From: a virus
Taxonomy: Duplodnaviria; Caudoviricetes
Strand: one strand, 5' to 3'
Virus record (IMG/VR): IMGVR_UViG_3300048575_000434
Coordinates: 1-37,931 of that record
DNA: 37,931 nt
Part shown: piece after piece, positions 1 to 37,931 of the stretch
Numbering within the stretch: the stretch's first letter is position 1
Layout: each line of letters opens with the position of its first letter
Translations under genes and position numbers: made by a program
The notes under the pieces: model-generated
Seen by the model: only the letters and a program-made list of their open reading frames with translations
The model's database searches: none
Told to the model about the DNA's origin: nothing

Positions 1-405
1 TCAGATGCCCTCGGGTTCGGGCTCCGGGTGGCCGATGAGGTCGAGCTGGCCGGCCGCAGCTGCCTCCTTGTTCTGGGCCTTGATCTTCTCGCGGATGCGC
101 GCGATCAGCTTACCCATGCCGCGTGGCGTCATGCCGTACTTGCGGGCCAGCTCGTCCTTGTTGCGGCCATTGAACTGGTCGTAGATCTCCAGCTCCTTGA
201 GCGTCAGCTTGTATTGGACGTCCTTCGGGAACGACACCACCTGGCCGGCCCAGTAGGTGCTCAGGTAGTCCACCACCATCGAGGCGGTGACAGAAGCAGC
301 GTCCGGCGCTGCATCCATCTCCACGAGCTGGCGCGCGATCACGTCCTGCAGCTCTTCGAGCAGCTCATGGCGCTTGAGCGCCATGCGTGTAGCTTCGATG
401 CTCAC
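1..405 (-). CDS. mor: Mor/C-family transcription activator
   Basis: Motifs YWAGQVVSFPK and EIYDQFNGRNKDELARKYGMT; last gene of the early operon, after gemA. Confidence 0.9.
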   Translation of the reverse strand: MSIEATRMALKRHELLEELQDVIARQLVEMDAAPDAASVTASMVVDYLSTYWAGQVVSFPKDVQYKLTLKELEIYDQFNGRNKDELARKYGMTPRGMGKLIARIREKIKAQNKEAAAAGQLDLIGHPEPEPEGI

Positions 406-1073
406 CGCGTCGCCTCCTGGGGCGCGAGAACCGCCAAATCAGCCGCTACAGGCCGCCCCAGCGCCCCCATGAGGCATTCCCACGCCCACCAGTGCATATC
501 GAAGCCTTGCCCCCGGTTGAGGTACTCCTGCGCCTTCATCGCCAGCTCGGCCTGGCCGGGCGTCAAGGGCTTTGCGCGATGGGCGGCGATCACTTCCTCG
601 CGCAGCGCAGCCACGGCGGCGGGTAGAAACCGCATGGCCCACTTCTTGAGCGTCTCGATCAGGGCGTCGATGGTGCTGCCGCGCGCCCAGCGCAGATCGT
701 CCACCTTGGCGATGCGCTTGACGTATGCCGCCAGGGCGCGCTCGCTCGGGTCCTTCACCACGCCCAGAGCATGCAGAAACAGCCACAGCGCCCGCACCTT
801 GGAAGCATCCCGGTTGATCGTCTGGGTGCGATCTCCAGCGGCCTTGCGCGTTTGGAAGCCGGCCTGCTTGAACCGCTCCATCGCCTTCTTGAGGTCCGAG
901 TAGCTCATGTCGGCCGCAGAGTCGTGGCGACCATCCGAGGCCGCGCGCAGGATGTCCCGGTAGCCGGGCTCGTCGAGATGGCCAGCGCGTTCCAGGTCGC
1001 GGCGCGCCACGTGGATAAGTTTGATGAGGCGGGCGCGGCCGGCGTCGGCAGAGGGCTTTTGCATTGTCGTCAT
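402..1073 (-). CDS. gemA: GemA / Mu gp16 (DUF1018) family protein
   Basis: LIKLIHVARRDL...YRDIL...F and KVRALW...LIETLKKW motifs; start chosen at ATG 1073 (alternative GTG 1100). Confidence 0.88.
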   Translation of the reverse strand: MTTMQKPSADAGRARLIKLIHVARRDLERAGHLDEPGYRDILRAASDGRHDSAADMSYSDLKKAMERFKQAGFQTRKAAGDRTQTINRDASKVRALWLFLHALGVVKDPSERALAAYVKRIAKVDDLRWARGSTIDALIETLKKWAMRFLPAAVAALREEVIAAHRAKPLTPGQAELAMKAQEYLNRGQGFDMHWWAWECLMGALGRPVAADLAVLAPQEATR

Positions 1074-1134
1074 GGCATCGTCGTCCAGGTGGCTCACCAC
1101 AGCCCCCAGCAGGGGCTGCAGAAAGCCGGCTGGA

Positions 1135-1407
1135 TCAGTTCAGGGCATCCTTGAAGCCCTTGCCGGCCGTGAACTTGGGCGCCTTGCTGGCCTTGATCTT
1201 CACCGGCTCGCCCGTGCGAGGGTTGCGCCCCATGCGGGCTGCTCGCTTGGTCACGGTGAAGGCGCCAAAGCCCACCAGCGTCACGCTGCCGCCCTTCTTC
1301 AGGGTGGACTTGATGGCCTCGGTGGCCGCGTCCAGGGCCGCACCTGCGGCGGTTTTGGAGATACCGGCCTGGTCGGCCATACGTTCGATCAATTCAGACT
1401 TGTTCAT
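1135..1407 (-). CDS. hup: HU family DNA-binding protein (90 aa)
   Basis: MNKSELI...VTLVGFGAFTVTKRAARMGRNPRTGE...PKFTAGKGFKDALN is a typical HU sequence. Confidence 0.96.
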   Translation of the reverse strand: MNKSELIERMADQAGISKTAAGAALDAATEAIKSTLKKGGSVTLVGFGAFTVTKRAARMGRNPRTGEPVKIKASKAPKFTAGKGFKDALN

Positions 1408-1430
1408 GGTCACTTTCAAGGGTTGAAGAA

Positions 1431-1565
1431 TCCCGGTGAGCGGCACCGGGGACCGGATCGGGCAGCGCCTGGAGGTGAAGGCACTCACGACCTGCGGTAG
1501 TTGATGGAAGGCACGGGCACACACCGCTTATCCCACCGGCCTGACGCGCCCCAGGGCGGCCGGTG
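1431..1565 (-). ncRNA. Candidate structured RNA in the HU leader (four hairpins)
   Basis: Stems 1432-1438/1444-1450, 1465-1470/1479-1484, 1494-1498/1523-1527 and 1534-1541/1558-1565 in a 170-nt gap of an otherwise tightly packed operon. Confidence 0.4.
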
Positions 1566-1577
1566 CGCGTGGGCTCA

Positions 1578-2045
1578 CTACGAAAAGCCTTTGGCGAAGA
1601 CCACGCCGTCGCGCCCTTTGCGGCTTCGGGTCGACTTGCCACACCAGGTGAGCCATGCTCCTAGCGCATCGCCCTTCGTCTCCTGAGTTTCCGCCTCGGG
1701 CACGCCGGGCACGAGCAGCTCTCCACGGCTGTTCCCCATTCCACGCCGAGCGAACTCGGACAAGCAGCCCATCAGCGCGTATTTGGGGCCTCGCGCGATC
1801 TCGATGGCGCCGCTGCCGTCAGGCCCATCCGCCGGCATTGCCTCGCCAACTTCAATGAGGCCCGTGGCCCAGCACCATGCGACCTGCGGCGAGCAGTCGT
1901 AAAAGCTGTTGCAGCCACAGCAGGGGCATACCGACTCGGACATGGCGATGGCACCTGCCTTGCCACGGGGGACCTGCCGACGCTCGGATTCCATGTGCTC
2001 ATTGCGGCAGCGCGTGCACTTCACTGGAATGTTGGTGCGGGCCAT
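1578..2045 (-). CDS. Mu-like early protein with N-terminal zinc ribbon
   Basis: CTRC...CPCCGC followed by AWCWATGLIEVG...LLVPGVPEA, a motif I recognise from Mu-like semi-essential region proteins. Confidence 0.7.
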   Translation of the reverse strand: MARTNIPVKCTRCRNEHMESERRQVPRGKAGAIAMSESVCPCCGCNSFYDCSPQVAWCWATGLIEVGEAMPADGPDGSGAIEIARGPKYALMGCLSEFARRGMGNSRGELLVPGVPEAETQETKGDALGAWLTWCGKSTRSRKGRDGVVFAKGFS

Positions 2046-2308
2046 CAGATGCCTCCTTTCAACAGCGCACTGCGCTTATCCACGGACGCCTGAGCCGCCG
2101 CGCCGGATTCGATCAAGAAATTACCGTTCGCACGCGGTGCGATGGGTACGCACCGCCGGCCATTGGTGTCCATAGCCAACGTGCACGGGACGGAGCCGCG
2201 CAGCAGACCAGGGGCAGCGCCCGTGGCTCGCGGACGCTGGACAGCGGAAGGCATGGTGGCGTTGCCGCGCGGGCGCACCGTCTGGAAGGCATTGAGAGGA
2301 CGGTTCAT
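2045..2308 (-). CDS. Hypothetical early protein (87 aa)
   Basis: ATG 2308 overlaps the upstream stop; its stop overlaps the next start; GGAGG upstream. Confidence 0.55.
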   Translation of the reverse strand: MNRPLNAFQTVRPRGNATMPSAVQRPRATGAAPGLLRGSVPCTLAMDTNGRRCVPIAPRANGNFLIESGAAAQASVDKRSALLKGGI

Positions 2309-2909
2309 GCAGTCCTCCACACACGAATGCCGTCTTCGACCTTGCGGCTGGAAAGCTCCTTGCCGGTCTCGTCTTTGAATGCCTTCATGGCTGTACCAAT
2401 CGCAGACTTGGCCGCGCTGGGCAGCAAGAACGAATCGCCCACTTCGAGCTTTCCCAACAGGGGCGCCCAGTCGATGGCCCGAGCGCCTCGGCCGGGGATC
2501 GGTACGCCCTTGTCGATCTGCACTGTGCTGACGTCGATGTAGAACGGTGCAGAGCGCTTCTTTTCCGTGCCAGGAGGCGCGGGAATCGCGGGGGGGCGCC
2601 ACGTTGGCCACGGCCCTCGGCTGAGGCTTGGCCCTTGCGCTCCAGCCAGCCATGGAAGCCGCTGGCGGCTGGCGCCGGTGTGGCGGCCTTGCCCACCGTG
2701 TAGACGAGTTCACCGCTTTCTATGTCTTCGCGGCGCGCCAGCAGGCCGGCTTGCACGGCAGACCCCAGCAGGGTGTGGACGTTGCGCCGGTCGCAATCGC
2801 ACTTCGCCGAGATCAGGTCGGCGTCGAGCTGCTCATCCTGATTGGCCTGGAGGAACTGGATCACCTTCCAGGCCACAGAGCCTTCACGTGGGGTGTAGGA
2901 CGTGGTCAT
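2305..2909 (-). CDS. Winged-helix-like plus small DNA-binding-like domain protein, split by a frameshift at a C7 tract
   Basis: ORF from 2909 (wHTH-like) and ORF 2305-2523 (IDKGVPIP...LEVGDSF...IRVWR) join into 201 aa if one base is added at 2590-2596. Confidence 0.55.
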
Positions 2910-3376
2910 TCTGCACTGCCTTCCTTGGCTTTGAACCGTTCAAGATCGGCCTGGTGTCGCTCGCTCGCCCATTCAAGGCCGAGCATCCACGCCTGCTCCA
3001 ATGTCTCGGCGTACACCCAGCGGGTGTAGCTGATGCCGTGGCCCGACCTCCATGAGTTTTCTGAGCGGTATTCACGCTGCGGCGTCGCAAGACGCAAAGC
3101 CACCCCAAAAGAGCACTCGGCCAGAGATTCGCCGGCTTGCGGTATGGACACTTCTGAATCGTCACCTTTGTCAAACCAAGCGCGGGCCCGCTCTGTCAGG
3201 GGCGCCAAGGACGGATGCTTGGTCTCATCATCCAGAAGGTGCTCGATGAATTCGCCCAGCGGCTCGAAAGTGGAGGTGCCGTCATAGGCCTCCGTGGCAA
3301 GCTGGCTTGCCAAGTCCACCACTACTTCGATTCGCAGGTCTGCCTCAAAGGCCTCGGTTGCGCGTTGCTTGCTCAT
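2906..3376 (-). CDS. Hypothetical phage protein (156 aa)
   Basis: ATGA-coupled to both neighbours; globular-looking composition. Confidence 0.7.
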   Translation of the reverse strand: MSKQRATEAFEADLRIEVVVDLASQLATEAYDGTSTFEPLGEFIEHLLDDETKHPSLAPLTERARAWFDKGDDSEVSIPQAGESLAECSFGVALRLATPQREYRSENSWRSGHGISYTRWVYAETLEQAWMLGLEWASERHQADLERFKAKEGSAE

Positions 3377-3990
3377 ACCGCCACCATGTCCAGAGGGATG
3401 GCCACATAGCGATCCGTGTCGCCCACGCGCTTGTAGACCCGCACGTACTGCTTCGTGCCGACCACCTGCACCGATTCGGCGATGGCCTGCATTGCCGACT
3501 TCCAGCGGGCGTCGGTGATCTCCAGCCGGCGCAGCTCCAGGATGCGGCCGACGTTGAGGTTGCCCTCCTTGTCGGTCTGGAAGGCCTTTTGCACCAGCAC
3601 CATGATCTCGGGTCGGCTGTCCTTCGCCCACTCGTTGATGCACTCGTCCACCAGCGCTTTGGCCGCCTGCAGACGCTCGTCGAAGGTGATGTTCTCAGCC
3701 GTCGCGATCTGCAGCTTGAACGCGCCGTCGTAGGTGTGCAGCGTGATATTGCCCTTCTTGCCGCCGCGCTTCACGCCGTACTGTTCGGCGCTCAGGTCGG
3801 CGAAGGCGCTCACATCGCCAAAGCACTTGAGCTTGAACGCAACGAGCCGGGCGTTCAGGTCCTGTGCCAGGGTGACAAGCTCGCGCACCAGGCGGTCGCG
3901 TTCCTGGTCCACGGGCTTGACCAGGTTGATGGGGACCAGATGGCCTTGCGCGTTGCGCATGAAGCCTTCGGGGACAGTGGATTGATCCAT
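3373..3990 (-). CDS. DUF3164 family protein of Mu-like phages
   Basis: GFMRNAQGHLVP...GGKKGNITL...FDERLQAAKALVDEC...K.YVRVY pattern; AAAGGAG Shine-Dalgarno before ATG 3990. Confidence 0.88.
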   Translation of the reverse strand: MDQSTVPEGFMRNAQGHLVPINLVKPVDQERDRLVRELVTLAQDLNARLVAFKLKCFGDVSAFADLSAEQYGVKRGGKKGNITLHTYDGAFKLQIATAENITFDERLQAAKALVDECINEWAKDSRPEIMVLVQKAFQTDKEGNLNVGRILELRRLEITDARWKSAMQAIAESVQVVGTKQYVRVYKRVGDTDRYVAIPLDMVAV

Positions 3991-4003
3991 GGAGAAGCTC
4001 CTT

Positions 4004-4294
4004 TCAGTGGATGGATGCGCCCGCAGGCACGGTTTGAGGGGCGGCGGAAGCCTTGAGCAGGTCGCCTGCGACACTGGCGAGCGCCATGGAGCACATGCCC
4101 ATGGCTTCTGGCGGCAGCATCTGCGCGTGAAAGCGGTACAGCAGAATCAGCGCTTCCATCACAACCACGGTGCGCATCTGCGGTTCTTTCGGGCGCAGCA
4201 CCTGGTCGATGATTTCCGCCGCCAGCACAGCGCCTTGCTCACGCAGCTGAGCAGCGGTCATGGTCTGCGCGTGCTCCTGAGCAGTGGATTTCAT
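4004..4294 (-). CDS. Hypothetical protein (96 aa)
   Basis: Coupled ORF within the early operon. Confidence 0.65.
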   Translation of the reverse strand: MKSTAQEHAQTMTAAQLREQGAVLAAEIIDQVLRPKEPQMRTVVVMEALILLYRFHAQMLPPEAMGMCSMALASVAGDLLKASAAPQTVPAGASIH

Positions 4295-4908
4295 GGCGTT
4301 TCGCCTTTCGTGCGGTTGAGCTGCGCGCGCATGGCGCGCACCAGGGGGGAAGTGCCAGCAGGTGCCGGCGCGGCCGGTGCGGGGCGGGCTGTTGCAGGTG
4401 CCGGCACGCCCTGCATCAGGTCTGCCACGCTGGCCGGGCCGTGGGTGGTGGCGGCGCGCGGGCCGGTGCGGCGGTCCTGTTCGCGCTGCGCCTCCTGCGC
4501 TGCCTCGGCCTGGTCGGCCTTGCGGGTGAGCACCTGGTACAGGTAGCCGTTGCCTTGCAGAGGCAGCTGCAGGGTGCCCTTGTCCACGGCGGAGAACACC
4601 GCGTCGAAGGCACCGCGCCAGTCGTCCAGGCAGACGGTCCAGGCGCGGCCGTGGCGCTCGATCACGTTGCGCTGCATGTCCGTCACCAGCTCGGTGAGCA
4701 GCTCCTGCAGGCGCGCCATGCGCAGCCGCTGCTTGGGCGGCTTGTGCAGGCGGATGTAGCGCACCAGCGCGGCGCCCAGCGGCAGGGACAGCTTCAGCGT
4801 GTCATGGATCAGGCGGCGCACCGTGTCGTCGTCGATCATGCGCAGGATCAGCACGTCCAGGCCCTCTTCGGCCCCGCACACCTGACAGGTGTTGGTCCAG
4901 TCGGCCAT
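4291..4908 (-). CDS. Conserved Mu-like phage protein with N-terminal CxxC
   Basis: CQVCGAE...LVRYIRLHKPPKQRL...LPLQGNGYLYQV; TGATG coupling at 4908. Confidence 0.75.
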   Translation of the reverse strand: MADWTNTCQVCGAEEGLDVLILRMIDDDTVRRLIHDTLKLSLPLGAALVRYIRLHKPPKQRLRMARLQELLTELVTDMQRNVIERHGRAWTVCLDDWRGAFDAVFSAVDKGTLQLPLQGNGYLYQVLTRKADQAEAAQEAQREQDRRTGPRAATTHGPASVADLMQGVPAPATARPAPAAPAPAGTSPLVRAMRAQLNRTKGETP

Positions 4909-5132
4909 CAGAGCAGTCCCCCAGATTGGCGGCGCGCGGCGGCGCGGTCCTTCTCGCTGAGAAAGCCCAGGCACATCTGCTGTCCCAGGTGCATGCCGGC
5001 GGTGTGGGCGCCGTCAAGCTGCTGGTCAGAGGGCAGCCGGGCGATCACGGCCACCAGGGCCAGTAGCAGGGCCACCACCGCGACGCCGAGCCAGGCCACC
5101 AGGGCCGTCATGGGATGCACGCGGCGCTTCAT
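4908..5132 (-). CDS. Small single-pass membrane protein
   Basis: Hydrophobic stretch ALVAWLGVAVVALLLALVAVIA; coupled on both sides. Confidence 0.65.
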   Translation of the reverse strand: MKRRVHPMTALVAWLGVAVVALLLALVAVIARLPSDQQLDGAHTAGMHLGQQMCLGFLSEKDRAAARRQSGGLL

Positions 5133-5281
5133 GCGGTCACCCTGCGGGGTACCACTGCGGCCACGTGGTCCAGGTTCGAGCCCAGCACCGCGTCGATGGC
5201 CTCCCAGTCGCTGCGGAACAGGCCGCGCATGCGACCCTTGGAGCCATCGTCCATGTGGATGATGAGAAGGTAGGCGCGCAT
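5129..5281 (-). CDS. Hypothetical protein (50 aa)
   Basis: MRAYLLIIHMDDGS... fills the gap between the ATPase and the next gene; stop overlaps the next ATG. Confidence 0.6.
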   Translation of the reverse strand: MRAYLLIIHMDDGSKGRMRGLFRSDWEAIDAVLGSNLDHVAAVVPRRVTA

Positions 5282-5283
5282 GG

Positions 5284-6525
5284 TCAGCCCCCCCGCACGG
5301 CGGCAGCGATCAGGGCCGCGTTGACCTTGGGCGCGCTGATCTTCACGGCCTCGTTCATGGCCCGGGTGACCAGGTTGTTGATCGCCAGCGGAAAGCACAG
5401 CGACCGCTCCCGCGCCTGGCGCTGCCCGCGCACCGTCTCGTTCACCGACTGGCGCAGCGTGGCGCGGATCGCCTCGACGGCATCCGGGGCGAACACCGCG
5501 TCGAACTCCAGGCCGATCCGGGCCAACTTGTGGCGCAGGTAGGACTCCACATGGTTGTCCAGCGGCGGCAGCTTTACCAGCTCGCACCGCTGCACCACTT
5601 CGCGCACTTCCGGGTTGTGCTCCGACAGCTTGTGCTCCAGCTCCGTCTGCCCGATCAGGATGATGGCCAGCAGCTTCTTGAAGCCGTCCTGCAGCTCGTA
5701 AAACCGCTTGAGGTGCTTCAGCGTGGGCACCGCCAGGGCGTGCGCCTCTTCGATGATGAGCACATGGCGCTGCCCCACCTGGGCGCTGGCCTTCAGGATG
5801 TTGTGCATCTGCGCGGCGCGGTCCTGAAGCACCTGGCGCAGCGGCGTTCCTGGGGCCACGTTTCGGATCACGGCACCGGTAATGTCCGCCGCCATCAGCG
5901 CCTTGCCCTTGCGGTGGCTGTCCTCCATGCCGATCACGTAGGGCTCGATGACCGTCACGCGCTCGCCCGTCTGGTTGATCCAGTCGATCAAGTCCTGGCG
6001 CAGCGTGCTCTTGCCGCCGCCGGACTCGGCCACCACGGCCAGCATGCCGCCGTGCTTGGCCGTCTGGCGCATGGCCGCACGCACATAGCGAATGTCGTCA
6101 GTGATGTACACATCCGCGTCCTCGTTCATCTCGTTGATGAACGGGTCGCGCGGCACGCGGAAGTGCTGCCGCGCCGCAGATGAAAGGGAATGGTGCCGTA
6201 GTAGCATGAAAGGGTCCTCTCCTTGGTTGTCGCCTGGTTGGGGGCCGGAGTGAGTGGCTTGCGCCATCGCCTGCAGCTCAGCGTTGGCGCGCTGGGCTGC
6301 AGGTGCTTCGTCAAACGTCCGTGCCACCGTCTCCGGTGGGACGCCGTTCGCCGTCAGGTAGGCGCAGATGCGCTCGCGCAAGAGCTGCTCGCTCAGGCCG
6401 CGCGTCTTGGGCCAGATTCGGTAGTTGATGATTTGGGTCACCGCCGCAGGGCTCACGCCGATATGGCGTGCCAGGTGGGATTGGTTGCGGCCTATGGCGC
6501 CCAGGTCACCGCGCAGATTCATCAT
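5284..6525 (-). CDS. Transposition AAA+ ATPase (MuB/ExeA-like) with N-terminal HTH
   Basis: Walker A AESGGGKS, Walker B LIIEEAH, IILIGQTEL; N-terminal QSHLARHIGVSPAAVTQIIN helix-turn-helix; directly downstream of the transposase. Confidence 0.92.
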   Translation of the reverse strand: MMNLRGDLGAIGRNQSHLARHIGVSPAAVTQIINYRIWPKTRGLSEQLLRERICAYLTANGVPPETVARTFDEAPAAQRANAELQAMAQATHSGPQPGDNQGEDPFMLLRHHSLSSAARQHFRVPRDPFINEMNEDADVYITDDIRYVRAAMRQTAKHGGMLAVVAESGGGKSTLRQDLIDWINQTGERVTVIEPYVIGMEDSHRKGKALMAADITGAVIRNVAPGTPLRQVLQDRAAQMHNILKASAQVGQRHVLIIEEAHALAVPTLKHLKRFYELQDGFKKLLAIILIGQTELEHKLSEHNPEVREVVQRCELVKLPPLDNHVESYLRHKLARIGLEFDAVFAPDAVEAIRATLRQSVNETVRGQRQARERSLCFPLAINNLVTRAMNEAVKISAPKVNAALIAAAVRGG

Positions 6526-6535
6526 GTGGTGCACC

Positions 6536-8323
6536 TCACACGGCACGCAGGCCACCAGCGGCCCGCAGGGGTTGATCGACCGGGGCCTGGTACTGCGCGA
6601 TCAGCGCGTCCACCTGGTCCTCTGGCACGCCCGCGTCGTAGCGCCGCATGAAGAAGGCGTTTTCTTCGGGGGAGAGGTTGCGGCCAATGGCACCTGCGAT
6701 GCGCAGCATCGCCGTCACCGGGTCCAGCATTTCCGGGCCTGCAGGGGCGGCGTGCGTCGGCGTCTCGATGGCCGTGCCCTGGCGCGGCAGGTAGGCCGGC
6801 AGTTTGATGTCCTGCAGGTAGCTGTGCGCGTCGAGCTTCCCCTCGAAGGGCGTGGCCCGCTTGGCGCGCGCTGTCTTCACCTCGTCGGCGTTCATGCCCG
6901 GGTAAGCAACACCGTCCATGGCCGTGGCCGCATGCTCGGTCTGGGTCTTGGCCGTGCGCTTGTATTCGGCGCCGATCTCCGCCGCATCGGCGCGCTGGCC
7001 GAAGGTGTCGAACTCCACGTTCGGCTCCACCCGGTAGATCAGCGCCTCGCCGTCGTAGCGCGGCACCTGTACCTGGATGGCGCACTCGCCGTAGATCAAC
7101 CCGCGCACCAGCACCGTGTCGCCCACGTTGATACCATCCAGGCCGCGCAGGCTGTAGGGCAGCGTGCGCTCGGCAGCCGGGTGGCGGAAGGTGATCGACA
7201 GGTCAGGCTTGACCTGGCGTTCTTCCTCCTTGCTGCGCATGAACGCCTGGCATACTTCCACGGGCGGCAGCACGCGCAGTTGCTCGGGCGTGATGAGCTG
7301 CCACAGGTCGTAGCGCGCCATCGGGGCGGCCAGGCCTGGGCGGCGCAAGCGCGTGTCCTGCCCTGGAATCAGGTTGGCGTTGTAGGCGTTGGCCCAGGCG
7401 AACGCGGCGGCATTGAGCTGCTCCACGTTCTCCACGGGCTGGAAGCGCAGGCGGCTCTCGAACTGCGTCTCCACGATGTTGTTGCCGTTCTCCCCGCCCC
7501 CTTTCACGCGGGCGTTGCCCGCTTCGTGGGTGATGTGGTTCACGCCCAGCGCGTCCAGCAGCGAGCGCACCGCCGCCGAAGTGTTGGCGCTGCCCTTGTC
7601 CCACAGCAGATGCAGCGGCACCCCATGCGTGGGGCGGCCAGCCTGCAGGCCCCAGGCGAACATCAGGAACTTGAACAGGTTGTGCTGATCCTCACCCGCC
7701 GCCTCGGTGTACCAGGGCACCAAGGAGGCGCAGGCCCGGTCGTATGCCACATAGCGGTAGCACTTGAACTTGACCTTTGCCAGCCGGTCCAGCTTGTTCT
7801 TGTAGAACTCGTCGTCGCGGATGATGTACTGGCGCCCCTTGAGGTAATACACCAGGCACAGCGAGGGGTCGATTTCATGGGTGTGGTTGGGGTGCGGCGC
7901 GCGAAGGGCTTGCACCGGGTCGGCCACGCGCTGCGCCGCCACGTTGAGCTTGCGGTCGCGCAACAGCTTGTTGAGCTGCCCGTTGCTCACGCCAAAGGCG
8001 TGCCCGTTCTGCTCCAGGATGCCGCGTGCGGTGGTGGTGAACAGGGTCTGCTTGCCGTTGGCGCGGATGGCCTCGCGCTGCGCAGCGCCCAGCGTCACCA
8101 GGGCTTCAGGCGCCACGCTGGTGCTGCCCTTGTCGCAGCGGGTCTTGCGGTCAGACGACCAGCCCGCCACCGTCTTCAGGTGCCGGTAGACCGTAGATGC
8201 AGACAGGCCCAGGAACTCGCCGGCCTCGCGCACCAGCGCAGTCCCCGTTCCATGCTCTGCAGCGTCCAGCCGCCTTGCGAGCTGGCGCACATACTCGCAG
8301 GCTTCGGGGGAGAGTGCGGCCAT
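6536..8323 (-). CDS. DDE transposase (MuA/B3-like)
   Basis: Candidate catalytic residues in HEIDPS, WDKGSAN and KGGGENGN; N-terminal HTH; GAGGTG Shine-Dalgarno before ATG 8323. Confidence 0.92.
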   Translation of the reverse strand: MAALSPEACEYVRQLARRLDAAEHGTGTALVREAGEFLGLSASTVYRHLKTVAGWSSDRKTRCDKGSTSVAPEALVTLGAAQREAIRANGKQTLFTTTARGILEQNGHAFGVSNGQLNKLLRDRKLNVAAQRVADPVQALRAPHPNHTHEIDPSLCLVYYLKGRQYIIRDDEFYKNKLDRLAKVKFKCYRYVAYDRACASLVPWYTEAAGEDQHNLFKFLMFAWGLQAGRPTHGVPLHLLWDKGSANTSAAVRSLLDALGVNHITHEAGNARVKGGGENGNNIVETQFESRLRFQPVENVEQLNAAAFAWANAYNANLIPGQDTRLRRPGLAAPMARYDLWQLITPEQLRVLPPVEVCQAFMRSKEEERQVKPDLSITFRHPAAERTLPYSLRGLDGINVGDTVLVRGLIYGECAIQVQVPRYDGEALIYRVEPNVEFDTFGQRADAAEIGAEYKRTAKTQTEHAATAMDGVAYPGMNADEVKTARAKRATPFEGKLDAHSYLQDIKLPAYLPRQGTAIETPTHAAPAGPEMLDPVTAMLRIAGAIGRNLSPEENAFFMRRYDAGVPEDQVDALIAQYQAPVDQPLRAAGGLRAV

Positions 8324-8336
8324 GTCTTGGGTCACC

Positions 8337-9332
8337 TCATGCGGCTGCATCAGCCGCCTCGGGGGTCTGCATGAGGTACTGGCGCGCTTCGGCCAGGTCG
8401 TCGCCAAAGCGTTCCTCGAAGGCGTGTTGGGCCGCGCCTAACAGCTCAGCCAGGCTGTTGATGCTGTCTTGCAACGTGAGGGCCACCAGGGCCACACTGC
8501 GCGGCAGCGGCGCAGGGGCCTCGGGGTCGTAGCCTTCAGCCTGGGTAACCTCGTCCGTCCACCAGGTATCCAGGGCTTTGGCGGCTTCATGGTGCGCCGC
8601 AATGCCTTTAACGAGCAGCTTCTGTCGCTCGCTGATTTCCTGCAGGAAGGGGTCGAGCCTCTCATCCAGCGGCACCACCACGGGGCGCTTGCCGGCCAGT
8701 TTCTTTTCGGCCTTGTCGGCGCGTTCGCGCTCCTTCACACGCTGCTCGTTGGCATAGGCGTTGTCCTGCTTGGCCTGGCGCAGCGCCGCGCGGAGCTCCT
8801 TCACGCTCATGGTGGCCACATCGTCCAGGCTCAGCTCACCAGTCTGGCCGGTCAGCTCCAGCTCCTCGATCTGCTCATCGTCCAGGACGAGCATTTCCAG
8901 CAGCTTGGACTGGTTCCCGGCCGCCCCTAAAAGCCGCGACGTCGCGGCATTCGAGAACTTTCGGGCGGCGTGCATGAACCGTTGTGCCACCGTTACTTCA
9001 ATGCCCAGGACGTCAAGACGGGCCAGGAACTCTCCGTGCTGGCAGGCCGATTTGAGAACCGTCAACCCCATGCCAACCTGCAAGCAGGCCTCCACACTGC
9101 GCCGCATGTTGGCCGCGATGTCTCGCTGGATCAGGTCTGGGTCCGTGCAGTCGGCGGGCAACTGGTAGCCCAACTGCTGCGCAACGGCGCGAACGGTGCT
9201 CTCTTGCTGGCTGGTTGCCAGGGCAACGGCATTGCGTGCGCGGGCCTCCTGCTCTGCCATGTCGGCGGGCGTGGCGCCCACAAAATCAGGGCCACGCTGT
9301 TCTGCGGGGGCCAATGGTTTGCGTCCTGCCAT
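8337..9332 (-). CDS. DUF3102-like protein
   Basis: GMGLTVLKSACQHGEF...AQRFM...SKLLEML...MSVKELRAALR; AGGAGG Shine-Dalgarno; usual position upstream of B3-type transposases. Confidence 0.8.
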   Translation of the reverse strand: MAGRKPLAPAEQRGPDFVGATPADMAEQEARARNAVALATSQQESTVRAVAQQLGYQLPADCTDPDLIQRDIAANMRRSVEACLQVGMGLTVLKSACQHGEFLARLDVLGIEVTVAQRFMHAARKFSNAATSRLLGAAGNQSKLLEMLVLDDEQIEELELTGQTGELSLDDVATMSVKELRAALRQAKQDNAYANEQRVKERERADKAEKKLAGKRPVVVPLDERLDPFLQEISERQKLLVKGIAAHHEAAKALDTWWTDEVTQAEGYDPEAPAPLPRSVALVALTLQDSINSLAELLGAAQHAFEERFGDDLAEARQYLMQTPEAADAAA

Positions 9333-9358
9333 GTTGTGTTTCCTCCTTGGGGTTGTGG

Positions 9359-9667
9359 TCAGATGGCGCGCGTGTAGCGCTGGTCGATGTCGTCAACGCG
9401 CTGGCGCACGCGGCGCAGCTCGTCGTCGTGGGCACGGGCAAGCTGGATCAGCTTCGGGGTCAGCCGCCAGCACTCTTCGTTGCCGGGAATTCGTTCGGCT
9501 ACCCCCTCGTCGGCGAGCAGCTCCAGGTCGCGCAGCGCCATGGGCGGGGCTACCTGCAGGGCCTCGGCCACTTGCTTGAGGCGCAGGCCGTCGAACGCGT
9601 GGCCCTGCAGAGCCCACAGCAGGCGCAGCGCTCGGCGGGCGGGTTGGTGGTGTTGGGGGTTGCTCAT
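9359..9667 (-). CDS. IclR-like winged HTH DNA-binding protein
   Basis: RALRLLWALQGH...GLRLKQVAEAL...ALRDLELLADEG...WRL. Confidence 0.8.
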   Translation of the reverse strand: MSNPQHHQPARRALRLLWALQGHAFDGLRLKQVAEALQVAPPMALRDLELLADEGVAERIPGNEECWRLTPKLIQLARAHDDELRRVRQRVDDIDQRYTRAI

Positions 9668-10140
9668 GGCTCGAACTCCAGTTCCGGCGCGGCGTAGCGC
9701 CCCACATTGGCTTGATGGAATGCCACCTGCTCCAGGTGCGCGCGCAGCGCATCGGTGGTGGCAGCGAGGTCGGCTGACGCCGGATCGGCATAGAACTTGG
9801 TGAGCAGCGTCAGCGCGGCGGCGCAGCTGCTGTTCACGGCCAGCAGGTCGGCCTCCGTCACGGTGCGGCCCGTGGGCATGGGCACCACCAGCCGGCCGGC
9901 GCTGGCCGCCAGCCAGTCGCTCACGAAATGGGCGCCACAGGCGTGCTCATAGGCCGGGATCAGGATGGCCGGCATGCGGCCCGTGGCGAGCCACTTGTAA
10001 AGGTTGTCGTGGCTCTGGCCCATGCGGTCGGCAATGCGTTCCACACCCAGGTTGTGGCGGTCTAGGGCGAACTCCTTGCAAAGCCGCAAGGCGTGCGTGA
10101 GGCTGTTCGCACGGGCGTGTTTCCAATTCCTGCGGCTCAT
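9664..10140 (-). CDS. Phage regulatory protein (CII-like HTH)
   Basis: VERIADRMGQSHDNLYKWLATGRMP helix-turn-helix; coupled to the next gene. Confidence 0.7.
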   Translation of the reverse strand: MSRRNWKHARANSLTHALRLCKEFALDRHNLGVERIADRMGQSHDNLYKWLATGRMPAILIPAYEHACGAHFVSDWLAASAGRLVVPMPTGRTVTEADLLAVNSSCAAALTLLTKFYADPASADLAATTDALRAHLEQVAFHQANVGRYAAPELEFEP

Positions 10141-10643
10141 TGGAAGGCCCTCCCGAACAGGGCTTCCAAACAAAGAACCCGCCCGCCTCTGGTGGCGGCT
10201 GCACGGCTCTGCTGCAATGCCCCCCAGGAGGAAACCAATGGCCGAAACCGTACTGATCGAACGAATAGTCGAACGCGCTGTGTCTGCGCGCCTTGCCCCG
10301 CTGGAGCACCAACTGTGGGCGCAGCACTGCCTGTTGACCGAGCTGGTGCGCCAGCTCCCGCGCCACGCAGTGGTGGACGCTGCGCGGCGCCTGCACCAGC
10401 TGAACATTGCCGAGGAACCGCCGCGAAAGGTGGCGTTGCTGGAGGCATGCACTGGCTGGCAGGCGTACCTCGGGCAGCTCGCAGGCTTTGTAGAAGGAGA
10501 TACGCCTCCGCCACTTCACCCAGGGCGGCCAGTGCCTCCACGCCCGCCGTCGATATGTTGACTTGGGCCAAGTATTCGCGCCATGGATCGGCGATGCGAA
10601 ACAGCGGTGCGCCAGTAAGATGCATGCTGGACATACCGCTCAT
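10137..10643 (-). CDS. Hypothetical protein (168 aa) coupled between ner and the CII-like gene
   Basis: ATGA overlaps at both ends (10640-10643 and 10137-10140). Confidence 0.4.
   Translation of the reverse strand: MSGMSSMHLTGAPLFRIADPWREYLAQVNISTAGVEALAALGEVAEAYLLLQSLRAARGTPASQCMPPATPPFAAVPRQCSAGAGAAQRPPLRGAGAGAPARSTGSAAPTVGAPAGQGAQTQRVRLFVRSVRFRPLVSSWGALQQSRAAATRGGRVLCLEALFGRAFQ
10238..10561 (+). CDS. Counter-oriented hypothetical protein (107 aa)
   Basis: AGGAGG Shine-Dalgarno 6 nt before ATG 10238; amphipathic helical sequence with Pro-rich tail. Confidence 0.6.
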   Translation: MAETVLIERIVERAVSARLAPLEHQLWAQHCLLTELVRQLPRHAVVDAARRLHQLNIAEEPPRKVALLEACTGWQAYLGQLAGFVEGDTPPPLHPGRPVPPRPPSIC

Positions 10644-10885
10644 GCCGCGCGCAGTTGCATGTGGGGCGCGGTGCCACGCGATACCGTGCCGGCCTTCAGA
10701 CCCAGTTCCACGGCGATGTTGTGGCTCTCGCCACGCAGGCACTTGCGATGGGGGGCACGGTCGTCGTCGTTGACGATCATGCAGACCAGCGCGGCCGAAT
10801 AGCCGCGCTGCTTGGCCCAGTCGGAGTACGACCAGCCACGGCTGGCGAACTCGTCGCGGACCTGCTTGCGGGTTTTAAGGGGCAT
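10640..10885 (-). CDS. Ner-like DNA-binding protein (BcepMu gp16-like)
   Basis: KTRKQVRDEFASRGWSYSDWAKQRGYS...RGESHNIAVELGLK; divergent from the repressor. Confidence 0.85.
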   Translation of the reverse strand: MPLKTRKQVRDEFASRGWSYSDWAKQRGYSAALVCMIVNDDDRAPHRKCLRGESHNIAVELGLKAGTVSRGTAPHMQLRAA

Positions 10886-10952
10886 GGTGGTGCGTCCTTT
10901 TGTGTTGTCACCAGTTGGCGCTGGTGGCTTGTTGTTGAAACGTGTTATGGCA

Positions 10953-10981
10953 ATTATTTCTCCACTTGGCGAATTCGTCAA
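10953..10981 (-). promoter_or_regulatory. Early (lytic) sigma70 promoter
   Basis: Minus strand TTGACG (10976-10981), 17-nt spacer, AATAAT (10953-10958). Confidence 0.75.
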
Positions 10982-10991
10982 GTGGAGAAAT
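10956..10991. promoter_or_regulatory. 36-bp near-perfect palindrome, probable repressor/Ner operator
   Basis: ATTTCTCCACTTG-GCGAATTCGT-CAAGTGGAGAAAT has a single mismatched pair and covers the early promoter. Confidence 0.75.
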
Positions 10992-11012
10992 TGGCCTCGC
11001 TTTGATTGACGT

Positions 11013-11444
11013 ATGCCTAGAAAACCGGAGCTATCCCAAGAAGATCAGGCAAGCAGAGAGAGGCTTGGCGCGGCGATACGCATCGCGGCAGCGACCCGGA
11101 ACATGAAACCTGCTGATCTCGCTAAGGCAGGTGGGGTGAGCCTCGCCCACCAATACAGGATCGAGAGCGGCGAGAGAACTCCTGACGCCCTCTATCTCAT
11201 GAAGATCGCGCGACTGCTTGGGGTGTCCCTTGACGAGTTGTGCTGGGGGAAGTCAGACCAAGAGTTGGTGCCTGGCGGCCCAAAAGAGGTGCCTCAAAGT
11301 GCAGCAGGTGTGGGAGGGATACACGCCGATCACGTCAGTGGCGGATTCAACATCGGGTCGGTGCATGGCGGGAGCGTCACACAGGGTGCTGTTACCAACA
11401 CCGGCTCCGTCACTTTTCATCCACCGAAGACCCGTCGTAAATGA
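11013..11444 (+). CDS. XRE-family HTH prophage repressor with Gly/Val/Asn-rich C-terminal tail
   Basis: MKPADLAKAGGVSLAHQYRIESGERTPDALYLMKIARLLGVSLDEL; divergent from ner; no peptidase S24 domain visible. Confidence 0.88.
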   Translation: MPRKPELSQEDQASRERLGAAIRIAAATRNMKPADLAKAGGVSLAHQYRIESGERTPDALYLMKIARLLGVSLDELCWGKSDQELVPGGPKEVPQSAAGVGGIHADHVSGGFNIGSVHGGSVTQGAVTNTGSVTFHPPKTRRK

Positions 11445-11460
11445 GGAACTGGAGACAGTG

Positions 11461-11976
11461 ATGCACATCGACTATGCCCATGGTCAAGTGGCACAGACCA
11501 TTCACAACTACGGGGATGTCTACCTCGATGGCAGCCCCGCTGAGTCCAGCAAGAAAAACCGGTTTCTTGCATTGGCAAAGGAAAAAATGCCCGACTCCTG
11601 TCACCACCAACTGGAGTGGATCGTGAACCATTCAGACGTGCACGGCGAGTGCTTGTTGCTGGCGTGCGATGCCAAGGCGCTGGTTTGTAAGGATGGCCGT
11701 CTTGCGCAGGCGTTGGCCTTGCCTGCATACGCCTTCGGGGGGCTGTGCATTGCCATACTTTTTGCTTTTAGCGCCCTTTGCACCTGGATTTGGATGTCGT
11801 TACATCAAAACTTATCGATGGCCAGCGAGGGGATTCTTTTCGCCTTCATTTCGGCAGGCGCTTTGACCATCTATTGGTTACAGCGACGCTACTTTTATTC
11901 GCATCTAGTCGCTCAGCGGGTAGTGACTGCTCTTGCTCGCCCAAGACGCGGGGCCAGGCGTGGCAAGCGCGCATAG
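11461..11976 (+). CDS. Two-TM membrane protein with N-terminal beta-rich motif
   Basis: GGAG Shine-Dalgarno before ATG 11461; two hydrophobic segments near the C-terminus; basic tail. Confidence 0.7.
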   Translation: MHIDYAHGQVAQTIHNYGDVYLDGSPAESSKKNRFLALAKEKMPDSCHHQLEWIVNHSDVHGECLLLACDAKALVCKDGRLAQALALPAYAFGGLCIAILFAFSALCTWIWMSLHQNLSMASEGILFAFISAGALTIYWLQRRYFYSHLVAQRVVTALARPRRGARRGKRA

Positions 11977-12032
11977 TGTCCGATGACACGGTAGTTCGCC
12001 CCCAATCAACCGTTCTTCACAGGAGAGTAGTC

Positions 12033-12389
12033 ATGGAGCCCATATTCGGGTTTTTGCTTTTCGGGGTTGCAAGCGTGATCGCGTCAATCGTTGCTCGCAA
12101 GCGCGGTAGATCCGGCCTGCTGGTGTTTGGGTTCTGCTTGATCGCCGGCTTCGTTCTCGTCGTCGTCACCAACAACGCTGGCGGAGGCGCTGTCGGCGCG
12201 GGATTCGCTGCCTTTGCCGCCCCAATAGCAGCCTTGGTCTGGGCCACGTCTACCCGCAGTAGCGAACAGTTGGCCGTATCAACTGGGGAGCATGGCGATT
12301 TCAAGAAGTGCCCGTTTTGCGCGGAGTCTGTGCGCAAAGAGGCCGTGAAATGCAAGCACTGCGGTAGCACTCTGGACAGCGCTGGCTGA
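12033..12389 (+). CDS. Membrane protein with C-terminal zinc ribbon
   Basis: AGGAG Shine-Dalgarno; three hydrophobic segments with ARKRGRS loop; KKCPFCAESVRKEAVKCKHCGS. Confidence 0.85.
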   Translation: MEPIFGFLLFGVASVIASIVARKRGRSGLLVFGFCLIAGFVLVVVTNNAGGGAVGAGFAAFAAPIAALVWATSTRSSEQLAVSTGEHGDFKKCPFCAESVRKEAVKCKHCGSTLDSAG

Positions 12390-12397
12390 GACATGGC

Positions 12398-12718
12398 GTG
12401 ACCGTACGCCACGCCCTTGCCCAGTCGGCTATGGCCCTGTGCCTGGTGTCGCTTGCTACGGACGCCGACGCCCGGATCCCCCGCTCCAGCGCAGCAGTGG
12501 CCGAGTTCAAGCGCCAGAACCCATGCCCCATCAACAGCGCCAGGCGCGGCCCCTGCCCAGGGTATGAGGTGGACCACATCGAGCCCCTGTGTGCTGGTGG
12601 GCCAGACGTGCCGGTCAACATGCAGTGGCTCACACGCCAGGCGCACAGGGAGAAGACGCGGCGGGATGTAATGCGTTGCAGGCGAATGAAGATTTCACAG
12701 ACCGACAACTACTCATAA
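12398..12718 (+). CDS. Small HNH endonuclease-fold protein with predicted signal peptide
   Basis: CPGYEVDHIEPLCAGGPDVPVNMQWLTRQAHREKT; N-terminal hydrophobic stretch ending in ADA. Confidence 0.8.
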   Translation: MTVRHALAQSAMALCLVSLATDADARIPRSSAAVAEFKRQNPCPINSARRGPCPGYEVDHIEPLCAGGPDVPVNMQWLTRQAHREKTRRDVMRCRRMKISQTDNYS

Positions 12719-12733
12719 CGAAAGGGGATTGAG

Positions 12734-12928
12734 ATGACAGACAAGAAAACACCGCCGCCGCCACCGCCGCCACCACCGCCGCCACCACCGCCACCACCGC
12801 CGCCACCACCACCGCCACGAAGTACATCCACGGCAACGGGTACCGCAAACTTTCGTGAGGCCAAAGGCAGCGACAACGCTGTCTATTTTTCCCCGCCGCC
12901 GCCACCACCTCCGCGTCCGCCAAAGTGA
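12734..12928 (+). CDS. Poly-proline peptide (64 aa; runs of 22 and 7 Pro)
   Basis: AAAGGGGA Shine-Dalgarno; the repeat varies only at the third codon position (CCG/CCA). Confidence 0.7.
   Translation: MTDKKTPPPPPPPPPPPPPPPPPPPPPPRSTSTATGTANFREAKGSDNAVYFSPPPPPPPRPPK
12752..12817 (+). repeat. (CCR)22 trinucleotide repeat
   Basis: 66 nt of CCG/CCA codons read directly from the sequence. Confidence 0.95.
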
Positions 12929-12970
12929 CAGCAATGGCGCAAAGTCGCTATGCGGTGCCACAATCCGGCC

Positions 12971-13501
12971 ATGACGACCGATGCCACACTGACGGAAGAG
13001 GACCGGCGCCTTGACGCGCTTTGGGCTCAGCGTTGCGCCGTGCTGCGCAATGCCTGGGTTCAGGTGCGCTACCACCGGCGGCGCCAGCGGTTTTTCGACC
13101 TGGTGGACAAGGGGACCAAGGCGATCACCGTGGTGCTCGGGGCTTCGCTAATGGGCAAGTTCTTTGTCGATCAATTCCCTTGGTTCGCTGGCGGCATCAC
13201 CTCGCTTGGTTTGTTGGCACTGGTGTTCGGCTATGGCGACCGAAAACAATTGCATAAGGAACTGGCCGAACAGGCCGCAGCATTGGCGGCCTCCATCGAG
13301 CAGGTGCCCGTGAGGGATTTGTCGGTGGACAAGACGGCGGCATGGGCTGCTGACTACGTGCGCATATGCGCCAAGGCGCCGCCCCCGCTCAAAACCCTCA
13401 GCCTGATCTGCGAAAGCGAGCAGTCGGCCGCTGATGGCCATCCCGGCCATGTAAGCATGCCGCACTGGCTACGGCGCGCTGTGGCTGACTTCAAAAGCTG
13501 A
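12971..13501 (+). CDS. SLATT-like two-TM effector protein
   Basis: VRYHRRRQRFFD, two short TM helices, then H..LA helical tail; start ATG 12971 (alternative 12950). Confidence 0.6.
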   Translation: MTTDATLTEEDRRLDALWAQRCAVLRNAWVQVRYHRRRQRFFDLVDKGTKAITVVLGASLMGKFFVDQFPWFAGGITSLGLLALVFGYGDRKQLHKELAEQAAALAASIEQVPVRDLSVDKTAAWAADYVRICAKAPPPLKTLSLICESEQSAADGHPGHVSMPHWLRRAVADFKS

Positions 13502-13548
13502 AATAAGGTCCCAGTTCCCAATACACGGCGCCCCGAGACAGGAAGACT
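13501..13548 (+). promoter_or_regulatory. Late promoter 1 (lysis operon) with candidate Mor/C activator site
   Basis: AAATAAGGTCCCAGTTCCCAATAC, 18 nt, AAGACT; 20/24 identical to the motif at 21919. Confidence 0.65.
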
Positions 13549-13572
13549 GACGGCTTTCGAGCTGTCATCTTC
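13542..13572 (+). terminator. Hairpin ending the accessory operon (possible terminator)
   Basis: TGACGGCT-TTCG-AGCTGTCA, extendable by GAAGA/TCTTC; U-tract is weak. Confidence 0.4.
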
Positions 13573-13595
13573 AACCCTCTCGGAGCTGCCGTGTA

Positions 13596-13958
13596 ATGCG
13601 AGACTTCATCCCCACTTGGCTGCGCGCGCCGCGCGCCACCACCTGGCTGCTGCTTGCAGTCGCCCTTCTGGTCGCCGTCGCGATCTTCGCACCTGAGCAC
13701 CAGCGGTTAGTGGTGCTCTACAAGGCTTGCCTGGTCGCGCTGGCCGCAGTGCTGGGCTACTGGCTGGACCGCACGCTCTTCCCCTACGCCCGGCCGGACG
13801 GCTACCTGCATCGCGACTGGCGCTACGGCACCGATGAGCCCGAGGGCGATGTGGACTATCCCGTTGTCGCGGGCTACGAGGCCGTCTTCCTGTGGGCCAT
13901 GGTGCGCCGCGCTTTGGTCGTGGGCGCTGCCATGCTCGCCATGGCCACGGGGCTGTGA
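13596..13958 (+). CDS. Putative holin
   Basis: Two to three TM segments with LGYWLDRTLFPYARP and RRALVV; precedes the endolysin. Confidence 0.85.
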   Translation: MRDFIPTWLRAPRATTWLLLAVALLVAVAIFAPEHQRLVVLYKACLVALAAVLGYWLDRTLFPYARPDGYLHRDWRYGTDEPEGDVDYPVVAGYEAVFLWAMVRRALVVGAAMLAMATGL

Positions 13959-14569
13959 TGCGCTGGTCCCGCATTCCCGCATGGGGCTGGCTTGCCGCTG
14001 CGGCGCTTGCCGTGGCCGCAAGCTGCAGCCATGCGCAAGTGCCACAGGCCGCGCAGCAGCACCGCGCGCTGCTGGTGCGCACCGCGCACGCCGCCTGGGG
14101 TCTGGATGCGCCCGTGGCCGTCTTCGCGGCACAGGTGCACCAGGAGAGCGCATGGCGCCCCGATGCCGTCTCGCACGTCGGCGCCCAGGGCCTGGCGCAG
14201 TTCATGCCCGCCACCACGCGCTGGATCGCCAGCCAAAGCCCCGCTCTGGCCGCGCAGCAACCCTTCAGCCCGGCCTGGGCGCTGCGCGCCCTGGTCACCT
14301 ATGACCGCTGGCTGTACGACCGTGCGCCAGCCCACTACCTGCCGCGCGACCGCATGTGGGTTGCGCTGCGCGCCTACAACGGCGGGCTCGGCCACTGGCA
14401 ACGAGAGGCGGCGAGTACCGGGCTCGCGCAGCCGACCCGAGCCCAGGTGGACGCGGCCTGCGGCAAAGCCCGCCGCGCGGCCGTGCACTGTCCTGAAAAC
14501 CTGGGCTACCCCCACCGCATCCTGGTGGTGATCCAGCCCCGCTATCTGCAATGGGGGCCTGGCCTATGA
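13958..14569 (+). CDS. Endolysin, lytic transglycosylase (SLT) with N-terminal signal/anchor
   Basis: QVHQESAW, GAQGLAQFMPAT and AYNGG motifs. Confidence 0.92.
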   Translation: MRWSRIPAWGWLAAAALAVAASCSHAQVPQAAQQHRALLVRTAHAAWGLDAPVAVFAAQVHQESAWRPDAVSHVGAQGLAQFMPATTRWIASQSPALAAQQPFSPAWALRALVTYDRWLYDRAPAHYLPRDRMWVALRAYNGGLGHWQREAASTGLAQPTRAQVDAACGKARRAAVHCPENLGYPHRILVVIQPRYLQWGPGL

Positions 14570-15003
14570 GCAGCGCCGCCACCGTGGCCGTTGCTGGCCT
14601 GCTGCTCGCCATTGCCGCCGGAGTCGGCGGCTACGGCTACGGCCTGGACCAGGGCAAGGCCCTGGAAAAGGGCCGCCAGGATTCCAAGGCCCTCGACGCG
14701 GTCACCGAGCAGCTCTCGGCGCATGCCGATCTGGTCAAGCGCTCCGGCGCCGCCAGCCGCAGCATGCGCACCGCCATGGCCCAGCTCGAAAAGGCCAACA
14801 CCCAAACCACCACGGAGATGGCCGATGCCCTCACCACCACGGCTCTTGATCGCGCTGACTGCGTGTTTCCTCCTGGCGTCATGCGCGGCCTCGAAGCCGC
14901 CCGTGACCGCGCCGCCCAAGCCGCTGCCAGCGGAGTACGCGGTGCGCTGCCCACCGCCCCCGCCAGCGCCGAGGGGCCAGCAGGTGGACCCGGTCGCCCT
15001 TGA
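14566..15003 (+). CDS. Inner-membrane spanin (Rz-like)
   Basis: N-terminal TM, helical periplasmic part and single Cys; follows the endolysin. Confidence 0.75.
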   Translation: MSSAATVAVAGLLLAIAAGVGGYGYGLDQGKALEKGRQDSKALDAVTEQLSAHADLVKRSGAASRSMRTAMAQLEKANTQTTTEMADALTTTALDRADCVFPPGVMRGLEAARDRAAQAAASGVRGALPTAPASAEGPAGGPGRP

Positions 15004-15097
15004 ACTCAAGTCCATGTATGACCTGTACGGCCAATGCGCCGGCCGCATGACGGACCTCTTGAACTGGCTCGACACGGAGGGCGTGGGTGGTAGATGA
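14825..15097 (+). CDS. Outer-membrane spanin lipoprotein (Rz1-like), overlapping Rz
   Basis: GGAG Shine-Dalgarno, lipobox LLASC and Pro-rich linker in the +1 frame of Rz. Confidence 0.8.
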   Translation: MPSPPRLLIALTACFLLASCAASKPPVTAPPKPLPAEYAVRCPPPPPAPRGQQVDPVALELKSMYDLYGQCAGRMTDLLNWLDTEGVGGR

Positions 15098-15317
15098 CAT
15101 CGACCGCGCCCAGGCGCGCGAGGCCGAGCTGCTGCAGGACGCGCTGCGCGACCAGGCCCGGCGCGCCGGCCTGGCAGGCAAGACGGCCGCCGACTCGGCC
15201 GAGTTCTGCGAAGCAAGGGGCTGTGGTGCTCCGATCCCCGAGCAGCGGCGCCAGGCCGCGCCGGGTTGCAGGTTCTGTGTGGCGTGCAAGGCACGCCTTG
15301 AAAAGAAGAAAGGCTGA
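15087..15317 (+). CDS. TraR/DksA C4 zinc-finger protein
   Basis: DDIDRAQ...C....CGAPIPEQRRQAAPGCRFCVAC. Confidence 0.88.
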   Translation: MVDDIDRAQAREAELLQDALRDQARRAGLAGKTAADSAEFCEARGCGAPIPEQRRQAAPGCRFCVACKARLEKKKG

Positions 15318-15319
15318 CC

Positions 15320-15721
15320 GTGAATCTGCAGATCGACTTTTGGCAGTTGCTGGGCTTCGGCGCGGCCTTGCTGTCGGGGTTTGCGGCAATCATTTTTGGC
15401 GCGGGGCGGTTGATCGCGGCGCAGTTTGAATCGCGGATCGAGGAACGGTTCGACGTGATGACCAAGGCCAGCGAGGCGCAGGAGGCGCGCACCAATGAGC
15501 GCTTCGACGCCCTCCAGCGCGCACGCGAGTTCGAAGCCCAGGGCATCACGAACCTGGAGCGCGAGTTTCTGCGGTTCCAGGCCGACATGCCGCTGCACTA
15601 CGTGCGCCGCGAGGACTACGTGCGCGGCCAATCCATCGTGGAGGCCAAGCTCGACGGCCTGGCTTCCAAGATCGACAACGCGCAGCTGCGCGCATCCATG
15701 ACCGACCGAGGGAGCCCATGA
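15320..15721 (+). CDS. Membrane-anchored coiled-coil protein (Mu gp25 position)
   Basis: N-terminal TM; MPLHYVRREDY motif; gene order. Confidence 0.7.
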   Translation: MNLQIDFWQLLGFGAALLSGFAAIIFGAGRLIAAQFESRIEERFDVMTKASEAQEARTNERFDALQRAREFEAQGITNLEREFLRFQADMPLHYVRREDYVRGQSIVEAKLDGLASKIDNAQLRASMTDRGSP

Positions 15722-16032
15722 GCAACGCCATCGACCCGAACCGTGTCCGCCGCGAGAACCTGCGGTGGCTGATCATCTTGACGCTGAACAATGCCCGTCC
15801 CATCGGCGCGTTCGAAGGCCCCATCCTGGCCGTGGCCCAGTCCGAATATCCGGACGCCACGCCGCTGGAGCTGCGCCGCGAGATGGACTACCTCCACGAC
15901 CGCGAGCTGGTAAAGATCGACAAGCAGCCCATGGGCCGCTGGCATGCGGAGCTGACGCGCATCGGCGTGGACCTGGCCGAGTACACCATTCCGTGCGAAC
16001 CGGGCATTGCCCGCCCTGCGAAGTACTGGTGA
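15718..16032 (+). CDS. Mu gp26-like winged-helix protein
   Basis: RRENLRWLIL...MDYL...LTRIGVDLAE...GIARP. Confidence 0.75.
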   Translation: MSNAIDPNRVRRENLRWLIILTLNNARPIGAFEGPILAVAQSEYPDATPLELRREMDYLHDRELVKIDKQPMGRWHAELTRIGVDLAEYTIPCEPGIARPAKYW

Positions 16033-16035
16033 GCC

Positions 16036-16623
16036 ATGGGCCGCAAGAGTTCCATCGACCGGCTCGACCCGGAGATCAAGGCCTACCTGCTGGCGATGAT
16101 CGCCACGGGCAGCATGACGCTCAACGAGCTGATCATCGACCTGCAGGAGCGCTTCCCCGCTGCGGCAGCGTCCGGTGACCTGCCAAGCCGGTCAGCCGTG
16201 GGCCGTTACGGCCAGAAGCTGGAGCGGCGCCTGGCTGCCATCCGTGCCAGCACCGAGGCGGCCAAGCTGATCCAGGCCCATGCCGGCGACGACAAGGACG
16301 CCCGCAGCGAGGCACTGACGGCCATGGTGCAGACCGAGCTGTTCGAAGCCATCCTGGAGCTGCAGGAAGCCGATGCCGAGGGCGACGAAGCTGCCGACCC
16401 TGGTGAGCGCGTGGCCCTGCTCAGCAAAGCCGCCAAGAACATCGCCACCTTGACCAGGTCGAGCATCAACCTCAAGGAGTTCCAGGCCAAGGTTGAGGAA
16501 GCCACCCGCAAGAAGCTGCTGGCCGAACAGGAGGCTAACCTGCAGGAGGTCGCCAAGGCACAGGGCATGGACGAAGCCCAGGTGGACTTCTGGCGCCGCA
16601 AGTTCCTCGGCGTCGGGACCTGA
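16036..16623 (+). CDS. Terminase small subunit, Mu gp27/DUF3486 family
   Basis: MGRKSSIDRL...SRSAVGRY; directly upstream of the large terminase. Confidence 0.85.
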   Translation: MGRKSSIDRLDPEIKAYLLAMIATGSMTLNELIIDLQERFPAAAASGDLPSRSAVGRYGQKLERRLAAIRASTEAAKLIQAHAGDDKDARSEALTAMVQTELFEAILELQEADAEGDEAADPGERVALLSKAAKNIATLTRSSINLKEFQAKVEEATRKKLLAEQEANLQEVAKAQGMDEAQVDFWRRKFLGVGT

Positions 16624-16625
16624 CC

Positions 16626-18299
16626 ATGCACGTCGTCAAGCCGCTGGCCTCCACCCTGCGCACGCTGGAATGGGACGACCTCCCTCCCAGCGTGCGGTCC
16701 ATTCCAGAGGGCTTTGACCCGCTGGCCGATGGCGTCTTGATGCTGCACCAGCGCCAGGTGGCCGCCATCGAGGCGGCCATCATCGCAGTGCCCAAGGGAC
16801 GCCGCACCGGCATCACGTTCGGCACCATGCTCAACAAGACGCTGGTGGCTGCCGCGCGCAAGAGCGCCGGGGGCGACAACGTCTTCTACATCGGCGACAC
16901 CAAGGAAAAAGGCCTCGAAGCCATCGGCTACTGCGCCAAGTTCGCCCGCGTGATCGCCCAGGCCCAGGGCCAGGGTGTCTCGGGCATCGAAGAATTCCTG
17001 TTCGAGGACCAGGACGACAACGGGAAGACCAAGCACATCACGGCCTACCGTATCCGCTTTGCCTCGGGCTTCCAGGTGTGCGCGCTGTCCAGCCGCCCGG
17101 CCAACATCCGGGGCCTGCAGGGCCATGTGGTGATCGACGAAGCCGCGTTCCACCCGGACGTGCAGGGCGTGCTCGATGCCGCCACCGCTCTGCTGATCTG
17201 GGGCGGCCAGATCACCGTCATCAGCTCGCACAACGGCAAGAACAACCCGTTCGCGCAGTTCTGCCGCGACATCGAGGCCGGCCGCTACGGCACGGACGCG
17301 CAGGTGGTCACCGTCACCTTTGACGACGCCGTGGCCAACGGCCTGTACGAGCGGGTCTGCATGATGAAGGGCACCAAGCCCTCGCTCGAAGGCAAGCAGG
17401 CCTGGTACAGCAAGATCCGCAACGGCTACGGCGTGCGCAAGGCCGCCATGCGCGAGGAACTGGACGCCATTCCACGCGACGGCAATGGCGTGTGCCTGCC
17501 AGGCGTGTGGATCGAGCAGGCCATGGTGCTGCCAGAAACCTGCGTGCTGCGCCTGACGCTGGACGAGGATTTCGTGCTCAAGAGCCCGGCCGAGCGTGAG
17601 GCCTGGGTGGCCGACTGGATCGAGCGCTACCTCGCGCCGGCCCTGGCCGCTCTGGACAAGAACGCGCGGCATGTCTTCAGCCACGACTACGCCCGCCACC
17701 GGGACTTCTCCAGCTGGGGGGCGACGGCGCTCACCACGGGCATGCGCCGCCAGGTGCCCCTCGTCATCGAAATGCACAAGGTGCCCTACGCCCAGCAACG
17801 GCAGATCACCTGGTATGCCATCGAGCGCCTGCCGCGCCGCTGCGGCGGGGCCATGGACGCCACCGGCTCTGGCGAGCCATTGGCCGAAGAGACGGCCGAC
17901 AAGTTCGGCCATGGCCACGTGCATCAGGTCAAGCTCAACCGCGCCTGGTACGGCACCTGGATGCCCAAGCTGGTGCAGGGCTTCGAGGACGGGATGATCG
18001 ACATCCCGGCCGACCCCAACGCCGCCCAGGACCTGCGCGCCATCGAAGAGGTGGACGGCGTGGCCATGGTCACCAAGGCGCGCCGCGCCGACGTGAAAGA
18101 CCCGGACCTGTTCCGCCACGGCGACAGCGCCGTCATGCTCTGCCTGGGCTGGTTCGCTACGCTCAACCTGAGCGCGGCCATCGACTTCATCCCCTTGCCG
18201 CTGCTCCCGCGCGGCTTCGACAACCTCGGCGCGGCCGACCGCGACAACGATGAGGCAGAGGACTACCTCCGCCTGGTCGAGCCGCGCGCCACCTGGTAG
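16626..18299 (+). CDS. Terminase large subunit (Mu gp28-like)
   Basis: KGRRTGIT, VVIDEAAFH, ISSHNG, MDATGSG and HGDSA motifs. Confidence 0.93.
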   Translation: MHVVKPLASTLRTLEWDDLPPSVRSIPEGFDPLADGVLMLHQRQVAAIEAAIIAVPKGRRTGITFGTMLNKTLVAAARKSAGGDNVFYIGDTKEKGLEAIGYCAKFARVIAQAQGQGVSGIEEFLFEDQDDNGKTKHITAYRIRFASGFQVCALSSRPANIRGLQGHVVIDEAAFHPDVQGVLDAATALLIWGGQITVISSHNGKNNPFAQFCRDIEAGRYGTDAQVVTVTFDDAVANGLYERVCMMKGTKPSLEGKQAWYSKIRNGYGVRKAAMREELDAIPRDGNGVCLPGVWIEQAMVLPETCVLRLTLDEDFVLKSPAEREAWVADWIERYLAPALAALDKNARHVFSHDYARHRDFSSWGATALTTGMRRQVPLVIEMHKVPYAQQRQITWYAIERLPRRCGGAMDATGSGEPLAEETADKFGHGHVHQVKLNRAWYGTWMPKLVQGFEDGMIDIPADPNAAQDLRAIEEVDGVAMVTKARRADVKDPDLFRHGDSAVMLCLGWFATLNLSAAIDFIPLPLLPRGFDNLGAADRDNDEAEDYLRLVEPRATW

Positions 18300-18305
18300 C
18301 ACCCC

Positions 18306-19901
18306 ATGGCAACTTCCCGCATCCTCGGCCCGGACGGCCAGCCCATCGCCATGCCCGACCTGCAGGAGCCCCAGACCGCCAAGCTGGCGCACCTGCAGCG
18401 CGAGCTGCAGACCCACCCCACGCGCGGCCTCACGCCCTCGCGCCTGGCCAAGATCCTGGACGCGGCCGAGGCTGGCGACCTGGTCGCCCAGTTCGAGCTG
18501 TTCGAGGACATGGAAGAAAAGGACGGCCACATCGCCGCCGAGATGGGCAAGCGCCGCCGTGCCTGCGTGCTGGACTGGAACGTGGTGCCGCCCGAGGGCG
18601 CCGACGCCGCCGAGAAGAAGGCCGCCGCCCAGGTGGGCGAGCTGCTCATGGAGATCCCGGACTTCGAGGACATGGTCTTCGACCTGACCGATGCCATCGG
18701 CAAGGGCTATGCCTGCCTGGAAATCGAGTGGCACCGCGTGGAGGGCTGGTGGGTGCCCAAGACGATCACGCACCGCCCGCAGAGCTGGTTCACCCTGCAC
18801 CGGGGCTACCGCCAGGAGCTGCGCCTGCGCAGCAATAGCGTGGTGGATGGCGTCGTGGGCGCCCCCCTCACGCCCTTTGGCTGGATCACCCACGTGCACA
18901 AGGCCAAGAGCGGCTACCTGGAGCGCGCCGCGCTGTTCCGCCAGTTGGTATGGACCTACCTGTTCAAGAACTACAGCGTAGGCGACCTGGCCGAGTTCCT
19001 GGAGATCTACGGTATTCCGGTGCGCATCGGCAAGTACCCCGCCAGCGCGAGCGAGAAGGAGAAGGCCACGCTGTTGCGCGCCATCGCGGCCATCGGCCAC
19101 AACGCGGCGGGCATCATCCCCGACGGCATGCTGATCGAATTCAAGGACGCCGCCACGGGCGACCCCAAGGCCTTTGAACTCATGATGTCCTGGTGCGAGC
19201 GCAACCAGTCCAAGGTCATCCTGGGCGGCACCCTGACCAGCGGCGCCGATGGCAAGAGCAGCACCAACGCCCTGGGCAACGTGCACAACGAAGTGCGCAA
19301 GGATCTGCGCGATGGCGACGTGCGCCAGGCCAACACCACCCTGACCCGCGACCTCGTCTATGCCATGGCCGCCCTCAACGGCCTGGCACCGGGCGGCCTG
19401 CGCCGCTCGCCCCAGTTCCGCCTCAACGCGCAGGAGCGCGAGGACCTGGCCTCGTTTTCCCAGGCGCTGCCGCCGCTGGTCAACATGGGCGTGCGCCCGC
19501 CCATCGCCTGGGTGCATGAGCGGCTGGGCATCCCGGTGGCGCAGGGCAATGAGCCCGTGCTCATGCCATCGGCCCCTCCAGCCCCCAGGGCTACGGCGGC
19601 CGCCACGGCCGCGCTCCCGGCAGTCACGCCCGCCGCATCACCTGGCGAGCTGCCGCCGCCCCAGCAGATGCAGCCTCAGCTTGCCGCCGCGCTGGCCCCG
19701 GCCGTGGGCGCCTGGATCGACCAGGTGCGCGAGCTGGTGCAGCGTGCCCAGTCGCTGGCCGAGATCCGCGACGGCCTGGATGCACTGCTGCCAGGCATGA
19801 CGCTGGACCAGTACGCCGCCGCGATGGCGGTGGCCCTGCGCGCCGCAGAAATGGCAGGCCGCTACGAGGTGCTGCAGGAGGCTTCTGGCGGGAGCGCGTA
19901 G
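18306..19901 (+). CDS. Portal protein (Mu gp29/DUF935)
   Basis: LFEDMEEKDGH, FLEIYGIPVRIGKY and SKVILGGTLTS...ALGNVHNEVR motifs. Confidence 0.95.
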   Translation: MATSRILGPDGQPIAMPDLQEPQTAKLAHLQRELQTHPTRGLTPSRLAKILDAAEAGDLVAQFELFEDMEEKDGHIAAEMGKRRRACVLDWNVVPPEGADAAEKKAAAQVGELLMEIPDFEDMVFDLTDAIGKGYACLEIEWHRVEGWWVPKTITHRPQSWFTLHRGYRQELRLRSNSVVDGVVGAPLTPFGWITHVHKAKSGYLERAALFRQLVWTYLFKNYSVGDLAEFLEIYGIPVRIGKYPASASEKEKATLLRAIAAIGHNAAGIIPDGMLIEFKDAATGDPKAFELMMSWCERNQSKVILGGTLTSGADGKSSTNALGNVHNEVRKDLRDGDVRQANTTLTRDLVYAMAALNGLAPGGLRRSPQFRLNAQEREDLASFSQALPPLVNMGVRPPIAWVHERLGIPVAQGNEPVLMPSAPPAPRATAAATAALPAVTPAASPGELPPPQQMQPQLAAALAPAVGAWIDQVRELVQRAQSLAEIRDGLDALLPGMTLDQYAAAMAVALRAAEMAGRYEVLQEASGGSA

Positions 19902-19914
19902 AAGCCCCTAACGC

Positions 19915-19973
19915 CCGATCCTGCCCCCGTTGCACGTCCGCGCACCGATCCCTGCCCCGTAAACGTTTATAAA
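19915..19973. other. Central intergenic element, candidate strong gyrase site
   Basis: Near-identical 16-mers 30 bp apart plus TAAACGTTTATAAA, close to the genome midpoint. Confidence 0.4.
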
Positions 19974-19993
19974 AGCCCTCGCGCCCCCATCGC

Positions 19994-21247
19994 ATGCCGA
20001 CCGCCGCCTACGGTTCCCTCCCATTCGCCGAGCAGGCCGAATTTTTCCGGCGCAAGCTCAACCTGCCCACCGATGGCTGGACCGACATCTACACCCGCGA
20101 GCACGACTGGGCTTTCGTCGTGGCCGGTGCCAACCGCGATGCCATCGTGGCCGACTTCCGCGCCGCCGTGGAGAAGGCCATCGCGGGCGGGAGCACCCTC
20201 GAAGACTTCCGCAAGGACTTCGACCGCATCGTGGCCACGCACGGCTGGGACTACAACGGCGGGCGCAACTGGCGCAGCCGCGTCATCTACGACACCAACC
20301 TGGCCACCAGCTACGCCGCCGGGCGCTGGCAGCAACTGCAGGCCGCTCCCTACTGGCAGTACGACCACCAGGACTGGGTGGAACACCCGCGCCCGCAGCA
20401 CGTGAGCTGGGACGGCCTGGTGCTGGAGAAAGACAACCCGTTCTGGCAGACCCACTTCCCGCCCAACGGCTGGGGGTGCCACTGCAAGGTCAAGGGGCTG
20501 TGGCCACGCGACCTGCAGCGGCTGGGCAAGAGCGGCCCCGACCAGGCCCCGGCCGTCAATCTGGTGGAGCGCACCATCGGCCAGCGCAGCACCCTGGGGC
20601 CGCGCACGGTGCACGTTCCCGAGGGCATCGACCCGGGGTTCGAGTACGCGCCGGGCAGCGCGCGCCTGCGCAGCGCCATTCCCCCGCATACGACCCAGGG
20701 GCCGGATGGCCTGCCCAGCAGCGCGGGAGGCCCCGGCCTGCCGAACCGGCGCCCGGCCGATACGCTGCCCCCGCCGCGCACGCTGCCAGCCAGCGCCATG
20801 CTGCCCGCAGGCCAGGCGCCCGAGACCTACGTCTCGCAGTTCCTGGGAGAGTTTGGCGCCACACTGGATGCGCCCACCATCGTGCGCGACGTGATCGGCG
20901 AGCGACTGGTGGTGGGCAAGGAGCTGTTCCAGGACACCGAGGGTGAATGGAAGGTGTTCAAGCGCGGGCGCGAGCAGTACTTGCCGCTGCTTGCCCAGGC
21001 CGTGCTGCGGCCCGACGAGATCTGGGCGCGGGTCGAGTGGATGCATGCAGCCGGCCGCGCCGTGGTGCGCCGCCGCTACGTGACGCGTTTCGTGGTCGAA
21101 GGGCAGGAGGGCAGCACGCCCGGCCTGGCGGTGTTTGAGCTGGGCGCCGATGGCTGGAACGGGATCACGGCGTTTCCGCCGGCATCGGCCGACTACCTGG
21201 AACACGCGCGTGTCGGTGTGCGCCTGTACCGCCGTGAGGAAGAATAA
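19994..21247 (+). CDS. MuF (gp30) minor head protein fused to a C-terminal PBECR2-like nuclease domain
   Basis: MuF motifs AFVVAGA, IYDTNLATSYAAGRW, PRPQH..WDG, FPPNGWGCHC and DPGFEYAPG; extension with PDEIW...RRRY...W.GITAF...YL...R.G..LYRR. Confidence 0.85.
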   Translation: MPTAAYGSLPFAEQAEFFRRKLNLPTDGWTDIYTREHDWAFVVAGANRDAIVADFRAAVEKAIAGGSTLEDFRKDFDRIVATHGWDYNGGRNWRSRVIYDTNLATSYAAGRWQQLQAAPYWQYDHQDWVEHPRPQHVSWDGLVLEKDNPFWQTHFPPNGWGCHCKVKGLWPRDLQRLGKSGPDQAPAVNLVERTIGQRSTLGPRTVHVPEGIDPGFEYAPGSARLRSAIPPHTTQGPDGLPSSAGGPGLPNRRPADTLPPPRTLPASAMLPAGQAPETYVSQFLGEFGATLDAPTIVRDVIGERLVVGKELFQDTEGEWKVFKRGREQYLPLLAQAVLRPDEIWARVEWMHAAGRAVVRRRYVTRFVVEGQEGSTPGLAVFELGADGWNGITAFPPASADYLEHARVGVRLYRREEE

Positions 21248-21254
21248 CGCGGGC

Positions 21255-21350
21255 AACAGAAAGGCCAGCGCACCGCCACACGCTGGCCCGCCCGGACGTG
21301 GGATTGGAGGCGGTGGCAGCCGCTGCCCGTCCGATGGATGCCCCATTGTA
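21255..21350 (-). ncRNA. Candidate antisense-oriented structured sRNA with own -10 and terminator
   Basis: TACAAT at 21345-21350; stem 21293-21298/21328-21333; terminator stem 21263-21270/21281-21288 followed by TTTCTGTT; 7-bp loop-loop complementarity. Confidence 0.55.
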
Positions 21351-21363
21351 GGAGCTTTGCACT

Positions 21364-21924
21364 ATGGCTGGAACCCACATCTCCGTTGTTGTCGACGACG
21401 CCCAGGCCCTTGCCGTGCTGGCCCGCCTGGGCGAGCCCGGCACCGACGACCTCATGCCGCGCCTGGGCGAGTACCTGCAGGCCAGCACGCAAAAGCGCTT
21501 CAAGACCCAGACGGCGCCGGACGGCACCGCCTGGGCTCCATTGCAACCGCGTTACGCCCGGCGAAAGAAGTACGCCAAGGACAAAATCCTCACACTGCGC
21601 GGCTATCTGCGCGGCGGCATCCACTACCAGGTCACAGGTACGGCCGAGGTGGAGGTGGGCAGCAGCACCAAGTACGCGGCCATCCACCAGCTCGGCGGCG
21701 AGATCGACAAGCCCGAGCGCCAGACTGCGGTGCGCTACCGCACCGTGGCCGGCCGCACGCTGTTCGCTGGTCGCAAGCACAAACGCGGCGTCACGGAGCG
21801 TCAGGTGACCATCCCTGTCCACTTTGTGAAGATTCCGGCACGGCCATTCCTGGGCATCAGCGCCGACGATGACAAGGAAATCCGCTCGATCATCCTGGAC
21901 TGGGTTGTCGAGCGCAGTAAATAG
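21364..21924 (+). CDS. Virion morphogenesis protein (Mu gpG/gp31 family)
   Basis: RF..QTAPDGTAWAPL, VGSSTKYAAIHQLGG and IPARPFLGIS motifs. Confidence 0.92.
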   Translation: MAGTHISVVVDDAQALAVLARLGEPGTDDLMPRLGEYLQASTQKRFKTQTAPDGTAWAPLQPRYARRKKYAKDKILTLRGYLRGGIHYQVTGTAEVEVGSSTKYAAIHQLGGEIDKPERQTAVRYRTVAGRTLFAGRKHKRGVTERQVTIPVHFVKIPARPFLGISADDDKEIRSIILDWVVERSK

Positions 21925-21966
21925 GGTCCTGGTTCCCAAGACCTGAAGGGCACGCATGCCGACCAT
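21919..21966 (+). promoter_or_regulatory. Late promoter 2 (head operon, Mu P-I equivalent)
   Basis: AAATAGGGTCCTGGTTCCCAAGAC, 18 nt, GACCAT, 6 nt, ATG. Confidence 0.65.
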
Positions 21967-21972
21967 AGCGGC

Positions 21973-23169
21973 ATGCCTCAACGCACCGCTCCCCGTAAGA
22001 CCCACATCGCCATCTGCAGCGCCGGTGCCGCTGCCATGGCCATCGCTGCGTGCACCTTCGGGGTGCCCGTCAAGACCGAACTGGCGAGCGGCATGGTCAT
22101 GCTGCAAATCACCCCAGCAGGCAGCTTCAAGCCCAACGACGGCCGCGCCCTCAAGCCGGGCGCCTGGCGCATCGACGCAGCCAGCGCGCAGCGCGTCATC
22201 GAGCGCTTCATGGCACGGGGCAAGCCCCCGGTCATCGACTACGAGCACCAGACCCTCAAGAAAGAGCAGAACGGCCAGCCCGCCCCCGCAGCTGGCTGGA
22301 TGCGTGATCTGCGCTGGATTGAAGGCCAGGGCCTGTACGCGGTTGCCGAGCTGACGGCCCGCGCCCGCGAGTACATCAAGGCCAACGAGTACCTCTACTT
22401 CTCCCCGGTGTTCGAGTACGACGAACGTGACGGCACGGTCCTGGCCGTCCACATGGGCGCGCTCACCAACGATCCCGGCATCAGCGGCATGGAGCCGCTC
22501 TCCCTCGTCGCTGCCGCCTCGGCCGCGTTCCTTCCCCAAGCAACCACTCCCCAGGAGCCCTCCGTGAACCCCTTGCTCAAAGCCTTGCTGGCCGCCTTCG
22601 GCCTGCCCGAGTCCACCACCGAACCGCAGGCCATCGCCGCCTTGACCGCGCTGGGTCCGCTGCAGCCCCTGCAGGCCCGCGCCGCCGTGGCCACCGCTGC
22701 GTGCACCGCGCTCCAGTTGCCCCAGGACGCCACGGCCGAGGCCATCACGGCCGCTTGCACCAGCCTGCGCACGGCCCAGCCTGGCACGCCCGACCCGGCC
22801 AAGTACGTGCCTGTCGAGTCGGTCACCGCCCTGCAGGGCCAGATCGCCGCGCTCACGGCGCGGCAGCTCGACGCCGACGTGGAGGCGCAGATCAAGCCCG
22901 CCCTGCAGGACGGCCGCCTGCTGCCCGCTCTGGAGACCTGGGCGCGCGATCTGGGCAAGAAGGACATCGCCGCGCTCACCGCCTTCCTGGGCGCCGCCAA
23001 GCCCATCCCGGCGCTGGCAGGCACCCAGACGGGCGGCAAGGCGCCCACGCCCACCGCCACAGGCGACCAGCAGCTCAGCGTTGACGAGCTGGCCGTTTGC
23101 TCTGCCATGGGCCTCACGCCCGAGGCGTACCGCAAGGCCCACACCGCCGTGGCCACCGGCGCCGCCTGA
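21973..23169 (+). CDS. Prohead protease I (Mu gp32 family)
   Basis: IDYEHQTL, PAPAAGW, EYLYFSPVF and ALTNDP motifs. Confidence 0.93.
   Translation: MPQRTAPRKTHIAICSAGAAAMAIAACTFGVPVKTELASGMVMLQITPAGSFKPNDGRALKPGAWRIDAASAQRVIERFMARGKPPVIDYEHQTLKKEQNGQPAPAAGWMRDLRWIEGQGLYAVAELTARAREYIKANEYLYFSPVFEYDERDGTVLAVHMGALTNDPGISGMEPLSLVAAASAAFLPQATTPQEPSVNPLLKALLAAFGLPESTTEPQAIAALTALGPLQPLQARAAVATAACTALQLPQDATAEAITAACTSLRTAQPGTPDPAKYVPVESVTALQGQIAALTARQLDADVEAQIKPALQDGRLLPALETWARDLGKKDIAALTAFLGAAKPIPALAGTQTGGKAPTPTATGDQQLSVDELAVCSAMGLTPEAYRKAHTAVATGAA
22564..23169 (+). CDS. Scaffolding protein Z from an internal in-frame start
   Basis: CAGGAG Shine-Dalgarno then in-frame GTG at 22564; mirrors the Mu I/Z arrangement. 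Confidence 0.7.
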   Translation: MNPLLKALLAAFGLPESTTEPQAIAALTALGPLQPLQARAAVATAACTALQLPQDATAEAITAACTSLRTAQPGTPDPAKYVPVESVTALQGQIAALTARQLDADVEAQIKPALQDGRLLPALETWARDLGKKDIAALTAFLGAAKPIPALAGTQTGGKAPTPTATGDQQLSVDELAVCSAMGLTPEAYRKAHTAVATGAA

Positions 23170-23208
23170 TCGCTGGCATCCCTTCCACCCATCGGAGACC
23201 CAAGTCCC

Positions 23209-23619
23209 ATGACTGCACTCACCCAAGACCGCAACACCCCGCGCCGTGACGGCAACCAGGTGGAGCCCCCCGTCGCCGCCGCCACCCGCATCTGGGGCGG
23301 CTCCCTGGTTTGCATCAACGCTGCGGGCTACGCCGTGCCAGGCGCCACCGCAACCACGCTCAAGGCCGTGGGCGTGTCCGAGCACCGTGCCGACAACACC
23401 AGCGGCGCCGCTGGCGCCATCCGCGTGCGCTGCCGCAAGGGGCCGCACCGCTTCGCCAACTCGGCCGCAGCCGATGCCATAGCGCTCACCGACGTCGGCA
23501 GCGACTGCTACATCGTGGACGACCAGACGGTCGCCAAGACCAACGGCACCAACACGCGCAGCGTGGCCGGCAAGGTGTTCGACGTGGACGCCGATGGCGT
23601 CTGGGTCGATTTCCGCTGA
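23209..23619 (+). CDS. Head decoration/cement-like protein
   Basis: MTALTQDRNT...VGSDCYIVDDQTVAKT...VWV; lies between protease and capsid genes. Confidence 0.75.
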   Translation: MTALTQDRNTPRRDGNQVEPPVAAATRIWGGSLVCINAAGYAVPGATATTLKAVGVSEHRADNTSGAAGAIRVRCRKGPHRFANSAAADAIALTDVGSDCYIVDDQTVAKTNGTNTRSVAGKVFDVDADGVWVDFR

Positions 23620-23646
23620 TTCCAACCCGCAACGGAGTTTCAACCC

Positions 23647-24540
23647 ATGATCGTCAATCAACAGAACCTCGCCATCCTGAACCAGGCGTTCAGCGCGGCC
23701 TTCGCGGGCGGCCTGGCCAGCGCCGCCCCCATGTGGAGCCAGATCGCCACGCTGGTGCCCAGCACCACGAGCGAGCAGAAATACGGCTGGCTGGGCAAGA
23801 TCACCAAGTTCCGCGAATGGATCGGCGAGCGCCAGTACCAGAACCTGGTGCAGCACGACTACGCCATCAAGAACAAGACATTCGAGAACACGGTGTCGGT
23901 GTCCCGCGACGAGATCGAGGACGACCACTACGGCGTCTACAAGCCGGTCATCGAGCAGCTCGGCCAGGACGCCGCGCAGCACCCCGACGAAATGGTCTTC
24001 AGCCTGCTCAACGCCGGCTTTACCACCCCCTGCTACGACGGCCAGTACTTCTTTGACACCGATCACCCGGTGGGCGCCCCTGGCAGCCAGGTCAGCGTGA
24101 GCAACTTCCAGGGCGGCAGCGGCACCGCCTGGTTCCTGATGGACACCACCAAGGTGCTCAAGCCCATCATTTACCAGAAGCGCCGCGACTACGCCTTCCA
24201 GGCCAAGACCAGCCTGACCGACGACAACGTCTTCAGTCGCAATGAGTTCGTCTGGGGCGCCGATGGCCGGGGCAATGTGGGCCTGGGCCTGTGGCAGCTC
24301 GCCTACGCATCGAAGCAGACGCTGGACGCTGACGCCTTCGAAGCAGCCCGCGCCGCGCACCAGTCTTTCGTTGGCGACAACGGCAAACCCCTGGTCATCA
24401 AGAGCGCCGAGCTGTGGGTTCCCCCCAGCCTGGAAGGCAAGGCCCGCCGCATTGTCGAGGCCGAGAACGGCGCCAACGGCGCCTCCAACATCAACCGCGG
24501 CCTTGCCAAGGTCGTCGTCTGCCCCTGGCTCACCGCCTGA
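23647..24540 (+). CDS. Major capsid protein (Mu gpT family)
   Basis: YGWLG..REWIGER, IEDD..G, CYDGQYFFDTDHPV and KPIIYQKR motifs. Confidence 0.95.
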   Translation: MIVNQQNLAILNQAFSAAFAGGLASAAPMWSQIATLVPSTTSEQKYGWLGKITKFREWIGERQYQNLVQHDYAIKNKTFENTVSVSRDEIEDDHYGVYKPVIEQLGQDAAQHPDEMVFSLLNAGFTTPCYDGQYFFDTDHPVGAPGSQVSVSNFQGGSGTAWFLMDTTKVLKPIIYQKRRDYAFQAKTSLTDDNVFSRNEFVWGADGRGNVGLGLWQLAYASKQTLDADAFEAARAAHQSFVGDNGKPLVIKSAELWVPPSLEGKARRIVEAENGANGASNINRGLAKVVVCPWLTA

Positions 24541-24577
24541 TCGCCCCTCGGCCTTTTCACTGAACGGAGCAACACCC

Positions 24578-24841
24578 ATGGCAACCGCCAAGAACGCACC
24601 CCGCAAGGCAGCATCGCTGGCCACCGCCCCTGTCACCAAGCCCGACGGCGAGCGCCAGGCGCTCAAGGTCGTGCCCAAGCGCGCGGGTTTTCGCCGCGCG
24701 GGCTACGCCTTCCCCGATGGCGAGACCGTCATCCCGCTGGATGAGCTGACCGACACGCAATACGAGCAGCTCACCACCGAGCCGATGCTGGTCACCCACC
24801 TGGTGAGCCTGCCCGCCGAGGGCGCTGAAGCCGGGACCTGA
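24578..24841 (+). CDS. HI1506/Mu gp35-like protein
   Basis: GFRRAGYAF...L..EPMLV; follows the capsid gene; GGAG Shine-Dalgarno. Confidence 0.75.
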   Translation: MATAKNAPRKAASLATAPVTKPDGERQALKVVPKRAGFRRAGYAFPDGETVIPLDELTDTQYEQLTTEPMLVTHLVSLPAEGAEAGT

Positions 24842-24933
24842 CACCCACCGCAGCAAAGAACGCCGCCAACCTCAAAGCCGGGGCTGGATAACGGATTACC
24901 GAAGGCAAAGCCCCGGCACCAAGTACCCATTCC

Positions 24934-25470
24934 ATGCCCTACATCTCCACCGCCGAACTCGCCGAACGCCCAGGCTCCCGCGAAATCGCGCTGCTCGCCA
25001 CCAGCGACGGCGCGGCGACGGTGGACTACGCGCTCATGGACGCCACGCTGCGCGGCCAGGACCGCAGCGCCTGGCAGGCTGATGACATTGCCCAGGCCGA
25101 CGCCGCTCTGCAGCGCGTGCAGGATGCCATCGCCGAGGCAACCGCATTGATCGACGGCTATCTGGCCACATGCGGCTATGCGCTGCCGCTCCAGCTTGCC
25201 CCCACCAGCACCGGCAAGAGCATGCTGACCGTCTGGGCGCGCGCCATTGCGCGCTATCTGCTCAACGGCAGCCGCATCACTGACGAAAGCAAGGACCCCG
25301 TGGCACGCGACTACCGCGATGCCCTCAAGCGCCTGGCCGACGTCGCCGCCGGCAAGCTGAGCCTGGGCGGCACCGACCCCCAGGCACCGGCCAACGCCAC
25401 CAGCACCGACGTGCGCTTCGACAGCGCCCCCGCCGTCTTCGGCCGCAGCGAACTGCGGCACTTCCGCTGA
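24934..25470 (+). CDS. Head-tail adaptor (Mu gp36/DUF1320)
   Basis: A.ALIDGYL...YALPL...IARYLL...YRDALKRL..VA.GKLSL. Confidence 0.9.
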   Translation: MPYISTAELAERPGSREIALLATSDGAATVDYALMDATLRGQDRSAWQADDIAQADAALQRVQDAIAEATALIDGYLATCGYALPLQLAPTSTGKSMLTVWARAIARYLLNGSRITDESKDPVARDYRDALKRLADVAAGKLSLGGTDPQAPANATSTDVRFDSAPAVFGRSELRHFR

Positions 25471-25477
25471 CCGCGCC

Positions 25478-25909
25478 ATGTTGTGGTTTCAAGAAGCACT
25501 GACCCGGCTGCGCGACCGCGTGACAGGCATGCGCGAGATCGAGGGCATGAGCAGCCTGGCCGAGGCCATGAAGGGCGTCAGCGCCGTGCCCGCGCTCTAC
25601 CTCGTCCCCCTGGCCGAGAAGGGCCAGGAAATGCCCCACACCGGCGACCTTGACCAGTTCATCGGCGTGATGTTCGGTGTCATTTTCGCCATGCCTTCAG
25701 GCCGATCCGCCATGGGCCTGGACGCCGTGCTCGCCCTGGAGGCCAAGCGCCGCGAGGTACGCACTGCGCTGGTGGGCTGGGTTCCAGACCAAGAGACCGG
25801 CGAACCCATCACCTTCGTGGGCGGCGAGCTGGTCGACCTGCCCGCCACCGGCCACCTCTGGTGGGCCGACGACTTTCAGTTGACCACGTATTACAGGAGC
25901 AACCCGTGA
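25478..25909 (+). CDS. Tail terminator / neck protein (gp37-like)
   Basis: PALYLVP...ALVGWVP...GGEL...LWW.D.F; gene order. Confidence 0.75.
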   Translation: MLWFQEALTRLRDRVTGMREIEGMSSLAEAMKGVSAVPALYLVPLAEKGQEMPHTGDLDQFIGVMFGVIFAMPSGRSAMGLDAVLALEAKRREVRTALVGWVPDQETGEPITFVGGELVDLPATGHLWWADDFQLTTYYRSNP

Positions 25910-26148
25910 GCAAAGCCAATGCCAAACAACAAGCGACGGCGGGCCAAACCGCCCAAGAACTCCAGGCCCCGCAGGCGGCCAGTGGCCAACCTGCAGATGC
26001 CGGAGCCGCCCCCTTGGTTTCTGCCGCAGCGCCCGCCGCGCTCACGCCCGATGAATACCACGGCCAAGGCGGCCTCTACACCATGAAGGACGGCCGCCGC
26101 GTGCTGGTCGAACAAACCCAACCTGAAACCACCAAGGAGCGCAAATGA
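25906..26148 (+). CDS. Small hypothetical protein before the tail tube
   Basis: AGGAG Shine-Dalgarno and GTG start; DEYHGQGGLY motif; coupled at both ends. Confidence 0.6.
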   Translation: MSKANAKQQATAGQTAQELQAPQAASGQPADAGAAPLVSAAAPAALTPDEYHGQGGLYTMKDGRRVLVEQTQPETTKERK

Positions 26149-27077
26149 GCGACCCCAAGTTCATCAAGAAAATGGCCGTCCTGGTGGCCATTGAGACCAT
26201 CGTGGGCACCATTGTTGTGCCGGTGGCAGCAGACGCCATTGAGGTGTCTGACGTCACCCTCACCCCCATCGAAGGCGACGAGGTGGACCAGGGCGTCATC
26301 CGCCCGTACTTCGGCGCGTCGGAGACGACCATGGTCACCCTGTACCGCAAGATCGCCTTCAGCGTCGGTTTTGCAGGCGTGGCCACCGCTGGCGACCTGC
26401 CGGGCTGGAGCACGCTCTTGCGGGCCTGCGCTGCCAGCGCGACGAACACCCCGGCCACCGAGACCGTTTTCGCTCCGATCACGGATGGCATCGAGAGCGT
26501 CACGATCTACGCCGTGGTGGACAAGCTGCTCTACAAGATGGCGGGTGCCCGTGCCAATGCCAAGGCAGCAGTGGACGCCAAGCAGATCCCGAAGTGGCAG
26601 TTCGAGTTCACCGGAGCGTTCTTCCCGGTGGAAGACGTGGGCTCCATGCCAGCGGTCAGCTACGTGAAGTTCTTGCGCCCCCTGGGCGTGAACAAGCTCA
26701 ACACCACGCTGAGCCTGGACGGCTACAACGCGGCGGCCAGCAGCTTCCAGTTTGATTTTGGCAACCAGGTGGTCAAGCAAGACCTGATGAACGTGGACAC
26801 GACCGAGATCACTGGCCGCACGTCCACGGGCAGCGTCACGTTCCGCAACACCAGTGTCGCCACCAAGAACTGGGTCGAGATGGCCCGCGTGAGCGCCAAG
26901 GTGCCGCTGCTGCTCAAGCACGGCCAGGCCGCCACCAACACCGTCTCCATCGCCGCGCCGCTGGCCCAGATCGGCAAGCCCACGTTCGGCGAGCAGGACG
27001 GCATCCAAATGATCACCGTGCCCCTGCGCTTCATTCCCAGCGATGCGGGCAACGACGAATGGTCGATCACGGTCTGA
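26145..27077 (+). CDS. Major tail tube protein (non-contractile)
   Basis: 310 aa beta-rich protein with IRPYFG and LLRAC; followed by chaperones and tape measure; no sheath gene present. Confidence 0.85.
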   Translation: MSDPKFIKKMAVLVAIETIVGTIVVPVAADAIEVSDVTLTPIEGDEVDQGVIRPYFGASETTMVTLYRKIAFSVGFAGVATAGDLPGWSTLLRACAASATNTPATETVFAPITDGIESVTIYAVVDKLLYKMAGARANAKAAVDAKQIPKWQFEFTGAFFPVEDVGSMPAVSYVKFLRPLGVNKLNTTLSLDGYNAAASSFQFDFGNQVVKQDLMNVDTTEITGRTSTGSVTFRNTSVATKNWVEMARVSAKVPLLLKHGQAATNTVSIAAPLAQIGKPTFGEQDGIQMITVPLRFIPSDAGNDEWSITV

Positions 27078-27146
27078 CGCCGCCGCCAGCCATCGCTTCC
27101 CCAGGTTTCATCCACAGCAACACCATTTCTTTAAAGGATCACACCC

Positions 27147-27530
27147 ATGTCCGTCGTTCTCGCATCCGTCGCATTTTGGGCCGCAGGCCAGCTCATCCTG
27201 GTGGGCGACCTCGGCAAGCCCGAAATCGTGGACTTCAAGGCCCGTTTCAAGCGCCTCAAAACCAGCGAGCGCAAGCAGCTCGAATCCGACCTGGCCGAAA
27301 AAAAGATCACCGACAAGGAATTCCTGGACCGCCTGCTGGTGGACTGGGACCTCAAGGACAAGACGGGCACCGCAGTCATCCATTCCGAGAAGCAACGCGA
27401 GGAACTGGTGGAGGACTGGGACGGTTTCGAGGCAGCGCTCGTCCAGGCGTACTTCGAGAACGGCCGCAAAGCACGGGAGGCGGCAGAAGTGGCAAAAAAC
27501 TTCGAGCTGCCGTCCGCCACCACTACCTGA
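27147..27530 (+). CDS. Tail assembly chaperone (gpG-like)
   Basis: Lies between tube and tape measure genes; ends near slippery A AAA AAC. Confidence 0.85.
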   Translation: MSVVLASVAFWAAGQLILVGDLGKPEIVDFKARFKRLKTSERKQLESDLAEKKITDKEFLDRLLVDWDLKDKTGTAVIHSEKQREELVEDWDGFEAALVQAYFENGRKAREAAEVAKNFELPSATTT

Positions 27531-27898
27531 GTGCGGGGGGCGGCGAGGCCAACACCGAGGAAGAAGACGCCGACCTGCGCGCCCAGTGGCAGCAGCTCGG
27601 CGCCGATCCCGACCAGGCCATGCAGGCGGCCCAGGTGGCCCGAACTGAAGAGGTCGAGCAGGCCGGGGACTTTGAGCTGCCGCCCGAGCAATGGCGGGCG
27701 TGGGAAGTGTTCACCGCCTGCGAGCGCAACTGGCGCGTACTCATCGGCATTGGCCTGGTGCACTACGACGGCATCGACAACACCGCCATGCAGTCGGCCA
27801 TGCACATGCTGGGGGTGAAGCGAAAGCACCAGCGCAACGTGTTCTGGATGGTCCGCGTGCTCGAAGGCGAGGCGCGCAAGTTTCTCAACCAACGGTAG
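27494..27898 (+). CDS. Frameshift extension of the tail chaperone (gpGT-like, DUF1799-like)
   Basis: The -1 frame opens at heptamer 27494-27500: LRAAVRHHYL...AWEVF...WR...GIDN...RVLEGEA. Confidence 0.75.
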   Translation, partial: KKLRAAVRHHYLSAGGGEANTEEEDADLRAQWQQLGADPDQAMQAAQVARTEEVEQAGDFELPPEQWRAWEVFTACERNWRVLIGIGLVHYDGIDNTAMQSAMHMLGVKRKHQRNVFWMVRVLEGEARKFLNQR

Positions 27899-27922
27899 GC
27901 GGCAACGGAAGGAAAGCGGCGC

Positions 27923-30900
27923 ATGTCCAATGAGTTCAAGGTGGGTGTCAAGCTGCATGTGGACTCCACGCAGTACACCGCCGAATTCACCAAGGCGGGG
28001 CATACGGCGCAGGCTTTCGCTGCCCAGGTTTCGGGCAGCGCCTCCAGCGCGGCCACAAGCGTTCAGTCCGTCACGGGCAAGCTTGACGGCCTGGGCCAAG
28101 CCGCCGCCAATGGCAACACTGCGGCTGCCGCCATCGACAAGATCACCCAGTCGGGCCGCCAGGCGGCTGGTGCACTGGGGGCCATCCCGCAGCCATTGAC
28201 GGGAGCCGCCGCCCATTTTCAGGCTGCACAAGCGGGCCTGGCCGGTGTCGCCCGGCAAGGCGATGCCGTCAAGACCGCCCTGAGCGGTGGAACTCCTGCC
28301 GCACACGCCCTGGGCGCTGCTGCTGCCAGCGCAAGCCAGCAGGCCGCCAAGGCGGGCGGCATCGCCCAGGCCGCGCTAGGGCAAACCACCATTTCTGCCA
28401 AGCAGACCGCCGCCGCGCTGCGTGGTGTGCCTGCCCAGTTCACCGACATCATCACCAGCATCCAGGGCGGCCAGGCACCGCTCACGGTGTTCCTGCAGCA
28501 GGGTGGCCAGCTCAAGGACATGTTCGGCGGCGCTATTCCAGCCGCCAAGGCCCTGACGGGCTACGTGGTCGGGCTCATCAATCCCTTCACGGCTGCTGCG
28601 GTGGTGGCCGGGGTGCTGGCTCTGGCATACCACCAGGGTTCCCAGGAAGCCGATGGCTACCGCGCCGCCATCCTGATGAGCGGCAACGCTGCAGGCACCA
28701 CCGTGGGCCAGCTCACCGACATGGCGCGGGCCATCAGCGAAGTCACGGGCACCCAGGGCGCAGCAGCCGCTGCGCTGACCCAGATGGCGGGCAGCGGCGC
28801 CGTGGCGCGCGAGAACCTGCAGCAGTTCGCCCAGACGGCCATGGGTCTTGAGAAATACGTCGGCCAGCCGGTCAAGGCGACCGTGGACCACCTGGAGCAG
28901 CTGGGCAAAGCGCCCCTGCAGGCCAGCATCAAGCTCAATGAGCAGTACCACCACCTGACCGTCGCCGTCTACGAACAGATCCGCGCGCTGGAAGAACGGG
29001 GCCGCAAGGAAGAAGCCGGGGTTGCGGCGCAGCAGGCGTATATGGCCGCCATGGAGGCCCGCAAGAATGCAATGGTCGCCAACCTGGGCTACATCGAACG
29101 TGCCTGGTACGGGGTCACCGGTGCGGCCAAGGGCGCATGGGACGCGATGCTCAACGTGGGCCGTGGCACCACAGATGAGCAGAACCTTGCACAGCTCCGC
29201 GAGAACCTGGCACGTCAGCAGGAGCGCAATTCCACGCTCGGCATCAAGGATGGCAAGGCTACCGCCGACCTGAAAGAGCAGATCCGCCTGCTGGAAAAGA
29301 AGATCACTCTGGCCAACGACAGTGCGGCCGCTACGGCCGACGAGGCCAAGAAAACCGCAGCCTTGGCGGAATGGGGCAAGGTCGTCAACGCCAACAAGTC
29401 CAAGGAGAAGCAGCAGGAAGAAGAAATCCTGCGCATCCGCAATGCGGGCAAGGCTGCAGGCAAAGAGCAGGTGGAGATCGAGCGCGAGATCTCCGCGTAC
29501 AAGGCCCGCGTCGCCGACAAGGGCGCGGCCGGCGTCGCTGCCCGCGAGCTGGAGCGCCAGCGCTCTCTGCTGGCCGAACTTGCGGGCCTGTCGGGCGATT
29601 TCTATAAAGAATGGGAATCCCTCAACAAGCAGTTCCAGCAAGGAAAGATCACCCAGGAAGATTTGGTACGGCTGCAAGCCGTGCTACTTGCCAAGCAGCC
29701 TGCGATGGTTGCAGTGGCCAAGGAGGAGCAGCACCTCCTTGAGCAGCGCGCACGTGCGTGGCAGGAGATCCAGCGCACCCAGGAGCGTGCACAGCAACAA
29801 GCTCTTGAGGCCATGCAGCGAAGTGCCAAGGCAGCCGAGCAGCAAGTGCAGCGCTTGCAGGAAGAGGAAGCTGCTGCAAGCCTTGCCGCCAGCGCCAACA
29901 TCCCGCTTGCGGAAGCCGTCGAGCGTGTCGCCCTGGCCCGTGCCGAGGACAACTACCAAAAAGCCCTTGGGCAGGCGGCAGACGGCGCCACGCTGCTGGC
30001 TCTGCAAAAAGAAATCGACGCGCGCCGGGAAATCGTGGGCCTGGTGCGCGGCAAGGAAACCCGTGAAGGCATCAAGAAAACCGCCGATGAAGCCGAGAAG
30101 GAACTCAAGCGCGTCACCGAGCAGTACGAGCAAGGCCTGACCAACGCCGCGATGCAGGGTGGCAAGAGCCTGCGCGAATACATCCACGGCATGCTGCGCG
30201 CCACGGCCTTCCGGATCGGCCTTGATCCCGTCATGAAGCCGCTGGCGGGCTTTCTTGCTGGTGCTACTGGCAGCGGCAGCGCGGCATCAGGCGGTGGCGG
30301 TGTGCTGGGCGCCGTGCAGGCAGCCAGCAATATCAATACGCTGTGGGGCACTGCGAGCCAAGCGATTTCCGGCGGGGCTGCGGGCGCCTCCATGGCCTCG
30401 CTCGGGTATGCCAACGCTGTCGGCATGGTGGGCGGTGACGCCATCGGCGCCCTGGCAGCCGCCAACGGCATGTGGGCTGGTGTGGCCACTGGTGCGCAAG
30501 CAGCAGCGCAGTCTGCCATTGCAGCCAATCTGGCTATCGAAGCTGGCGCTGCAGCGGCACTGCCGGCGGGAACGCTTGCAGCGGCCCAGGGCACTGCTGC
30601 AGGTGCTGCCGCCAGTGGCAGCACACTGTCGAGCGCCCTGAGTGCAATCCCCGGCTGGGGCTGGGCCTTGGCAGCAGTAGTGGCGCTTGCCGCCGTTTTC
30701 GGCAAGAAACCGACGCCGCACACAGGCGGTGCCGCAAGCTATAGCGCCGCCGAGGGTGCCCAGGCCATCAATGCCCAGACCCTCGGCACTGCCGCCATTC
30801 GCCCCGACGACAAGGTGCAGGCCATGACCTCCGGCCTGGCATCGAGCATCGTCAACATGCTCGACGCTACCGCCAAGACCTTCGGCCAGGAGGCGGGCTT

Positions 30901-33100
30901 TAAAGCCGCCACGGCGTTTGCCGACGACACCTCCAAGGATGGCGCGTGGGGCGCCCTCGTCATCGAGCAGATGGGCAAGAAGCTGGTGGATTGGCAGGAC
31001 AGCCAGACCAGCCGCTGGGCACCAAAGGAGTTTGCCGATGGCGAAGCAGGTATGAAGCAATACCTGAACGCCGTTGCGAACGAGACCATCGGTGTGCTGC
31101 AAGGCATGGATTTGCCCGCCTGGGCCAAGCGCATCACCGCTGCCACGGCCACCGGCACCGACAACGCCGAGGTGGCCCTCAAGGCCCTGTTCGAGAACCT
31201 TGCGCAGTACCCGAACAAGCTGCTTGAACAGTTCGGCACCAGCCGCGACCAGCTCGCCCAGCTCTACGCCGAAGGCCTTGCCACCGGCGACGCCTACGCC
31301 GCAGGCCAATCGGTGGCCAACAGCCTGGTGGCCAGCATTGAAGCGAGCATGCTGGGCAACGCCTCGGGCCAGATCATCGACATCGTCAACCAGGGCATCA
31401 TCACCCCGATCATTGACGCGGCCGTGATGGGCCAGAACGTGGCCGAGGCCCTGAGCCAGGCCAGCATCGCCAAGACCATCGAGCGGGCCAAAGCTACAGC
31501 CACGGCTTTTGCCGAGCTGTTCAGCAACGCCGAATTCCAGGCCACCCTTGAGCAGCTGCGCACCACGGTGGGCGACGCGCTGGGCACGGCCGGTGCCGCC
31601 CTGCAGTACACGCCGCGCTACACGGCCGCCATCGTTGACAACACCGCCGCCACCCAGGCCGCCGCCGAAGCCCAGCGCGCAGCGACAGAGGCCCAGCGCG
31701 AGGCCGAAGAGGCCGCCCGGCGCATCGCTGAAGAACGTGCCAGCATCGAGCAGCAGTGGCTGCAGGCCATTGGTGCCAGCGCAGAGCTGCGCCGCCGCGA
31801 GCTGGCCGCCATCGACCCGACCAACCGCGCGCTGCAGGAGATGGTCTGGCGCATCGCCGACATGCAGACGGCCGCCGAAGCCGCCGCAACGCGCGTGGAC
31901 AGCAACTACGGCGTGCTGCAGCGCTCGGTGGACGCCGAGAAGCAAGCCCTGGCCGACCGCTGGAGCACGGCCAAGGAAGGCCTGGCGCAACAGGCCGAGC
32001 TGGCGCGCGAGTCCATTGGCAAGATCAACACCATCTTCGGCGCCATCCAGTCGGCCATCAAGAGCACCGAAGTGCAGAGCGAAGCACTGGACCGGGCCCG
32101 CCGCGCCTCGGCCCTGGCCACGCTGCAGGCCGCCCTGGCCCAGGCCAAGACCGGCGTGCGCGTGGACAAGCTGCCCGGCATCGAGCAGGCCCTGGGCGTG
32201 CTCTCCAAGCCCAGCGACCAGCTCTTCGGGCGGTTCGAAGACTACGTGCGCTCCCAGGACGAAGCGGCCGACGCCATGCGCCAGCTCGGCGACCAGGCCA
32301 GCGGCCAGCTCAGCGTGGCCGAGATGACGCTCAAGGCCACAGAGGACGCATCCAAGGCCCTGGAGAAGCAGTACCAGCAAGACGTGGCCGCGCTGGACCA
32401 GACGCTTGCCGTCTGGCGCGAGCAGATCGACGTCTCACGCGGCATTGACGTGAGCGTGCTCACCGTGCGCGACGCTGTTGATCGCCTTGCCGCCTCCATC
32501 CTGGCGGGCAAGCAGGCCAGCTCTGCTGTTGCTTCCGCCAGTTCGCTGGCCGCCTTCACGCCCGAGCAGATCATCGGCGGCGTTGACTACGTGCGCGACG
32601 CCGCCAGCCGGGGCGACGTGATGGCCGTCTACCAGGGCGCGGCCACTGCCGGGCTCAACGTGGACCAGATCACGGCCGCCATCAACCTGGCGGGCTACAC
32701 CGTGGGTGCTGACGACGTGCGCAACTGGATCGCCGACCAGGGCTTGCAGGCCCTGCCCGAAGCCCGGAAGTTCGCCACCGGTGCGGCCTTCTCGGGTGGC
32801 GGCATCGTCAAGCGCCCCACCTATTTCGACATGGGCCAGATGGGCGAAGCCGGTGATGAGGGCATCCTGCCCCTGAGAAACGTGGGTGGGAAGCTGGGCG
32901 TCAACGCCGCTGGCCTGATCGACAGCCAAGCCATCGTGGCGGCCATCGCTGCCCTGCAGGTGCAGATGGAACTGCTCATCGACGCGGCCAATGCGACCGC
33001 CTTTCACACACACGCAGGCCAAAAAGCCACGCTGGAGCTTGTGGATCGCGGCATCACCGTTCGCACCAGCGCGACCGAACCTCTGGACATCGCCGCATGA
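27923..33100 (+). CDS. Tail tape measure protein (1725 aa)
   Basis: PAQFTDI..S..GGQ.P..V.LQQGGQLKDMFGG lambda-type motif; Ala/Gln-rich helices; C-terminal FATG...MGEAG.E.ILPL. Confidence 0.95.
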   Translation: MSNEFKVGVKLHVDSTQYTAEFTKAGHTAQAFAAQVSGSASSAATSVQSVTGKLDGLGQAAANGNTAAAAIDKITQSGRQAAGALGAIPQPLTGAAAHFQAAQAGLAGVARQGDAVKTALSGGTPAAHALGAAAASASQQAAKAGGIAQAALGQTTISAKQTAAALRGVPAQFTDIITSIQGGQAPLTVFLQQGGQLKDMFGGAIPAAKALTGYVVGLINPFTAAAVVAGVLALAYHQGSQEADGYRAAILMSGNAAGTTVGQLTDMARAISEVTGTQGAAAAALTQMAGSGAVARENLQQFAQTAMGLEKYVGQPVKATVDHLEQLGKAPLQASIKLNEQYHHLTVAVYEQIRALEERGRKEEAGVAAQQAYMAAMEARKNAMVANLGYIERAWYGVTGAAKGAWDAMLNVGRGTTDEQNLAQLRENLARQQERNSTLGIKDGKATADLKEQIRLLEKKITLANDSAAATADEAKKTAALAEWGKVVNANKSKEKQQEEEILRIRNAGKAAGKEQVEIEREISAYKARVADKGAAGVAARELERQRSLLAELAGLSGDFYKEWESLNKQFQQGKITQEDLVRLQAVLLAKQPAMVAVAKEEQHLLEQRARAWQEIQRTQERAQQQALEAMQRSAKAAEQQVQRLQEEEAAASLAASANIPLAEAVERVALARAEDNYQKALGQAADGATLLALQKEIDARREIVGLVRGKETREGIKKTADEAEKELKRVTEQYEQGLTNAAMQGGKSLREYIHGMLRATAFRIGLDPVMKPLAGFLAGATGSGSAASGGGGVLGAVQAASNINTLWGTASQAISGGAAGASMASLGYANAVGMVGGDAIGALAAANGMWAGVATGAQAAAQSAIAANLAIEAGAAAALPAGTLAAAQGTAAGAAASGSTLSSALSAIPGWGWALAAVVALAAVFGKKPTPHTGGAASYSAAEGAQAINAQTLGTAAIRPDDKVQAMTSGLASSIVNMLDATAKTFGQEAGFKAATAFADDTSKDGAWGALVIEQMGKKLVDWQDSQTSRWAPKEFADGEAGMKQYLNAVANETIGVLQGMDLPAWAKRITAATATGTDNAEVALKALFENLAQYPNKLLEQFGTSRDQLAQLYAEGLATGDAYAAGQSVANSLVASIEASMLGNASGQIIDIVNQGIITPIIDAAVMGQNVAEALSQASIAKTIERAKATATAFAELFSNAEFQATLEQLRTTVGDALGTAGAALQYTPRYTAAIVDNTAATQAAAEAQRAATEAQREAEEAARRIAEERASIEQQWLQAIGASAELRRRELAAIDPTNRALQEMVWRIADMQTAAEAAATRVDSNYGVLQRSVDAEKQALADRWSTAKEGLAQQAELARESIGKINTIFGAIQSAIKSTEVQSEALDRARRASALATLQAALAQAKTGVRVDKLPGIEQALGVLSKPSDQLFGRFEDYVRSQDEAADAMRQLGDQASGQLSVAEMTLKATEDASKALEKQYQQDVAALDQTLAVWREQIDVSRGIDVSVLTVRDAVDRLAASILAGKQASSAVASASSLAAFTPEQIIGGVDYVRDAASRGDVMAVYQGAATAGLNVDQITAAINLAGYTVGADDVRNWIADQGLQALPEARKFATGAAFSGGGIVKRPTYFDMGQMGEAGDEGILPLRNVGGKLGVNAAGLIDSQAIVAAIAALQVQMELLIDAANATAFHTHAGQKATLELVDRGITVRTSATEPLDIAA

Positions 33101-33996
33101 GAATCCTGCGCCCCATCGAAGTGACAGACGCCGTTCTGGCCGCCAGCTCGGTGCCGCTGCCCGTGGTCGCGCCTGGCATCGACCCCGATCCAGCCCAGTG
33201 GCTTGTGGGCACCACCTACGCCCTGGCTGCAGAGGCGCGGGACGGCCAGCGCCGCTACCTCAGCCGCCAGGCGGCCAACACGGGCAAGACGCCCGCAACC
33301 AGCCCCGACTGGTGGCTCGACACCGGCCCCGTCAACCGCGTGGCCATGTTTGACCAGAGCCTGGGCACGGTCACCAGCGCGGCCGAGCAGATCGTTGTGA
33401 CCCTGGCACCCACAAGCTATGCAGACGGCATCAGCCTGATGGGCCTGCGCGGCCAAGAGGTGCGCGTGCAAGTAGCTGATTCACCGTTCGACGAGACGTT
33501 CGGGCTGTATTACCCGCGCGCTGTGACGAACATGTACGAGTACCGCTTTGAACCATTTGAGCAGCGTGAAAAGCTGCTTGTCACCGGCCTGCCAGTGGGG
33601 CCTGGTGTGCAAATCACCATCACGATCAGCAACCCTGGCGGCGTTGCTGCCTGCGGCATGTGCATGCCGGGCTTGCTGCGCAAGTTCGGCGAGACGGAGT
33701 TTGGCGCGAGTGTCGGCATCAAGGACTACGGAAAGAAAAGCGTTGACCAGTGGGGCAAGCCCACGCTGCTCGAAGGAGCCTGGTCCGACCGCATGACGAT
33801 CACGGTGGACGTGCCCAACTACCTCATCGATGCCCTCAAGCGCGAGCTGACGCGCTACCGCTCCAAGCCCGTGTTCTGGATCGCCTCCAGCCTTTTCGAG
33901 GCAACCCAGGCGTACGGCACGTTCCGCGACTTCTCAATCGTCATCCCAAACGCCAAGAAGTCCAAGTGTTCCATTGAGATTGAAGGATTCGCATGA
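33097..33996 (+). CDS. Tail tip structural protein (distal-tail-like)
   Basis: Coupled to the tape measure gene; beta-rich; GIKDYGKK..DQWG motif; exact role is inferred. Confidence 0.6.
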   Translation: MRILRPIEVTDAVLAASSVPLPVVAPGIDPDPAQWLVGTTYALAAEARDGQRRYLSRQAANTGKTPATSPDWWLDTGPVNRVAMFDQSLGTVTSAAEQIVVTLAPTSYADGISLMGLRGQEVRVQVADSPFDETFGLYYPRAVTNMYEYRFEPFEQREKLLVTGLPVGPGVQITITISNPGGVAACGMCMPGLLRKFGETEFGASVGIKDYGKKSVDQWGKPTLLEGAWSDRMTITVDVPNYLIDALKRELTRYRSKPVFWIASSLFEATQAYGTFRDFSIVIPNAKKSKCSIEIEGFA

Positions 33997-35717
33997 GCAT
34001 GCAACCACTCCCCGTCATGCCCCAGGCGCCGCACAGCATCCTGCGCCCGGGCACGTTCAACACAGATTCCGACGCCACCTTCGCGAAGCTGCTGGAGCTG
34101 GTGGAGAAGTACAACGCCAACATCCCCCTGATCGAAGGCGCGGCCCTGTCGGCGCAGAACGCCTTGACCGCATCGGACGCCGCCCTTGCGGCTGCGAATT
34201 TCAAAGGGGAATGGTCTGGCCTGGCAGGCGCTCTGGCCATCCCTGCCAGCGCATCGCACTCCGGCAAAGTGTGGATGCTGCTTTCCAGCGTTGCCGACGT
34301 TGCTGCACACACGCCCGGGGTGTCGCCAAATTGGCTATCACTCACTGCTACGCCCGCCGCCGCTGGTGTTGCCAGCACCGCAACGAGCCAGGTGCTCACC
34401 GCCGACTCGGCATACATGCAGATCACGACACCGGCGGCTCATGGTGTGACGTTCACGCTACCGGATGCGACGACTGTGCAGCAGCTCGGCGCGCCACGGT
34501 TCGCATTTGTGAACCGTGCCGTGAAATACCCCGTAGCCATCCTCAACGCTGCAGGTAAGCGTGTGGCTTGGGCTCCAAGCGGTGGGACAGCTGTGCTCGC
34601 TCTGCAGTCCGATGCCACAGCGGCTGGTGTTTGGGCCGAAATCACCGACTCTGCGGAGCGGGCCGGCGGGGTGGTTGCTGAGGGCGGCTATATGGCTGCT
34701 GTGGACGTGCCTGCTGTGAACGGTGACCCGAGCCCTACTGTTGTCCTTGACAACGGGAACATGGCGCATCTCCACAGGTCTGGTGGTGTGTTGCGGCTTG
34801 CGGTCTATCTACCGGGTCGCGTCAATCCAGCGGCCAATGCGATTGTGAGTTCAACGATTACTGGATACACCGTTGCCTTGTGTGCGCTGTCATCTACCAG
34901 GGTGCTTGCTCTTTTTCAGGGGGGCGCGAATTACCTGAGAGCGCGTGTGGCGGATATCGATGCCTCAACCGGCGCCATCACGCAAGGCGTAGAGCTGAGT
35001 ATCGCGGATGAAAACAATCCGGCAGTTGCTCGCATATCCAGCTCGCAAGTATTGCTGGCAACGCTCACGCCTGCTGGTGTTCTTCAGGTGCGCACGCTGA
35101 ATATTGACGGCGCGGGGAACATTACGGCGAACACGGTGGTAACGGGGTCTTCGTACAGCGCACCGCTGTCACTTGTCGCACTGTCTGCATCCACGTTCCA
35201 CTTATCTGATGCCACCAACGTGCGCAGGATCACCGTGAGCGGGACGGTCCCAACGCTTGGTGCGGCGGTCAGTGCCGCTGGAAGTGTTGTGGGGCTCGTA
35301 TCTGTCAGCAGCACACAAAGCATGATTGTGTTGCAAGGCACGAACCAGTTGTCGGCGCGCCTTGTGACAGACGCGACCCCGGTAACCCTCGGCGCCGCTG
35401 TGACGCTATCGAACCAGTCTGTTACCGCATGGCCTTACACGACAGTTTCCCAGGCCGCACCGGGGGTTGCACTGGTGTTTGCCACCTGCGCAGGCAACAA
35501 CTACTTGAACGCAGGCCCGTGGGCTGCGATGCACATTGGTGTCGCCGCCGGCCAGCCGGTGTTGCTGAAATCCGGCTGGGTTGACCTGCCGAGCCCCCAC
35601 ACTGGCCCGCCGTCGGTCCTGAGCATGTCGTCGGGCATCGGCCTTTTGGCGTTCACCTACACGAATGGCACTAACTCGATGTTCGCATTGCGTACTTTAC
35701 TCACTGTGGAGGCATGA
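33993..35717 (+). CDS. Tail fibre / receptor-binding protein
   Basis: N-terminal ANFKGEWSGL.G anchor-like region and TLPDATT, followed by repeated approximately 45-50 aa beta-blade-like units. Confidence 0.7.
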   Translation: MSMQPLPVMPQAPHSILRPGTFNTDSDATFAKLLELVEKYNANIPLIEGAALSAQNALTASDAALAAANFKGEWSGLAGALAIPASASHSGKVWMLLSSVADVAAHTPGVSPNWLSLTATPAAAGVASTATSQVLTADSAYMQITTPAAHGVTFTLPDATTVQQLGAPRFAFVNRAVKYPVAILNAAGKRVAWAPSGGTAVLALQSDATAAGVWAEITDSAERAGGVVAEGGYMAAVDVPAVNGDPSPTVVLDNGNMAHLHRSGGVLRLAVYLPGRVNPAANAIVSSTITGYTVALCALSSTRVLALFQGGANYLRARVADIDASTGAITQGVELSIADENNPAVARISSSQVLLATLTPAGVLQVRTLNIDGAGNITANTVVTGSSYSAPLSLVALSASTFHLSDATNVRRITVSGTVPTLGAAVSAAGSVVGLVSVSSTQSMIVLQGTNQLSARLVTDATPVTLGAAVTLSNQSVTAWPYTTVSQAAPGVALVFATCAGNNYLNAGPWAAMHIGVAAGQPVLLKSGWVDLPSPHTGPPSVLSMSSGIGLLAFTYTNGTNSMFALRTLLTVEA

Positions 35718-35718
35718 C

Positions 35719-36282
35719 ATGAAAGTGGCATTACACGCCGGATTTTTGGTTGCCAAGGCAGACGCGCTCACGGCCGTTCAGGTGCCTGGAGGCATCGAGC
35801 TGCGGGACGAGAACGACGCCCCGATCACGCTGGTGCCAGACGCCGATGCGGTGCAGATCATCGACGTAGGGACGCCGCCCAAGGGAGACCTTGCGTGGTG
35901 GGGCGAAGTTGTGGTGTTGCAGGGAGGCGACCCCATGCACGCCTGGCGTGGTGGCGAGTGGCAACCACTGCGCGATCCTGCCGCCGCTCAATTCCAGCGC
36001 GACGAGGCGCGCTACCGCCGTCGCGCGGCGGTCAAAGATGAGCTGCTCTCGTTTATGGCTGCAGACAACATGTCCCGAGTGCGCTCCGGAGTCTGGACCG
36101 TTGCCGACTTGACCGGGCTGCTCGCTGACCCAGATGTAGCTGCTGCGACGCAGTTTATGGGCACTCTGAGCTATGAGCTGGCCGCGCAAGCCATCGCATC
36201 GGCCACGACACCACTGCTAACGCCCACCATTCGCGCCGACTGGATCGGCAAGCTGCAGGCCCACTTCTACCTGGAGGGCTGA
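35719..36282 (+). CDS. Hypothetical tail-associated protein (possible fibre chaperone)
   Basis: GGAGG Shine-Dalgarno before ATG 35719; follows the fibre gene. Confidence 0.6.
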   Translation: MKVALHAGFLVAKADALTAVQVPGGIELRDENDAPITLVPDADAVQIIDVGTPPKGDLAWWGEVVVLQGGDPMHAWRGGEWQPLRDPAAAQFQRDEARYRRRAAVKDELLSFMAADNMSRVRSGVWTVADLTGLLADPDVAAATQFMGTLSYELAAQAIASATTPLLTPTIRADWIGKLQAHFYLEG

Positions 36283-36283
36283 C

Positions 36284-36838
36284 ATGCTGCTGGCGTCCTA
36301 CACATCCGTCCGCCCAGGCCTGCAGGGCCTGGCGAACGTCGCTATCTGGCTGCGCACCGGCAGCAAGATCACGCACAGCGAAGTGGTCTTCGAAGCGTAT
36401 GACGGTGTCGATCACCTCATGCCGGACGGAACCTGCCAGCCCGACGCCAGCGGCGCTCTCTGGTGCGCTTCCTCGGTGGCCGCCGAGCGCCTGCCTGTGT
36501 GGTCACCCCGCCGCGCCGGACGCATGGGCGGCGTGCGCTTCAAGCGCATCTGTATCGACCCTGCGAAGTGGGCCGTGGTGCCCTACAAGCGCGATCCATT
36601 GCGCGCCGCCCAGGTATTCAAGGCCCGCGAGGGCGCGGCATACAACTGGACGTTGATCGCGGGCTTCATGGCTTGGATCGTCAATTTGATCTGGCGGCCC
36701 TCTGTCTCGCGCCAGGTGTGCAGCCAGATCAGCGCCGAGGCAGGCGGTGTAGACCCCAAGGAAGCGCATCGTTTCGACCCTGCAACCCTGCATGCGGCTG
36801 TGGCTGCAGAGGACGTAAAGGAGGGTGCTGCGCCCTAA
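36284..36838 (+). CDS. Permuted papain-like (NlpC/P60 YiiX-like) protein
   Basis: His before Cys order: ITHSEVVF...EGAAYNW...VCSQISAEA. Confidence 0.7.
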   Translation: MLLASYTSVRPGLQGLANVAIWLRTGSKITHSEVVFEAYDGVDHLMPDGTCQPDASGALWCASSVAAERLPVWSPRRAGRMGGVRFKRICIDPAKWAVVPYKRDPLRAAQVFKAREGAAYNWTLIAGFMAWIVNLIWRPSVSRQVCSQISAEAGGVDPKEAHRFDPATLHAAVAAEDVKEGAAP

Positions 36839-36950
36839 AAAAAGACGGGCGACCTGGTCAGATGCGCGAACACCTGGCCAAGCCCCTGAATGCAGATCGA
36901 GCCTGCAAGCCGACAAGGCCCGCCACCCTGTACAGAGTGCGGCGAGTCTA
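36837..36950 (-). ncRNA. Candidate antisense RNA over the com-dam leader
   Basis: Minus-strand TAGACT at 36945-36950; imperfect hairpin followed by T7 (A-run 36837-36843). Confidence 0.45.
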
Positions 36951-36982
36951 TCGGAAGTTTCACCCATGGAAACAGGCTTGCA

Positions 36983-37189
36983 ATGGAAGAAATTAGATGC
37001 GGCGCATGCCGCCGCAAGTTGGCAGAGGGCGTATACACCACCCTCACCATCAAGTGCCCCCGCTGCGGGGTTATCAATTCGCTGAGGGCCATGAGCCCCC
37101 CACCAGAGCGCCAGGGAGCGTCGATGAATGGAACAGACCATGACGACACCCATCATTCCCTGGATCGGCGGCAAGCGCCGCCTCGTTGA
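36983..37189 (+). CDS. com: Com-family zinc-finger translational regulator
   Basis: MEEIRCGACRRKLA...IKCPRCGVIN; overlaps the start of the DNA modification gene as in Mu com-mom. Confidence 0.88.
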   Translation: MEEIRCGACRRKLAEGVYTTLTIKCPRCGVINSLRAMSPPPERQGASMNGTDHDDTHHSLDRRQAPPR

Positions 37190-37931
37190 CCTCCTGCTGA
37201 GCAGGTTTCCCCCTCATAGCTGCTACGTCGAGGTGTTCGCAGGCGGCGCTGCCGTGTTCTTCGCCCGGCATCCTGCTGACGTCGAGGTGCTGAACGACGT
37301 CAACGGCGACCTGGTCAACCTCTACCGGGTGGTCACCCACCACCTGGAAGAGTTCGTCCGCCAGTTCAAATGGGCACTCACCAGCCGCCAGGTGTTCAAG
37401 TGGCTGCAGGAAACCCGACCGGACACGCTCACCGACGTGCAGCGCGCGGCCCGGTTCTTCTACCTGCAGCAACAGAGCTTCGGCGGCAAGGTGGCCGGCC
37501 AGACCTTCGGCACCGCCACCACAGCCCCGGCCATCAACCTCCTGCGGATCGAAGAGAACCTGTCGGCCGCGCACCTGCGCATGGCTAGCGGCACCTACAT
37601 CGAGAACCTGGACTGGTCCGCTTGCATCGACCGATATGACCGGCCGCACACGCTGTTCTATCTGGACCCGCCCTACTGGGAAACCGAGGGCTACGGGGTT
37701 CCGTTCCCTTGGGAGCAGTACGTGGCCATGGCCGCCAAGCTACGCGAGATCAAGGGAAAGGCCGTGGTCAGCATCAACGACCATCCGGCGATCAGGGAGT
37801 GCTTCGCGGGCTTTGACATGGAGGCTCTGAAGCTGGACTACACCGTGGGCGGTGGCGCAAACCGGGTTGAGCGTGGGGAGCTGGTGATCTACAGCTGGGA
37901 CCGCAAGGTTGAACCTGCGGGGTTGTTCTGA
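37140..37931 (+). CDS. dam: DNA adenine methyltransferase (Dam/D12 class) at the mom locus
   Basis: IIPWIGGKRRL, YVEVFAGGAAVF, EVLNDVNGDLVN and YLDPPY motifs; start 37140 (alternative 37128). Confidence 0.93.
   Translation: MTTPIIPWIGGKRRLVDLLLSRFPPHSCYVEVFAGGAAVFFARHPADVEVLNDVNGDLVNLYRVVTHHLEEFVRQFKWALTSRQVFKWLQETRPDTLTDVQRAARFFYLQQQSFGGKVAGQTFGTATTAPAINLLRIEENLSAAHLRMASGTYIENLDWSACIDRYDRPHTLFYLDPPYWETEGYGVPFPWEQYVAMAAKLREIKGKAVVSINDHPAIRECFAGFDMEALKLDYTVGGGANRVERGELVIYSWDRKVEPAGLF

What the first reader, a model, noticed from the sequence alone, without database searches (positions are those of the whole stretch)
11316..11526. Matching amyloid-like motifs on the repressor C-terminus and the adjacent membrane protein N-terminus: candidate prophage signalling system
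Seen: the repressor lacks a self-cleaving S24 domain and ends in a G/V/N/Q/H/S/T-rich tail. Its segment FNIGSVHGGSVTQGAVTNTGSVTF (11346-11417) aligns by eye with the first 22 residues of the next protein, MHIDYAHG-QVAQ-TIHNYGDVYL (11461-11526): 8 identities (I,H,G,V,Q,N,G,V) with alternating hydrophobic positions kept. A partial extra repeat (IHADHVSG) precedes it. A 6-codon ORF (11441-11461) overlaps the repressor stop and the partner's start. Known: RHIM, HET-s and bacterial amyloid signalling motifs are short Gly/Asn/Gln beta-arch sequences shared between the N-terminus of a receptor and the C-terminus of an effector encoded next door. Inference: the two-TM protein is an envelope sensor whose motif templates or co-assembles with the repressor tail, giving RecA-independent control of induction or immunity. 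I know of no description of this for a phage repressor.
Basis: partly seen in the sequence, partly recalled or inferred. Interest (0 to 1): 0.85.

Follow-up and report, generated by a model that had tools for sequence, protein, structure and literature searches.

The report
Paired peptide tags on phage repressor
The predicted repressor of this Mu-like phage ends in a short glycine/asparagine-rich peptide that is mirrored at the start of the predicted membrane protein encoded next door, and the two peptides change in step across related phages, so the membrane protein likely grips the repressor through them and would switch the dormant phage by an amyloid-like assembly step.

Summary
Sequences, 8 identities and the 6-codon ORF check out. 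Alone, the window pair is weak in an unbiased search (p=0.23, rank 39 of 82). A profile built only from partner proteins ranks this tail 2nd of 82 (0 of 2000 shuffles). Across 82 related repressors, 43 have such a tail. The next gene's start matches its own tail best in 17 of 43 and in the top three in 25 of 43, against 1 and 5 of 39 others. No permutation of 200,000 approached the observed score. The match is held at protein level, under purifying selection, and does not follow HTH similarity. Partner bodies vary: two-helix membrane, Flk/ORF6C-like, or tiny. Lab phages B3 and BcepMu carry the pair; Fc02 lacks it, so it is accessory. Binding and amyloid formation are untested. 'Envelope sensor' is doubtful: the periplasmic loop is about 11 residues. 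It is not a member of the BASS/NLR or Bab/Agp systems but is built like them. Ten literature searches showed no description. This scan noted the same pairing earlier on other DNA (7 AI notes, not independent evidence).

The parts
10640..10885 (-). Ner-like early regulator (BcepMu gp16 family), divergent from the repressor
   Evidence: TIGR04111 76.2 bits over cut-off 34; phrog_925
10953..10981 (-). Sigma-70-like site pointing at ner (candidate early promoter; consensus match only)
   Evidence: 1 found, 0.8 expected in shuffles, so weak
11013..11444 (+). Predicted immunity repressor: Cro/CI-type HTH, linker, G/V/N/Q/H/S/T-rich tail, basic end; no S24 hit
   Evidence: PF01381 E=7.9e-10, residues 29-76; same position as the genetically proven repc of Fc02
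11319..11342 (+). Partial extra repeat ahead of the tail motif
   Evidence: sequence; residues 102-135 are kept 30/34 and 25/34 in P0002/P0003 against 10/22 for the linker
11346..11417 (+). Repressor tail motif (class shared with L095, L089, L117)
   Evidence: 22/24 and 19/24 identical in the two closest homologues
11441..11461 (+). 6-codon ORF bridging the repressor stop and the partner start; possible translational coupling, not conserved as such
11461..11976 (+). Partner: disordered N-terminal motif, small cytoplasmic helical/beta-hairpin domain, predicted two-helix membrane hairpin, basic C-terminus; family without Pfam, PHROG, NCBIfam or PADLOC hit
   Evidence: 219 clusters at 50% identity with E<=0.001; AF2 model mean pLDDT 77.6, residues 1-26 below 50
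11461..11526 (+). Partner N-terminal motif
   Evidence: 19/22 identical in P0036 against 38/62 and 31/76 for the body
11719..11880 (+). Predicted membrane hairpin (about residues 87-140) with a short loop

Best explanation
The repressor tail and the partner's first residues are a matched pair of peptide motifs that likely bind each other by stacking as like-on-like beta-arches, so that the predicted inner-membrane partner would hold the repressor and, when it clusters, likely pull it into an assembly that lifts repression. Shown: the motifs are matched, co-vary, are under selection, and sit on interchangeable partner bodies in one operon-like block. Inferred: direct binding (about 0.8), a cross-beta or amyloid-type stack rather than a small finite sheet (about 0.55 given binding), and loss rather than gain of repression as the output (about 0.5 given binding). 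The trigger is unknown. It is more likely membrane state or a cytoplasmic or membrane protein contact than a periplasmic ligand. The module is an accessory add-on to the standard ner/repressor switch.
For: Pairwise match: own partner is best in 17 of 43 and top-3 in 25 of 43 motif-tailed repressors, against 1 and 5 of 39 others. Within the 43, the summed score is 2092 against a maximum of 1507 in 200,000 permutations; 37 of 43 beat tail shuffles at p<0.05. The match does not follow HTH similarity: own partner beats the nearest HTH neighbour's partner in 41 of 43; tail-tail vs partner-partner similarity rho=0.44, against 0.08 and 0.07 for HTH. It is held at protein level: 182 of 420 identical residues share a codon, against 169.6 expected from codon usage. 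Selection in 9 close pairs: pN/pS 0.14 (tail motif) and 0.23 (partner motif); motifs stay 13/14 and 15/15 identical while the HTH falls to 29/62 (L072/L073). The window's partner body recurs with several other motif classes (alignment; window hit E=1.6e-7 with a profile built without it). 74 of 141 family N-termini match some repressor tail, against 0 for a mid-protein control and 7 for shuffles. A fused HTH-motif-helical-domain form exists (L118; phage Gregale 62% identical), echoing the all-in-one vs two-gene architectures described for fungal NLRs (Dyrka preprint passage). A phi-Q-phi-G core is in both partners in 17 of 43 pairs; the RHIM/PP/BASS3 signature is G-phi-Q-phi-G. The window tail contains IGSV, the stretch assigned as beta-strand with a glycine kink in Bab fibrils; four residues is only a hint.
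Against: No experimental data. The window pair alone is not significant in a free search (p=0.23, rank 39 of 82). The full G-phi-Q-phi-G signature is absent from the window pair and present in both partners in only 3 of 43; 18 motif segments gave no RHIM or other amyloid Pfam hit at E<=5. The partner motif's pN/pS (0.23) is barely below that of its body (0.26). Membrane anchoring is not enriched over the control: helix in 19 of 43 partners vs 20 of 39 longest downstream ORFs of other loci; amphipathic start in 11 more vs 6; 13 of 43 have neither by my cut-offs. Two tails (L020, Komp_PAO1_1) have no matching partner in the fetched DNA. About half the repressors lack the module, among them Fc02, which lysogenises and confers immunity. 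Tail and partner start are neighbours on the DNA and travel as a block, so the 43 pairs are fewer than 43 independent events. Nothing here fixes the sign of the output.
Confidence: 0.45

Rival explanations
1. Constitutive co-repressor or stabiliser: the partner binds the tail and strengthens or prolongs repression, through higher-order oligomers or shielding of the tail from proteolysis, without a switch-like step.
For: Partner starts abut the repressor stop in 31 of 43 loci, which suggests coupled, stoichiometric synthesis in the lysogen. In Fc02 the gene after repc is co-transcribed in the lysogen. Fused forms make the partner-type domain a permanent part of the repressor. Mu repressor is thought to be controlled through a hidden C-terminal ClpX signal (passage in PMC10584840).
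Against: It does not explain why partner bodies are so varied or often membrane-bound, and tail-less repressors work without it.
Confidence: 0.2
2. Repressor-guarded toxin or abortive-infection trap: the partner is a membrane effector kept quiet by the repressor tail and released when the repressor is lost or attacked.
For: At score >=45 a motif-bearing downstream protein occurs in 24 of 43 tailed loci and 3 of 39 others, and those 3 (L034, L059, L062) carry motif-like tails missed by my composition cut-off. Partners were thus not seen without a tail at that cut-off, while tails occur without partners. Two-helix proteins with short loops are common defence effectors (general knowledge, recalled).
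Against: Many partners are small or lack a membrane helix (54-76 aa in L007, L010, L048, L050, L053). No PADLOC hit for the five partners scanned. The polarity is the reverse of Bab/Agp, where the killer carries the C-terminal motif.
Confidence: 0.15
3. Decoy or mimicry: both motifs bind a third protein (host protease adaptor or a phage anti-repressor), and the partner titrates it without touching the repressor.
For: Matching sequences would arise equally if both faced the same binder. Motifs outlast HTH specificity in close pairs.
Against: The motif switches between clearly different classes in both proteins together among close HTH relatives, which a conserved host binder would not follow.
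Confidence: 0.13
4. Relic without function: a fused HTH-motif-domain gene split, or a short tandem duplication left similar ends.
For: Fused forms exist; the segments are adjacent on the DNA; the window pair itself is well diverged.
Against: Codon identity at matched residues is near the level expected from codon usage, motifs are under purifying selection, and unrelated partner bodies carry the matching motif.
Confidence: 0.05

Closest known systems
Bab/Agp (BASS11) amyloid antiphage system of E. coli (bioRxiv 10.1101/2024.11.07.622273; parts 1-2 of 8 and term passages read)
   Same: Adjacent genes in a prophage; a motif of about 25 residues, Gly-punctuated, at the C-terminus of one protein and the N-terminus of the next.
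   Different: There the C-terminal carrier is a Bell cell-death domain and the partner a 1094-aa TPR-GreA/B-PIN protein. Here they are an HTH at the repressor position and a small membrane or Flk-like protein. Amyloid is proven there and untested here. The main text has no 'repressor', 'HTH' or 'helix-turn-helix'.
BASS1-10 Bell/NLR pairs and fungal HET-S/NWD2, RHIM (bioRxiv 10.1101/2020.01.06.895854; passages read)
   Same: Pairwise-matched motifs in several classes, same polarity, two-gene and all-in-one forms; a RHIM-like phi-Q-phi-G core in both partners of 17 of 43 related pairs.
   Different: No NLR and no Bell/HeLo domain. Hosts there are multicellular bacteria; the named hosts here are Burkholderiales and Pseudomonas. 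The window pair lacks the G-phi-Q-phi-G signature. That text has no 'phage', 'HTH' or 'repressor'.
B3-like / BcepMu-like immunity region (Fc02 repc-ner; PMC9936078 passages)
   Same: Divergent ner and HTH repressor, with a downstream accessory gene in the same direction. B3 ORF18/ORF20 and BcepMu gp17/gp18 carry the matched motifs.
   Different: Fc02's repressor has no tail and its next gene no motif. The passages read do not mention a tail or a motif-bearing partner.
Mu repressor C-terminal ClpX signal (passage in PMC10584840)
   Same: A transposable-phage repressor thought to be controlled through its C-terminal tail without self-cleavage.
   Different: The signal is read by a host protease; no matched phage-encoded partner is mentioned in that passage.
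Flk (Fluke) of Salmonella (PMC13344023 passages) and ORF6C domain
   Same: [quoted passage not shown] One partner (L077) hits the Flk model at E=2.9e-14 over residues 31-148, and the commonest soluble partner domain links to it (E=8e-5 and 2e-4 among 44 proteins).
   Different: The hit is far under the family cut-off (53 vs 353 bits); ORF6C hits only the fused form, at 19.5 bits against 22. The window's own partner is of another family. Flk acts on flagellar export.

Membership tests
Amyloid signalling gene pairs (BASS, Bab/Agp, HET-S/NWD2) | Short shared motif at the C-terminus of one protein and the N-terminus of the product of the adjacent gene | tested here: met
   (weak for the window pair alone, strong by profile and across relatives)
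Amyloid signalling gene pairs (BASS, Bab/Agp, HET-S/NWD2) | Motifs matched within a pair more than between pairs | tested here: met
   2092 vs maximum 1507 in 200,000 permutations; 41 of 43 beat the nearest HTH neighbour
Amyloid signalling gene pairs (BASS, Bab/Agp, HET-S/NWD2) | N-terminal motif carried by an NLR or TGP receptor | tested here: not met
   partner is 171 aa with no family hit; none of 39 partners scanned has such a Pfam domain
Amyloid signalling gene pairs (BASS, Bab/Agp, HET-S/NWD2) | C-terminal motif carried by a cell-death or immune effector (Bell, HeLo, TIR, CHAT) | tested here: not met
   carrier is a Cro/CI-type HTH
Amyloid signalling gene pairs (BASS, Bab/Agp, HET-S/NWD2) | Motifs form cross-beta fibrils and cross-seed | not testable with these tools
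   needs peptides, ThT, EM or NMR
RHIM / PP / BASS3 motif | G-phi-Q-phi-G core | tested here: not met
   absent in the window pair; in both partners in 3 of 43 related pairs, shorter phi-Q-phi-G in 17 of 43; no Pfam RHIM hit in 18 segments
BASS11 motif | Match to the BASS11 consensus | not tested
   the consensus is in an extended-data figure that is not held; only a four-residue stretch could be compared
B3/BcepMu-like transposable phage immunity region | Divergent ner-like gene and HTH repressor upstream of an rve transposase and AAA ATPase | tested here: met
B3/BcepMu-like transposable phage immunity region | The HTH protein represses lytic genes and confers immunity | not testable with these tools
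   inferred from position; proven for the syntenic Fc02 gene
Flk / ORF6C | Profile match over the curated cut-off | tested here: not met
   window partner has no hit; L077 partner 53 vs 353 bits; fused form 19.5 vs 22 bits

The most novel reading that the evidence does not exclude
A prion-like lysogeny switch. A membrane-tethered phage protein nucleates amyloid assembly of the immunity repressor through matched motifs, giving an all-or-none, possibly heritable, SOS-independent route out of lysogeny. Because motif classes outlast DNA-binding specificity, one phage's partner could also act on repressors of co-resident or incoming phages of other immunity groups.
Probability: 0.27. Interest if true: 0.93.

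Novelty: new variant of a known kind. Interest (0 to 1): 0.76.

Why it matters
How transposable phages whose repressors do not self-cleave leave lysogeny is still unclear; for Mu the precise mechanism is called unknown in the passage read. About half of the 82 sampled repressors of this group carry a matched motif pair, including the classic laboratory phage B3 of P. aeruginosa PAO1, where the partner is an unannotated gene and tail-less relatives (Fc02) give a natural control. If the motifs assemble like amyloid-signalling motifs, this would extend that mechanism from cell death to transcriptional control and tie the lysis-lysogeny decision to the membrane. Even a non-amyloid contact would be a repressor co-factor not found in the papers searched.

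Tried and rejected
Complex prediction of 4 repressor tails plus 1 partner start (alignments A4, A5): no answer, score 0.00, controls not folded; no evidence either way. Single-sequence scans of viral contigs with either protein found nothing; tblastn of the repressor against cultured phages found nothing. Fold searches gave only generic helical matches: window partner best Z 8.5 over the helical hairpin only, with its cytoplasmic domain barely tested, and Foldseek had no hit at E<=0.001; the soluble partner domain had best Z 7.1, rmsd 2.1, 58 aligned and no viral hit at E<=0.001. The AF2 models leave the motifs disordered, as expected for single chains. The tail profile against PDB sequences gave no relevant match. 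The Atlas gave only unnamed clusters for the window partner and Flk_N/ORF6C leads under 0.9 for L057. Programmed frameshift fusing repressor and partner was considered because the partner frame is open 242 nt upstream of the repressor stop, and rejected as a general feature: only 5 of 43 loci have >=150 nt open. A conserved role for the mini-ORF was rejected. Membrane anchoring as an enriched trait was not supported against the control. A tail-only profile from 12 other loci ranks the window repressor 1st and partner 2nd among 340 window ORFs, but at only 7.8 and 4.5 bits. PMC3564109 passages held nothing on the B3 repressor tail. The look-up of related places in this scan was blank.

Full report
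Setting. The window is a 37.9-kb virus record of a B3/BcepMu-like transposable phage. It has an rve transposase and an AAA ATPase. The transposase matches 69 cultured phage records, mostly B3-like Pseudomonas phages. A Ner-like gene (TIGR04111, 76.2 bits, cut-off 34) diverges from an HTH gene at 11013-11444. The gene at this position in the B3-like phage Fc02 is the genetically proven immunity repressor, and its downstream neighbour is co-transcribed in the lysogen (PMC9936078, passages). The window's HTH protein is therefore a predicted repressor.

The observation. The sequences, coordinates, 8 identities, extra repeat and 6-codon ORF are as stated. Only HTH families hit the repressor. A free local search gives p=0.23 and rank 39 of 82. 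Two further tests support the pair. First, the tail closest to the window tail and the partner start closest to the window partner start both come from one other locus, L095, whose partner body is of a different type. Second, a profile of 15 N-termini from the partner family, made with no repressor input, ranks the window tail second of 82 after L095 (its two close homologues also score high), and 0 of 2000 shuffles reach its score. Both motifs are conserved above their flanks: tail motif 22/24 and 19/24 against linker 10/22; partner motif 19/22 against 38/62 and 31/76.

Data set. Loci came from scans with the repressor alignment, scans with the Ner alignment (the best 80 of 563 viral matches; 30 loci from 26 of 301 genomes) and 12 cultured-phage regions that I chose. 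Of 147 sequences, 106 gave a Ner/repressor pair and 41 did not. Six loci with a repressor but no recognised Ner were added, 7 with too little downstream DNA were dropped, and 105 were collapsed at 70% identity to 82. A composition rule called 43 tails motif-like. It includes one false call (L116) and misses L026, L034, L059 and L062 (tail similarity >=40) and, by eye, L020; three more 'other' tails also reach 40 without an evident motif. The counts were left uncorrected.

Co-variation. The own downstream ORF scores best in 17 of 43 and in the top three in 25 of 43 motif tails, against 1 and 5 of 39 others. Within the 43, the summed own-partner score is 2092; the best of 200,000 permutations is 1507; 37 of 43 beat shuffles of their tail. 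The own partner beats that of the nearest HTH relative in 41 of 43. Tail similarity tracks partner-start similarity (rho 0.44) and hardly tracks HTH similarity (0.08). Several motif classes occur, each matched within its pair. At matched identical residues 182 of 420 codons are the same, against 169.6 expected from codon usage, so this is not a recent DNA duplication. In 9 close pairs pN/pS is 0.14 for tail motifs and 0.23 for partner motifs (0.27 for HTH, 0.26 for partner bodies), and motifs can stay intact while the HTH halves in identity. Caveat: tail and partner start are neighbours on the DNA and move as a block, so the number of independent events is below 43; I did not count them on a tree.

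Partners. The bodies differ. The window's family (small cytoplasmic domain plus two helices) has 219 clusters at 50% identity. Of 141 full-length members, 123 show two hydrophobic helices with a median loop of 11 residues and more K/R outside the loop, so the motif is predicted cytoplasmic and there is no periplasmic domain. 74 of 141 N-termini match a repressor tail, against 0 for a mid-protein control. This one body carries several motif classes. Other partners have a three-helix domain (AF2 pLDDT above 90 over residues 61-119) that links to a Flk-like region, often behind an amphipathic first helix. Others are tiny. Fused HTH-motif-domain proteins occur (L118; phage Gregale), and two loci have two motif-bearing partners. 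Cultured phages B3, Ps59 and BcepMu carry the pair; Fc02, JBD67, PM105 and phiCTX repressors have no such tail; Komp_PAO1_1 has a tail without a partner in the fetched DNA. Membrane anchoring is common but not enriched over other genes at this position.

Mechanism. Shown: a matched, selected, class-switching motif pair on a predicted repressor and its neighbour. Inferred: direct like-on-like binding, because matching across classes and across unrelated partner bodies is hard to explain otherwise. Inferred more weakly: a cross-beta stack, from Gly-punctuated alternating composition, the polarity and two-gene/fused architectures shared with amyloid-signalling pairs, and a phi-Q-phi-G core in 17 of 43 pairs. 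I commit to a tether-and-release-of-repression model at 0.45. Co-repressor (0.2), repressor-guarded toxin (0.15), decoy for a third protein (0.13) and relic (0.05) are the rivals. The missing S24 domain is a trait of most of these repressors, tailed or not (by eye).

Known and new. The pair is built like BASS and Bab/Agp pairs but fails their defining carrier domains, and amyloid formation is untested, so it is not filed as a member. Literature searches (listings only unless stated) showed no report of such a motif pair on a phage repressor. Term searches in the main texts found no 'HTH' or 'repressor' in the Bab/Agp preprint, the BASS preprint or PMC12261475 (term counts only). The library lacks most subscription papers, including the original B3 and BcepMu genome papers as far as the listings show. 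I saw no supplements or extended-data figures; the BASS11 domain lists there could include HTH cases. Seven earlier AI notes of this scan describe the same pairing in other genomes. I recorded my reading before seeing them; they agree but are not independent evidence.

Verdict. A real, widespread and apparently undescribed repressor-partner module, directly testable in phage B3. Interest 0.76; new variant of a known kind, and close to categorically new if the prion-like switch (probability about 0.27) holds.

Noticed in passing
window 12734-12928 (+) and 12950-13501 (+): A 64-aa poly-proline ORF precedes a hydrophobic gene homologous to BcepMu gp19 (30% identity, E=7e-18). BcepMu also has a small Pro-rich ORF just upstream of gp19, so this looks like a conserved two-gene unit of unknown function.
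   Followed up: partly
window 10238-10561 (+): A 107-aa ORF on the repressor strand inside the early region, with no family hit. Its position resembles the Fc02 olg1/olg2 exclusion genes; homology was not tested.
   Followed up: no
window 12033-12389 (+) and 12398-12718 (+): A membrane-like protein with a zinc ribbon and a small HNH-like protein follow the partner in the same direction: moron or defence-like cargo.
   Followed up: no
window 11218-11976 (+): The partner's frame is open 242 nt upstream of the repressor stop; only 5 of 43 related loci have 150 nt or more.
   Followed up: yes
L118:2060-2905 (+); phage Gregale OR683403.1 449-1243: Fused HTH-motif-helical-domain repressor; weak ORF6C hit (19.5 bits). 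phrog_17822 covers both this architecture's halves, and L043 encodes the C-terminal half as a separate partner.
   Followed up: partly
L077:1326-1961 (-), L079: Partners resemble the N-terminal region of the flagellar regulator Flk (E=2.9e-14, under cut-off) and end in a hydrophobic tail by eye. This hints at a shared origin of Flk and phage accessory proteins.
   Followed up: partly
L034 and L110: Two successive downstream genes each start with the motif matching the repressor tail.
   Followed up: partly
L072/L073, L041/L042, L049/L063: HTH identity falls to about 50% while the repressor motifs stay 13/14, 13/13 and 15/16 identical: motif class outlasts likely immunity specificity, allowing cross-talk between phages.
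   Followed up: partly
L010, L048, L050, L053: Partners of only 62-76 aa: a helix-like start, the motif, then a Cys-rich end; a possible metal or redox element.
   Followed up: no
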